A stretch of DNA of 64,000 nucleotides, from assembly GCA_965285935.1 (NCBI GenBank), contig OZ260661.1, positions 138,694,001-138,758,000 of the forward strand. Direction: 5' to 3'. Positions 1 to 64,000 of this stretch are shown here, in pieces. The position numbers were made by a program, and so were the translations under genes. This stretch comes from Ophelia neglecta. Lineage: Eukaryota. Within the stretch, counting starts at the first letter, position 1. The number at the start of each line of letters is the position of its first letter. The notes under the pieces are model-generated. The model made no database searches. It had not been told where the DNA came from and saw only the letters and a list, made by a program, of their open reading frames with translations.

Positions 1-640
1 CGCCAATATAAAAGGCAGCGCCATCGGCAGCAGCTGCGGCAGCTGAGTATGTACCCAAATACATACCCCCCTTTATTCAAGTGGGGGGAGCAACAGGTGG
101 GGAGTCAAAAAGGGAATAGCTCTCAACTAAAACCGCAGCAAATGCTTCCTTATGCATTTTGCAGTGTAACGATATACATTTCAAGAAATATGCTAATCCT
201 ATTAACTATTATCCGGCCCTTTGGTTGTGTTTCAGGAATCCATCCATTGCGCATAACGACATTCGTATCCGTTTTTTATGACATAAACTGCCATTTGACA
301 ATAAATATTACAGAAAACATTTCACTTGCACTTAACCACTGAACTTGCTGCTTTAATGCATATCGACATGATTTCAGGCTTAGTGCGCTTACTAAATACG
401 TAGGTGAATGATTGCTCTCCTAATAGCCACCTTCTACATATTCAAAGGGTTTTTTTGTTTTTGTTTTTTTAAGGTGTGTGTCCATGGGGGATCGGGGGGA
501 GGGGGGGGGGGTGAATACATAATTCATATATAGTTGTCACTATATATATTTCATGACATTATGTTATGAAAAAGAAGGATGTAGATGGTAATTATTATTT
601 CCAGTAATTTTCAAAAGAGAATTTAAGATATATTTGCTAC

Positions 641-3600
641 TTATGTATCTATAATTATTTTTAAATTATGTTCAAAACCTTTCACTAGAACAGTACTCTT
701 CTGTGAGTCAGCGTCGAAAATATTCTCATTGGTATGAAATGTTACTCTTAATTTGGACTCTTCCAGAGTTAAAGAACCATGCTGGAGCACATTGGCGGCA
801 TCTGTAAAAAAAATGTTGTACACGTTATAAAAAGCTCTAGTACCAAGAGTACTGAAAAGTACATAGATTTAGGGATAATACAAGGGCTTACTATACACTA
901 AGTTTCTGCCTTCTTCTACGATACCAAGAGGGTGACGCTGATTGGTTGATATACAGTAAAACCTGGGAATTGAGACCAACCAAGGGACTAGAAAATGATT
1001 ACCTGATGTTTGAGGTGGTCTGTTTAGACAGGTTCTTTTAACACTGAAAGTGTACACTTTGGTGTTCATATTAGTGGTCGGAATTGGCAGATGGTCTGAA
1101 TATAGAGGCGGTATTTTAGGAAGGTTTCACTGTTTACACAGTTAAGGATCCATCCGAGCAAAATTTGCCCCAATTTGCAGGTGGCCCTTCAGAGGACGGA
1201 CAGGACTGCCGACAATATCTATGTACCCGACAGCCAAGTCAGACGGACAAATTTTCTCCATGAAATGTTGTCAAAAAGCATAAAGTGGCCACTTGTATCA
1301 GGGAATAAAGGGAAGGAATGACAGTCCCCAACCACATTAAGCAGATGGCCGGCCATTCCAGGTATTTCTAATTATATATATATATATCTTTATTCGTACA
1401 AAAAACGTACACAAGGTGCAGGTAAATAAAGTCAGGTGCTACAATACAAATAACATCATAAACTAATCACCTATAGGTGGCCCAGTACACATTTGATAAA
1501 TGGCAAACTCAATTTCGTCATTTCTTAGAATGGAAAGACAATCGGTTCATTGAAAAAATGGTCAACCAGAGAGTGCCCATTACATTACTATACATTGCAG
1601 GGACTGCAGTAATCATTAACTATAACACTACTTTGCTTCAATAAACAGGATGCTCAGTTACCTTTGGGATCTATAAATGTAATTTTCGCTTCTGTGGAGC
1701 CCTCAGAACGCACTACTTCTTCAACGTCACCACCACCTGATCTCTTCTTGCTCTCAAAAAAGCAGGTAAGCGTTTCGTTAAGTGTTCGTTTATTGATTCC
1801 CTTCACCTTAATCACTTTTTGCGGTTCATTTGGCAGCTCTGGTTCTTCATTCACGTTATGAGTAGCTAAACAAGTTTTATCTGTGGTTAAATCAGTAGCA
1901 ACATTGTCACATTTGTGTTCATCATCTGAAAGTACAAAATACTAATTTAAGAAATGGCTCATGGTTGGGTGAGCTGAATAAGTCGTTATCAAAACGAGCT
2001 CGGTGAAAAGAATCTGTGACTTCTGAATCTGCAATTAAGAATGGTTTAAAATAGTATGTTCATATACTAGTATGCATGCAAAATATATCATGCTATATAA
2101 TTCCACTTCGAGGGTCCCTACTGATGAATTCGTGTTTATAGTAAGTGAAATAGTATTATGATGTTTAAGACCGAACAATGGTATATTCAGTAAACAACAA
2201 ATAATTGAGGTTCTATGACTTGATAGACCCATGAAGAAATTGTATAAAGTGCAACGGGAAACCTGAGCACTTTAAACATTTCATAAAGCTGGGAAACATT
2301 AGTAAAATCTGCTACATATTATAATTGATCTAAATTATGTCAGCATGGCTGTCCCCCTTTGTGGACTGGCCACCTGCCATCATTGGAAAAATTTGAATCC
2401 TCTTGTAATGGCTAGGCCTACTCGCTAACATGCAAGGGCGGCTTTCAACTAAGGGTACAGATTGACTTGGCTGGAACATCCTTCACATTGGAATCTCCAT
2501 GCAGGCAGTGATATCCATATATGGTCATAGTAATATTTGCAAGACCAAATACTAGCTTGATTATAGGCAAGATGAGATTTTAAAAATTTGGGACTGTTTG
2601 AGTCATTTTTAAAGTCCATTCGCACCCTTTTACTTTTTTTATGGAAAATTTAATCTTTAACCTTTCAAACTACTATTTTAAAAACTGTTAATTGGCACTC
2701 AGCAGATATATATTAATATGTAGGTACTGCTGGAATATCCGAGGGCATACAGTCCTCAGTAGCAACGGCGTATTGATGCTACAATGCTTTATAGTATCTT
2801 TCATCATGCCTTTTAACAAAATATAACATGGTAAATGCTTCCTCGGGATTGGCCAATCCACAATAGCTATGTTCTAATTATTGCACTTTTTTGTAAATAA
2901 AAAATAATTAATTGCACGTTCCAACAAGAATACAAGCAGCCATAGCATTCATTCCATTTTGATAATTAATGTATCATCTTGAAAACATTTCTCGGTATTT
3001 ATGTAATAACTTCCATAAGTTACAAAAAATGAAGCGAGACAAGAAATCATTCGAACATCAGTTGAGCATCAAAGAACACTTTAACTACCCATCTATATAT
3101 TACACATGTATGCCTACCTTTCACACTGTAAAGTAGTTCGACCGGTCTGAACCCCACATTATCAAAGGACTCCAAAGAGTCTTCTGGTTGACTGTATACT
3201 GCAGCTTTAGAATATGTAATAAAGCGTTAACAATATGATATATAAAATCATTGTAGTATCTGAAGCCAAAAGAGAAAATCGTTTTCTTTATACGCTCCAC
3301 ATCAATACCCATAGAAACTTCTTTTGGGTCATCCTTTGTGACATCAGGGTCCACAGTGTCTGGAGGGGTGTTTACTACAGCAATGACCTCGTCATTTTTG
3401 CTTCCGTCCTCGTCCGCATCTGCATATTATAGATAGCCAAACCAGTTAATTTGTAATTGTGGACCATGAAAGAAATAAGAACAAATGCTATCCGGGCATG
3501 TGAACCTTCCACCGGTTTAAGGACCAGATTGAATACACTTTTCGGACAAGTGAACAAGTTAGGTTCAGGCTGTTGATAACACATTGCTTGGTGAAATCCT

Positions 3601-6031
3601 TTGGTGTACAATGCTAGAGAGGTTAAATCGTTCGTTGTACTATTAGTTGATTGTTAGACTTACCATCTGCTTTCTGTGAGGTAATTACGGCTTTGTCTTC
3701 TGTGTACGAGATCTTTAAATGACCACTTCCACTGGATTCCATATTCTGAGTAGGGACTGCTGTAGTTTTTATGACTGGTCCTTTGACCTTCAATTAAAAT
3801 ATGATGTGTTATGCAATGTATTAAGAATTAATTGAAAACAGAAAAAAAAAAGTTTATACATATTCTCTTTGATTTATGTTAAAATTAGTTTTAAGAGATA
3901 TATCATTATGATACATATCAAATGACCAAATGATTGATTTTATACTCCCTGCCCCCTTTAAAATGCAAAGTATGTGTAAACCACTGGGTCATCAGTTATC
4001 ACACAAGTTTGAATCGCCTTGCGTATATTTTAAATCTAGGAATGTTGGGACGCAGTTGTTTGCATTAATGTATGTTTTTATAGTAATATGAACCTTTAAA
4101 TCTTATCAAATGCTTATATATAAATTGAAAACAAAAACATCTGTTTATACATATTCTCTTCGATATGCGTTAAAATCAATTTTTATGAAATATATCTTTA
4201 CGATAAATAACATATGACCAAATGGTTAGACACCCTCTCATACCCCCTTTCCCCGTTATAAAATACAAACTATTTGCAAACCACGGGATCACCAGGTATC
4301 ACACAGGTTTGAATATCGGCTGCCGTAAATTTTAATTATAGGAATCTTGCATTGTGTTTGTATTGATGGAAATGTGTGCATTAAATGTAAAATTGGCATT
4401 TAAATCTTATCAGAGTGCTTTACCTGCGTTGCAGAAGCATTAGTTTCATTTTTGTTGTCTTCCGTTGTCTGAGGCATATGCGCCCTAAATTTGCAAAAGG
4501 GTAAGCTTCCTACTGCTCTTCTGGCAGGGCCAGAATTACTAGATCCGCTTGCTGACGTACTTCCAGCAGCACTACCAGACTTACTGATCTTTTCCTCCAT
4601 TTGTCGTATTCTAGCTTGTACTACAATCGAATAAATGTGAAGGAAATGAGATAGGGAATACAAAAGGGCTTCCCTCAGAACCACTATATTGGAACATATA
4701 TATGGGGTGGGGTCAAATAGAGGTAAGTTTTGTTCTTGCCCATAATAGATAACTATGCATTCATTTGGCAAAGCTAGATGGTTAGGTGATTATTGGCTTG
4801 TCATGAACCATATGCTTCAGCGTTGCACAATGTTTAATAATATGTGTAATCATTTATGCAGTTATATAAATGGCTACACTTAGGACAGTGACAGCAGTTA
4901 ATTCCAATTTGACATATACGAATTTAATAAATATAAAGCAGAGCTGCTGCACGTTGAACTGACACTAGTAAGATTTTTTCTTAAATAATCAAAACAAAAT
5001 TTGTAAACAATATTACTCCACCTTAGACAGCTATGCACATGTCTACCTATCTAATGATGTTATGAACAATTGATGGAGCGATACAAAATTGAAATGAATG
5101 TCAAGGCCAGTGATGAAGTAATAATAAAATTTACAGTAGGTAGTTTCAGCGTCACTGACAATTTTTTTTCCAAACTAATAGAAATTATTATGCCACTGTG
5201 TTATTTTTCTCTGCTCTAATAAATACAGCCTTTACTGCAAATATATAAAATGCCGACATAATTCAGATATTTTGATGATGTGATTTCGTTTCAAAGCGGT
5301 GAAGACAAAGGAGGAACCCATATAAATGTACTTATTTTTGTGTTATTCTCGGTAAAGGGGGAGTTCAATAACACAACGTGAAGAGGAGATTGATATAATA
5401 TTAAAAGTTAAGTTCTTATATAAGTACATACCACTATTCACATTTAACTCAGTTGATCCTTCATTTATCTCTTTTCTTGATTGTCTTGTATTGACTCGGG
5501 AAACTTCCGCCACTGGGTCCCATGAGACAGCCTGCACACGAAATAAGTTAACTATTATATTTCTAAATATAATTATTATTAATTGAGTAATATTTGCATG
5601 TAGGATAAATATGAAAAAAGCAGTGAGTATGTTTTATGGAACTATTCAAAGCAAAACCCAACGCAATAACAACTGACAAATTCAATACGTCAATATAGTT
5701 CTGTAGTTCTGTCATACTAGCGCATGTTTGGAGAATGGAAAAAGTCCTTTTAATCGTAAATAAGCAAAATAATTATAAAAAAGTGTGTCGCCGTTTTTTT
5801 AGTAGACAAAAGAGAGATGTTTTAGAGATACTTTGGTCAAACAAATTTTTTATTTGACAGAAGACGGCTATAAACGTTTTACTCTTAAATATGCTTGAAC
5901 ATCTTTTCTCCCAAACATCCTTTAGACCCCATGCCCAGGTAGGTTATGCTACGTCCCTCACAAATATAGTGTTAACTGTATATTATTTAACTTACATTGT
6001 CGGGTTGTTTGAGAGATCGACCGTCAGCCAT
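641..6031 (-). CDS. Spliced gene: low-complexity N-terminus plus PARP14/PARP10/NMI-type RRM; apparently truncated (about 357 aa) or continuing off the window
   Basis: In-phase exons 5996-6031 (MADGRSLKQPDN), 5432-5531, 4424-4620, 3664-3787, 3309-3419, 3118-3198, 1662-1925 (VIKVKGI...FFESKKRSGGGDVEEV), 641-801; stop codon shortly after STVLVKGF. Confidence 0.72.
3830..4420. repeat. Imperfect tandem duplication, about 295-bp unit, intronic
   Basis: aattgaaaaca...tttatacatattctct...taaatcttatca occurs twice, starting near 3830 and 4123. Confidence 0.8.
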
Positions 6032-6140
6032 TTGCCCTGTCTTCTTATTATTTCGAATCACGTTGGTTCCCTTTTAAAGTGCAAGGCTGGAATCAAATCA
6101 AATTATCTACCTATGACAAACAGATATATTGTTTTAGTAA

Positions 6141-6289
6141 NNNNNNNNNNNNNNNNNNNNNNNNNNNNNNNNNNNNNNNNNNNNNNNNNNNNNNNNNNNN
6201 NNNNNNNNNNNNNNNNNNNNNNNNNNNNNNNNNNNNNNNNNNNNNNNNNNNNNNNNNNNNNNNNNNNNNNNNNNNNNNNNNNNNNNNNN
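6141..6289. other. Assembly gap (N run)
   Basis: Run of n characters. Confidence 1.
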
Positions 6290-6899
6290 ATAGGCTAACA
6301 TCCATTTTGAACAACGCATAGTAGATTCATTTAATTGATTTAATTGTCTTCTTGCGATACTATGTGTGACTTTCATTGCTTACACGTACCTCATTCAAGT
6401 AACTTTATTCGTAACTTATTCAAGTTCAGGTTCAATAATTTATAACATTCATCACTGTCTTATTATGTACTTTTTTTTACAAGATTTGTACACATTTATG
6501 TCATCGGCATTATTTACGAAGCGTACAGACACATACACATACATAATGACATTGGTAGACCCTTGACTTTTGAAAAAGGCTGGCAAAGCAAAATCATGAT
6601 TTATTTGAACGTGCAAAAACGCACCGCTTGAACAAATATATGAATAAAATTAAAGTCACAATACAAGTTACCTAACTATATGATAAGCTGAGATAACCGG
6701 ACAATGCAAAGTGACATCCTAGCATAAAGATAACGAATGCAAAATATTGATGAATACAACCTTTATAGCCAATATCTATTTAGATCAACCACATGATGAT
6801 GTGGTTTTATAGAAGCCACCATGTTATTAGTGTTTGCACGGGCAGGAACTTGATGTATATCAATGCATTCAGGACTTGTTGGTAATAATGGGGGATATT

Positions 6900-7900
6900 G
6901 CCCCTACCACAAAGTGCAAATGAATAGAGGTGTCTGAAGTGTCAAAGTGATCGGCTTATTCATTGACTGAGAAATCCATATAGCATGGTAATAATATACA
7001 CATATAAGGCTCAATTTTATGTCAACTCTGTGCATTAAATTGATCTAAGGCAACAGGATACTAAGTTTCTACCATGCATGGAGTCAGTGCCTCTTCCAAA
7101 GTTACAAAATATACACTGCGTACATCGCATGCGTTGCGAGGGGCCCGCCTTATGACCCTTCAGTGAGGGTCAGTCTAAATGAGCGGAAAGCTCTCTGGAA
7201 CATCTAACTACCAGTGGTTTCAAAGCTTTCTGTATATTGAGGACTTTTCAGAGCAATCCACTATTTGAAGGTGTGTCTAATGGAGACTCAAACTGTATTC
7301 GAGCATGCAAGTGCCTACCATTGAGGTGACCATGGTGCATTCTATGGATCTTGGGCATTCTATACAAATGCAATTATGCCAAGACCTGGCGTATTGGTGA
7401 TCATAGCAGTTGAAGCATACTCCTAGGTAGGGTCAGCACTACCAAGCACCCGCCTGATCCTGTTTTCGCTGATCACACAAAACAATCAACCTTTAGCGTG
7501 TTGTAGCCATTATTCCTTATAAACTTACCTGTCGGTTACATAGCCTTTATATAGAAGAGTTTCAAGTTTGCTCTTCGAATAGCACACCCTACTCGAAATG
7601 TTATATTGTAGATCGAATCTATTGTCAAACTTTTCACATGTATCCAGTACAAATTGGCTTACGAAGATAATTTCAAGGTGCATGAATAGACAACTGGAAT
7701 TCTTTTTGGATCAACGCTGACTTAGCAATGAATCCATGTCTCGATGGATAAAGTATCGATTGTTACTGGCATGTTGAACAGAACGTTATTATGTCTGTCC
7801 AATGATGTCTATGGCCTGCGTGATCGCGAAGTCCTTTAAAGCTACATACAGATGTGTCCCGAAAAAGCTACGCTTATCTTAATACTCAAGTCTTGTTGAC
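6900..7900 (-). mobile_element. Highly decayed LINE RT remnant (tentative)
   Basis: Minus-strand traces HLYVALKDF (RT domain 3-like) near 7850 and P-x-x-EYAST near 7420; many stops. Confidence 0.3.
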
Positions 7901-9589
7901 AGTTATACTCTCGTAGATACTAAACGGAGGTTTTATTGCCAGGGGAGGCCAAGAGTAGCATAATAAATAAATACAATTTGTTTTTTATATCTTTACCTAG
8001 CCGAACAAAGATTATGTTCAAATCGTATCCGTCGGCGTATGTGTGTCTGCGCGCAAGAAAAACTCATAAACTTAAATTTGAGAACAATTTAGCCTAAGAC
8101 GTGGCCTCCACTGGATCAATTTTTTGGTTGACCTAATGTTCATATGTAGGTAACAATTCCATTGTGAAAATTTCTGAGCTGCTCACGGTTCGATTTCAAA
8201 CAAGAAAGAAACCACCCTCTAGCCAATAAATTTATTCCATCAAAACAAAAATAAAGATTGGCCTTTTATTTTCTATATGCAGATATGAATCTTAGTTGTT
8301 TGTGGTCCGAATGCAAAAAGAAAAAAAAACAGATTATGGCTAGTCACTATATTTATGATAAAAATGGTTGGTTGAGCAACGAATTAACGTATCCAATTGG
8401 AAACACATTGCATTGTTTCTGCGTTCAGGGACATTTTCGTTGCCTCTTAGCTGGTTTTACCAGTACAATGAGGCAATTGAAGAGATAAACAGAATCATGG
8501 CCGAATCCAATCGCCAGCTATTTGCGAACCATGTGTGTCAAACAGGTGTGTCAAAAGGGGGAATTATGGTGTAGAATGTTTACTTGCAGGACATGTGACG
8601 TTGTGTTGCAACAGTAGAAATAAATAATTAATATTTCTAATGTGTTAATTTTAAAGTTGGAAAATAATTCAAGCATACTTCATCTTTATCCTAAATACAC
8701 AAACTTTTATTTTGGGCAAATGTATAATAATCCGATCAAACTCATTATTGGATTATAAATTTAGCAAATGACATCCCAGGTGGCTTGCACTCACATAAGA
8801 TATACCGGCCTACCATTGTGTGCTTATGAGGGATTCATTATGGTCCTTATAAATATGTCTTTATTAAACTGGGTGAAAGTAATTTGTATGCAGACACACT
8901 TAAAGGCAACCAGTTCTGAATAAATGCTAATGATCATGAATGCTAATGATCAAATGAGTTTCATGTCAACAGTCGATTTATGTTCATTGTAAATGCTCCC
9001 TTGTGATATCTCTCGGTTGTCTTGATAGGGCCCTTAATACCTAATAAACTACTTTATTCAAGAAGAGCTTACAGCTGATTGTTACATGTTCAGTTTAATT
9101 AAAAGAAAAAAAAAACAATATATATTCGATCAGTCTATAAACAGTTTAGCTCTGACAATCTGTGCTTGATGCTTGTCATGTCATTTTGGGCCAATACGTA
9201 ATATTTTAAACCAAATTTCAAACGAGTCACAGTTTTTCAGAGATTTCGATACAAAAAAACTAGATCTACTGAAGGCTTATCACTGCGTGATGGCCATCGG
9301 AATTAGTTCATAACTCAGTTCTTTAATATTATACAAAGGATTTTACTAAAAGTTGTTGACGTTCTGCCCTATGAGCAAAACTTCGACAGTCTACACATTG
9401 TCGCTACCACCAAATTGTCTCATCGCCTGCTGAGTAGCAATCGTCGTTTGTGAATCCTCAACATTTAATTACTCCGGAAGCTTTACTTCTGGTTTGGGCC
9501 ACTCCGATATCCTGTGTCGTCATTGTCATCAAATCCAATAGGAAATCCATTATAAGCGTCTCATTCCGCACCCATGGGACACATGTCAT

Positions 9590-10225
9590 CTGTCTACCCA
9601 GGCAGTTCACGACCACAAGCAGAATCTGCTGCACGTCAGATTGGACTTGTGGAGACAATTTTGCACCGTAAGCATGCCGACATTCAATGGTAACTTAAAT
9701 GAACTACGAATCCAGGAAAGTATTTTACTCAGGGTTGGATGAAGCACCAGCGACTCCCAAGGACAAACTCCTACAACTAAAGAGCAGCTTGCAGGGTGTG
9801 ACACTTCGGGTGATTGAGGGATTAGAAAATTCTGCAGCAGGTTACGATACGGCCAAGGAAATCCTTGAATGTAGGTATGGTGGAAAGCACAGACTACTTG
9901 CACTGCGAATGGAAGAGTTGGAATCCTTTAAGCAAATCCCTGATGGCAATGCCAAAGGTTTACTGATTCACTAAATGATTCACTGATTTACTGGAAATGC
10001 TGATAGTCAATCAGAAAGAAGGAAAACAAGGAAAAGAACTGGGCAGCGGTTCACTGTATATATCCCTTTAGAAAAAATTTAATGAGTCGCTGTTAGCTAA
10101 GTTCAAAAGTGGAATTTTGAAAATTATAAGATTGAGGGCATTCCCGCCTTGAGAGAGTTTGCAAATCAGGAAGTAGAATTCCTTACAGTGGCAACCAAAA
10201 CAATGAAAGGGTTTACAATTCCAAT
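9590..10225 (+). mobile_element. Degenerate BEL/Pao gag (DUF1759-like) fragment
   Basis: KDKLLQLKSSLQG...SAAGYDTAKEILECRYGG; stops and frameshifts. Confidence 0.75.
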
Positions 10226-10322
10226 AGTAGTAATAGCAGTTGCAGTAGCAGCAGCAACAGAAGAAGAAAATGAAAAAGAAGAAAGAAGAAGTTGTAGTCG
10301 TAGAAGTAGTAGCAGTAGTAGC

Positions 10323-10375
<53 letters not shown>

Positions 10376-10457
10376 CGGTAGTAGCGGTAGTAGCGGTAGT
10401 AGCGGTAGTAGTAGTTGTAGAAGCAGCAGCAGAAGAAGTAGTAGAAGTAGTTGTAGT
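10226..10457. repeat. (AGT/AGC/AGA)n trinucleotide microsatellite
   Basis: Directly visible; gives rise to spurious poly-S/L/V ORFs. Confidence 0.97.
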
Positions 10458-11101
10458 GGCGAGCGCAGCTCGTGAGCTGTGAAAAACACTAAAGCTCGTG
10501 AGCTGTGAGCGGCCTGTTTAATCAATGAACGTATCTAGAAATAACAAATTGGCGGAGCGAGCTCTATAGATAACGTGTATGGGTAGGGAGAAAATGCATA
10601 AGAAATCAAAACAAACTATAGAGATACCAGTACTCGAACCAACTTGGTTTCCTTAGTCAATTTCCGGTAAAGTGGTAGCCACAGTAGTAGTACTTGAACG
10701 TAGTCGTGTTTGTAGTACTTTTTGAAGCAAAATTGGACAACTTTCAGGTAGTTGTGCAAAATACAATGTAAAAAATCGTAAATAAGTCTAAGTGTACACT
10801 TAATTCCTCGTAAATAATACTTAATTACATAACCTTATTTATTCGGGGAAAAAAACACCACGTCTAAGATTGTGAGAGCAAATTTTCAAATACGAATTTA
10901 AATTTGCAACTCCCGTTGTAGTCTCGTCTGCAATTCCGCAGATCTGAGGCCAGTTCCGTATGGATAGGTGAAAAAAAAGTCAATCACTAGTAGTTGTTTC
11001 GATACCGATTATCTTGTTATCAGGGTATAGTATTGATCTTCATCAGGGTCAAATAAATAAAAATAAAAACCCTAAAGTTCGTGAGCTGTGAGCCGCCTGT
11101 T

Positions 11102-14100
11102 GGCATGAAAACCATCCCCTTTTTTTAACCATATATTTCCTAAACCAGAGTGTGTAAAAATTTCCTCCAACATCTGTACCCATTTGGATGTAAAGTTATT
11201 TAGTGGGTCATAGTGCATAAATCGTACAAGTTTGTACAAAATATATGACAGTTTGCTTTTCCAATACATAGCCATTTTTAGCTGAATAGTATTTCTTAAT
11301 TCCCGTGCACCAGATTCCCCATAAACCATACAATTTGCAGTGTAGCTCCTAAGCTGTAACCTTTCTTTAAGAAATTTTCTATAGAATATTTCTATCTGTT
11401 TTAGGTCATCACAACCCCAGACCTCACTGTCATACAACAATACAGGCACAACAAGTTTCTCAAACAGTTCACACTGTATATCTAATGGAAGGCGAAGGCT
11501 TCGAACCTTAACATACTAAATTTAGCCCTTTTCGCTTGATTTACCTGCTTTGCTATGCTCTTTTGTAGATTACCATTGTAATTGAACAAAACACCCAAGT
11601 ATATACAAGAGTCGACCACTTCAATATCATCATTACCAAATTTAAACTTAGGATGTTTTCTAACCTTGCCTCTCGAGAAATTTACAATTTTTGTTTTTGT
11701 GGTATTAACAGTTAATTTCCACATGTTACAATATTAAAAAACAGCGTCTAAAGCATTTTGTAAATCCTTAGGAGATTCTGCCATTACAATTGTGTCGTCA
11801 GCATATAATAAAATATATGTATAACAGTCTCAGATAAATCTCAACATCCTCGTCACTTAAGTTTTTCCTTACATCAGTTGAGATTTTGTTTAAACCACTA
11901 TTGTTTCTGCTAACAAAGTACTCGAAATCATTTAAATAAACAGCAAATAGTATCGGTGATAGACTTTAACCCTGCCGTACAGGGCGTACACCAATATTAC
12001 AAGAGAACAGGTCGGAGATTTTACCATATGACATGACACAAGACTTTCATTTTGATACAGATTATATATGACCGTGATAACTTTTCCATTTATACCGCTT
12101 CCAATCAATTTACTCCAGAGCGAAGATCTATCAATGAGATCAAAAGCCTTTCTATAGTCTATGAAGGCACAATATAGTCTTTCTTTTCTGCTAAGGTAAA
12201 TAAGAATAATTGAGTACAATACAAAAGCATGATCAATTGTTGAAAAACCTTCTCGAAAACCTGCCTGCTCATCTCCAATAGAACCCGTACTTTTTAAAAA
12301 GGTTGTTATTCTATGATTTAATGCAGCAGTGAATAGTTTGCCAACACAGCTCAGGAGTGTGATTCCCCTGTAATTGTCAGGGTCCTGTTCACTGCCTTTA
12401 TTTTTGTACAGAGGAACTTTCAAACTAATACACCAAGGCATTGGCATGATGCCACTATTTAGCACGAGATTGAATAAATCTGTTATAAAGTCAAGAAATT
12501 CACCAGTACAATTTTTTAACATTTCATTTGTATGCCACATGCTTTGTTGTTTTTAAGTTTACTTATTATACCCCATATCTCCTATTTCGTGAAATCCAGA
12601 TTTAGATCTTCATTTGTTGAGTGGTTTATTTGAGTTGGGTCAAAATCTTCAGCAGTATCACCTTGTTGATTTCTTAATTTTTTGAAATGTTCAGTAAAAA
12701 CCTGCAGGGAAAATTTCGCTATAATTTTTTTTTCTGTGCAACTTTGTTGATTAAATTCCAGTACTCGCTGGTGTTGTTTGATCTTAACACTCTCAGTTTT
12801 TTATTTAAATTTCTATAATAGGATTTTGTTTTGGATTTTACTAGTTTTTTATATTTTTCTCAGAATCTGACAGATCAGTATTGGATTCAACCCCAGATGG
12901 GTTTCCTCTATACTTTTTGATTTGTTCCTGGCTTTGATATACTTTAACCTCCCCATTTTACACTCTTCGTCAAACCAGGGCTTGTTGACCTTTTTTGGCA
13001 TCCTTTGGGATTTTCTTTGCTTCTTTTCTTTGTATACATTTGCATCTTTTGCCACATCCATTACAGTAGAATTAAGTCTACTACAAATATCATCTATTTT
13101 TTCCTGACTTCGGCTGTTTTTTTTACATCCAATAACATCTGTTTTAAACCTTCAACATTACACTCTAATAATTTTTCTTTAAAGATTGCGGACAAATTAT
13201 CATCCCAACTGAAAACAAACCCCTGCTGATCTTAGCAAGGCAAGTCTTCATTTATGTTAGAATTAACTTCGTTTGACTTTCCTTCAGAAATAGTCAATAT
13301 GGATTTGAAATCAAGAGTGATTGAGATTGGGCAGTGCACATCTGACATGCATTTATCTAGAAAACCCACTTCAAATCTGTCAATATTGGGGAAGGGTGCA
13401 TAAGATGCAATAACTTAATCTATTGTGCTTTTCCCACCATTTTTGTTATAACATGTGTATTCACCAATATTCTTGTCTTTGCCAAATCTTCCATTTACTA
13501 TCTTTAAATCTGTAGCTTGACACAGTTCAATTATACTTCTACCATTTGTGTTTGTTACCTTTTCAGCATTTACTCTATCAATTAATATACACTTTTCCTT
13601 CAGCTTGCTTTTCAAGTTTACATGTTCATTGCTATGAATATAACCAGTGAATTCTGCTACTTCAGGCTCAATGTCTAAAATATCATCGAGCAAACCTGTT
13701 CTAGCATTACAGTCTCCTAGCAAACATATGGGAGCATTATATTTGCTGTTAATAGAAATAACATCATCCTCCAATTGACTAAAGACATCAGGATCATGAA
13801 AAATAGAACCCTCACAGGGTAAGTACAAGGCACCAATTATAAATTCTACACATGAGACCACACTCTGTATATGTAGCCCTAATACATGCTCTGATACAGT
13901 ATCAGTTATTATTTCAGAATTTTCGAAAATGTCCCTTTTTAATAAAATACATAAACCATGCACACCTCCATATTTGTAGATAGGGTTCTTCTTCGGTTTT
14001 ACGAGTATCTTGTATTCTTGCAGGTCAGTTTCTTCTAATACTGGGCCGTCGGTTTTCGTTTCTGACAAGCATATTATATCATAGTCTGCCAGGAAAGTGT

Positions 14101-15450
14101 CCAGAATTGATAAATTTAGCTTACTTTCGAGTCCATTTACATTTATTGAGACTATATTGATTTCTGGATACAGCTGATCATATAATTTGTAAGGGGGTTT
14201 GGCCGTCCTAGTTAAGATCAAGATATAAACCCGAGTCATGTGTTTCCTCTTCAGAGATTCTCAGCTTGAACAGGTCATCTAGGTTGTTTAGGACAAAAAC
14301 TTTGTCCCCCACCGCTTTCAGTGTGCATTTGATTTTACCGTCTATTGACCACACCTTGTTGACAGCTTCCTTTTCTTTCAAGTAATTCAGTAATTTTGCT
14401 CTTCTTTGGGTCAGGTGTTCGTCGACAAACACCCTTGGGTACTTCTGGTTTCCTTTGAGTTTCTTTTGTTCTTCATGATTGAGTTACGAACGTCCCTTTG
14501 CACAAATTTTGCCACTATCGGCCTTGGCTTACCTCCCCGAGGATGTCTCCCCAGACGTAGCTGGTGCTGATGTCTGTTTCAGACACAGTGATGCCGATCT
14601 CCTTGGACACTTCCTTAACGATAGAATTTGTGTTTTCTCCTTCTTCTTCTGTTACTCCCCTTATCATGATGTTATCTCTTCTCGAGTCCTGCTCCTGTTC
14701 TTCTATTCGAAATGCTTGTTTTTGTACTTCATTTTGAATTTTCCTCTGTTGTACTTGGTCCCGTGAGGTTTGTGTTGGATTGGCTTGAGGCATCACGATG
14801 ACTTACGATGGAGGTAAGTTATCTTTGGTTAATCTAACACAACAACACGCTAGCTGGATTTCACCGGAAGGAGAGAACCGTAAGGTTTATTTCTATAACA
14901 CCAGGTGTCGCAATACAGCGTCCACAATAAATGTTATACTACTTAATATAGTCTCTGCTATAATGAGATTATACTGCTAACAGGTTGCCTGCACAACGAT
15001 TTTATCATGGGCACCATAGCCAGTTCAACTGCCCTCACCACATCCTCAATCATGTTTTCATCCCGGTTTACCTATTCTGGCCTCTGGGGCATAGCACCCT
15101 CCACCAGATCGTAAACCTTGAGATCGTCTTCCTCGCCTTTAATTTCCAGAATTCCATACCTGTTTTGTGTTTCAGCCATTTCCCACGTGGTTAGATGATG
15201 GTTTTACACTTCGGCACGGGGGCCACACAATGAAAAACACGGCTTGATCACGGAGCACTTAAATCACGAAAATTGTAAAAGTCCTGTCCACAAAACCTGT
15301 AATTTTGGTATTTGCATATTCCTTGAGTGTCAATGTTGACATATATGAGTATATGTATATGTTTTGCAGAGTCCAGACATGCGAAAATGAGCAATAAATG
15401 AAGAGCACGTTGCAAGTTCGACTTACAAACCAAAATGGCAACCGGAACTC
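11102..15450 (-). mobile_element. CR1/L2-group non-LTR retrotransposon, degenerate, 3'-truncated
   Basis: ORF1 pieces SRRDNIMIRGVTEE and FVDEHLT...WSIDGKI; APE endonuclease SINVNGL, CLSETK, LGDCNAR, STID (13415-14239); RT NYRGITLL, QAGFR, FIDYRKAFD, LYADD near 11800, YLGV. Confidence 0.92.
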
Positions 15451-15459
15451 AATTGGTAC

Positions 15460-15933
15460 TGTGGAAGTTGGCGCATTGACGACAAACAACGCAGCTGTTT
15501 TGATGATGAACAAAATGTATCTTTATTTCAACGATGATGACATTCGACTAACTTGTAACACCACCCGAAGGGTAACATACAGAAGCCTGGCCTGGCTACT
15601 TCCCAACTGCACACAGCTCTGCACACTCGCACAGGCACTAACACCAGTCTAGGACTGCACCACCGGGCCTCGCAGGGCTCCGTGAAAAACTACAAAATAT
15701 GATAACAATTCTTAATATCGATATTCTAAAGTATGACAAATTAACCTTACGACACTTATTAAGCGGTACCAACCTCCTTGGGGGGTGTCCACTGTAGAGA
15801 AAATCGACGAAATCAAATAATTCGAGGGATAACTTTCCCACAAGCACCTCGCTCAAAGATGCACGCCAAGGACACACGTGGGCCCACTTATCTCAAAGGG
15901 GTCCCGGGAGATAGTAGTATACCGCCACTAACA
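15460..15933 (-). repeat. BEL 3' LTR (474 bp)
   Basis: Near-identical to 21345-21794 with 24 extra bp; adjacent to the PPT. Confidence 0.95.
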
Positions 15934-18900
15934 CTCCCCAAAATTATCAACTTTACATAATTTTCATAGAGATAGATCTAACATATTATTATAAAATAAA
16001 GGAGCTGTCTCACATGAGATTCAGCGACAATACATACATAAACCAAAGTACACCGAATTACCCGGACTGACCTCAGTTGTACGAAGTTACCCCAGTTACC
16101 CCTCAGCCAAATATACATCTAATACAAAAAATACAATAGTAAATATATGACTTCTCGTAAAAACTACCAGTATTCACAAAGGATAGCAAGCAAAACTAGT
16201 GTTTGCACCCAATCTGGTGGAGGCACTAAGGAGATTTAGGCTCCCCATCCTGAGCTTCCAACAGCAACACAAGCTTGTGAACCGGGCGCTCCAGAAACGA
16301 CTGTGGATGTACCCGTTTGCCCTTTGCGTCGAGCTTGCGATCGCCGACACAAACCTTGACCGTGCGAACACGATCGTCAGAACTACGATTTACTGACACA
16401 ACACGTGCGACCAACCACTGATTGCGAGGAGAATTTCCGTCAGACACTATCACCACATCACCTATGCGGAAGTCTCGATGTGTCATGTTCCACTTGGCAC
16501 GGCTCTGCAAAGTGGACAGATATTCACGTTTCCACCTCGACAAGAATTGATCAGCCATGTAATGTACCCTCCTCCAACGTTTACGACTGTAAAGGTCCTC
16601 CCTTTGGAAGTTACCAGGAGGGGGGAAGAAGATTGTAGTCTTCATGGTAAGTAAGGCATTGGGTGACAGAGGAACTTTGTCACCGTCATGTAAGTAGTCC
16701 AAAGAGAGAGGTCGGCTATTGATTATAGCCATTACCTCATAGAGTAAGGTCCTGAGAGAATCGTCATCCAGTTGTGTACCACTCTGTAACAACAACCCAG
16801 AGAGTACACTTCTGATCGTCCGGATGTGACGCTCCCACACCCCTCCCATGTGGCTAGAAGCCGGGGCGTTGAACCTAGATTGGAAGTCACAGCCTTCCTG
16901 CAGTAAATGTCGATGGACCTTCATCCTATATTCTATGGGCTCGGACAAGCCCTCCATGTCACTAAACCAAAGAAAACGCAAGAAGTCTCTATGAGCAGGG
17001 GTTACCTGAAAGCGATAAAACATGCTTTCAATGTCGCACGCGACGGCAATGCGACCCTCGCGAAAACGCATAACTACTCCTATCAAGGAGTTCATAAAAT
17101 CAGGGCCAGACAGAAGACAGCTATTCAGACTTGTACCCATAAAATTGGCACTACAATCAAATACTACCCTGATCTTGTCCTTGTTCCCCTGCTGGTATAC
17201 ACCGTGGTGTGGAATATACCACACCTGACCAGCTGGGGAGCATCAGAGGCAGGAACCTCTTCGCAATAGCCGTTTTCTATCATCTGGCGCATGAATGAAC
17301 AGTAATCAGCCTTGAACTTTTCATCGTTTGACATTCGTCTTTTCAAGGCCCGTAGTCTACCCAACACCTGATCTCTGTTGTTAGGCAGAAATGGAGGTTT
17401 AGCTTCCTTAAAAGGAAGCGGCATTATATACTGACCATTGGCCGACTGAGATATGCCCTCTTTCATGGTCTCAAGGAAAGTAATATCTTCCTGAGACAGA
17501 GAAGCATGTTCCTCGGATTTCTCAATAAAATCTGATTGAAACATTTCCAAAATAGTAGAAGTAGAGATCATCTCTTTGACTGACGTACGCAATGATACTA
17601 ACATCTCTTAAGGTTCTTGCTCAGAGACACGCAAAGACTCAGGCACCTGACAAGCAATGATTCGCTGACTCAGGCCTACAGGATCACAATCCCCTGAGTC
17701 CGCATAATCAGACCTCATAACCCCAACAACACTCCAACCCAAATCCGTCAGAACCGCAAAAGGACCATTCCCTGGATGGGGAATAACGTCCCGAGGAGCA
17801 AGGGCCTGTGGGCAGTTATATCCGATGAGCAGTCCAACTTCGCAATCTAATAGAGGACTAATATGCTCCGCAACACTACCCAGATGCGCCCATTTCTCCA
17901 ACATTTCAGGATTAGGGATGTGAGACCTTTGTGCTGGTATGGCACCACGAGTGTAAGTAGGTGGGAGGCTTATAACGCAGTCTGTATCTAAGCCTCTGAC
18001 CCTGAGTCCCTCAATACGCCTACTGGAAACAGGCTGGTCCCTGGCTAGCATGGTAGATAGAAGGAGCTTGATCTCTGGTCCCTCAACTTCCAATGCTGAA
18101 CAAGTATCGTCCAGAATGAAAGAAGAGTCGGACTGTGTGTCCAACAACGCATACACTAGCCGCTCCTTATCTGGCCTATCTACATGTGAAAGCCAAACCG
18201 GTACTATCATAGAAGCCTGATCGCGACATGATGCATGACCCATGTTACTTGTGCTAAAGGCAACAGATGGCTGAGTAGAAGGCCTTGCCTCCTGTTTTGG
18301 TGCAGTCTGGACCTGCACGTTTACTTCTGACTTAGTCTCAACCTGAGATGTATCAGGCTTAACAGACTGACCTGTTCTAACGTCCCCATGTAAGACTGTA
18401 GGGTGACGCTTGTAACAAACCAGGTAAGACGATTCCTGCAATTTTTTGACCTATGACCTGATTTCAAACACCCGAAACACAGACGTTTCTCAATAATAAT
18501 GGCCTTTCTCTCTGGTAGTTCCCTTTCGGTCAAAACTGGGCAATCGCTCAAGCCATGGTTTTTCTGGCATATTTCACACGAATCTGGGTGACTCGCAGCA
18601 CTAGGTACTTGACTCTTGGTGTTGTGAACGTGACTATCCACAGGCCTCTTGTCTGACCGGAACCTATGAGCACCCGCCTCACCAGAAACAGAGGCTTTAT
18701 CACCACCTACCATGCCCTTGATGGACTGCAAGGAGCATGCCGGGTCGCAAGCAATATCAGCTTCGATCTGTAGGAACGTGACAAATTCGTGAAATGGCGG
18801 AAATATTTGCCTTTCACTTTTGTATTCGTGAACCTTTCGGTTCCATCGGACTATGACCCAGTCCGGGAGTTTGGTGAGAATTTTTCTATTCTCAAACTCA

Positions 18901-19167
18901 TCGTTCAACACAGATAGAAGGGGAATGCTTGCCATAGCTCCCTCGCACTGTAGCAGGAAATCGCTCAGACGACGCATATCCTCTCCATTCTGAGGAGGGA
19001 TCCTTTTCCAGGAATTGATTTTTTCCCTGAATGCCTGAGCCACCGTAAAAGGATCTCCGAATCGCCTCTCCAACAGTTCTCTGGCCTTTGTATAAGCCTC
19101 GGAACTACTCAAATAGAAATAACCCTCCACCGCTGCCTTGGCAGGACCAGCCAGGTACTTTCTCAAG

Positions 19168-19652
19168 AGAAGACTTCTGTGTGGTGCGCTTATTCAGTCT
19201 CACTTTGATTATGGCTGTAAATTCTGGTTTTATGGTGTGTCTGCGTACACAAAAAAGCGTTTACAGTGCGCCCAAAACAAGGCTGTTCGTTTTGTTTATG
19301 GACTGCATCCCAGGCAGCACTTAGATGGGTCCTTCTTCAATTCTTCAAGGAATTGTCATGGCTATCGGTTGAAAAGAGTGGATTTTCTTACTTTATGTCT
19401 TGTTTTTAAGTGTGTAAATGGATGTGTGTCACTCGCTGCTATTATTTTGTGGTGCTATGTATTGTCGTCCACTCTCTAGTCAAGGGCCGTAATGGAAATA
19501 AGTCCTCATCTGCAGAACTTTTTATGCTCCCTTTTCAGGAGATTGGGAAATGTGATGGTGCCATATATTTATTGTTTTCTGTGATATACATTGTATTTTG
19601 TACACCGTCTATTTTACTTTTTCTGAATAAAATCAAATCAATCAATCAAATC
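19168..19652 (+). mobile_element. 5'-truncated CR1/L2-type LINE 3' fragment nested in BEL gag
   Basis: ALIQSHFDYG...KRLQCAQNKAVRFV (ORF2 C-terminus); AATAAA then (AATC)n tail; splits gag between ERLY and LRKYL. Confidence 0.85.
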
Positions 19653-21344
19653 ATACAACCGCTCATCAGGGGGAACACCTTTCTGACTAACTAGGACTTC
19701 GAAAGCATTTTTCCACCCAGGGTATTTCAGAGGGTCGCCAGAAAATGTACCAGGCTCCGGAGGGGGCAAGCGACTCAAGTGCAGCTGTTCACTTAGTCTT
19801 GGTAATTTCCAACATGCCGTTAGCCACTATATCATGCGAGTGAGAGACACTAGAACTAATTTCAGAACCACCATCTTCCTTGGTGGTCGTATCAGCCAAT
19901 TTATACAAGGTTTCCGCAACAGACTTTGTATCAGAGTCACCAGCTTTACTTTGAGGCCGGGAACCCTTGTCACTCGCAGACTTACTATGATCGGACAGAT
20001 CCCCCTCGACCTCCTCAATAGCTTCCATTTTGGCCTCAAAAACACGCAAGTCACGCAAAATTTTCAACCTTTCTAATTCAGCTCTCTTTTTGGCCTCTAA
20101 ATCCACAAATTCCAATTTAGCCTTAAGCATGGCAACATCAGCCTTAGTCTCGGCTCGCCTAGACCTACTAGACCTACCAGACTTATGTGAACTACCACCA
20201 GACCTATGCGAACCAACAGAGCTGCTAGACCCAGACAACTGTTCAAACTCTATTAGCTTGATATGCTCATATATTGCTTTCATAGATTGTAGGGTTTGTG
20301 ATTCAACCTCATCAAACCTGTTATGGATATCAGAGTCTGCAGAGAGGTAAGTATTCACCCTGTAATAAGCGTCGGTGACATCTCGTGACCTACTCAACAA
20401 GGAATCTCTAGCTCCTTTTATAACAGATATGTCCTTTTCATCTGATAATAAAACCTGTACCTGTATATAAAGGGCTCTCCATGCGGAGACTGCAGTACTA
20501 AATGCAGCCCGACCCCTTTCGGTCTTCCATTCCCTGCCCTTTTTGGTTAATGAGCGTTCACTAGGGTCCATCAGTTTGACGCCAGTTTGAGGGTCCTCCC
20601 CCTCAGCCCCCATACGACCAGACCTGGGCAAACCTAGCTCCGCACCTACATGTATATCTAAGCTTGGGGGTAACCCTTCTTTGACATCACCTGACATCTT
20701 AAAGTTTACCACTCAAATATATATAAAATGCATACAAGACAGATCATATCAACATTTCTACATCAATGTTGGCAATGCAAAACAGACATCATATCAAAAT
20801 ATTCCACATCAATATCAATAGTGACAGTCAGACACTGCAGTACATACAAAACAACTGATGCAGAATAATGCAGAACCTGAAATCATGTTACAAATTTAAA
20901 AAACAGTACACTGTGCAGCATTGGCTACTAATACGTGAGACACAATGGTACCAATACGTTATTCGCACCTGGAAATACTCATACAATAGGCCTGGACAAT
21001 CACACAATTCTGGTGCTACTTTACTTTACTTGTGTAAATACCTCAAAATGCCATATTTAAAGTCTAAACGCAAACGTGCAATATTTAGACTGTATGGGGA
21101 TTACATACAAATTACTCAAGACAGGCCTATAAACCAATGTCAATATAGCAAATGTCAATGTCAAATTAAATGTCTGCACTCAAACGTAGAAAATAGCATG
21201 TGACATGTCTCCACCTGCCGACGTGAAGAGCTGTTGTTCCATCCTTGGCTAATCCGTGCTGATCCGTATCCGTGCTGCATTGGTGCCGTCACGCAATGAC
21301 CTACTTTGACGCAGTTCATGAAGACTCCCGGTGGAGTTTTTCAC

Positions 21345-21794
21345 TGTGGAAGTTGGCCCATTGACGACACACAACGCAGCCGTTTTGATGATGAACAAAA
21401 TGTATCTTTATTTCAACGATGATGACATTCGACTAACTTGTAACACCGCCCGAAGGGTAACATACAGAAGCCTGGCCTGGCTACTTCCCAAATGCACACA
21501 GCTCTGCACACTCGCACAGGCACTAACACCAGTCTGGGACTGCACCACCGGGCCTCGCAGGGCTCCGTGAAAAACTACAAAATATGATAACAATTCTTAA
21601 TATCGATACTCTAAAGTATGACAAATTAACCAACCTCCTTGGGGGGTGTCCACTGTAGAGAAAATCGACGAAATCAAATAATTCGAGGGATAAGTTTCCC
21701 ACAAGCACCTCGCTCAAAGATGCGCGCCAAGGACACACGTGGGCCCACTTATCTCAAAGGGGTCCCGGGAGATAGTAGTATACCGCCACTAACA
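21345..21794 (-). repeat. BEL 5' LTR (450 bp)
   Basis: Direct repeat of 15460-15933. Confidence 0.95.
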
Positions 21795-22800
21795 GGTACA
21801 TTTATTGATATCTTCGTAGTGTTCAAGACCAGTCAATGTCAAGGCCACAACTGTCAAAACGCCAACTGACAGGCCTATCTGTTTTGGTTTGCTTCCTCTG
21901 CGCGTTAAGACTAGCAACTTTTTTCAGCCTAACATGTGCTACAAGTTCTCACACTCAGCAGAAGTTTTTCTTTAATTACTTTCTTTCTTGCAGCGTTCTT
22001 CTTGAAGACCTGTTGTGTTTGAACTTTCTATACGTGTCTCTCAGGTAAGTTATCAATGGCAGGCTTCACAGCCGGTCCTATTTTTTATCATTCCATGGGG
22101 AGAGTGAGTACTTACATTACTTTGGAGTACAATTGGACAACAAGTGAAGTGCTGAAGCGTATCTTATTCAGGTTTCTCTCCTTTTAAGGAAATCTTCTTC
22201 CTAAACCTTGCCATTTTAAAGGATATGCTAAAAGGGCTATTTCTCCTGGCAGGGTTTTATGTCTATATTCTTAGGTTTGGGCGACCCACTTAGTGTCGAG
22301 AATAAGCATGAGCATTTTACGGTAGACAGGTGCCTTTTTATCGGCACACCATTACCATAATTTCAACTAAATACCCCCTCCGGGCTTTTGCCACATGATT
22401 AGATGAAATGAATTATGATCATGAACATCATTTTCCAGTTCACTGTGTCAGTAGGACCAGCAGCAGAATTTCCATTTTTCTTTTTATATATCTTTTTATT
22501 GAAATATAAAGGGTTCGAAGGCTGAAGCATACAATAATAACAATACATATCCTTCACAAAGTTTACAGATGAAGATTGGCATTTTTCTAAAATATGGCCT
22601 AATGAAAAGTGCACTGGAAAATCAAATTTATTAAGTGATGATTTTATTCCTTCTTGTATCACTTCACTTTTAATTGTATACTTAGTGGCTGATATTTTAT
22701 CTGCAAAATTCTTATGAGGAGGATGTATTAATAATCCATGTATATGCTATCCATTCCATACTAGTTTTTCTTGATTTCTATTTTGTATTAATTCTGCATA

Positions 22801-25800
22801 GTGAGAGTGAGGCAGCGTGTGTGTGTGTGTGTGTGGCCTTTTCATCTATTTTGCAAGATTAAAATGTTATAGCCCAGAAGGCATATGAGGAATATATTTC
22901 TAATCATCTAGTGTACCTGTTTGGGAGGAGGATTTCTGTGTCTACGGATGTTTTATGAGCATTCTGTGTGTTTTTCTATACACTTTATATACATAATGTC
23001 TGGAAATGGTCAACAAACATCAGCAGGGGGAGGGGGGGGGGGCATCAGCCAAGAAAGGTGACAATATGGATATGTCTGAAACACTTCTGAAACAGATACT
23101 TCAGAGACTAACATCAATAGAAACCAAAATCACGGACATTGAAAACAATATTAGCAGTTTTAATCAAAGACTATCTGATGTGGAGACAAAAGTTTCTTAT
23201 ATAGAAACAGGAAACGTTGATCTACAAAATGGACTTGGTTATATGGAATCTGTTCAGTCTGAACAGGAAGCAACCCTTAACAAAATCAAAGATATTATGG
23301 CTACCAAGGAAGATGTGGTAGGGTTGAAACTCATTTTGTCTGATCAAGGAAATAGGATGAGAAGGAATACTATCATCATCCATGGGATGGTGGAAGAAAC
23401 AAACGAAAGTGAAGATCTCCTTAAGAGTAAAGTCCGTAAGGTACTTACTGAAAAACTTCATATACATGAGGATCTTGAGATAGAGAGATTACACAGAGGT
23501 AGGCTTAAGGGTGCTGGAAAAGGCAACAAGCCGAGGATAGTTCACGTTCGCTTTTTCAGAAGTGGAGATAAGGAAAAGTTCTTGACGTTGCCCCTAAAAT
23601 ATTGAAGGAGGAGGACATCTTTATCACTGACAGTGTGGACTATTACAAACAAAATATTGAAAAGAAATTGAAAGTCAGAATGAGGGAGCTCAGGCGACAG
23701 GGAAAGTGTGCTTTTGTACCATTTACGGTCCCTCGTATTTTGAAATATCGAGAACCCGCTGAAAGGAAATGGAAAACCTATTCCCTGCCCGAGGAAGAAG
23801 CACACCTTTTGCTGTACGTGTCCCCCTCCGACCTGCCAACTGGTACAGACTTATTTGAATAACTCCGTGGACCAAGTATAATTAACAACTTCCAGGGTAT
23901 GACTAAAGAAATGATGGTGAGGGCCGCTGAATATCTCAGCTAGCAGTTATATTGACTGTGCACGATCAATTAGTGTCACTACTTGACTGTGTCAACAGCT
24001 GTAATATATTTTTTGCATAACACACACCCTAAATGTGGTCTCCTTTTCATTGTTTGGTTTAACGATATGTTTTGTGCACATGTGAAATATTTTGTCTATG
24101 GTGCTTTGCTGAACTAAGTATTTAGTTCCTGTTTTGGGGTATGGTTTGCTGGCCCTTTGCACCATGGATAATTGCCTGGTCACAGCGTATTACATGTCAC
24201 ATGTTTTTGGTGAGCATAAACAGCCCAACTCCTGAAAAGTTGTGGGCTTATTTTTATGCACTTTTATGTTTGTTCTTTTGCACAGTTTGTTTTTTGGGAC
24301 ACATGTTATATATGCATGAAAACATGCCACATGCAATACTTCCAACTCTATTATACCTTACTGAGGTCATAGAAAGTAATTGGAAACATTTTGTCTTTGT
24401 CACAAGAATTGGCCTATTACTGCAACTTTTGAGGGTTAAGAGCAAGTCCTTTAGCATTACCCAAATTGTCACATTTTGATACACAAATGTTTACTACATA
24501 CATTATCAACCCAGAGCTATGGTTAATTCTGAAACTTTCTTGAATATGTTTGGGGGACTTCATAACAACTCCCTACAACATTTATTAAATGCACATCGTG
24601 AAAATGATAAACTATCGGCTGATAATGAACCTGACATCTTTCAATGTTCCCCTTATGCTGGTAGTGATGAGCTAATTAGAAGTCTCTCTGAAAAACCTAA
24701 TTATTTTTCTGTTCTCAGTATGAACTGACAGAGTCTGAATGCAAAGTTTGATCAGCTACTGGTACTTTTGACAGAACTGAAAGAAAAAAAATGTTCTTTT
24801 TAGTGCTATTTGCCTTCAAGAGACCTGGCTCTCTGTTGATTCTGATATATCTTTACTTCATATTGATGGCTATGATATTATCTCCCAGGGGAAGGTTGCT
24901 TCAGACCATGGTGGTTTAATTACTTATCTTAGGGACTGTTATGAGTATAGTTTAGTGCAATTTAATGCTGGTCCACCGTCTTCATTGTGGGAGGGCAAAT
25001 TTATTGAAGTCTCTGGTTCATATATTGCACGGAAAACTGTACTGGGAAACATATATCGTCCTCCCAGAGACCTTCTTGACAATTACACTACTTTTATAAA
25101 TGAATTTTCCTATGTTCTGGAGCAACTAGATAGCAGAAATTGTGAGGGGATATTAGCCGGGCATTACAATAATGATCTTTTGAAACTCAATGTTAGATCG
25201 ATATTTTCAGATTATTTTGATAACATTACTTCACATGGCTTCTTCCCAAAAATTACCCTTCCCACCCGATTTTCAAAATATAGGGGTACACTGATTGACA
25301 ACTTTTTATGCAAATTGAGCACTCGGACTTATAATGCTGCTTGTTATGGAGTCAAATTTCTGATCACCATCCATATTATATAAAAATTGACAATTTACTA
25401 CATCAAAGAAATACGTCTTCTAAATATGTCGAAGTTCGCCGTAATGACGGGCAATCACTTTTAAACTTTGAAAGAGAAGTGGCTCGATCAAATATAAAAA
25501 AAATATTTTGATGAGCATAAGTTTACAGACCCTGAAGCATGTTATGAGATTATTAGTTCAAGCCATTGGAACTAATAAGGAGTTATTTTAGTGGTCGTAA
25601 ACAGTATGTTTCTTTAGATAATTATTCAACTGACTTAAGGCTCTATTATAACAGGTGTTCCCCAAGGATCCATCTTAGGTCCGTTACTCATTATTATATA
25701 TATCAATGACATCAGCCATGTCAGTGACCTATTTAATAGTATTATATATGCTGACGACACTACATTGTCTAGCATCCTTGGTGTCTTCAATCCTCCTCCA

Positions 25801-27114
25801 GTTGGTGAAAATATAAGCGTTACCATAAACAGTGAATTGGTTAAAATAAACAACTGGCTTAAATTAAACAAATTATCTTTAAATGCCTCTTAAACCAAAT
25901 TTATGCTATTTCATATGCCTAATAAGAAGTTTACTATCCCTGATCTATTTATTGATAATATGCCTTTTGAATACGTTAGGAATTTTAATTTTCTTGGCAT
26001 AGTTCTAAATGAAAATTTGAATTGGGATAGCCATATGACCAAGGTTTCCAATGTTATCTCTAAAACTCTAGGAATTTTAAATAAACTCAAAACTACTCTG
26101 CCTGCCTCCATATTAAAATGTCTCTATAATACTCTGATTTTACCGCATTTAAACTATGGAATTCTACTGTGGGGTCTTGACCCTAAAAGGCTCCGAATTC
26201 TTCAAAAAAATCAATTCGTATTATTACTAACAGCCGGTACATATCTCACACTTCACCTCTCTTTAAGGAGCTAGTTATTCTTAAGCTTACTGATATCTAC
26301 AAAACTAATATTCTTAAATTCTATCACAAGTACATACACAATAGCATTCCAACATATTTCAGTGACTTTAACTTACGCATAGCCTCTGAGTTGCATGAAC
26401 ATGACACCAGAACTAGATCTCGATTCTATCAAACCTTTGTGAGGCATAACTTTGCCATGAAATGTCTTAGGTATCAACTCGTCTCTGAGATGAATGAAAT
26501 CCCAGATCACATTAAGCAAATGGCTAATGTCCTTGTTTTTCCTAGTTTTTGTGCTTATATGAAATCTTTTATTATTGATACCTATTCTATTACATGTGAA
26601 AAGGAAAACTGTTGTGTATGCCTTAGGGCTGCGCAGCCTCCATGATTAACTTGTAATCATAGAATGTCTAAATATTACTACACATTGTGTATATATCATG
26701 CTATACTAACTTTACTTCTTGTATTTGCCCCAGATCTGCTATCTCCTTGTTAACAATCTGTGATATATTAAATTAAATTATCAAATTTTAAATTCGTATT
26801 GTATTAAGTGCATTCTTGTATTAAGTTAATGTTCCTCTTTTATTAGTATACTCGCTATTGTACATTTGTTGTATTATATCTGATTTCTAGTCTACTCCAT
26901 AACACAGTATCTGCTCTATTTATTTAATTTTTCTGGGTGGCCCTCATGGTAGCGTCCATTGGGACTTAGTGGGGGTCTCCCAACCAAACTAATCTCTCGA
27001 TTGTAAATACTTATTTTGTTAATAATTGTCTTTGTGTAGCATTATGGTTGGAATATATATATTTTTTGCATGTTATTATTAATTTGGTTGAATAAAAGTT
27101 CAGTTTAGTTCAGT
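22801..27114 (+). mobile_element. CR1/L2-group LINE, degenerate, with internal ORF2 deletion
   Basis: ORF1 23006-23862 (coiled coil, RRNTIIIHG); endonuclease CLQETWL, IYRPP, TLIDN; jump near 25565 to RT GVPQGSILGP, YADD, FLG; C-terminal Cys cluster CEKENCCVC; AATAAA plus (GTTCA)-like tail. The 5' end is approximate. Confidence 0.9.
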
Positions 27115-28977
27115 GCATATCTAGTTGACTTTTCTGCAGGGTTTCCCATGCCTCTGAAAGCTATCTCTTGTCTTTCAATGTCATTTTCTTTTATAGCACA
27201 AACGTTTATAATGAGTCCAATATATGGCACAGGTCAGTTATTATGAATATTGTACTATGAATAGCTTTCTGAAGTCAAGGGACCCTCTAAGTTCCTACTC
27301 ACATTGTGTTAATGCGTATTTCATTAAAATTATCTTTGTGGCTAGTTTTAACATCTTTTAGGGTGGGTGTCATGAGCGTCGCTAACATAAAAAGAAAACG
27401 TTTTAATTGCCCAAAGATATGATAATTACTTAACCGGTTGGTCAAATTCATGATTATGATTCCTCAATGAAATAAATATCTGATAATATTCGTTTTTCCT
27501 CTCTCAAAATTCACTACATGTAAATTCAATTTGTCCTGATAGCCTAGTACTATATATTAATATATTCAATTTTGAATCCATTGTCTGGGACTGTAAACTT
27601 TTTATGTGTTTGAAGTCTAAAATAAATTTTTCACACCTACCAATGGATATTTCATGGTGATGGGTAATTGAATATGCACATTGACGTATATATATATAGT
27701 GGGATTGTATAAATACATGTATTTATGTGTTCCATGTACACGATGTATTTTGTAAATATATTGTCTATTTTAAATGTCATTATGTGTCTGTATTTTTCTA
27801 TGTTGATGATTAAGCTCCTAGAGAAAATGACTCCCATAGTAAATGGAAAAAAATATAATAAACTTATCCAAGTGCTTCTATATATACACTAGAACCTCAT
27901 TAGACAATTCATTGGTCCAGATTACTGATAATATTAACTTCGCATTACCCATTGAGGTTTGGAATATGACCAAATTAAAAAATTGAACTGACATGTAGCA
28001 TAGGTGAGAGAATAAAGCATTTCATTTATTCAGTTGAAATGTTTTTTACTTGCTCATCAACTTCAAGACCACGCATTAAACTATCCTTCTGTTTGAAGGT
28101 ACAATTTAATGTAGGCAAATGTTCACCCAAGCATATAGATTGATTCTTAGAACAGATGAGATTATGGTGGTTACCCGGTAAATGTAGAAACAGGAGAGAA
28201 CAGCATAATATGTATGTATTATTATGAAGCAGAAAATGTTTGAACCTAAAATTCATCAAATGTCATTGGTAACTACAATGGTCAATGTTTATATTTTCTG
28301 AGCATGAAGCATGAAATATGTACATGTATATTAGGCCTACATCAGGTAACTTATAACTTGAAAACAACTGTTCATGCCCTTTTCTAACTCTGTGTCAAAC
28401 AATTGTCATTTTTCGACCAATGACTATTTCAATCATCAGTTTTTCTTTCTCACAAAATAAATCTGTCAGTTGCCTAATATTGTGATATGTGTGGGTAGTG
28501 GATGTAGTGTATATGCTCCCAAACCAAATTTTATGTACCCTTTGGCTCTTTGTCATCCTCTGTGGCATGCTAACTAACTTGTAACATAGCCACAAGGTGA
28601 TTGGTTGTTATGTGCATCATAGTTTTTAATCTCTCATTCTCTCATGGGCTGAACAATGCCCAATATAATAATTCCCTGCTGAACTAAAATGAATGAACAT
28701 ACTTTCTCTTAAAACTAACTGGGTAATTCATGTATGTCAATCCTGACTGCTATGGTAGTATAGGGAGTACTTTCAAGGTTGGACCATGATCTACCCATGT
28801 GTATAGTTTTGTGAGTACTAACATGGGGTAGGCCATCTCAAGACATCTTGTAAGTCCTTTTTCTTCTTAATTTCATATACAGGTTGTAAAATTATAGGCC
28901 GCACAAAATGAAAAGCTTGTGATGAATAAGTTGAGTGTCTGAACTACAAATATATTAGGACTTTTTGTACAGTATAA

Positions 28978-30265
28978 CACCCCAGTCACACAGAGTCATC
29001 GGTGATAGATCGCTAGTTTTCTTAGCCAGATAATATGCCCCAGTCACACAGGCGTTCGGGCTTAAATCGGTACCCAATCGGCCAAAGAATATTTCATTCT
29101 CATCGGTTGTCATAAGTGATTTCATTTCTTACTTTTAGTGTGACTGGGTATCGGTGGTGAATAATTGTTCAATCGGTAACATCTTTGCTGGTATGACCGG
29201 TTATTATCGCTTGTAAGTCGGTGTTAAATCAGGTATATCGGCAATCGATCGGCGTTTGGGAGCAAGTCAGTAGTCACCAATCATTTTTCGTCTTATCGGT
29301 GGCCTATCAGTGATATCGGTTGTAGACAGGTTGTTAATCGGTTATTTGTAAGATATTTTCACCGATCGAGAATTTTAAACACGTTTAAAAATCCCAATCG
29401 GAAGTTTTTCCCCAGCGAAACTCATCTTTACCCAATCGCATTTGATCGGTGGAAACCAGGAGATATCGGAGGTAAATAGGTTTGCATCGGTTAACGCCCT
29501 AAGCTGGCTAAGAAAACTAGCGATCTATCACCGATGGCTCTGTGTGACTGGGGTGTAAGGGCGGGAACCGATGCAAACCTATCAGTGATAGTGACCACCG
29601 ATGAAAAAAGCTTGCTATAATTAAAATTTAAAAAAAAATGGTTTCACGATTCTGGGAGATAGGCGTTGCAATAGCTCGTCGAACTTTCTCGGAGTCATCT
29701 TCATATAGTTCTGAAAGGAGCTGATGTCATCCTCCCTCCGCTCTGCATGAATGGTGTGGTACTGCCCAAACTGACGTATTTTATCCTTGGTTGATCAAGG
29801 TCTGGTCCACCTTCTCCTTTGCCTCCTACGGCGCCTCCATTGCTCGTCTATGGGCTGCTGGCTACCCGGATGCATGTCTGACATTGAGAAGGGCCTGCTG
29901 TTGCCAAACTGCTGGATTACCTTTCCATCATCCATGATTTCAAGCGACGAAATGTAAGATAGTTACCAGTTTTCATCACTAATACATATTTTTTTATTAC
30001 ATGAAGCGATAACCACCTGAAGAGATATGGAAGCTTTTTATCACCTATCTATCCCCGATCGGCCACCGATTACCACTTATATCTCACCGACCATATCAGA
30101 CGAAAAATGATTGGTGACTACCGACTTGCTCTCAAACACCGATCGATTGCCGACATACCGGATTTAACACCGACTTACAAGCGATGATAACCGGTCATAC
30201 CAGCAATGATTTTGACCGATTGAACAATTATTCCCAACCGATACCCGGTCACACTAAAAGTTAGA
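28978..30265 (-). mobile_element. PIF/Harbinger-derived composite with transposase N-terminal remnant
   Basis: CCCCAGTCACAC termini flanked by TAA; long inverted repeat about 29130-29300 vs 30085-30262; minus-strand FGQYHTI...EDDISSFQNYMKMT...FDELLQRLSPRI at about 29645-29810. Confidence 0.8.
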
Positions 30266-30344
30266 AAGGCGGTGGCGGTGGCAGTGGCAGTAGTAGTAGT
30301 AGTAGTAGTAGTTGTAGAAGTAGTAGTAACAATATGGATAACAC

Positions 30345-31988
30345 ATTTAATCCAGATTTAACTTTTTATTGGGTAAATTTAATATGAACATGGACTACAT
30401 TCATTCTCACAGGTCCAGTACAACATATTCAGGATTATGAAAGAAAGCTGTGTGTTCAATAGTTATTGGTGAATACAAGTGCTTGACAAATCTCTGAATT
30501 TAATAATCAAGAAAGATTCGTGGTACAGTGATTCATCATATTGTATTTCATTTTGATATAGACATGCTGTGTCATAGGTATAATTAGTAGGCCTCGTTTC
30601 CAATATTCATCTTTTATTTTTAAACGAAAATTATCCTTTTCCTTGGATCCGATAATATATATTAAATTAGCAACGGACCACAAGGTGACAAAACAGTAGA
30701 TGGATATTGAGGTGACATAGACTAATCTATGCACTGTCAACAATTAATCACACATTGAATTGTACACAAAATAGCATTGAATACTGTCCCAACCAATTTA
30801 ACAATTTATACTCGCATTAAAATCTAGTTTCTACTGCCAGTACAACATCCAGAGCATCGTTATTCATTTATCGTATTAAATTTCCCAAGTTGCAAAAATT
30901 GCAAAATTTGGCGAAATAAATACCAACCGAACATTAGGTGTAAGCAAAATAAACCAGAAAAACATAGGCACATATACAAAAGCCCCCCCCCCCCCCCCCC
31001 CCTACTCCGACCCCCTGATCTAGACACATGTATCTAACTACTAAGCAACATGATTCTTTTTACTAAATACAATAAGCTATTAAGGAAATAAAGCTAACTT
31101 TGGATGCCTATCCAGCATTTTCTTTATTTCAAACATATTGAGAAGCTCATTTGTTTTTAAATGAAATTGATCCAAATTACAACAATGTCGAGTTCACAGT
31201 GTGCTTTACGACAAAGACATGGATTATAAACGGTTCTTTACATTTCGGTTTTAATAATGGGATTTACACAAAGGTTACTTAACAAGTACCAACAACTAGC
31301 AAATCACTGGAATTTCAACATGTGTTTATCACCAGAGGCAATAGGCAAAACCTGAATACTAACATACTACAATACCAATCAACATGTCAACTTGATTATT
31401 ACTCTAATATATTTTTTCTTTAACAATCTAATACATTTTTGTCTTTTAAAATAATAAAATGACTTCCAATTCCCATATGATTATGTGCAAATGTTATATT
31501 AAATTTTCAAAGATATATTTCAGTTAATATATAATGCTATTCAATTGTAAACAATGATAATTTAATAAGCTTTCTCTACTATACGTACTAAGTAGTATAA
31601 GTACTACCAGTACTAAGTAGTATAAGCAAATCTGTATTTATTTTTTTAATACTTTTTCTGATATTAATTACTGCATTTTACGAAAATGTGATATGGTATT
31701 CAGGATAAGCCTGGGTATCATTAAATATCACATACATTGATGGGTTACTAACATTATCCACAACCGAGTCATACAGGATTGCTCCAGATTTCACTGGAGG
31801 AACTTTCATTCCACCAGACCCATTAGCAATGTCTCCGGTCAGCACTTTACACATATAAATGTGCTTATGGCCGGTATTAGGATCAGGACGAGAATAGGTA
31901 CTGGAACACGAGTAAGATGCCTTCTTGGCAAAGTACGATCCGTTACCAAGGGCTACGGCTGTAAACGAAAATGGTAAAGGGCAGCAAC
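30345..31988 (-). repeat. Direct duplication of last exon plus 3'UTR (other copy about 35570-37466)
   Basis: Colinear high-identity match; the 35570 copy has two extra blocks (about 36035-36118 and 36670-36831); both copies keep a minus-strand AATAAA (near 30365 and 35588). Confidence 0.92.
31678..31958 (-). CDS. Duplicate of the PARP14-like last exon (alternative terminal exon or pseudo-exon)
   Basis: 281 nt, 11 nt differences from 37156-37436, frame open, acceptor ttttcgtttacag retained. Confidence 0.7.
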
Positions 31989-33528
31989 CACCACAGTCGT
32001 GTCCTAAGCAAGCCAGAGCGCAATTACTGTGTAACACGGCGTGAGCTCTTGGCTATAGTTGATTCCGTTAAGCATTTTCATCACTATTTGTATGGGGTCC
32101 GTTTCACGGTTAGAACCGACCATGGAGCCCTTGTCTGGCTTCTTGGCTTTAAGAACCCAGAGGGCCAGCTGGCTAGATGGCTGGAGAGGCTCAGTCAGTA
32201 TGTGTTTGACGTTAAATATCGCCCAGGGCCCAGGCATCGAAATGCCGACGGTTTGAGCCGCCGGCCCTGTTCGAAGGAAAAACCCGACTGTGAATACTGC
32301 CTACGGCAGGAGACCCGTGGAGAGGTCGGGGAGGTCGAAACCCAAGGGGCTGACCGAGCGGTGGTTCGGCAGATAGTCCTAGTTGAGCCCTTCACAAAGG
32401 AAGTGGTGAAGGAAGCCAAGTCTGAAGATCCATGTTTGAAACGGGTGATAGAGTGGATCTCAGCTGGGGAGAGACCAACGTGGATGAGCATTTCAGCCGA
32501 GGGCTATGCTCTGAAAAGTTATTGGTCGCAATTCGACAGATTAGTCTTGAAAAACTAGGTGTTGTATCGGCAATGGGTGCATGACAGCAGCCAGTCGTCG
32601 CGCCAGCTGCACCCGCTGCCAAGCAACTCCTCGACCGCCCCCTCCGGAGCACAACAGTTTCCGCCAACACCACAGAGACGAGAGATGTCGTGGGGAGGCG
32701 CTTCTCCAGGCAGGGGTAACAGGCCCTCTCCACCCAGAGCTACCGCTGGAGGAACCGGAGCTGGACCAGAGGATTGACGAGGTGTCGACGGCAGCCTGCT
32801 TCCTGGCCTCCACCCTCGCCGACTCGGTACCAGAAGACAGTGAGGATGGTTTCCTGCTTCAGGAACCAGATATTTTCATAGGATAGGACATTTTCTTGTG
32901 CTACTCGGATTAACTTGATTGTCCATATATATCGGACTGTGGCGTCATTCAAGGAACATTTTTATCGTGCCACCATAGCCGAATGTAGTTAGTGTATATA
33001 TAGTAGGTAGGACATATTTACCTTTGTATTTATTCCAGGTCGTTATGTTAATTGTTAAACTGTTTGTATTTGACTCTTGCCAACTCCATTGACCCTTCCG
33101 TCGCTTGCCGCCTGAGGACAGTTGGGCGACTGGAGGGGGGCTCTGTAATGAAGTTGGCCTGGGCAGGCTATGTGTTGGCCCACGTTGCCTGGAGGCCATG
33201 GAGAGCGATGTGCTCCGATCGGCGTCTGACTCGTGAATGGTGAGATGCCGCTTGCTTGTACATTGGGCTTATGGGAGCCCTATAAAAGCATTTGCATCAA
33301 TGGTCACCAGGGAGAGAGGACATTAATCAAAGCCGGAGCAAGACATCGCGTAGGACACAAGGAAAAATAGTGACACAGGATTGTGAAAAATACGGATTTT
33401 ATTCGAGAAACTAAGGTTTGTGGCTCATTTGGAGCCTTATTTTTGTATTTAAAGTTAATAAAGATTTTTTACCTGTTTTCATGTGTTGAGTTACTCTGTC
33501 GCACAAAGCCCGACCGGCAAACATTGTC

Positions 33529-33531
<3 letters not shown>
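31988..33531 (+). mobile_element. Ty3/Gypsy 3' fragment (RNase H and linker, deleted integrase) with 3' LTR
   Basis: SRVLSKPERNYCVTRRELLAIV...VRTDHGAL...HRNADGLSR; PPT ggagggggg; LTR 33144-33531 (TG..CA, TATAAAA at 33281, AATAAA at 33457). Confidence 0.9.

Positions 33532-33590
<59 letters not shown>
33532..33590. repeat. (TA)n microsatellite abutting the Gypsy LTR
   Basis: Directly visible. Confidence 0.97.
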
Positions 33591-33593
<3 letters not shown>

Positions 33594-34060
33594 CTGCTCA
33601 TTCCCATGTCACAGTGCTTTCTAAACTCAGTAATTAGGAATAAAATATGCAGGGCGACTACGTATGGCACTCGAAGGCGAGTTAGCTAGTCACAATAGGG
33701 CTTCGTCGGCAAACAGGCCGACTTGGATAAAGGGTGACTACGTTTAGGGGCGAGTTATGGTTTCTATTTATTTCTTTCATATTTACAAATCATAATAGGA
33801 GTTATGGATGTCTACATGTCATCATGTCAAACATACTAAACTATATTAAAACAATCACGCGCGATTTGCCTGCGCGCGAGTTGGCATAGAACGTCGTGCG
33901 AGTTGGCACCCGCGCGAGTTGACCCGGGACCGACATTACTCCCTGATAGTAGCAGCAGTAGTGGTAGTAGTAGCACGATCGTAAGGTTATTCCCACATAT
34001 CCTTGTCCCAAACATATCAATAATGGTTTAATAGATACTGTGTGTCCAGGTGTTGCATAA

Positions 34061-35409
34061 GGGAGCGTAAAGTTTGGAAATGAGTACGTCAAAAAAACAT
34101 TGCCCCCCCCCCCCCTCAGAGATAGGTGGAAAAAATCGCCCCCCCCCCCCTGGAAATAGGTGAAAAAATAATTGCCCCCCCCCCCCCCCATCAAAGACAG
34201 GCGGCAGATATCAGGCTTATGACATTATTCATTTACATTATTATTCTATACATTTGAACACATTTGCAGCTAGATCTATACAATTTTCACCACTGGGTTT
34301 GTCGGAATAATACAATATTAATACATATAATAGTCACTAAAAGTTCTTTTCCTGATGGTTCGACCTGAGCTTCGGTCGAACATGTTATCACTCTTTTTGA
34401 GTGACTATTAAAGGCTTTAATATGAAATATATTGAGATGTGTTCATTACCCACAAAATGATATAGCAAAACTTTTGTATGTTTTTAATGTGATTGTTTGT
34501 AAAAGTTGTACTATGTATCATTGCACGTCATGTCAATACATCTATCACATATAAGAAAGTTAGTGAGACATTGACCAACTGGCCCCATAGGGGGTGGCCC
34601 AATGGAACATCCTCATTCAAACGTCCTCGTAATTCCAGTTATTATACTTGAATTTTATTTCAATTGGATATATGTATCACTGTGAAATTGCCGGCTTTAT
34701 TCTTTCAAGTTTTGTTTGTGCTGTATTGGTGCATAAAACTTTCTGTTTAAGAACTTTTGTTATTTGTATTAGGACAGGTTCTCATACATACTGCATTGTA
34801 TATTATATGTTCAGTATTTTTCAGTTTACTAGTCGATTTGTTTTAGTGTGCATGTCTGGTCAGTGTTGCGTGATAATTTGTTATTTGTGTCAGGCTGTTG
34901 CACAGCAGATACTATAGTGACTCATTTTATGTTTGTCAATGTTTTTTTTTACTGATTCATGATTTTTTAGTCCTGTGTCACTGGGAACATCTTGTCATAT
35001 TGTACGTTTCTACAAGTCCTAAATCTGTTATTTTCTCATTGTTTTGATAAGTATTGTATGATAGTAATGGATTAAACCAGACATGGGGCGAATACACTTG
35101 AAATGTATTCGAATACGAATACAAATACTGAATAATCTCACGAATATGAATACAGCAGTTTTCAAATGTATTCGAATACGAATACGAATACTTTCAAAAG
35201 TATTCATGAATACATTCATGAATATTTTGGGTTTTGTATGCCAATAAATGGACTATATATTAATTAGAGTATATAGCAATTTAATATTAATTAAAATATT
35301 AGATTAAATATTAGATTAAAAAAAAGTCCCCCCCCATGGAAATGGGTTGAAAAAAAAAACGTCCCCCCCAAATCTACCCCCCCCCCGGCTATAAATAATG
35401 AACGCTCCC
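34061..35409. mobile_element. Harbinger-like MITE with nested fragments
   Basis: TAA-GGGAGCGT ... ACGCTCCC-TAA ends, subterminal poly-C blocks; contains a (GAATAC)-repeat element end at about 35078-35225. Confidence 0.6.
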
Positions 35410-37155
35410 TAAGTACAGCCAAAACAAAATGATATGGTTGTGGCGGGGCTACCGACACGCTTGGGGGTTAAAGACATACATGTACTGGAAAGCAGCAATA
35501 ATCATCTTTATTAAATGACTTGTCTATCAATTTATCAATTATGAATAAAAAATGAGATCCAGAAATCAATACAATAGATTTAACCTTTTTATTGTGTACA
35601 TTTAATATGAACATGGACTACATTCATTGTCATATGTCCAGTACAACATATTCAGCATTATGAAAGAAAGCTGTGTGTTCAATATTTACTGGTGAATAAA
35701 AGTGCTTGACAAATCTCTGAATTTAATAATCAAGAAAGTTTCGTGGTACAGCGTTTCATCATATCGTATTTCATTTTGATAAAGCCATGCTTCGTCTTAG
35801 GTATAATTAGTATGCATTGTTTCCAATATTTTTCTTTTACCTTTAACTGAAAACTATCCTTTTCCTTGGATCCGATAATATACAGTATATATTCAATTAG
35901 CAATTGACCACAGGGTGACAAAAAAGTAGATGGATATTGAGGTGACATAGACTAATCTATGCACTGTAAACAGTTAATCTCGCATTGTATTGTACACAAA
36001 ATAGCACTGAATACTGTCCCAACCAATTTAACAAGAGCCAATAGTGAGAGCACCTCCCATACTCTAAAGTAAGGTAAGGTCTTGGGAATTTTGTTTCGTG
36101 AATTTAAAAGATATGGATTTTTACTCGAATTATAATCTAGTTTCTACTGCCAGAACAACATCTAGAGCATTGTTATTCATTTGTCGATATTAAAATTCCC
36201 AAGTCAAAACAATTGCAAAATTTGGCAAAATAAATGCCAACTGAACATTAAGTGTAAGCAAAATATACCAGAAAAAACTTGGGCATATATACATTATCAA
36301 TAGCCCCCCCCCCCCCCCCCCCCCGACACACACACACACACTCCCACCCCCTGATCTAGACACATTATCTAACTACTAAGCAACATGCTTCTTTTTACTA
36401 AATACAATAAGCTATTAAGGAATTTAAGCTAACTTTGGATGCCTATCCAGCATTTTCTTTATTTCAAACATATTGAGAAGCTCATTTGTTTTTAAATGAA
36501 ATTGATCCAAATTACAACAATATCGAGTTCACAGTGTGCTTTTACGACAAAGACATGGATTATAAACGGTTCTTTACATTTCGGTTTTAATAATGGCATT
36601 TACTCAAAGGTTACTCAACAAGTGCCAACAACTAGCAAATCACTGGAATTTCAACATGTGTTTATCACCTTTTCATACTCGCTGCATGTGATAGGATATA
36701 TCTATAGTAAATATCAATATAAGGGGTCATAAAAATAATGCTCTTCTTAAAAATATCGCCAAAGGAACGTGTATCTGTCTCAAAAATAGTTATATAGAAG
36801 TAAAACATAAGTTTGCATCAGGATTTATCCAAGAGGCAATAGGCAAAACCTTAAAACTAACATACTACAGTACCAATTAAAATGTCAACTTGATTATTAC
36901 TCTTAATATATTTTTTCTTTAACAATCTAATACATTTTTTTCTTTTAAAATAATAAAATGACTTCCAATTCCCATATGATTATGTGCAAATGTTATATTA
37001 AATTTTCAAAGATATATTTCAGTTAATATATAATGCTATTCAATTGATGACAATGCTAATTTAATAAGCTTTCTCTACTATACATACTAAGTAGTATAAG
37101 TACTACTTGTACTAAGTAGTATAAACAAATCTTTATTTATATTAATAACCGCATC

Positions 37156-37436
37156 TTATGAAAATGTGATATGGTATTCAGGATAAGCCTGAGTATCATT
37201 AAATATCACATACATTGATGGGTTACTAACATTATCCACAACCGAGTCATACAGGATTGCTCCAGATTTCACTGGAGGAACTTTCATTCCACCAGACCCA
37301 GTAGCAATGTCTCCAGTCAGCACTTTACACATATAAATGTGCTTATGGCCGGTTTTAGGATCAGGACGAGAATAGGTACCGGAACACGAGTAGGATGCGT
37401 TTTTGGCAAAGTACACTCCGTTACCAAGGGCTACGG
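37156..37436 (-). CDS. PARP14-like last exon, ART C-terminal half
   Basis: AVALGNGVYFAKNASYS...YDSVVDNVSNPSMYVIFNDTQAYPEYHITFS-stop. Confidence 0.95.
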
Positions 37437-40267
37437 CTGTAAACGAAAATTTTTAAGTTCAGCAACTGGTTAATGATTGAACAGTATCACGGTCTACTCT
37501 AAAACAATCAAATAGCTACAACATTAAGCTTTCTTCTTTAAGCAGATTTGATCTTTTGTTTTTAAACAAGAAACAATTCAAAATGATAAATCATAAAGAA
37601 ATAATCCCGATTGTCTGCATTAAAATGAAGACAGTTGCCATATATGCGTAGCCCCATTTTTCAGTTTCTGAAACCTGATGACTTAAAACAATACAGGCTT
37701 GCATGCAATTATTCTTTCTATATAATAGTTTAAAAATAACACTGCACCAATTGGGTGTTTAATGTAAAATTGCTATTACTTAGCATTTGGAAGAAAGAGA
37801 TTCCAAATGCCATTATAGTACTCATACAAGGTATCAATTATAGCAAGTACCATTTTTTCCACAGTAACTCCTATTGAAACCATATCTGTTGATGCTTTCT
37901 AAGGTGTCGACACTGGTGCCATGCCAGAGGTTATTTTCAACATTTCCCGTTGGATTGGCTTTCATCATACTGTCCCTGTGCACGGCGTACTGCTGGAACA
38001 AGCTGGTGTTCTGAACCCTCTCGATCTGTTTGATAAAATGTTATTGTGCCATATACTGTAATGGTAAAATGTTCATGGGGGATTAAATTTACACCTTTGG
38101 AAAAAAGACAATTGGACATTTTTTGTTTCTTGGCAAGAATTATGTATGCGATTATGATTTTCATGAGTTTAAATTTAAGACTGATTGTATTGGTTCCAAA
38201 AGTCTCGAATTTGTCGAGAATATATAATTTCCATTAAACTACTTATTAGCAAATAGTTATCAATGGATATAACAAAATGCCTTTTATCGTGAATGCACAA
38301 TAATGAATACTGTAATAGCGGAAATGATTGCAGGGGGAAATGTTTGTGAATTTGAAAAGTTTGCATTTTTAGGGACCTTAATTGTGTTAAGCTTCGACAA
38401 ATCAGGTATTGCAGTACTATGTACATAAAACCAGATCATAAAAAATTGCGTTTTTTAAATTTTCATTTGTGTTTATTTTTTTTTTGCGCAAAGTTTTGGT
38501 TTAAATATTGCTTTACATAATTTTATGTTTAGAGGTTAGAATAAAATCTGTGCACCTTCATCAAATAAACCAATATTAAACATTGACATCAGGAAAGAAA
38601 AGATGGCATATCTCTATAAAAGGAATTGTATCTGCATTTAGTAGGTTGAATAGGGTTTTTTCCAGCCAGTTGCATGACCATGATACTACTTCACAAATAT
38701 GACAATGTTGAGTAGCAGTAGAATCTAATCCCATTCATCAAGCTGAGCAGGTAGACCAGAACAATTCAAATATACCCAAAATAAGCTGGCTGTACAATGT
38801 AAGACAATGTTTAAGAAAGGGTCATTACAAAATACTAAAGCAAGGCAATTAATAATGGTCACATGGCTTAGTATACAAAGAACTTTTGTCATTTGCAATA
38901 ATTGATAAAACCTTTAGGATTATACCAGTAAATCTGATTCCATAAACCTGCTGTAAACAGGGGCAAAGAAACAGGCTATTTCCATGTTTTAATGTACTAG
39001 GCTCTTTTGTGTTCCCCGACCATGCAGCACATCTCCGTATTAACCCATTTACTAAAACTTTTGTCATATCAGACTTATGGCATTGACTTTTACCTTCTTG
39101 TAGCTTAAGTTCTATGAGTCAAGTGGACAAATTGTAAACATACATTATCTTGGCCTTAACACAAATCAATTGCACAAGCATTTAACTCTTTAACCTACCC
39201 TTATCTAGAGTTTTTTATTACTGGCTTATGGTTTTTAGGCTAGACTGTACTTTAAAGCATGTAAATGATATATAAGAGGATACCTCGCCTTAAACAATTG
39301 AAAGTATGATCGATTGACGTGCTTACATTTATTTTTATTATTTTGGGTGGCTGCTTTACTTACACTGAATATGTTGTTAATATGCCCCCCAGCAGTAGCC
39401 TTCAATTTATTCTCCACATCTTGGTACTCAGCAGAACTTGTCTGAAGAGCCACCAGTTCAAAATGCTTGTTTGGGTCGACCTTGGTCCAGTTTGGTGGTA
39501 CTTCCACACCACCTCCTGCAATGTAAAAAAAACAACGCTGATGTAAAAGTATTGGCCTCCACAACTGAAATTGATTTTATTTTATTTTGTTTTTGTTGAA
39601 AGAAGTATATATATTAACAGTTGCACTGATATAGGGCTTAATGATGTAAATTATTATAGCATGTTGTACACTGTGTGATTTATACTATATACCATTATTG
39701 TGGCAAAAAGGACAAAGTACATCAATGAAATGACTTGAAAGACAAAATATATAAATCTTAATAAACTAGTTAATTAATATCTGTACCAAAAACTTTACTT
39801 GGTTATATAAACTTAATATGTAGTGGTTATTATATAATCTGACAAAACGACGGCATTGTCATATGTTGGATAATTTAAGCTGACCCATACTAGCAGTACC
39901 ACATGATGTTAAATTGCAATAAAGCTATCGATTTATAACCATCTGTTTGGTGCCAGAGGACTTGGTCCAATACATATCCCCCCAAATATTTCTCCGAAAA
40001 AGGGGGGGGGGGGGCAAGCTTAACCTTATTTCCAATATTGATTTTAAACAGGCATTTTAGAATCCTGGCTAACACCCTGGTGGGAATCATTAGGTCGAAA
40101 TTTAGACAATACTTGACTGAGAATTTTACTGTCAGAAAATAGCAGCCTATTTGAGGTCCATGCACAGTGCTTGCTCACCCACAAAGGAAAATAGGGCTAT
40201 ATTGTTAAGGCTATATACATGCTTCTACACAAGATTAGAAATTGTTCTAATGATATCAGTTGAGGGG

Positions 40268-40300
<33 letters not shown>

Positions 40301-43300
40301 AAAACCTAGATACCTAACTATTTATAGTAAATCTTTATAACTGACCTTTTGCTTTTCTGATGACTTTAACTCTCGCCCCAGCACTGCCAATCTTGGTTTC
40401 TACCATTGCTTTGAAGTCTATCTTGAACTTGACACCATACTGCTCTGTCCATTCTATGTCAGGCATTTTAGAATCAAAAGCCTCCTCAATCTTAGAATTG
40501 ATTTCTTCTGGATATTCTTTGAAATCACCACTTTCCTCATAGTACCACTGAACCTATGATCAAATCAACTACCTGAATATTGACCACAGCAAGTACATGG
40601 CTTGATCGGAAACACATTAATGTAAAAACTTGTAGAACGAATGTAACAAATAGTTGTATGGCATTATTACCTATGTCTTTGCAATGCATACTTGTGTGGT
40701 TTATTAAAAGGATACACTAGAATTGCACAGATAGCCTGGTAGCCCCACCAATTTTACAATAATAAATGACAAACTGGTAAAGATCAAACAGTAAGTGAAC
40801 AAGGGCCCGCAGAGGCCAGGAGTCCCCTGCTGCAGGATCATGTATGAAAAGGTAAATGTCAATTGGTCATATTACTCATATAAGATGTTATCCTGGACCA
40901 AATAGTTTCAAGATTTGATAATTTTTAAAAAGTCGAAAATTTACCCAAAAGATCTGGTTCAAATAGGTCATAGGTCATTTTTTTATTGTTGCCATTGAAT
41001 TCCTTGACCTTAGTTTGGTAGTAGTAGTTGTTGTTGTTTGGGGTTTTACGTGGCTTTCAACACATATCGGTCATATGGCCACAGTGCCTACCTGTGACAG
41101 TGGGCTCAATGCCCTCTTTAGAGTGCTGCCTCACTGGAGTACCTGCTGTAGACACCAGACAGGGAACCCCAACCAGTCACATTATACTGACACCGGGTTG
41201 ACCAGTCCTGAAACTACCCCCGAAATACCGGGCGCCTGGCAGGGGAGCTTTCAGTACCTATTTTTACGTTTTAGGTTTGACGCGATCGAGCTTTGAACCC
41301 CGATCTACCACTTGCGAGGCGGACGCCCTAACCACTCGGCCACGCTTTGGTGGTATTTGTTAGGTAGTTTGGTAGTAGCAGACATATTATCATTAGCAAC
41401 AACTACTTGATATGAAAAAAAATATGTTTTTTTTTTAGTGGCTGCTGTAAATAACTTTGGAGATCTGCTCCGGAAACGAAAAGCAGGTCCGGAGGCCAAG
41501 GTTTAGGAGCCAAAGGTCAAAATATAGGTCATACACAGCATGCCAGTACCAAGGGGATATTTCACATGTAAGATGATTATCCTGGACCAAATAGTTTCAA
41601 GATAGGATAATTCTCCCTTTAAGGTCAAGGCCATACTGAAAGGTCAAATGTCACAGGTGTCTCAAAAAGGTTAAAAGGCACAAGGATGTAATATAAAAAC
41701 GCCATATGTGCTTTTGTGTGGCTACTATAAATAACTATGGAGATCTTCCTTGGAAATTAAATCAGCTCAAGAGGCCAAGGTTCAGGGGTCACAGGTCCAA
41801 AAATAGGTCATGTGCTGCATGCCAGTACCAAGATGATATCTTTCATGTAAGATGGTAACCCTGGATCAAATAGTTCCACATTTATGGCTCTGGACACTCT
41901 GTGTGTTGGCTGGCCGGATGGATGGTCAAGACCTAAACTAAGAGTCCCCCCCCTTCTTTTCGTGGGGTAGGGAACTAATAATGTATGGTATGTTTGAATT
42001 TACCAATTTACACTTTATTTGGGACATATACATTAGCTATTATTGGCATGTTTCATTAGGAACTACATAGAACTAAATGTGGACAGAAGTCGACGTGAAC
42101 AGTCGAGCGACACCTAGCGGGGTCGCCTGGATGCCTCCGCCAAGAAGTTAATTTGTGGACAAATGATTTTGGGAATAATTGGTCAGAAGCTAAAACATTT
42201 TATATGCCTTAATACATTTTATATGCCTATCTCCTACCTAGAAAGATTTGTCATTGAAAAATAAACCCAAGGTGAAAATCAACGATACCACTGCATTCCT
42301 TGTATACCATATCGTTTTAGTGTTCAAAACATTTTATATGCCCATCTCTCACCGTTAAGATGTGACCTTGATAAATAAACCCAAGGTGTAATTCAAGGAC
42401 ACCACTGGATTCCTTGTATAGGATTTCCTATTAGTGTTTTATACATATTATGTGCCTATCTCCCACCGATAAGCTTCCACAAGATCCCATGTTACTGCAT
42501 TTTTAAATTATTGCCCTCTGCGGCCATCTTGTTTTTCCGATCCCGACCAAAACCGTTTCAGCGCACGGCAATGCCCCATTGATGACTTCCCTGAAGTTTT
42601 GGAATAATCCCTGCATCCGTTCAAGAGATTTCGCGCGACATACAAACATTACCTGATCCATTGTGGCGGCTATCTTGCTTTTCCGATCGGTCAGAAAACA
42701 ATTTGTAATCATCTTCTACTAGCCATAACAAACTTCCATGAAGCCACAAGTGAATTCCTCGAAGCCCTGAGGAGTTATAGCGGTTAAAAGTTGGCACGGA
42801 CGGTTGGTTGGATGGTCGGTCGGACGGACGGACGGACAACCTGACTACATAATGCCTCCGGACCCTTCGGGGCGGAGGCATAAAAGTTGGGGGTGTGAGG
42901 TATAATACCTCAGGATTAAAACCATAATTTGAATTTTAAAGTAGTAAGCACCAATCAGCATTTCTTCCAGTGTGTCGGTCATGGGATATTAAAAACGTGT
43001 TGGCATATCACAATATTTAAGCCAATCACCTCAATTATATATTATTTTACTTTGAAAAATACTCCGCTATTTATGTCCTGCTTGAAATTTGTTAATTGTT
43101 TTTCTTTAGAATGGAGATGGTTGGGGATAGTGTGTTAAGTTCAGGGCGACAGTTTATAAGGATACTCCAATGACAAAGATCTTCATTTTAGGGAACGTGA
43201 GATGGGACCCCTATTTCATGGATTTTTGTATAATTCGAGCTTAGGGTTTCCCTTGATATAAATGTAAAGGTTGATATTCAAAGCGATCATACAAAGTTGG

Positions 43301-46300
43301 GAGTATGTTTGTGTGTGTGTTTGGGGGGGGGGGGGGGTCATAAACAATTTTATTTATAGAGTTAAACAATTGTTAACAAAGATGTGTCCTCTTGTGGGAT
43401 CACGAGTCATATCAGGTGGCTAAAATGTGTGTTAATTTCATCCTGCCTAAGTCCGATGATTATTGTATCATCAGCTGCACACATATTTTATTCCTTCTAA
43501 TGCACATGAAACATTAAATGCGGTCAAACTTGAGCATTATATTAGAATCACACCATAGCATTTCATGCAATGCTATTTCGACAGTTTTTCCAACTTTCGG
43601 TATGTTAACATTCATATTTTGTTTTTAACTGAAATGGAAGATCATGGCCAAATTGAGAAATGCATGTTTGCCTTTTGCTGCATATATCATTAACAGCTCC
43701 ATGCTAAAAATAATACCTTAAATCAATTTTCAACCAGTGAAACAATAGAATTGTAGATTCATGTCCAAACCACAGTCACTGATAGGTTTTTGAATCTATG
43801 AGTTCCTACATAATTGATTGTGTATTGGCATAGTCACTGGTCGTGTCCATGTACCAATCCAACGTGTCCATCCAATTAATGTATTCTCGGAAGTGAAAGG
43901 GGCGAAAGTGCTTGTATACAACTAAGAAACTTCTCCGAGGGGACTAGTCCAAACTATTTGCCCCGAGGGAGGTGACCAGTGAACTATTTCCCGAGACCGA
44001 AGGTCGAGGGAAATAGTTCACTGGTCTCCTCCCGAGGGGCAAATTGTTTGGACTAGTCCCCGAGGGGCAAGTTTATAGTTGTTTTATTATACATCATTGA
44101 AAAATCTTTGCACATTTAACATCTCTATTGGTTCTATGCTCTAGATAGATCTATAGATTGTTTTACCTATTGTTCCATTACTGCAATAAAAATGTACACC
44201 ATTATATGGAAAACAATAAATTTTATTTAAACAACCAGAAGTACCAGGTACAGCAGTCTGACTTCTCAATCACAGAATAAATTACTAGATATAATTCAAC
44301 AGTTTAATAAATTACAAATTAGCTATTGTAGTCATAAATAACAATAAATATTCTATAATAAATTACTAATTGAACAGTTTAATAAATTACCAATAAGTTA
44401 TTGAAGTGATAAATTACAATAAATATTATGTAATAAATTACTAATAGGTTATTAAATAGTGTGCCACTTTAACTTTTAGCCACTTATGCTGAGTAATTAT
44501 TGTTAATATTTATGTTCACCACACAGTCTTTAAATGACATCCCAGTGAGAGATGCATCCATTTTTTGGCGCTTTGACAAATGAACTGATTGTGTGTTTGG
44601 GGCATTGGCTGTGTTAATTATTGGGTTGATAACAATGTCTTCACAGATACTCTCAACAGCCACTTGATTTTCCCTTGCTAGCATAACACCTGTAGAGTCT
44701 TTTGGCATATTATTATCAAACAGATCATCTAAATCTAAAGGGCACATAATATCAAAATTGGGTTCCTGGGGCATAAAGTAAGGCTCCTGACGCACAAAGT
44801 TTGGTTCCATGGGCACAGAATTAGGGTCTTTGGACACAGAGTTAATTTCCTTGAGCACAGATTTATCAGGGTTCAATTTTTCTGATCCTGTGGCTGCACT
44901 TATCGCCCTGCTCATACGAAGCCTTGTGCCCTCCTCAATATGTCTGCTATAAGATCGAATTGAAGCTTCAGACTTGTGGCCAGACACCCCCATGATGTGC
45001 CTGGCTTCAAACCCATGGCTGTCCAGCATGGTAACTGATGTGGCCCTCAGGCAGTGGTTGGTATATTCATGTGACAATTCACATTGAATGGAAAGATGTT
45101 TCATTTTATTATACAGCATATTTTTACCCAAAGGCATATTGTCATACCAGATTGATGAATCCTGAAGTCTAGAACAGGGCCTTTGCCAAAAGTAAATACA
45201 ACTTGGGTTAAGTTTCTGCAAATATTTCTCAAAAGAAATAACAGGGCACTTGGGATCATCCGGAACTGCATACATTCTCCCTTGCTGGCTCTTTGTATCA
45301 TCCTCACCACGGTGATTTTTTGTGAGAGTGTCCTTTGTATACTTGACATATTTGTTCCCTGATGAATCTGTGAATACTTCCAAGTCACTTGCCTTCATTT
45401 CCCTTAAGTTTTCTCTGCCACGCTGACAAAGGTGAAGCATAATGTCGACAAATACTTTATTTTGGAGTCCTGTAGGGTTGCCAATGTCAAGCATGTTATG
45501 GTTATAAAGTTTTCTAAGGTCCTCACGCGTGAGCGGCTCCTTGTGGTTGACATCAGCTTTGCCCTGCTGCTTCAAGTTTACTACTACACCAGCAAACACA
45601 TCGTTGGCAGGCTTGAACTGTGGGTCATTAATAATGTCAATACCTCGTTTCTTGAGAAAACTCTGTTGTATTCCATACCGGATTGTACTAAGGGATTTCT
45701 TCGTATATAGAGATCCGTCCATCTTTCTGGCTTCTGCATAAAATTTAGCCAGCACACTAACAAGGTCGCTGTCTGACATTTCGTCAATACGTGAGATGAG
45801 TTTTTCATTGCAATATGCTTGCAAAACATTTGTTCCGTTTTTTATTACATCTTTGGTCTTCTTTGCGTGTCTATTATCAACTAGATTTTCTACTTCTTGA
45901 TCACTCAATGCTGCAAACCTTGCCATTATCAGATTATTCAGCTGTTATTGATGTTCCGGGATCCCGCCGCGTTTGTTTTACGTTCGAAGTAGAGCTATGC
46001 GCATGGTTTCGTATTTATTGAACCCGCGTTTTCGGCAACATAGTCCAATTTTAAACGTGCAAATATATTTGAATAATGTATATTCTTATTTATTATCTTA
46101 CTTTTTATAAACATGAAACAATTGACTGTAGTTTGTTTGGAAAATACTAATACGACAATAAAAATGGTGGTTTCGTTAGTGAAGTGCGTAAATTAGCCAC
46201 ACGAGGCCGCCACTGCTAGCCATGCGCTAGTTTCACGAACTAGTCCCCGGGACTAGTTCGTGAAACTAGCGTACGGCTGGGAAACTAGGCGATTCTAACC

Positions 46301-49300
46301 AACACCATTCAGCCAATCACAGGGCGGGATTTTTCAATGATGTATAATAATAAAAACTGGCATATGTTATGTTTGTTGCAGATATCATTACATGCAACAA
46401 TAGTTTAATGACTGACATAGCTATTGGTATAAGATTGGTTTTGCTATCACTTCTATTTTAGGGAACAAAGATCGTGTCTGTTGGTTATATTGCCTATAAA
46501 AGGTGACATATCAAGTGTTCGTAAAATATTGAAACAATGAGATTAATTCAGAACACTTGTGTTCATAGTTATGCAGTAAAGAAATAAAGCAGATAACAGA
46601 GCTTACCTGTTTTTTGATCAAGACAGTCTTTGATTTTGCATGTTTTTTTCTATTATTTTCCATAAATATTGCATATATTTTTTCCACAACAGACGATATG
46701 TCATCAGAGATTCCCTGCAGACGGATCCGCTTGACCTTTGGTCTATTTTCAATTGTTATTTTCACCCCATATGTTTGGTCAAGACTCTGAATTCTGGCAA
46801 TCTGCATATGAAATTCAAGAATATAGTATAAACACATTTTCATTGTAAAGCGAGTTCTAAAAACACAAAAAAAGAATTCAAATATTTTCAAAAATGGCAT
46901 CATGGTAGTGTGTCGTTTGAATACCTGTGTTTCATCAAGTTTAGCAATGTTTTCCTGATCAGCTTCCTTGTCCATGACCTTGTCCTTACTCTCATCATCA
47001 CACACATCCTCTATCTCTTTTATGGCTGCGTCTATCTCCACCATAGTTCTTGCACACACACGCAGTTTGGTCACTGGTGCAGGAGATGGAAGGACCTTCA
47101 ATGCCGGGAGCCGCACATTTGGTTCAAGTGACTGAGTGGGTATGTCTACATCAGTCAAACTACTATAGAGCCCAGCTAAATAAAAATGTTGTTACTTAGA
47201 CGGCTACTTAACCACAGAAAGCTAATCATAAACAAATATCACAAGGAACTGTATTAAATAGATAGTTAAGATCGTTATTTTAGCATACATGTCATCCGGC
47301 CCCTTCAGCTTCTCTTTAAACAAAAAAAGACAGAAAAAATTGCCAATCACTCATTTTCAACATAACTTTGGCAACAAAACATAATCCGTTTTCCACCATA
47401 CGTCAATATAATCATGTTAAGCCTATGAGGCTTCCTCCCTGTCCATGTCCACACCGACAATTAAACTATTAAAGAGGTTAATAGAAATGTTTGTTTGAAA
47501 ATTCCCTGCTGAAGAATTCAAAAACTGGAAAACGCCAAAGCATGCAGTTTACTTTAGACTCTCAATGTGTTTTAGCATTGTAGCTGCTAAACTATGATCA
47601 GCAAAGTGACATAAGTGATTTGATGTTCATGATTTTTTAGGGCGTGCGGTATATTGGTGGGTCGACATCAACGCAGCCCGACATAGTCATTAGTGCCCAA
47701 AGGAGAGCCGAGGGTGCTATTTACTATGAAAGGCTGATGCTCTTTGAAGACGGGCCACAAATAAACTGCAGTGCCCCCAAAGAATTCATGTTACTACTAT
47801 TATTATCATCTTCCGCTGCCGATGATGACTAATAAAGACGCAACCTATTTTAAGCAACTGAAACTTAATTTTCACTACTAGCAACGGGCCGACAATGAAC
47901 ATGAACATTCTATGACATAGACATTCGAGGCGGGTCTGATACTGAAGTGAGGCAGCACTATAAAAAGGCAATCGAGCTTACTGTCACAAGTAGGCAGCGT
48001 GGCCGTATTACCGATAAGTGTTGAAAGCCACGTAAAAACCCCAAACAACCAACCAACCTGAGTCTCAATTTGACCCCAAGGCACCCAAGGTCAAATTTGA
48101 GGTCCCTACTGGTTTTCTTGTATATGATTTCCTATCAATGTTCAATACATTTTGATATGCCTATCTCGCACCGTCAGGCCTTAACAAGATGGCATTTTTT
48201 ACCATAGAAAATGATTTCCCTTGGCGGCTATTTTGTTACGATTGGCCCAAAACATTTTTTTCTGGTCAGGGCAATTGTCCATCGAGGATTCCCATGAAGT
48301 TACAAAATTATTCCCACAACGGTTCAAAGACATCACATCCTGAACAAATCCTTACCAACAAACCATGTCAGCCACCTTGTTTTTTATCGCGCCGATTAAC
48401 TCGACTATTTATGCAAAAATTTATCCAATGAAGAAGCAAATACATTGTAATACATCGCAATTCTTGACTTATAGCTTATAGGCTTGGACTTGGACAAGTG
48501 AAGGAAAGAAGACGGAAGAACGTCCTGACTACATAATGCTTCCGGTTCCTTCAGGGCGGAGGCATAGATAACATGTTAATGTACAGAAATATAGGCTAAA
48601 CATGGTGTTAAAAATGATTAAAACAAATATGACATCTTGATTTATGATATTAAGTGTACAGTAAATTATTATTTCATGTTAATTGAGATACTTAAATAGC
48701 AGATTCTCTTTGATAAGTAAACTTATCAATACATATATATATATATACCTGCAGTGGCCACACTTCTCGGAAGAACTGCCTTCTTTGGGGCTGGCGTTCC
48801 GTCTACCAACTCAACCTCACTGTTTCCAAGAATAGACTGCAGACTTTTGTGGAATTGAGCCATTGTTCTTTGCTGGTTGTCAACCAAATATACTTTTCGC
48901 AGTTTAGTGGCTTCTTTCTGATTCTCGCAGTAGTCTTTGATTGCACTTACAATGGTATTGGTGGATATGTGTAGGGGAACTCCAAACACTCCAGCACTGA
49001 GGGCTGGTATACCTACCGAGTCCAACCTTTTCTCAACGGTAAGTGTTAAGCATTGATATATTGCCTCATAAATAAGGTTGATTTCATTCCGATGGCCTCC
49101 CTGCCACACTGGGCCAACAGCATGGAGAACATGTTTACATGGTAGCTTGCCGGCACTTGAGACAAATACTTGACCCTCCAGCATTGTGCCTCCTGATCTT
49201 ATCTTAGTATCACATTCTGTCTGTATTGAGTACCCACCTGAAATACAAATATAAAAAAATGTTTTCCCAGTTGTGTAAACTATGAAGGGGAATGCAAAGA

Positions 49301-52300
49301 GACAAATCACAAATGCCCTTAATCATCTTAGAAGAAAACCCTATGGACATTGGCGATTAGAACTTTTACATACCTTTGTCAACAATTGCTCGGGCTAGGC
49401 CTCCACAATGCTGCAGATTTTTATTAGCAGCATTTACTATGGCTCCCACTTGGTGTGTAGTAAGGTCTCCTAGACACACAAAAACTTCTGTTTCATTCTT
49501 CAGCCTAGCCTTAGAGTATGTTTGGTCTTTACCTGAGAATAATAAAAAGTGTTTTGCTTTATTGCCATTGGTCGAAAGCAGTCCAGTTGTGTACTGACTT
49601 CCAAAATAAAATCAATTGAAACCATTATTCTGAGCACTATGCATAACTTACCCGTGTTTGCATAACATCTTTTTGGAATTCCTGGGTGAGAGTGTTTCTT
49701 CTTTTTTTCATCACCAACCAGCTGTATGGTAACCGAATTTCGACTTTCTACAGCCACGATAAAGTCTTGACCTCTTTTGCTCACAAAGTATTTACCCATT
49801 CCTTAAATGAGGAAATGGTCAGTCTTAATGTTGCCATTGTTGATAAGGCATCCCAACCTTACAACATTTAAGAATGTAGATGCAAACATGATATACCAAC
49901 TTGCCTTATCTATCCAAATAAATCAATGACATTAGGTAGCCAAAGCTTCCAAGGCATACGCGTGCACACGCGTGCACACACGTGCGGGTGCGCATGCGCA
50001 CGTGTCCCCCCATGCTCACAAACACAGTAAAACGTTAAAGTTTAAGAACAGTAAGGTATACCATGCATTACCCTAGATATATTTCCCTGTGGGCCTACCT
50101 GGTTTGTTGACATCATGATCACGGGATACAATGCTACCAATGAGGTCCTGGACCTTTTTCTCTGCAGGGGGCATACCATACTTGTTTCCTTTTACCACCA
50201 TAAGGCATTCATCATCTTCAATCTTGAACTGAATGTCCACTAGCATACTTTTCAAATCACAGACAATCTGACGGATTTCTCCAGCCATGGCTTTCTTGGC
50301 AAATTTGTATTTGCCACTGTCTAAGACGATTGCATGTTCCAAGATAGTATTCTCAGAAATAAAATTCTTTATATCTTCTATGATTAGATTGCATTGGTTC
50401 CAGATAGATGCTACACATATTTGTCCATTATCCGGATTGACATTTATCTCCAAAGTCTCGGGGGAATTGCTAAGTAATTTTTTTCGTAGTTGTCTCCATT
50501 GCTCAGTCTCTAGCACTGTGGAGCCATCTGTCACAGTAATTTTTGCTTCGATGACCTCCTTCGTAATGACATTAACACCGGTCTTCAAGTCTCTGTCATT
50601 CATGGCATACACAGTAAGATCTGTTTTACCAGCATCCCAAATCATGCGCATATTTTTTACCTTAAAAATGTGATCCCGAACAGGTCTTTTTTTCAGCAGG
50701 CGGCAGACACTCTCTGGCACATCAGGGAAGTTCTCAGATACAATGCTATTAACAACTTCGTACATGTGAAGCTTTGCCGAAGTGATGACATTGGGCAAAC
50801 CAGTAAATACTATTTCTGTGTTGGATATTTTGATTTCTATATTTGGTAACACTTCTTTTTCCTTTAGATCAAAACGGATGGCACGCAGCATTAAAAGCTG
50901 GTGTAGTTTCAAGGTAACCTGGAATAACGAGAAATTTCCACATAGTTTACTTCCTTAGGTCAAAAACTGGACATAGTTTTGTTTTAATCAGACTTCAACA
51001 CTTTGAGCATTGACTCTGTTATTGTTGGGTCAAACGTCGGACATACAAACAGCTTACCTTGTTTTCTTGGAAAACATTTATCATACCTGTTCGGTCACCG
51101 ACTTTTTAGCATGGTCCAATTCCTCTTCAAGTTTTCTCTGAATCTCTGTCAGGTGATAAGCCACTTTAAACACCGGCTCGTCCAGTCCCCATATTTCGAC
51201 AGAGCATGTCGAGTCACAGGTTTTTATCTATGAAACATAACAAGTTGTTCAAAAACCAAATGCCTCCCACCAATGAAAAAGAAAGAAGTATGTCCTGATG
51301 TCCACGCCTGGCAAAGTCAAAACATCGAGGCCTTCAATTTTGCATTAAATATTAAGCATGGGCATCAGTTTGTTTATCATTAATGTATTTAATGGGTGGT
51401 CATTGCGTGAAGCCACTGTTTAAACCATTCTTTCGCTCGCTCGTTAGCTGGGCCATTGTATTTATTACCTTACGCATCACTAGCAGTAAGCCGCATTAAG
51501 GTGTCACCTATTGTAATAGATCTGCTCTGCCACGTCTTTGTTGTCCGCCCCAGGAGCGCCCGGTTGGTGTTGGCTGTCCTGCCGGTAATCTGCATGCCAA
51601 CTCCCTGACAGAGTAGCTCTAGAGAGGCGGCGCTATTGGCCGACGTGTTGCGGTCATCCCACGCTTGACCGGACCGCTCCGGCGGCGATAACGCCGGGAC
51701 AGGGTTGGTCGTCAGTTAACAGAGTTCTTTACAGGTTTTATGAGAACTGTTCGTAGATCGTCGCGCATCCCGCCGGCTGCGACGAAACAGATTGACTATC
51801 TCATCTCTATGATGGACGACCTTGGTGAGATTGAGTGGCCGTCAATGAGAACGGCGCACCGTCAAGTGCTCCAGGCAATGGAGCTAGGCACGGTCGGATG
51901 GGACGACCAAAAGCAATTGGTTGAGATAAGAGAAACTACAGTCAGGCGCGCCGAAAGACAAAGGCAGAATTATGTGCCGCCACTGGGTAGACAATCTCAG
52001 CCAAAGCGGGCAAACGTACCTGGAAGTCAGGAGCTTAATCCGTGTCGTGCTTATCAGCAACGCGCGTGTGAAAATACAGATGACCATTACATCGGCGGCA
52101 TTCGCCGCGCGCACGTTTGTGCACACTGCGCTAAGGTCACCGGAAACGCGTTCCGCCATCCTGAGTTTGAGTGAAGACGCAAGGTCATGGCCAGCAGCTA
52201 CCCATCCGCTCATCAGCAAAAAAACGAAGCAGCGGGGGCCCAGGATCGCCAGGCATAAACTCGGACCCCCGCAAAACTGAAAACTGTAATGCATTCGCTG

Positions 52301-55300
52301 GACCCCCCCAAAACTGACACTGGCTGCCAGTTGTGCACCGGAGTCCGACGTCGGTCAAGTCACATTCGACCGGGGAACGCCACCTGTAACCAAACAACCT
52401 ACATCGCTCGCTATGCCCAGCGCACCGGCTGGAGCTCAAACGCCAAATTCGCTATCACCCGGTCCCGCCGCACACGGCACGTCCCTACCCCCCGACAAGC
52501 GGACAATATGTCACGCTTCCGACGGTCAATCGCTTAGTCACGCACGAGCAGATTGTATTCATACAAAGAGCAAGACTGTCGAGTTGTCAGCCCAGCGTGG
52601 CCTCCCCGCATCCGGGAATTCCTCTCCGGACGACCAGTCCGCCCCAATTCCATCACCTGGCCATATACTACACCCATCAGTACCATCTACCAAGATATAC
52701 GACCTAGTACATGTAACTCGAGTCGGCCTGCCAAATTACAGAGGCGCCAAGAACAGGCTTCCCAGCAAGTTGAACATTCCCTATTGGGAAGAAAAACTTA
52801 GGAAAGGGCCAGACCCAGGGGTGGTAGACTTGGCTATGTATGGCTGGCCGCTGGGTGTGGAGGGGCGCGAACATCCTGTCTCAGCGCCGGCAAACCACGC
52901 GTCAGCCCTGGCATATCCTGAAACAGTAACCACGTTCTTGGAGAAGGAAACAAAACTCGGTGCCATCGCGGGACCGTTCAGAGAACCACCTTTTGAGCCA
53001 ACCTTTCAGACAAATCCAATGATGACGCGCCCAAAAAGGACAGTGCAGAAAGACGCGTAATAACTTATCTTACTGCTCCAGGGAAAAACGGGGTGAATCC
53101 TTTGATCCCTAGGGACGAGTATGACGGTTACCAAATCAAAACAGTGTTTTTTTTTGTTTTTTTTTTAACATAGAAATACTGTTTATTTGCATTGGCTGTG
53201 TCCCCAACAAAAGGCTCCATAAAAGGGGCTATGCTTCTGTTGCCGTGGGTCATGCTCGGGATATGCCCCGAGCACTGGCGCACTGGCGATGCCCTAGTTA
53301 ATGGTTAGAGCAGGGTAAGTTATGCATATCCAGAGCAGTTCTCACAGCACTGTGGCACAGATCCTTTCACAGGAAGCCACATAAACATACATCAGTTGAA
53401 CAAGAGTTCACATGATATTAAACTTCACATTTGTAGACTTTTTAATAGTTACGATTACTCTAAAACAATAATTCATGAAAATATAGTATCTTCACAAATT
53501 TCTTGTACCCTTGACTACTACTGGTACCTTTCAGAAGTCACAAAAAAATTCTGTCAACATTAAATGTGGCCAGTAACACAATATTATGATGCATCATATA
53601 AACAAAACCTAAGCAATTGGGCAGGTACTTTGTTATACAATTAACAAGACAGGTACTTTTGGACAATTTTTTTTAGAACTGTAAGTACATTTAATTAAAA
53701 TATTATTCTGTGATATACATGTTCAAGATAATCAGAAAATCCGTAGTGTTTTGAACACTGGAATGTCTTTACAAAGTTAATATTTGTAAACAAATAAATT
53801 TGACAATTAGACCCGTTTTTTTTATATTTCTCATCATTTAGAAAATAAATTCACGAAGATAATAAAAGATTATACCTAGTCAGATAAATGAAAAATTGAA
53901 CTGGCCTTTTGTCTCACATTTTGGTAAGAAAGAAATTTTCATGTGTAAATGCAGCGGAATGATGATTACCATATACTCTGAAAAAAGTGCCCATGGAAGC
54001 TTATATGCTTTAAACCCCCAAAACCACAGTTAAAAGTGTCAAGATGGGAAGATTTTACCACTAAAGCAGGGTGGGTGCTTATTAAGCCATTGGAGCTTAT
54101 TCCGAAGAATACGGTAGTGATGATTTTAAAGGCCAGCATGGGGAGCAGAAGTCAGGTATTTTCTGATTTTCTTTAGGCCAGCGGGACTTTCTGGAAGTCA
54201 TTTTTTTTAGTCATTTTTTAAATTATTTAAGCTCAGTTCCACATTTTGCAGATCTATAGTCTGAAGTTCAATTATTGTCATGTCTACAGTGTTGCCAAAT
54301 CACTAGATGACAGTATAATACATTTTTTCTGTTAAAACCCTCACACCATCATTCTAATAAACTAACACACATTCATATACAATACTGACTTGTACAAATT
54401 GTGTGCACTTGAAATGTACAGTGCTGAACATTTGGGGCATCCAAGACTTAGCAAATAAAGAAATAATCAAAGTGATCATTTGGTAAATCATTACAGATTC
54501 TCATCATAAATTTTAGACTTGACAATTGTGTGGTGTTAATACAACACAAGTACAACACAAAATAATCCATGATAGAATAGAAAAAAAATTTAATGGCCAC
54601 ATTTGATGATTTACACAAAATGACACTGCAGGATACTGATTTCATGACAAAAGGCAATAAGACCTATATACACACATGAGAGACCAATATTCGCCAGGCC
54701 AAAATTCACAGCCAAGCAGTTTTTCGTGCAATTCGCAAAATTACACCCATCCGAATACTTTTACCATAACAGAACTTCACAGTTTCCCAATAACAAGCCG
54801 ATTTTTGTGATTATATTTTGTTAATCTAAATGGCAAGAACAAATAATAAAATGAAATATTCATGCCACTGTATACTAAAGTTTTTTTTTTAATTTAAACA
54901 TTTATTTATTTATTCTGGGTCCTCTCATAGCCAAGGCTCATAAAGCTTGCTAGCAAGAAATAGTCCAAGAATGTTCTTCAATATTTCCTTTGAAATGTTG
55001 GGGGCCAAAAATTTGAATTGGTAAAGCATATCTTCAGAATCCTAAAAATTATCAGTGCCAATAAAAATTCATAAGTGGAGATGAGACTGCCTAGTAGAAT
55101 ACCATGAAAACACACATGTACGCAAACCAAGTAAACAAATGCAAAAATTTAGTTTAATCTTTAGCAAAAACAAGCTATAATGGCAAAATTATTCACCTGG
55201 GCTCAACTAAATCAAAACAGTGTTATCTAATCACATGAAACTGGCAAATTTAATTGCAGATCTGGGACAAGGGGCTTATCTCTCAAAAATTGACCTAAGC

Positions 55301-58300
55301 AGGGCCTACAGGCAGATCCCGGTAGACCCCCTAGATTGGAGCCTCCTCGGCCTGTCATGGCAAGACGAATGGTAGGTACTATGACTTGGCACAACCATTT
55401 GGGGTGCGTTGGGGGGCCCTATCCTGCCAAAGAACCACCAACGCAGTGGCTTTCATAGCGAAAGAAGAGCTGGATGCACGCGTGTACCCTTTTATTGATG
55501 ACATGGCCACCGCAGCAGGTGGTTTCGACACAGCAATTATGCAATACCAAGGTATCTTGGACATACTAGATAAGATGGGTCTCGATATTGCCGCAAATAA
55601 GTGTGTTCCACCGACCCAAAATTTAACATGGATTGGTGTAAATTACGATACTCAAAGCATGGTAATGAGCATTGAACAATCAAAGATCGCTGAGGTTTGT
55701 TCACTGTGCACAGACTGGCTAAACAAAAGAACTGTCACCGAACGCGATCTACAAAAACTGTTGGGGAAAATTTTTCATGCAATAACGTGTGCCCCAATGG
55801 CCAGACGGTTTGTAAATCGGCTCCTCGACCTGCTGAGGATTGCAAAGAAACACAGGAGAGTTAAAATTTCAGCAGAGGCGCGACGTGATCTCACGTGGTT
55901 TGCATTCTGCCTCCCCTCCTGCTCAGGCACGAGGCTCATCAGAGACCGGAAAGTGGAGTGAGAGTTGTCCGTCGACTCTTGTCTTACCGGAGGGGGAGGG
56001 GTATCGCCGAATGGCTGTTACGCGGTGGAATATGACAAATCGATCACTGATTGTGGTTTTTCTATTTCAGCCTTAGAGTGTTTTAACCTATTGGTGGCGG
56101 TCCGGCTCTGGGCAAAGGAGTGGAATAGTAAAAATCTTGTGCTGTGGTGTGATAACAAGTCTACGGTCGACGCTATCACCTCCGGTAGAGCCAGAGACCC
56201 GCTGATGAGGGCGTCGATCCGAGAGTTTTGGTACCATTGTGTCGTTAATGGTGTCTCAATTACAGTGAAACACAAGGCGGGGATTCTGAACCAGGAGGCG
56301 GACCTGATGAGCAGGCTTCACCGGAAACCAGATTTTGAACAGCTGATGGACAGTTTTGTGAAAGACACCGGAAAACAGCCAGTAAAAGTACCATGTAAAT
56401 TTTAATGCCTCCATTGCCCTTTTAATGACATTTTTTTTCTATTCGTTGCAGCGGCGCTTTTGAGAAGACTTGGCCAGGCAGCTCGACTTCGGAACGAGCA
56501 GCTTATCGAGACGGCACGTGGAAGAACTACCGGTCAGCTTCGGTAACGTTCGTGCAGTTCTGCTTAAACAACCAAGTCGACCCTAAGAATGTGTCTATAG
56601 ATGTCGTGATGCGCGTTCCTCGAGTGGCTGGCGGCCAACAGCTTGACAATCGGTGTAACGTACCTCCTGTTTTTTTTGTGTTTTTTTTATTATATAATAA
56701 TTTGTTTTGTAAACGTTTAATGTCACTATGACACCTAGTTATTTCTCAGATTAGTTTCCCTCCACTGTAAACCGGATATGGATAAACCCTGATGCTGCAG
56801 CCCCCTATAAGTAGATTAGGCATTGGGCGACAGATTGTAGGACTAGCCATTTGTTATAGGAACATTTCCCCAAATATGACCCCTTAGGAACCCTAATACC
56901 GCCAAAGATGTAAGTAGAAGTTACAAGTTATATATGTGTCAAGATGTAGGGTTTGTGCTCAAGGTCAACTTTCATATCACTCTATTATATTTTATGTCAA
57001 ATTTCTTGTATTTAAATCCATGTTGTAGAAGGCCACTGTAATACACTGGTCATAGCACGAGGTCATGTATGCGTGTAGCTGCCCACTTCAATGTACTTGC
57101 ATTCGCTCAGTTGAGCTATATTTAGAGTATCTACTGGCCTCCCTGAACCTTATGCAGAGTGAGTTGCGGGTCAGAAGGTCATAAAGTTTGTCGTGGGTGG
57201 TAGACTGCACACCAGTGTGGACAATTCTTAGCTTAATCTAATGTAGAACCAAGCATAGGCCTATACATATAGTTCTGTCAGTAAAGTTTATAAAGTACCA
57301 TGTAAATGGATAAAGTTTATGTGTATATATGTATTCTATAGCTAAACTTTTAACATGCCAGACAGGCTTAATTTATTTGTATTGCTTGGTCTGTATATCT
57401 GTGCAGTATGTAAGCACGTATATTATATAGCTGTCATTCAATATCTTCTGTGTTAAGGACATTTTAACTCTTACTACAAACATATGTCTCTGGATATTTC
57501 ATAACCCTTCTGTTTGCGCCTATATGGTTTATTATTATGTATTATTCTGGCTATCTCACTATTATAAGGAGTGCCTGTATTTGCTAGTGCCTATGGAAAT
57601 GTATAGTATTGGTTTTTTGCTCTTTGCAGTTGTAACCGTCAATCGTCCATCGTCCATCGTCCATCGTCAAGCCTATATCCCACCATTTTCAATTACAAAA
57701 TTTATAACATTTACCATTCAAATAACACACCATTCAATAGCATCCACATTCCATAATGTCTATGTTCTATATATCATAATAAATTTTTACAAAAGTAAGA
57801 CGCGTATACATTCTTTGGCAAACTTTAACTTCTTATTGTATCACACCTAAACTACTCCTCTAACGATAGCACGGGCTGTGCGTTATAATCGGAACTATTA
57901 AAAACTACATTGTTGCAATAAAACTTTTATTCAGGTGTTGGGGGCGCGAAATGGATGTGTTCGATATCCTGTCGTGGTCTCTATTGTTAAAAGGACTCCG
58001 GCTGACCGTAAGGATTGGGGGAAACCGAAAACCGGGGTTGCCCATCGGTCATTTGCAGTAAGTAGTGGTAATGTGTAACTCAGATACCAAATTTCAGGTG
58101 CTCAAAGTGGCGCTACTGATAGGTTACTTTGCCTTCCTGCGAGTGTCAAATCTTGCGCCAGCTTCGTCATCGGTCTTCGATAAATATCGGTCTTCGATAA
58201 AAACCGTCACACTACACAGGGAGACATTCGTCTTGTGGATGAGGGGCTGTTTGTGGATGTCAAATGGTCAAAACCATACAACAAGCGGGAAGTATCACCC

Positions 58301-61300
58301 CAATTCCCGTTCCTGCCCTCACCGGGTCGAATTTGTGTCCGAGGCAGGCACTCCGCCAATACAGGTGGAGCCTTCGAAAACTCAAACTGAAAAAGTCACA
58401 CCCCCTCCTCCATTCCACCGGAAGCACTAAGGGCCAAATAATCAGCATTCCCTCGTTGAGGTCATTGTTCCGCGAAGTCCTGGAACTTGCAGGCCTAAAG
58501 CACCATGGGTACTCTCTGCACAGTCTGAGAAGGGGAGCCGCGACGGAAATGTTCGACGCCGGGGTCCCATTAGACCACATTAAGGAGCATGGGACCTGGA
58601 GGTCAGACGCAGTACGCCGCTACGTGTCTATAAGATCCCAAGTAGCCCAAACTTTTAAACGACTAACCTTAAGCTAAAAAATCTATTTCACCAAGTCAGG
58701 GGGGAAATGGGGAAAAGAGAAGGGTGTCTCGTATATAAATTATGTGGTCATTATTGACTGAGTTTCGTGGCACATGGCCTATGTATATATGATTGTCTAG
58801 CACAAGTTTCAGGGCTTACTAGTTTGTAACGTTGCCCTCTTGCGGGTTTTTTTTGTTTCTTAGCCCACTCTCTCCCACTTCTACATGATTGTTGCAATTT
58901 TTTTTCCCACACTGCTAGAATAAACACTTATTAACAAAATCTTTGGAAATAAAACACACAAATTTGGCGGTCATGGTAGAGTATAGCCTGCAATTTTACA
59001 GGCTTCAAACAAATTCTTATAATTAATAAAAAATTTATACCGCCAGGTTTGTGTCGTTCTTTCACTAATTAAGATGGAGTTTTGCTACAACAGTAAAAAT
59101 ACTCTTTGACACTAGAATCTTAGACTGAACAGGGGGTTTGGTAGTAATGTGGATTAATATGACCATGACATCCTCTTATGCTGGTTTCAGTGTAGCCAAT
59201 TTCAATTCAACAAATACATAATTATGACGAAAAATGACTAAATGTCCCCCTCCCAAAAAAATCTGCTCAAAACACCTGAAATTGCCTGAAATGTTAGGAA
59301 AAGCAATACAACAAACATTTTGCACTTTTTTAGCCAATAACTTTTCTTCTTGTTAAGCGTTGCTATGACAAGAATATTCTGATATATTATGGTTAGCTAT
59401 TGCTGGAACAAACTAGCTAATATAATTTTTCTCTAGCCAAGTTTGCACACGGTTCATCTAATAAGATTTTCAAAAAGATATGACAAAGTGGTAGAAATCT
59501 AGCCAATAAAGTAAGTTGCAAGCGTTTCCAAACGTTTGTCTGACTAGCCTTTTTCAGAATAATCATAACCCCTTTTGGATAAAGGCATTCTCACTAACTT
59601 AGGAGTTATAAATATTTGCTTGGCATCGTCAAGCAACCAATATAGAATTTCACACAAGAGCTTTGTGCTTGCCGACAACAACGTGCCCCTGTAACTCCGT
59701 ATCTCCCATCAAGCTTGCGACACTTCTGACAAATCTCATGAATAGAAACAGGACATCTGGATGGAGTGTTTAATTTTAACAGGTGCACGATTATCAAGTA
59801 TCCAGTAGATTAATCAAGTTCGCTCCGTCTTGTCTATAGTCACACTTTGCACATCTGTCTTGTTTTGTCTTAATAACCAACCGTCCATTTATCTGATTTC
59901 TTCCCACCCATGGTTTACACATTCTGTGACTCTTTGCAAAAAGTGACGAGTTTGCAAAAATTACTGACCAATTTTTTATTGTTTTTATGTTAACAGTAAG
60001 ATTGTAATACTGCTTAGAGAGGCCATGGGAAATTAACATATATGATCCAGTTTCCAGACATGTTCACGTCCACCACCAGTTATCTTTTTCCTACCTTATT
60101 AAGGAACGGCATGTGGAAATAAAATAAAATTACCTTGACTTTGTCTTCTTGGTATTTTGTTAATTCTCCAGCTCGTTTAAGAAAGTCTTTCCATGTATGT
60201 TGCAGAGTGTCAACTGTGGTTTTGGAGTATTTCTTGACCAGATCATAGTACCATTTGTCCTGTACTGATTTAAGCCATTCTTTGGCCTTTTGCGATGCCT
60301 TTATGTCATCTCGTTTGATAGTGCACACAAAATGCAGTGGATCTTCACTATTTTTTGGCCACTGAATTTCACAATCAAAGTTTGCTAACTCTTGCTCGAC
60401 TACTTTCTTTTGAAAAGACATGATGAAAGCTAATACATCAGTGTCCGTGTCTGTGATGTCTAGAAATGATGGTAGTCTAGTAGGAGGTTTGGATGTGTCA
60501 TGACCGGGAGGAAGAATACCCAGACATTCATAATACACCTTGACAACCAGGCCAGTGTTGTTTAGGTTGTGCCTTCGAGACACAACTCTTTTTAATACTG
60601 GAAAATTAAGTTAAACAGATTATGAGAAAGCTCAAATGACATGATAATCTATGAAATATGTAAAGGGATATGTTTTGAAGTTTATATGAACATAGTCTTC
60701 ATTTTCGGTTTCAGTTTTTAGAATAAAGTTAGGGGTCATGCAGTACTATAATCCTTTTTTAATCAAATTGCTAAAACTGATGTCAAAATAGACATAAAAT
60801 ATCCAGCCTAAATTTTAAATTCTCACCAGAATGAATTCAATAAAAAAAAGGGAAATGTACCTTTTCGATCAGAAAACTGGATGGTTGCATACTCTTCTTC
60901 CTTATGGAAATCTACTCTGTTGATGGGTCCTCCACCACTTCTTCTTTCGTTCTCAAAGTAGAGGGACAGCAAGTCCTCTTTGACACCACATATATTGTGG
61001 ACCTGAATACTATCTGGGAGTGGCACTTGCTGAACACACAACATACGGCCACTCAGAGGCTTCAAACTGACTAGTTTTCTAACAGCATCATAATCTGGCA
61101 AACGCATGAAATAATAAAAATCTGTTTAATCCTGACGTTAGGATAAAAATCTGATTGTATGCTCTTTATTAAATCAACTATATATTTACTCTTCTAATGT
61201 ATGCCCTGAGGTGAATTCCGAACGGTCCTTTTGTTTAATCACATGACCAAAGATTTGCATTAAAAAAGATATTTAGCTGTTAACTTGATGTATCAGTTTT

Positions 61301-62106
61301 GAAGCTAACCGTCTCTAAACATATTTATATTTCTTGCAGTGCAGTATCAGAGTAAGTAGATTTAAAAATTACCGGGGATACCATCAAATTCCACCAAGGC
61401 TACTCCCTCTGTCAGTCCAAACTGAACCTGTTTGATCTTACAATCGGCGGTGCACTGCAGAAACAAAACCAGGTCTTCAGTTGGGGTATCCTCATCTAGA
61501 GAACTGACTAGGATTTTGTCCTTGTAAACTGGTCCATGTATTGGCGCTACTGGTCTTGCAGGTTGTAATATCTTGATGTTTAAAGTTCCACCATCAAGCA
61601 CGAGGGGTTGCTTCTGTATCACTCTCCGAGGGGCTTAAATACAAATTGTTACATTAGCCATTCAGTTTAATGCCAGGGATGTCCGTTAGAATGAATGGAG
61701 AGAAACAAGAGGAAAGGTCAATTATGATATTATTTTACAAAACGTAAACTAGCAAAACGAGACATGACTTTCGTTAATCATTTTCCAAAACCAATAGTAA
61801 AATGAAATATGTTATTTATTTGATCAATAATTAGCTGCCTCCTAAAAGATCACACGCACCTTCAATAGTTGGGTAGGTAATGACGGCACGTCTATTTGGC
61901 ATATCATAATGAATTGCTTCAATGCATTCACCCCCTGACCTCCGACGATTCTCAAAGAATAAAATAAGAAGGTCTTCATTCGTGTCCGCTGGAAAACCCT
62001 TGACTTCTATGGCACAACTCACTGCTGGGACTTCTATCTCGAAAAAAATTAAAGTCGGCTTTTATCAGAAAGATATTTAATAATAAAGTTGTAGGATACC
62101 TGCCAT
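37156..62106 (-). CDS. PARP14: PARP14-like mono-ADP-ribosyltransferase, 16 coding exons, about 1386 aa (RRM-like x3-4, KH-like, one macrodomain, WWE, ART)
   Basis: Exons with GT-AG boundaries and matching phases: 62100-62106, 61860-62033, 61373-61633, 60861-61094, 60134-60597, 51087-51227, 50099-50918, 49652-49801, 49374-49532, 48749-49237, 46925-47175, 46607-46801, 40346-40553, 39364-39515, 37851-38025, 37156-37436 (sum 4161 nt, divisible by 3). Motifs: FFENRRRSGG (RRM), GDLT..AIVNAAN (macro), VQWYY (WWE), LWHGT, GVYFA, QAYPEY (ART). The symbol marks family resemblance, not proven orthology. The 7-nt first exon is the least certain. Confidence 0.9.
37851..38025 (-). CDS. PARP14-like exon, ART domain with catalytic His
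   Basis: IERVQNTSLFQQY...ENNLWHGTSVDTLESINRYGFNRSYCGKN. Confidence 0.94.
39364..39515 (-). CDS. PARP14-like exon, start of ART domain
   Basis: VPPNWT...LVALQTSSAEYQDV. Confidence 0.9.
40346..40553 (-). CDS. PARP14-like exon, WWE domain
   Basis: VQWYYEESGDFKEYPEEINSKIEEAF...FKIDFKAMVE...VKVIRK. Confidence 0.92.
40798..41978. mobile_element. Helentron-associated (HINE/DINE-1-like) non-autonomous element
   Basis: Starts aacaag, agtcccc subterminal motif repeated in the terminal hairpin, internal tandem units rich in ggtca, (ggat)n microsatellite before the hairpin. Confidence 0.6.
41015..41347 (-). mobile_element. tRNA-derived SINE
   Basis: Minus-strand A box TGGCCGAGTGG, B box GGTTCAAAGC, (CAA/CTA)n tail; partial second copy at about 47930-48058. 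Confidence 0.85.
42070..42884. mobile_element. HINE/DINE-1-like element
   Basis: atgcctccgcc near 42132 inverted to terminal ggcggaggcat; (ggac)n microsatellite; 3' hairpin; about 120-bp internal tandem units. Confidence 0.7.
43916..46352 (-). mobile_element. Crypton-like tyrosine-recombinase DNA transposon, apparently complete, in a PARP intron
   Basis: Single intact YR ORF; long terminal hairpin 43919-44081; second hairpin 46216-46280; ATA direct repeat at the inferred ends; no RT. Confidence 0.85.
44484..45926 (-). CDS. DUF3504 / KCTD1-ZMYM-QRICH1-related tyrosine recombinase (Crypton type), 480 aa
   Basis: Uninterrupted ORF; R in CQRGRE, HCLR, SGHKS and Y in IRSY give the R-H-R-H-Y set; N-terminal RF and C-terminal FKDCVVNI motifs. 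Confidence 0.92.
   Translation of the reverse strand: MARFAALSDQEVENLVDNRHAKKTKDVIKNGTNVLQAYCNEKLISRIDEMSDSDLVSVLAKFYAEARKMDGSLYTKKSLSTIRYGIQQSFLKKRGIDIINDPQFKPANDVFAGVVVNLKQQGKADVNHKEPLTREDLRKLYNHNMLDIGNPTGLQNKVFVDIMLHLCQRGRENLREMKASDLEVFTDSSGNKYVKYTKDTLTKNHRGEDDTKSQQGRMYAVPDDPKCPVISFEKYLQKLNPSCIYFWQRPCSRLQDSSIWYDNMPLGKNMLYNKMKHLSIQCELSHEYTNHCLRATSVTMLDSHGFEARHIMGVSGHKSEASIRSYSRHIEEGTRLRMSRAISAATGSEKLNPDKSVLKEINSVSKDPNSVPMEPNFVRQEPYFMPQEPNFDIMCPLDLDDLFDNNMPKDSTGVMLARENQVAVESICEDIVINPIINTANAPNTQSVHLSKRQKMDASLTGMSFKDCVVNININNNYSA
46607..46801 (-). CDS. PARP14-like exon (KH-like, before WWE)
   Basis: IARIQSLDQTYGVKITIE...IRLQGISDDISSVVEKI; phase 0-0. Confidence 0.85.
46925..47175 (-). CDS. PARP14-like exon (post-macro linker)
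   Basis: tag acceptor, AGLYSSLTDVDIP...LDETQ, gtattc donor. Confidence 0.82.
47930..48058 (+). mobile_element. 3' fragment of the same SINE family as 41015-41347
   Basis: agtgaggcagcact...gttgaaagccacgtaaaaaccccaaacaac match. Confidence 0.75.
48061..48566. mobile_element. HINE-like fragment related to 42070-42884
   Basis: Shared end cctgactacataatgc..ccgg...cttc..gggcggaggcata. Confidence 0.7.
48749..49237 (-). CDS. PARP14-like exon, macrodomain C-half
   Basis: SAGKLPCKHVLHAVGPVW...SVGIPALSAGVFGVP. Confidence 0.93.
49374..49532 (-). CDS. PARP14-like exon, macrodomain N-half
   Basis: [37 protein letters not shown]. Confidence 0.92.
49652..49801 (-). CDS. PARP14-like exon preceding the macrodomain
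   Basis: GMGKYFVSKRGQDFIVAVE; aag acceptor, gtaagt donor; 150 nt. Confidence 0.8.
50099..50918 (-). CDS. PARP14-like large exon, KH-like repeats
   Basis: 820-nt open exon within ORF 50073-50912; ends DVNKP|G and joins in phase to MGKYF. Confidence 0.88.
51087..51227 (-). CDS. PARP14-like exon (47 codons, absent from the ORF track)
   Basis: IKTCDSTCSVEIWGLDEPVFKVAYHLTEIQRKLEEELDHAKKSVTEQ; catag acceptor, gtatga donor, phase 0-0. Confidence 0.8.
53149..55208 (-). mobile_element. Retroposed non-coding insert with poly(A) tail and 16-bp TSD
   Basis: TSD aaatcaaaacagtgtt at 53133-53148 and 55209-55224; T-rich tail 53149-53166; minus-strand AATAAA at 53182-53187. Confidence 0.88.
56654..57887. 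mobile_element. Solo LTR (1234 bp) inserted in the DIRS YR gene
   Basis: TGTAACGTAC...GTGCGTTATA ends; ATCGG TSD at 56649-56653 and 57888-57892; removal restores NSLTIGTIKNY. Confidence 0.85.
60134..60597 (-). CDS. PARP14-like exon (RRM end and linker)
   Basis: Open frame VLKRVVSRRHNL...VKVYYECLG; cag acceptor, gtaatt donor. Confidence 0.85.
60861..61094 (-). CDS. PARP14-like exon, RRM-like
   Basis: SIQVHNICGVKEDLLSLYFENERRSGGGPI...ATIQF; 234 nt, phase 1-1. Confidence 0.88.
61373..61633 (-). CDS. PARP14-like exon, RRM-like
   Basis: DKILVSSLDEDTPTEDLVLFLQ...GVALVEF; 261 nt, phase 1-1. Confidence 0.85.
61860..62033 (-). CDS. PARP14-like exon, first RRM-like domain
   Basis: AIEVKGFPADTNEDLLILFFENRRRSGGECIEAI; tag acceptor, gtgcgt donor, phase 1-1. 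Confidence 0.85.
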
Positions 62107-62509
62107 TTAAATGATAATATACAGTCATTTTTTTTCAAAGTGCTGGCAAAAGTGGAATTTTTTTTCTCTCTTCGCAATGTGCTCAAAAAAAAGAAAACAA
62201 ATAAACACAGCGAATATCGCGCTCGGGGCCAGCTCTCGGACAAAAGGAGCTGAGCGAAGCGTGTCAGAGCGTGTGAGGTCATCCGGAGAACATAACAATA
62301 TGACGGACCGGTGATAGGCATGGGCAAGAGCGAATAAATCGTCCTGTAAATGACTATTCGTCCCGAAAATGGCAACGCAATGTATATTTGAAGACAATAG
62401 CGGTACAACTCAGGAAAATCTATATATGTTTCCATAAGCCGTGACAACCTGCCGAAAATCAAAAATTCATCTAACTGGTGAAGGTATTTGTTGGACTCAT
62501 CTCTAATTA

Positions 62510-62580
62510 CATGCATTTCGCTTTGAAGACGACCAACATGTTGCGTGGGAATGCATCGTGAGTCATCGTGACGCGTCGGG
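62510..62580. promoter_or_regulatory. Possible upstream regulatory cluster (AP-1 TGAGTCA at 62559-62565, CRE-like TGACGC, ISRE-like TTTCGCTTT)
   Basis: Motif matches 400-470 bp upstream of the inferred ATG; short motifs, could be chance. Confidence 0.25.
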
Positions 62581-64000
62581 TGTCAAAAACTATAGTTTTC
62601 CTTCAATCCACCCTTTTATCTTACAAAAGGGTACTAGTTTAGAAAGTCCAGTTGTGAGGCAAATTTGAGAAAATCAGGGGAGGTGACAAGCCAGAGTTCG
62701 CAGGTAGGAAGGCCTATGCAAATGTTTTTATTTTGTAGGGTGATCTTGATTCACTTGTTAGCCAGGCTTTAGGCATGCAAGTTTGTAGCTAAATGTCTAT
62801 AAAACTAAATATGTTTATATTCCTGGGATTAGGCACATACCTGTAGGCATAGACAAACAACCAACACATTTTCCTGTCATTGTGTTGTAGGAATACTGCA
62901 AAATCATATACTTACCAGTAGATCAATTTTTGTGATGTTTTTTTTTAAATTTCAGGCATGCAGGCAGCATTTAACAAGAAAAAATGCACAAACCCAATCT
63001 GATTTGCTCATAGTTTCTGCACTATATAATAGTTCCCATAAATGTATGAATCAGGAAGTAGGGAGTATGAGGCATCAAGACATCAAGACAATATTTCAAG
63101 TAATGAGGAGACCATGTATTCAGACTCATATTTAGAAAATAACCTTGAGCCTAATCAACAGCATTCTCTTAACTTTATTAGTAAACTTAAAGTTCATTTG
63201 ATACATTTCTCTGGCACAAGTGTTTATGTATTACTGATTCTCTTGAATGATTTAACTTTTGTGGAAGTTGCTATAAATGAAAACATTTTATTCTGCAAGG
63301 CAAAGTAACACGCAAGTAGATCTACGGCAAAATACAACATATTCATGAATTCACAAACTTATGAGCATATACTTTGGCTGCACTTATTTACTGCAATAGG
63401 GAATATGCACGAGCAATTTCGTTAAGTTGTGTTTTAAAAGTGCTATCCAATAATATTTTGCATCAGGCAGGTGTCATGTTTCGCAGTAGCCACACTCCAT
63501 ACGCTACACAATCATATTGCGCCCCCGGCTGTGTCCGCTATTACACTATAGTTACAGTTAATATCGATTATAAAGTCATTCATGAACAACATGAAGGTAA
63601 AATACGTAGAGAGTGTTCGGAGCTTTTGCTTCAACACAAATAAATTCTAGTTTCTGAAAGTTCAAACCACATATAGTGGTAGTATAGGCGCTAAATCAAA
63701 AATTACATTTGTTTGACATCTTCTGAATATTCGCTGATTATATAATTTCAGATAATTGCATTTTCTACAAGCTATTAGAAATGCTCATCAATAAAGGAGA
63801 AACTATTACCGTGTTAATAATATCGCAAATTTAAAACCTTTTTGTTGTCACTGCTTTTACTTGTACCTAATTAAAATATATAGTACATTAAATATTTATC
63901 ACATGTAATAAATAGAATTATTCATGAAAAATATTTGGAACGTAACTTTAAAAAACTCATTATAGCCACTCCCGAGCATCCACTTTGATTGCCCTCTGAA

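What the first reader, a model, noticed from the sequence alone, without database searches (positions are those of the whole stretch)
43916..46352. Intact eukaryotic tyrosine-recombinase element with an internal copy complementary to its own circle junction
Seen: 46328-46350 (gatttttcaatgatgtataataa, the right end) is the exact reverse complement of 44084-44106. The adjacent 44064-44081 pairs imperfectly with the left end (caactaagaaactt..., from 43919). An ATA trinucleotide lies at both ends (43916-18, 46350-52). Joining the ends through ATA gives ...tgtataataaTAcaacta..., which pairs with 44076-44106 with one mismatch at the crossover. Established: DIRS-1 retrotransposons have an internal complementary region matching their joined ends, and CTX phage attP(+) and integron attC are folded single-strand substrates for tyrosine recombinases. 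Cryptons are usually described only as having short terminal direct repeats. Inference: this RT-less element may move as a single-stranded circle whose junction folds into a duplex recombination site. The 480-aa ORF retains all catalytic residues, so it may still be active. I cannot confirm novelty without a search.
Basis: partly seen in the sequence, partly recalled or inferred. Interest (0 to 1): 0.9.

Follow-up and report, generated by a model that had tools for sequence, protein, structure and literature searches.

The report
Crypton transposon with junction-completing hairpin
This is a young, probably still mobile tyrosine-recombinase ("Crypton") DNA transposon whose two ends, once joined in a circle, pair with an internal stretch to make one long hairpin; I found the same design in related elements of oysters, scallops, sea urchins and starfish, although animal Cryptons are described as having no terminal repeats.

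Summary
Window 46328-46350 is the exact reverse complement of 44084-44106. The left end (43918-43998) pairs with 44002-44082. The 480-aa ORF is an intact Crypton-type tyrosine recombinase (YR).

The ATA crossover is wrong. A paralogous empty site, 38 independent insertions and a tandem dimer define a 2,436-bp element (43915-46350) with no obligatory duplication. Its joined ends read TAATAA|TATACA, 2 nt longer than the internal copy, so the crossover lies beside a small bubble.

Results beyond the finding:
- The same layout occurs in two other families of this genome (26-36% protein identity) and in oyster, scallop, sea urchin and starfish elements. The end sequences differ, but the hairpin tip is conserved.
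- Arm mismatches are mostly tandem G·A, and the loop is C-GAA-G on one strand only. This points to folding of that strand.
- Targets are a dyad with a 6-bp spacer. All 38 insertions cross at its left edge, so only one strand's exchange is recovered.

A single-stranded circle remains untested; I put a folded-strand mechanism at about 45%. I class it as a new variant of a known kind.

Another note of this scan on other DNA of this genome (s1-733716) describes a tandem dimer whose junction completes a palindrome.

The parts
43911..43914 (+). Left half-site of the target (CTTG here; consensus M-T-A-K)
   Evidence: Present in the paralogous empty site L073. Logo of 38 insertions: -6 C/A, -5 T 32/38, -4 A 36/38, -3 G/T.
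43915..46350 (.). The element, 2,436 bp. It can equally be written 43917-46352, because the target happens to start with TA.
   Evidence: Contig joint 43914->46351 skips 2,436 nt with 2 ambiguous letters. Empty paralog. Copy ends.
43915..43920 (+). TATACA: the element's crossover (spacer) region, always found at the left junction
   Evidence: Constant in 38 of 38 insertions, while the six bases after the right end vary with the target. The same motif sits at the corresponding end of the urchin, starfish and bivalve elements.
43918..43998 (+). Distal hairpin arm; it runs to the left end
43999..44001 (+). Loop GAA closed by C:G (C-GAA-G on the + strand, TTC on the other strand)
   Evidence: The same loop is found in families B and D and in the oyster, scallop and starfish elements.
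44002..44082 (+). Proximal hairpin arm. Together with the distal arm it holds six CGAG and no CTCG.
44084..44106 (+). Internal copy exactly complementary to the right end. With 44002-44082 it forms an ICR-like segment that pairs with the joined ends.
44141..44154 (+). Internal sequence that fits the target consensus (CTAG ATAGAT CTAT). In locus L022 another copy is inserted at this site.
44222..45906 (.). Segment missing from the abundant ~750-bp non-autonomous derivative
   Evidence: Joint 44218->45907 in all three runs. BLAST pieces 200-506 and 2192-2637 of the query.
44292..44441 (+). Two 75-bp tandem repeats downstream of the ORF
44484..45926 (-). Tyrosine recombinase gene, 480 aa, no intron needed
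   Evidence: Pfam DUF3504 2e-10, Phage_integrase 2e-6, QRICH1 6e-6. Catalytic residues invariant. The model matches QRICH1 and Cre.
46216..46288 (+). Second palindrome (46218-46278) carrying six CTAG spaced 11-19 nt apart; candidate accessory binding sites
   Evidence: CTAG is the target half-site motif. This segment is kept in the non-autonomous copies.
46313..46317 (+). CCAAT box upstream of the gene (likely promoter element)
   Evidence: Read from the sequence. A CCAAT/ATTGG box also lies next to the same end of family B. Inference only.
46328..46350 (+). Right end, ending ...ATAA at the crossover
46351..46360 (+). Target spacer (TAAAAA) and right half-site (CTGG; consensus H-T-R-K)
   Evidence: Empty paralog. 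Logo: +8 T 36/38, +9 A/G 36/38.

Best explanation
Window 43915-46350 is an autonomous copy of a young CryptonA-type DNA transposon. It has one gene, a tyrosine recombinase (YR) with both Cre-like domains, and cis-acting ends.

Shown:
- Layout. Read from the gene-upstream end, the element is X ... X' Y' loop Y. X' is the complement of end X, and Y'/Y are the arms of a hairpin that runs to the other end. Joining the ends therefore completes a palindrome with ~105-nt arms.
- Conservation. This layout is kept in divergent relatives.
- Target. The target is a dyad, M-T-A-K, 6 bp, H-T-R-K.
- Crossover. Every insertion is joined at the left edge of that spacer, ...ATAA|TATACA... in the element. The left junction carries the element's spacer and the right junction carries the target's.

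Inferred:
- Only one strand is exchanged. By the known polarity of tyrosine recombinases this is the window's + strand. The intermediate is then finished by replication.
- The internal complement works within that same strand. It folds with the two ends, bringing them together for circle closure. It also presents the joined site as a hairpin duplex with an unpaired bubble at the cut. This resembles integron attC sites and the CTX phage attP(+) site.
- The element may travel as a free single-stranded circle, or the fold may form by extrusion from duplex DNA. Neither is shown.
For: Identity:
- Pfam DUF3504, Phage_integrase and QRICH1.
- R-K-H-R-H-Y invariant in 10 relatives.
- Fold matches to QRICH1 and Cre.
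- No other ORF in the 2.4 kb.

Mobility:
- Three full copies and more than 45 derivatives of ~750 bp, 97-100% identical, with identical ends and different flanks.
- An empty paralogous site.

Layout conserved with different sequences:
- Family B: 17/17 complement, 68-nt arms.
- Family D: 11/12 complement, and the gene is inverted relative to the structure.
- Oyster 14/14, scallop 12/12, sea urchin 14/14, starfish 20/21.

Folding of one strand:
- The loop is TTC/GAA in six of seven elements.
- On the GAA strand 32 of 71 arm mismatches are G·A against 3 C·T. Most are tandem in a C-GA-G context, and one pair always sits 5-6 nt from the tip.
- Family A has six CGAG and no CTCG inside the hairpin.
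- C-GAA-G mini-hairpins and CGAG blocks are unusually stable DNA folds (PMC13037366, PMC10085684).

One-strand exchange:
- In 38 of 38 insertions the left junction has TATACA and the right junction has the target's six bases. The reciprocal class expected from a two-strand exchange with unlike spacers was never seen (query starts).
- The target prefers T and A at the first two spacer bases, matching the element's.

Bubble and fold energy:
- The internal copy is 2 nt shorter than the junction in families A and D, and 5 nt shorter in B, exactly at the crossover.
- The junction folds at -98.5 kcal/mol, z = -23.
Against: - No circular molecule, single-stranded or double-stranded, was seen. The only runs are contigs from one DNA sample, and they show no go-back joint other than what the genomic dimer would give.
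- Nearest-neighbour energies of the two strands differ little (-98.5 against -96.3 kcal/mol). The strand asymmetry therefore rests on published stabilities of G·A motifs, not on my computation.
- A one-strand exchange finished by replication also works with a duplex circle.
- The CGAG motifs could be directional protein sites rather than pairing elements.
- Eight of 12 loci from other species showed no such layout. These are single copies of unknown age.
- The ends of families B and D and of the foreign elements are less firmly placed than those of family A.
Confidence: 0.45

Rival explanations
1. The same Crypton transposon, but the structure works only in duplex DNA. A double-stranded circle is excised, as in the classical Goodwin model. 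The palindrome is a symmetric platform of binding sites for the recombinase or host factors, or it extrudes as a cruciform under supercoiling. The single crossover position arises because unlike spacers block the second exchange, and the Holliday junction is then finished by replication or by host resolvases.
For: - Cryptons are modelled as double-stranded circles (PMC3212892).
- The joined ends form an ordinary core site: 7-8-bp inverted arms around a short spacer.
- The target is an ordinary duplex dyad with a 6-bp spacer.
- CTAG half-site motifs are enriched and phased in the retained ends, as accessory sites would be.
- The two strands fold with nearly equal computed energy.
Against: - A symmetric duplex platform should carry CGAG in one arm and CTCG in the other. 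Instead all six are CGAG, and the G·A bias recurs in every family.
- The loop is conserved as C-GAA-G in six of seven elements, although a loop has no role in unextruded duplex DNA.
- The internal copy is imperfect exactly at the crossover, so it is not a second working core.
Confidence: 0.3
2. The element is copied through RNA, like DIRS-1. A transcript lacking the extreme ends is reverse-transcribed by an enzyme supplied by another element. The internal complement then acts as a splint to rebuild and join the ends before the recombinase integrates the circle.
For: - The layout is formally that of the DIRS-1 internal complementary region: 88 nt matching 33 + 55 nt of the two ends. That region is essential for DIRS-1 retrotransposition through single-stranded cDNA (PMC7192593).
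- Other notes of this scan report DIRS-order elements in this genome (not checked by me).
Against: - There is no reverse transcriptase in the 2.4 kb, and the recombinase is of the Crypton/DUF3504 type.
- In family D the gene is inverted relative to the structure, which does not fit a message that is also the template.
- Stable mismatches between arm and end persist in all copies, so the ends are not re-templated from the internal copy at each round.
- There is no poly(A) tail or other retro-copy mark at the ends.
Confidence: 0.1
3. The hairpin serves something other than recombination. It could be an origin or priming site for second-strand synthesis, a transcription terminator, or a source of hairpin RNA that regulates the element. 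Its complementarity to the ends would then be secondary.
For: - GCGAAGC-type mini-hairpins mark complementary-strand origins of single-stranded DNA phages (PMC13037366).
- In families A and B and in four foreign elements the hairpin lies downstream of the gene.
Against: - In family D the hairpin lies upstream of the gene, so the structure keeps its position relative to the ends rather than to the gene.
- The complement starts exactly at the end of the element and covers the crossover in every family.
- A priming role would itself presuppose a single-stranded intermediate.
Confidence: 0.1
4. Chance, or an unrelated palindromic repeat that happens to lie next to the recombinase gene.
For: None found.
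Against: - The 23-nt exact match and the 81-nt arms are far beyond chance.
- All copies carry the hairpin inside the same boundaries.
- The layout recurs in unrelated sequence in seven elements.
Confidence: 0.01

Closest known systems
CryptonA elements (Kojima and Jurka 2011, PMC3212892; Glomhopper 2026, PMC13465315)
   Same: - A single tyrosine-recombinase gene of the DUF3504 type and no reverse transcriptase.
- Non-autonomous deletion derivatives outnumber the autonomous copy.
- There is no true target duplication, only microhomology.
   Different: Animal Cryptons were reported to have no terminal repeats, direct or inverted. The 2026 study found no repeats either. Here the ends are tied to a conserved internal complement plus hairpin, and the target and crossover are defined to the base.
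DIRS-1 internal complementary region (Cappello model; PMC7192593)
   Same: An internal segment is complementary to both extremities placed side by side, so the circle junction pairs with it. A tyrosine recombinase integrates the product.
   Different: - There is no reverse transcriptase, Gag, RNase H or methyltransferase, and no long inverted terminal repeats.
- One end is itself the hairpin partner of the internal segment.
- The internal copy is shorter than the junction at the crossover.
Integron attC sites and CTX phage attP(+) (my own knowledge: Bouvier 2005, MacDonald 2006, Val 2005)
   Same: - The site is an imperfect hairpin of one strand with unpaired bases at the crossover.
- Only one strand is exchanged, and replication completes the event.
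- No duplication is made, and little homology with the target is needed.
   Different: - Those systems are bacterial, and their folded substrates are proven.
- The arms here are 70-105 nt, against about 20-60 nt.
- The enzyme here is encoded by the element itself, and single-strandedness is only inferred.
IS200/IS605 'peel and paste' elements (PMC5027513, title and abstract only)
   Same: One specific strand would be excised as a circle, guided by subterminal hairpins and linked to replication.
   Different: Those use an HUH Y1 transposase with different chemistry, not a Cre-like tyrosine recombinase.
Strand-biased circularising integrative elements of Vibrio (PMC9345347, title and abstract only)
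   Same: Tyrosine-recombinase elements that circularise one strand preferentially.
   Different: They are bacterial and multi-gene. I did not compare their ends.

Membership tests
Crypton (CryptonA group) | Encodes a tyrosine recombinase with the catalytic R-H-R-Y residues and no reverse transcriptase | tested here: met
   R169, K203, H291, R294, H317 and Y326 are invariant. Pfam Phage_integrase 27.9 bits against a cut-off of 27.1. The fold matches Cre, Xer and lambda Int. It is the only long ORF in the 2.4 kb.
Crypton (CryptonA group) | Recombinase domain of the DUF3504 type, related to KIAA1958/ZMYM/QRICH1 | tested here: met
   DUF3504 41 bits against a cut-off of 29.7. Relatives are named KIAA1958-like or ZMYM2-like. 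The best structural match is QRICH1.
Crypton (CryptonA group) | Repeated mobile unit with fixed ends, no TIRs or LTRs, and at most short microhomology with the target | tested here: met
   More than 45 copies share the ends. Empty site found. 0-5 nt of shared bases at the junctions. The subterminal complement is an addition to the published description.
DIRS order (DIRS-1-like) | Reverse transcriptase/RNase H (and usually Gag and methyltransferase) beside the recombinase | tested here: not met
   No such ORF. No Pfam hit other than recombinase families.
DIRS order (DIRS-1-like) | Internal region complementary to both extremities | tested here: met
   44002-44106 pairs with 46328-46350 joined to 43915-43998.
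DIRS order (DIRS-1-like) | Long inverted terminal repeats | tested here: not met
   The two ends are not inverted copies of each other.
Folded single-strand recombination sites (attC, CTX attP(+)) | Imperfect hairpin with unpaired bases at the crossover | tested here: met
   A 4-by-2-nt internal loop at TAATAA|TATACA in the fold of the dimer junction. The same shortfall is seen in families B and D.
Folded single-strand recombination sites (attC, CTX attP(+)) | Only one strand exchanged | tested here: inconclusive
   38 of 38 insertions belong to one class. This is indirect evidence from products.
Folded single-strand recombination sites (attC, CTX attP(+)) | The substrate is single-stranded DNA in vivo | not testable with these tools
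   Only contigs of one DNA sample were on hand.
Tn916/CTnDOT-type conjugative transposons | Variable coupling sequences carried from the previous site | tested here: not met
   The six bases at the right junction are present in the empty site, and the element's TATACA is constant.

The most novel reading that the evidence does not exclude
A widespread clade of animal Cryptons moves by exchanging a single DNA strand. That strand folds on an internal complement of its own joined ends, so that a hairpin rather than a duplex is the recombination site. This would be a eukaryotic counterpart of integron cassettes and CTX phage. It would also make the DIRS internal complementary region an inheritance from such recombinase-only ancestors rather than an invention for reverse transcription.
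Probability: 0.3. Interest if true: 0.9.

Novelty: new variant of a known kind. Interest (0 to 1): 0.76.

Why it matters
How Cryptons move has never been shown. Since 2003 they have been drawn as double-stranded circles with 'short direct repeats', and animal Cryptons were reported to have no terminal repeats at all.

This finding gives base-level ends, a target logo, an empty site, a genomic copy of the circle junction, and a conserved cis structure shared by at least two phyla besides the host. Together these turn the mechanism into a set of direct experiments: folded strand against duplex, one strand against two.

It also links RT-less Cryptons to the one structural hallmark of DIRS-1 retrotransposons, which bears on which came first. 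Crypton recombinases gave rise to the vertebrate genes KCTD1, KIAA1958, ZMYM2-4 and QRICH1. Knowing what DNA shape the ancestral enzyme recognised may help in understanding those proteins. A small, self-contained recombinase with a defined short target may also interest tool builders.

Tried and rejected
- ATA as overlap or duplication: rejected.
- A 2,434-bp element with the left TA coming from the target: rejected. The target then resembles the junction poorly, and the empty site plus the logo fit 2,436 bp.
- Tn916-like coupling sequences: rejected.
- The hairpin as a separate palindromic repeat, or true TIRs at 44079-44106 / 46328-46355 with the hairpin outside the element: rejected, because all copies start at 43915.
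- The second core in the internal copy being used for integration, which would invert the body relative to the ends: no such copy among those listed.
- Reads for circle junctions or expression: only three runs of one sample, kept as contigs, with no RNA. No go-back joint was listed.
- Sequence search of solved structures: nothing useful.
- Energy difference between the strands: too small to use.
- Layout not detected in single loci of Amphiura, Limulus, Mytilus, Oculina, Diadema antillarum and a second oyster family. Diadema setosum was ambiguous: a 21-nt inverted repeat beside a (TA)n run. One look-up returned no DNA.
- Families C (L043/L044), L046 and L052 of this genome: boundaries could not be set from one or two copies.
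- A target logo for family B could not be made.
- Literature searches for Crypton with hairpin, palindrome or internal complementary region found no prior description. Repbase entries could not be consulted.

Full report
**1. What is in the sequence**

Window 46328-46350 is the exact reverse complement of 44084-44106. Directly before that internal copy lies a hairpin. Arms 43918-43998 and 44002-44082 are 81 nt long and 83% complementary, with a 3-nt loop. As single-stranded DNA it folds at -75 kcal/mol, z = -14.7 against shuffles.

Between these features lies one long ORF, 44484-45926 on the minus strand, 480 aa. A scan of the whole 64-kb window finds no other hairpin with an adjacent stretch complementary to a distant site.

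**2. The gene**

- Pfam gives DUF3504 (2e-10), Phage_integrase (2e-6) and QRICH1 (6e-6).
- 264 relatives were found, the best at 50-58% identity. Named ones come from sea urchins, a brittle star, oysters, scallops, corals and a horseshoe crab. They are usually labelled KIAA1958-like or ZMYM2-like.
- In an alignment of ten of them, including two other families of this genome, R169, K203, H291, R294, H317 and Y326 are invariant. These are the catalytic residues of tyrosine recombinases (YRs).
- An AlphaFold model is confident for residues ~20-345 and disordered after 349. It matches human QRICH1 (a Crypton-derived domain) and Cre recombinase over both domains, then Xer, Tn1549 integrase, the integron integrase and lambda integrase.

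This is a Crypton-type recombinase of the CryptonA group, as defined by Kojima and Jurka (PMC3212892).

**3. Copies, ends and empty site**

A DNA search of the window's own genome (762 Mb) gave the following:
- The window copy.
- An identical copy 57 kb away with identical flanks, which is a recent segmental duplication.
- A third full-length copy on another chromosome, whose ORF is split near residue 320.
- More than 45 copies of ~750 bp, 97-100% identical. They keep window 43915-44221 and 45907-46352.

Contigs from public runs show the same deletion joint at about ten times the depth of the internal part.

All copies begin with T-ATA-CAACT and end with ...GTATAATAA. Only 13 of 30 have ATA after the right end, so ATA is not a general overlap.

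An older paralog of the flanking segment (L073) is empty. It reads ...TTTG, then TAAAAA, then CTGG. The same joint, skipping 2,436 nt, appears in one run's contigs.

A head-to-tail dimer on another chromosome (L031) shows the joined ends directly...TAATAA followed by TATACAACT.

The element is therefore 43915-46350, 2,436 bp, and inserts without an obligatory duplication.

**4. Target and crossover**

Thirty-eight independent insertions give a clear logo.
- Left of the element: C/A, T (32/38), A (36/38), G/T.
- Right of the element: six weakly constrained bases, of which the first is T in 22 and the second A in 23.
- Then: not-G, T (36/38), A/G (36/38), T/G.

This is a dyad of two four-base half-sites around a 6-bp spacer, the usual form of a tyrosine-recombinase core. 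The crossover sits at the left edge of the spacer.

The element's junction has ATAA on the left of the cut and TATACA as its own spacer. In all 38 insertions the left junction carries the element's TATACA and the right junction carries the target's six bases.

If both strands were exchanged six bases apart, the unlike spacers would give heteroduplexes. About half of the progeny would then show the reciprocal arrangement. None does, and no left end in the BLAST table starts later than expected.

Coupling sequences of the Tn916 kind are excluded, because the six bases at the right junction are present in the empty site.

I infer that only one strand's exchange gives rise to the insertions that are recovered, and that replication or repair completes them. 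Tyrosine recombinases cut each strand at the 5' edge of the spacer. By that known polarity the exchanged strand is the window's + strand.

**5. The layout is conserved**

A protein search of the same genome found further families.

| Element | Protein identity to the window ORF | Gene-upstream end X and its internal complement X' | Hairpin |
|---|---|---|---|
| Family B (L039), ~1.96 kb, more than 40 short derivatives | 36% | 1132-1148 is 100% complementary to 2923-2939 | Starts 4 nt after X'; 68-nt arms, 91%, 3-nt loop; outer arm runs to the other end at 3091 |
| Family D (L048) | 26% | 880-891 matches 3360-3371 at 11/12 | 3374-3474, reaching the end at 3481; here the gene is inverted relative to the structure |

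Outside this genome, four single loci fetched around relatives show the same order:

| Species | Locus | End/internal match | Arms | Loop |
|---|---|---|---|---|
| Magallana gigas (oyster) | L053 | 14/14 | not measured | 3 nt |
| Argopecten irradians (scallop) | L061 | 12/12 | 70 nt | 3 nt |
| Lytechinus variegatus (sea urchin) | L059 | 14/14 | ~75 nt | 8 nt |
| Patiria miniata (starfish) | L080 | 20/21 | 58 nt or more | 3 nt |

Eight other loci showed nothing clear. They are single copies of unknown age, some with introns, so this says little.

The end sequences differ between families. What recurs is:
- the order of parts;
- a TATACA-like start at the hairpin end;
- ...TAA at the other end in the three families of this genome;
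- the tip of the hairpin.

That refutation fails.

**6. Signs that one strand folds**

- When every element is written from X to Y, the loop is TTC in six of seven. The other strand therefore reads C-GAA-G.
- On that strand, 32 of the 71 arm mismatches are G·A or A·G against 3 C·T. Most are tandem in the context C-GA-G, and one such pair always sits 5-6 nt from the loop.
- In the window copy the hairpin holds six CGAG and no CTCG, although the motifs lie in opposite arms.
- Published work shows that GCGAAGC-type mini-hairpins are extraordinarily stable, with a sheared G·A closing a one-base loop. They mark complementary-strand origins of single-stranded DNA phages, whereas TTC loops are ordinary (PMC13037366).
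- Published work also shows that CGAG opposite CGAG forms a stable block of two sheared G·A pairs (PMC10085684).
- A palindrome that only had to offer symmetric duplex binding sites would carry CGAG in one arm and CTCG in the other.
- The strand favoured by these motifs is the window's + strand. This is the same strand that section 4 identifies as exchanged.

The standard energy model does not capture these motifs. It gives -98.5 and -96.3 kcal/mol for the two strands of the dimer junction, so this argument rests on the cited biophysics.

**7. The bubble**

The internal copy is not a perfect complement of the joined ends.
- In family A it lacks 2 nt exactly at the crossover. The fold has four junction bases (TATA) facing two.
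- Family D also lacks 2 nt, and family B lacks 5 nt.
- The stem on the X side is perfect: 23 bp in family A.

The cut therefore lies between a perfect duplex and a small unpaired region. This is the arrangement known from integron attC sites and the CTX phage attP(+) site, where it limits the reaction to one strand (my own knowledge of that literature).

**8. Proposed mechanism (shown and inferred steps)**

Shown:
- the identity of the enzyme;
- the ends, the target and the single crossover position;
- the layout and its conservation;
- the strand-biased mismatches;
- recent activity.

Inferred:
- When the + strand is unpaired, for instance at a replication fork, the hairpin forms within the left end, and the right end pairs with 44084-44106.
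- This puts the two cut sites side by side. The recombinase cuts that strand at both ends and joins them.
- The product is a circle whose junction is already a hairpin duplex. The flanks are resealed.
- The folded site then recombines with a duplex target dyad by one strand exchange, helped by pairing of the first two spacer bases.
- Replication fixes the insertion.

I give the folded-strand version 45%. A duplex-only version of the same transposon gets 30%. An RNA route with a borrowed reverse transcriptase gets 10%. A role of the hairpin outside recombination gets 10%.

**9. Comparison with what is known**

By all tested criteria the element is a member of CryptonA. It is not a DIRS element: it has no reverse transcriptase and no inverted terminal repeats.

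The literature held here describes Cryptons as lacking terminal inverted repeats. For animal Cryptons it states that no terminal repeats, direct or inverted, were found, even among 50 copies of one family (PMC3212892). A 2026 study of DUF3504 Cryptons in fungi also found no repeats (PMC13465315). The term 'internal complementary region' appears there only for DIRS.

Three full-text searches found no description of this layout in Cryptons. I could not consult Repbase.

The DIRS-1 internal region (88 nt, matching 33 + 55 nt of the ends) is essential for retrotransposition and is thought to splint single-stranded cDNA (PMC7192593). The present elements show the same geometry without reverse transcription.

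I class the finding as a new variant of a known kind.

**10. Limits**

- No circle and no RNA were observed.
- Only family A has an empty site and a large set of insertions.
- The ends of the foreign elements are placed by analogy.
- The host species was not identified. It is an invertebrate animal with roughly eight large chromosomes.

Noticed in passing
window 43300-46552; G000:C1:138794552-138797803; G000:C1:138881396-138882020 (L073): The segment holding the element is present three times on the chromosome. Two copies are 100% identical and lie 57 kb apart, both with the element. An older copy (89% identity) lacks it. The insertion therefore dates between the two duplications.
   Followed up: partly
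L031 (G000:C5:35689359-35690946, minus strand); G000:C1:112683728-112684577: Head-to-tail tandem dimers of the short derivatives occur in family A and, by coordinates, in family B. They preserve the circle junction in the chromosome. Another first-reader note (s1-733716) seems to describe such a dimer.
   Followed up: partly
L022 (G000:C2:117112232-117113412): One copy is inserted into another copy at the internal site equal to window 44141-44154. That site fits the target consensus, so the element carries its own preferred target.
   Followed up: partly
window 46216-46288: Six CTAG motifs lie 11-19 nt apart inside a second palindrome near the gene-upstream end. CTAG runs at 12 per kb in the retained ends against 2.1 per kb in the window. 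ACTAGT occurs four times (43943, 44052, 46239, 46252).
   Followed up: partly
alignment A1, last ~15 residues (window ORF residues ~463-475): After a long disordered tail, the Crypton proteins share a short C-terminal motif (aromatic, x, x, C, x, hydrophobic, N, hydrophobic). The model predicts it as a small beta hairpin. Its function is unknown.
   Followed up: no
L070 (G000:C1:20053600-20058800): This is the place of another first-reader note (s1-732107). It holds a 490-aa ORF at 2308-3780, an array of 45-bp tandem repeats (1540-2227) and two identical 201-bp direct repeats (644-844, 1357-1557). It has no hairpin layout and may be a recombinase-only element of the split-direct-repeat kind.
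   Followed up: partly
window 33531-33592: A perfect palindrome with 31-nt arms and no loop, unrelated to the element.
   Followed up: no
window 46511-47158 (-): A 215-aa ORF starts 160 bp beyond the right end of the element. It was not examined.
   Followed up: no
L054 (Diadema setosum) 3679-3770 and 5585-5605: The recombinase gene is flanked by a 21-nt perfect inverted repeat. One arm abuts a long (TA)n run that lies where the hairpin would be. Either the hairpin has been replaced by a self-complementary microsatellite, or this lineage has simple TIRs.
   Followed up: partly
window 44027 and 44074: The window's full-length copy differs from the majority of copies at two places in the proximal arm: T instead of A at 44027, and one C missing after 44074. 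Its hairpin is therefore slightly less regular than that of the short derivatives.
   Followed up: partly

What the first reader, a model, noticed from the sequence alone, without database searches (positions are those of the whole stretch)
43919..44081. Strand-asymmetric 163-nt hairpin with tandem GA mismatches every 28 nt
Seen: the arm pattern is ..ctcc GA [26 nt] GA [26 nt] GA gacc GAA ggtc GA [26 nt] GA [26 nt] GA gggg.., and each 26-bp stem is perfect except for one T-T mismatch. Established: c-GNA-g triloops and tandem sheared G.A pairs are unusually stable in DNA, whereas the complementary strand would carry TC/TC mismatches and a TTC loop. Inference: the structure is selected to fold on the + strand (the template strand of the ORF, so not an mRNA structure). 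It could give strand selectivity in the way extrahelical bases do in attC, or act as a priming or origin signal.
Basis: partly seen in the sequence, partly recalled or inferred. Interest (0 to 1): 0.8.

Follow-up and report, generated by a model that had tools for sequence, protein, structure and literature searches.

The report
One-strand hairpin ending a Crypton transposon
The 163-base hairpin is the conserved end-piece of a small jumping gene that moves with a tyrosine recombinase, and its odd G-A pairs, kept in distant relatives from oysters to a sea urchin, suggest that one DNA strand must fold on itself for the element to move, which is not described for animal transposons of this kind in the papers I could search.

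Summary
Window 43918-44082 is an 81-nt-arm hairpin with a C-GAA-G triloop and three tandem GA/GA mismatches per arm, 28 nt apart.

It is not isolated. It sits 3 nt inside the left end of a 2,436-bp Crypton-type transposon (43915-46350). The element's only gene is an intact tyrosine recombinase (44484-45926, minus strand).
- At least 40 near-identical copies, mostly internally deleted, all keep the hairpin.
- An empty-site contig confirms the element boundaries.
- Just inside the hairpin lies a perfect 23-nt inverted copy of the right terminus, so on the GA strand the two ends can pair side by side at the crossover.

The same design occurs in other families: GA, 4 bp, triloop closed by C-G, 4 bp, GA, at the element's 5' end.
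- Two more families in this genome have it, with recombinases 36% and 25-26% identical.
- So do elements in two oysters, a scallop, Solemya and a sea urchin.
- Stem sequences are unrelated between families.
- 15 of 19 tandem mismatches are GA/GA, and three more are one transition away.
- Wobbles favour the same strand.
- Gene orientation is not conserved. The 28-nt spacing is private to this family.

Best reading: a strand-specific folded DNA recombination site that works like integron attC. This is not tested biochemically. I found no description of it in the literature I could search.

The parts
43915..46350 (.). Whole mobile element, 2,436 bp (family A): a Crypton-type transposon that encodes only a tyrosine recombinase.
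   Evidence: At least 40 genomic copies at 98-99% identity begin at 43915 and end at about 46350. One contig skips 43915-46350 exactly, with 2 nt (TA) ambiguous: an empty site. Depth is about 30 on the flanks, 79 on the ORF and 1,200-2,000 on the ends.
43915..43917 (+). Left terminal TAT. The crossover point lies immediately 5' of it. The flank ends in T-A-N.
   Evidence: Left flank has T at -3 in 23/28 copies, A at -2 in 26/28, and T/G/A at -1. Family C has TA in 18/18. The tandem-copy junction reads ...TAATAA|TATAC....
43918..44082 (+). The hairpin: 81-nt arms, GAA triloop at 43999-44001, and three tandem GA/GA pairs (43937/44062, 43965/44034, 43993/44006).
43941..43950 (.). GGACTAGTCC motif (also at 44050-44059). 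The core ACTAGTCC is shared with the right-end palindrome and is a candidate protein-binding site.
   Evidence: All six ACTAGTCC matches in the 64-kb window fall in the element's two palindromes; 1.2 are expected by chance.
44084..44106 (+). Inner inverted copy of the right terminus, 23 of 23 nt complementary to 46328-46350, starting 2 nt after the hairpin.
   Evidence: Read directly. Equivalent inner copies exist in family B (17 nt) and family C (12 nt, with one G:T), and in oyster, scallop, Solemya and Saccostrea (10-14 nt).
44292..44441 (.). Two 75-nt tandem repeats between the hairpin module and the recombinase stop codon.
   Evidence: family D1, 88% identity.
44484..45926 (-). Tyrosine recombinase gene, 480 aa, of the CryptonA / DUF3504 type.
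   Evidence: Pfam hits: DUF3504 2.3e-10, Phage_integrase 2.3e-6, QRICH1 6.2e-6. Catalytic R169, K203, H291, R294, H317 and Y326 are conserved in the alignment. Relatives at 40-58% identity occur in molluscs, echinoderms, corals and Limulus.
46216..46280 (.). Second palindrome (31-nt arms) in the 5' region of the element. It carries two ACTAGTCC motifs and is specific to family A.
46328..46350 (+). Right terminus, ending ...GTATAATAA. The crossover lies immediately 3' of the final TAA.
   Evidence: Families A, B and C all end in TAA. A GTATAAYAA-like end is conserved in Solemya, Saccostrea and the oyster/scallop family.

Best explanation
The hairpin is the cis-acting end module of a CryptonA-type tyrosine-recombinase DNA transposon, and it is built to fold on one DNA strand.

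Read 5' to 3' on the GA strand, the element is:
- target TAN, then the cut;
- TATAC;
- the long hairpin;
- an inverted copy of the right end;
- the recombinase gene, in either orientation;
- the right end ...GTATAATAA, then the cut.

Proposed mechanism (inferred): when this strand is single-stranded, at a replication fork or as an excised single-stranded circle, the C-GAA-G mini-hairpin nucleates folding and the stem zips up. The inner copy then pairs with the right end. The two termini come to lie side by side on one continuous stem, which rebuilds a duplex-like core site around the crossover. The recombinase cuts and exchanges that strand only, 3' of TAN at the left junction and 3' of TAA at the right end. 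Replication then supplies the second strand, as in integron cassette recombination.

The GA/GA sheared pairs, the GNA-type triloop and the G:T wobbles keep the stem stable on this strand. On the complement they become weak TC/TC, TTC and A.C features. This would give strand choice, and it would also discourage cruciform extrusion of a long palindrome in duplex DNA.

Shown: the anatomy, the terminal position, conservation across families and species, the strand asymmetry, an intact catalytic set, and precise boundaries without a target duplication.

Inferred: single-strand folding in vivo, single-strand exchange, and replicative resolution.
For: - Terminal position in three families of this genome: the hairpin starts 3-9 nt from the 5' end on the GA strand.
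- All internally deleted copies keep the hairpin.
- The exact apex GA-4bp-GAA-4bp-GA is present in families A, B and C, whose recombinases are 36% and 25-26% identical.
- The same design lies next to Crypton recombinase genes in Magallana gigas, Argopecten irradians, Solemya velum, Saccostrea echinata and Diadema setosum.
- Census: 15 of 19 tandem mismatches are GA/GA, 3 are GA/AA, all on one strand per hairpin; G:T versus A.C is 12:2.
- The GA strand is predicted to be more stable in 9 of 9 cases, by 0.4-8.1 kcal/mol.
- Oyster versus scallop: 6 compensatory pairs, 5 one-sided changes all to G:T on the GA strand, none broken. The hairpin DNA is 88% identical although the proteins are only 62% identical.
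- The inner inverted copy of the other terminus adjoins the hairpin in families A, B and C and in four of the five other-species elements; none was found in Diadema.
- Gene orientation is flipped in family C while the hairpin keeps its polarity relative to the element end.
- There is no target duplication. The target rule is TAN and the element ends in TAA.
- Head-to-tail tandem copies share a single junction.
- The catalytic residues are intact.
- d(GCGAAGC)-type mini-hairpins with a sheared G-A pair are exceptionally stable in DNA, and GNA triloop stability depends on the closing pair (PMC13037366, PMC3201870).
- Precedents for tyrosine recombinases acting on one folded or one specific strand: integron attC and CTX phage, and the strand-biased circles of Vibrio SE elements (PMC9345347).
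Against: - There is no biochemical or in vivo evidence here for single-stranded intermediates.
- Both strands are predicted to fold strongly, with a difference of only a few kcal/mol under nearest-neighbour parameters.
- In an integrated copy the right end is 2.2 kb from the inner copy, so end-pairing needs a long single-stranded stretch.
- The ds circle junction also has ordinary inverted half-sites (GTATA / TATAC) around a short AT spacer. A classical duplex reaction is therefore possible.
- The triloop is not GNA in two species (TTT in Solemya, AAC in Saccostrea).
- Four of nine relatives examined from other species showed no such hairpin within 5 kb.
- Only single copies were examined in the other species.
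Confidence: 0.5

Rival explanations
1. Single-strand initiation (priming) signal. The element passes through a single-stranded circle, and the hairpin, with its SSB-resistant mini-hairpin apex, is where complementary-strand synthesis starts, as at ssDNA phage origins and plasmid ssi sites. It is not the recombinase substrate itself.
For: The window apex contains CCGAAGG, the same mini-hairpin as in RSF1010 ssiA. Family C has GCGAAGC. Such motifs recur at origins of the G4-type phages (PMC13037366). The strand asymmetry fits this reading as well as the main one.
Against: A priming site need not lie at the terminus. Here it is fused to the crossover point and to the inverted copy of the other end in every family where ends could be mapped. 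No primase-like gene is in the element. Two species lack a GNA loop.
Confidence: 0.15
2. Duplex DNA reading. The palindrome is an array of mirrored binding sites for the recombinase or a host factor (for example ACTAGTCC, and the 28-bp units), acting as accessory 'arm' sites in ordinary double-stranded recombination at the GTATA / TATAC junction, possibly with cruciform extrusion. The GA dinucleotides only mark polarity.
For: ACTAGTCC occurs only in the element's two palindromes, at both ends. The junction has inverted half-sites. Covariation between arms is also expected for mirrored protein sites. Both strands fold.
Against: Mirrored duplex sites predict GA on one arm and TC on the other, not GA on both. 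That asymmetry, always in a Y-GA-R context, recurs 15 times in seven families with unrelated stems. One-sided changes go to G:T on the same strand (12:2 and 5:0). The inner copy of the right end is 169 bp from the left cut unless the stem is extruded.
Confidence: 0.2
3. RNA-level function: a structured antisense or 3'-UTR transcript, a terminator, or a hairpin source of small RNAs.
For: Tandem GA pairs are also stable in RNA. The hairpin lies downstream of the gene in six of seven families.
Against: In those six families the GA strand is antisense to the only gene. In family C the hairpin is upstream and on the sense strand, so its polarity follows the element end, not the transcript. The loop is a DNA-type C-GNA-G triloop, not a GNRA tetraloop. 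There is no Rfam match. No RNA run holds the stretch (weak evidence).
Confidence: 0.05
4. No function: a palindrome left by an inverted duplication, with chance mismatches.
For: The family is very young (98-99% identity), so conservation within the family says little.
Against: The same architecture occurs in seven families across two phyla with unrelated stems, compensatory changes and a non-random mismatch type. It is retained in every deletion derivative.
Confidence: 0.02

Closest known systems
Crypton DNA transposons (CryptonA group; Goodwin et al. 2003; Kojima and Jurka 2011, PMC3212892)
   Same: A single gene for a DUF3504-related tyrosine recombinase, no reverse transcriptase, no target duplication, abundant non-autonomous deletion derivatives, and animal hosts including molluscs and echinoderms.
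   Different: The published description states that no terminal repeats, direct or inverted, were found in animal Cryptons. [quoted passage not shown] Here there is a conserved terminal hairpin, an asymmetric inverted copy of the other end, and conserved end motifs.
Integron attC sites recombined by IntI (folded bottom strand), and CTX phage attP(+) with XerCD
   Same: A tyrosine recombinase paired with an imperfect palindrome of about 60-170 nt. Structure is conserved rather than sequence, non-Watson-Crick features are strand-specific, and the crossover lies at the base of the stem, where two half-sites are rebuilt by intrastrand pairing.
   Different: Those systems are bacterial. Their strand choice rests on extrahelical bases and an unpaired central spacer, not on tandem GA pairs and a GNA triloop. 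The recombinase family is different. Folding in vivo is not shown here.
DIRS1-type retrotransposons: internal complementary region (ICR)
   Same: A eukaryotic tyrosine-recombinase element that carries an internal sequence complementary to its own joined termini, thought to bring the ends together on a single strand.
   Different: DIRS elements replicate through RNA with reverse transcriptase and have long inverted or split repeats. This element has no RT, and its 'ICR' is the right arm of a hairpin plus 12-23 nt.
Helitron2 / Helentron ends (asymmetric terminal inverted repeats plus terminal hairpin; PMC3627910)
   Same: The same end topology: one inverted repeat at the very end, and its partner subterminal, separated from the other end by a hairpin. 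Gene orientation is reversed in some families. Compensatory changes occur in the hairpin.
   Different: Helitrons use a RepHel HUH nuclease-helicase and rolling-circle replication. No such gene is present here, and the association is with tyrosine-recombinase genes in every family.
IS200/IS605 (IS608) single-strand transposition
   Same: Cleavage on one strand 3' of a short target-like motif in the left flank, and 3' of a similar motif that forms the element's right end. No target duplication. Hairpins at the ends.
   Different: The enzyme is an HUH Y1 transposase in bacteria, the hairpins are small and present at both ends, and guide-sequence base triples are used.
SE (strand-biased circularizing integrative elements) of Vibrio (PMC9345347)
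   Same: [quoted passage not shown]
   Different: These are bacterial elements with several recombinase genes. No long GA-mismatched hairpin is described in the text I read.
DNA mini-hairpins d(GCGAAGC) / C-GNA-G triloops and tandem sheared G.A pairs in a Y-GA-R context
   Same: The apex sequences here (CCGAAGG, GCCGAAGGC, GCGAAGC, GGCCGCAGGCC) and the C-GA-G or T-GA-A contexts match the motifs known to be unusually stable in DNA (PMC13037366, PMC3201870). The Y-GA-R context rule is from my own knowledge of the NMR literature.
   Different: Those are physico-chemical motifs, not a genetic system. Their stability in these particular sequences has not been measured.

Membership tests
Crypton (CryptonA) transposon | Encodes a tyrosine recombinase with the catalytic R-K-H-R-H/W-Y set | tested here: met
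   R169, K203, H291, R294, H317 and Y326 are invariant or nearly invariant in a 12-sequence alignment. Pfam Phage_integrase hit.
Crypton (CryptonA) transposon | Recombinase related to DUF3504 / animal Crypton proteins | tested here: met
   DUF3504 at 2.3e-10, above the curated cutoff. 264 relatives at E <= 1e-10 in molluscs, echinoderms and cnidarians.
Crypton (CryptonA) transposon | No reverse transcriptase or other transposase; a DNA element with one gene | tested here: met
   The only ORF of 150 aa or more within 43915-46350 is the recombinase gene; the shorter ORFs listed there all lie within its span. The element is 2,436 bp.
Crypton (CryptonA) transposon | No target-site duplication; short identity at the crossover | tested here: met
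   The empty-site contig has 2 ambiguous nt, TA. The flank rule is TAN and the element end is TAA.
Crypton (CryptonA) transposon | Absence of terminal inverted repeats, as stated in the published descriptions | tested here: not met
   A 23-nt perfect inverted copy of the right end lies subterminally at the left end, and there is a 163-nt terminal hairpin. This departs from the published description rather than from the family's defining enzyme.
Integron attC-type folded recombination site | Imperfect palindrome conserved in structure, not in sequence | tested here: met
Integron attC-type folded recombination site | Recombined as a folded single strand by the integrase | not testable with these tools
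   Needs biochemistry or strand-specific genetics.
Integron attC-type folded recombination site | Extrahelical bases and an unpaired central spacer set strand choice; R and L boxes with a GTTRRRY core | tested here: not met
   The asymmetry here is tandem GA/GA plus a triloop. There is only a 2-nt asymmetry (TAT versus A) at the family A junction and none in family C.
Helitron2 / Helentron | RepHel (HUH nuclease plus helicase) gene, or dependence on one | tested here: not met
   No such domain in the element. The hairpin is associated with recombinase genes in all seven families.
DIRS-like retrotransposon | Reverse transcriptase / RNase H plus a tyrosine recombinase | tested here: not met
   A single recombinase ORF in a 2.4-kb element.
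Stable DNA mini-hairpin (C-GNA-G) with sheared tandem G.A | Sequence rule: GNA loop closed by C-G; GA/GA in a Y-GA-R context | tested here: met
   Met in families A, B, C, D and the Diadema family. Solemya and Saccostrea have TTT and AAC loops.
Stable DNA mini-hairpin (C-GNA-G) with sheared tandem G.A | Measured extra stability of the GA strand over its complement | not testable with these tools
   Nearest-neighbour prediction favours the GA strand in 9 of 9 cases, but these parameters do not model sheared pairs well.

The most novel reading that the evidence does not exclude
Animal Crypton transposons move through a folded single DNA strand. The terminal GA-mismatched hairpin, together with the inner copy of the other end, forms an attC-like substrate on which the tyrosine recombinase exchanges one strand only, and replication completes the event. 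This would be the first eukaryotic counterpart of integron / CTX-type single-strand tyrosine recombination. It would also offer a mechanistic bridge to the internal complementary region of DIRS retroelements.
Probability: 0.4. Interest if true: 0.9.

Novelty: new variant of a known kind. Interest (0 to 1): 0.78.

Why it matters
How Cryptons transpose has never been shown experimentally. In the papers I could search, their ends are described as featureless, and animal Cryptons as lacking any terminal repeats.

A conserved, strand-asymmetric terminal fold gives the field three things:
- a concrete cis-element to test;
- a way to find element boundaries and non-autonomous copies in invertebrate genomes;
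- a specific, falsifiable mechanism, namely single-strand recombination by a eukaryotic tyrosine recombinase.

It also bears on two wider questions. One is the origin of the DIRS internal complementary region. The other is the ancestry of the Crypton-derived vertebrate genes ZMYM2-4, QRICH1 and KCTD1. The finding is also a natural example of tandem sheared G.A pairs and GNA triloops being used as a biological signal in DNA.

Tried and rejected
- tRNA and Rfam scans of the window found nothing.
- An RNA-level role was set aside because the fold's polarity follows the element end, not the gene.
- The 28-nt period as a conserved ruler was rejected. Homologues have spacings of 14, 18, 19, 27, 31 and 45 nt.
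- I looked for the hairpin near relatives in a second M. gigas locus, Oculina patagonica, Mytilus edulis and Lytechinus variegatus. None was found within 5 kb. These may be domesticated or dead copies, or may carry different ends.
- One ENA contig could not be fetched.
I did not try another route.
- The sequencing runs were only assembled contigs of one sample with no RNA. They could show an empty site and copy-number ratios, but not circles, strand bias or expression.
- Junction reads would in any case be confounded by genomic head-to-tail copies.
- Literature searches for Crypton together with hairpin, palindrome, stem-loop or single-stranded returned no description of this structure.
Full report
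**1.
Window 43918-44082 is an inverted repeat with 81-nt arms and a 3-nt centre. Read directly, the arms carry GA opposite GA at 43937/44062, 43965/44034 and 43993/44006. This is 28 nt start to start on each arm, always as C-GA-G. The apex is GA, a 4-bp stem, the loop GAA closed by C-G, a 4-bp stem, GA.

As single-stranded DNA the + strand folds at -72.4 kcal/mol (z = -17.4) and the - strand at -69.1. In the whole 64-kb window, only an (AT)n run and a second palindrome of the same element are comparably long hairpins.

Two details need correcting. The T.T mismatch of the inner 26-bp stem and a missing C after 44074 are private to this copy; the family consensus has a perfect inner stem and a better-paired base. 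The hairpin is also not inside the ORF. It lies about 400 nt downstream of the ORF's stop codon.

**2. What it belongs to.**
The window is eukaryotic nuclear DNA from a 762-Mb invertebrate genome, with no tRNA or Rfam hits.

The ORF at 44484-45926 (minus strand, 480 aa) matches DUF3504, Phage_integrase and QRICH1. It keeps the catalytic R169, K203, H291, R294, H317 and Y326. It has 40-58% identical relatives in oysters, scallops, sea urchins, a brittle star, corals and Limulus. It is a CryptonA-type tyrosine recombinase.

A genome search with the hairpin returned 40 or more places at 98-99% identity. Comparing 30 of them with the window shows:
- All copies start at 43915 and end at about 46350.
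- Most are internally deleted, keeping only about 190-380 nt at the left end and about 170-510 nt at the right end.
- Only two intact recombinase genes exist, the window copy and a segmental duplicate 57 kb away, plus one copy whose gene matches in two separate pieces.
- Contig depths agree: flanks about 30, gene about 79, ends 1,200-2,000.
- One contig of single-copy depth joins 43914 directly to 46351, with 2 ambiguous letters (TA). This is an empty site that fixes the boundaries.

The hairpin is therefore the left-terminal module, 3 nt from the end, of a 2,436-bp mobile element.

**3. How the hairpin is wired to the ends.**
Two nucleotides after the hairpin, 44084-44106 is a perfect 23-nt reverse complement of the right terminus 46328-46350. 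On the + strand, the right arm plus this inner copy is therefore complementary to the joined termini (right end followed by left end).

A genomic head-to-tail dimer shows that junction as ...TAATAA|TATAC....

There is no target duplication. The left flank ends in T-A-N: T in 23/28 copies, A in 26/28, and never C at the last position. The right flank begins with TA in about two thirds of copies.

The motif ACTAGTCC occurs six times in the window. All six lie in the hairpin or in the second palindrome at 46216-46280. It is a likely protein-binding motif shared by both ends.

**4.
The genome holds other Crypton families.

| Family | Reference locus | Size | Recombinase identity to the window's | Hairpin |
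|---|---|---|---|---|
| B | L038:1194-3153 | 1.96 kb, hundreds of candidates | 36% | 68-nt arms |
| C | L048:418-3149 | 2.73 kb | 25-26% | about 50-nt arms |

The stems of the three families are unrelated in sequence, yet all have the exact apex GA-4bp-GAA-4bp-GA. In all three the hairpin starts 3-9 nt from the element's 5' end on the GA strand. An inverted copy of the other terminus follows it: 17 nt in B, and 12 nt with one G:T in C. All three elements end in TAA. Family C's left flank is TA-N in 18 of 18 copies. Head-to-tail copies occur in families A, B and C.

In families A and B the gene lies on the strand opposite the GA strand. In family C it lies on the GA strand. The fold's polarity therefore follows the element end, not the transcript.

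Outside this genome, I found hairpins of the same style 200-400 nt downstream of Crypton recombinase genes, with GA on the antisense strand, in:
- Magallana gigas (L081)
- Argopecten irradians (L084)
- Solemya velum (L087)
- Saccostrea echinata (L088)
- Diadema setosum (L082, loop GCA)

In four of the five, TATAC precedes the hairpin on the GA strand, and a 10-14-nt inverted copy of a GTATAAYAA-like sequence that lies upstream of the gene follows it. In Diadema no such inverted copy was found. Four other loci (a second M. gigas gene, Oculina, Mytilus, Lytechinus) showed nothing within 5 kb, so the trait is not universal.

**5. Strand asymmetry, quantified.**
- Across the hairpins, 19 two-by-two internal loops were predicted. 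15 are GA/GA. 3 are GA/AA, which is one G-to-A step away and equals CpG decay on the other strand. 1 is TA/GT.
- Within each hairpin, all lie on the same strand, in Y-GA-R contexts.
- G:T wobbles on that strand number 12, against 2 A.C mismatches.
- The GA strand is predicted to be more stable than its complement in 9 of 9 cases.
- Oyster and scallop hairpins are 88% identical although the proteins are only 62% identical. They show 6 compensatory pairs, 5 one-sided changes all to G:T on the GA strand, and no broken pair. The scallop has a new GA/GA where the oyster has Watson-Crick pairs.
- Spacings between GA pairs vary: 14, 18, 19, 27, 28, 31 and 45 nt. The invariant part is the apex.

Mirrored duplex binding sites would put TC on the second arm, so they do not explain this pattern. 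It is what selection for folding of one DNA strand predicts. C-GNA-G triloops and d(GCGAAGC)-type mini-hairpins with a sheared G-A pair are exceptionally stable in DNA (PMC13037366, PMC3201870). That tandem G.A pairs are sheared in Y-GA-R contexts is from my own knowledge.

**6. Mechanism.**
My best reading (confidence 0.5) is as follows. On the GA strand the hairpin nucleates at the mini-hairpin apex. The inner copy pairs with the right end. The two termini are then aligned on one stem, rebuilding a duplex-like core around the crossover. The recombinase exchanges this strand only, 3' of TAN in the left flank and 3' of the terminal TAA, and replication completes the event.

In function this resembles integron attC and CTX attP. 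In cut topology it resembles IS608. In the self-complementary junction it resembles the DIRS internal complementary region. In end layout it resembles Helitron2. Tyrosine-recombinase elements that circularise one specific strand are documented in Vibrio (PMC9345347).

What is shown: the anatomy, conservation, asymmetry, precise boundaries, and an intact enzyme. What is inferred: folding in vivo and single-strand exchange.

Rivals:
- A single-strand priming signal (0.15). The apex CCGAAGG equals the RSF1010 ssiA mini-hairpin.
- A duplex array of accessory sites, or a cruciform (0.2).
- An RNA role (0.05).
- No function (0.02).

**7. Novelty.**
The reference description says no terminal repeats were found in animal Cryptons (PMC3212892). 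A 2026 study of DUF3504 CryptonA elements reports poorly conserved terminal repeats and never mentions hairpins (PMC13465315). My other searches found no description of this structure. Repbase entries could not be consulted.

I class it as a new variant of a known kind: a Crypton with a conserved, strand-asymmetric terminal fold.

**8. Limits.**
- Only single copies were examined in the other species.
- No RNA or raw-read data were available.
- Nearest-neighbour energies model sheared pairs poorly.

Noticed in passing
window 46216-46280: A second palindrome (31-nt arms) lies near the right end of the same element, upstream of the recombinase start. It carries two ACTAGTCC motifs like those in the hairpin. 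It is found only in family A, not in B or C.
   Followed up: partly
window 44292-44441: Two 75-nt tandem repeats (88% identical) lie inside the element, between the hairpin module and the recombinase stop codon. Their function is unknown.
   Followed up: no
L002 (G000:C1:138793651-138796851), 57 kb downstream of the window copy: The whole element plus at least 1.5 kb of flank on each side is duplicated at 99.8% identity. This is a segmental duplication rather than a second insertion. It carries the same private T at the position equivalent to 44027.
   Followed up: partly
L020/L021, L062/L064; G000 contig C11 around 51.4-57.0 kb: Head-to-tail tandem copies of deleted derivatives occur in families A and C. 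Family B forms an array with a 1,773-nt period. An oyster satellite (CgiSat40, 673 bp) is also annotated as Crypton-derived in PMC8268682. Cryptons seem prone to seeding tandem arrays.
   Followed up: partly
L081:6150-6330 versus L084:6915-7100: The oyster and scallop elements share a hairpin that is 88% identical in DNA, while their recombinases are only 62% identical. This suggests either very strong constraint on the hairpin or horizontal transfer between bivalve lineages.
   Followed up: partly
window 41021-41354 and 47940-48051: Another dispersed repeat. It matches the flanks of several other insertions of this Crypton (L004, L007, L030), in L030 directly abutting the hairpin end. Its identity was not determined.
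   Followed up: no
window 46511-50912 (minus strand): Exons resembling PARP14, with Macro (2.7e-22) and weak KH matches, flank the element. The Crypton sits beside or within this gene region.
   Followed up: no
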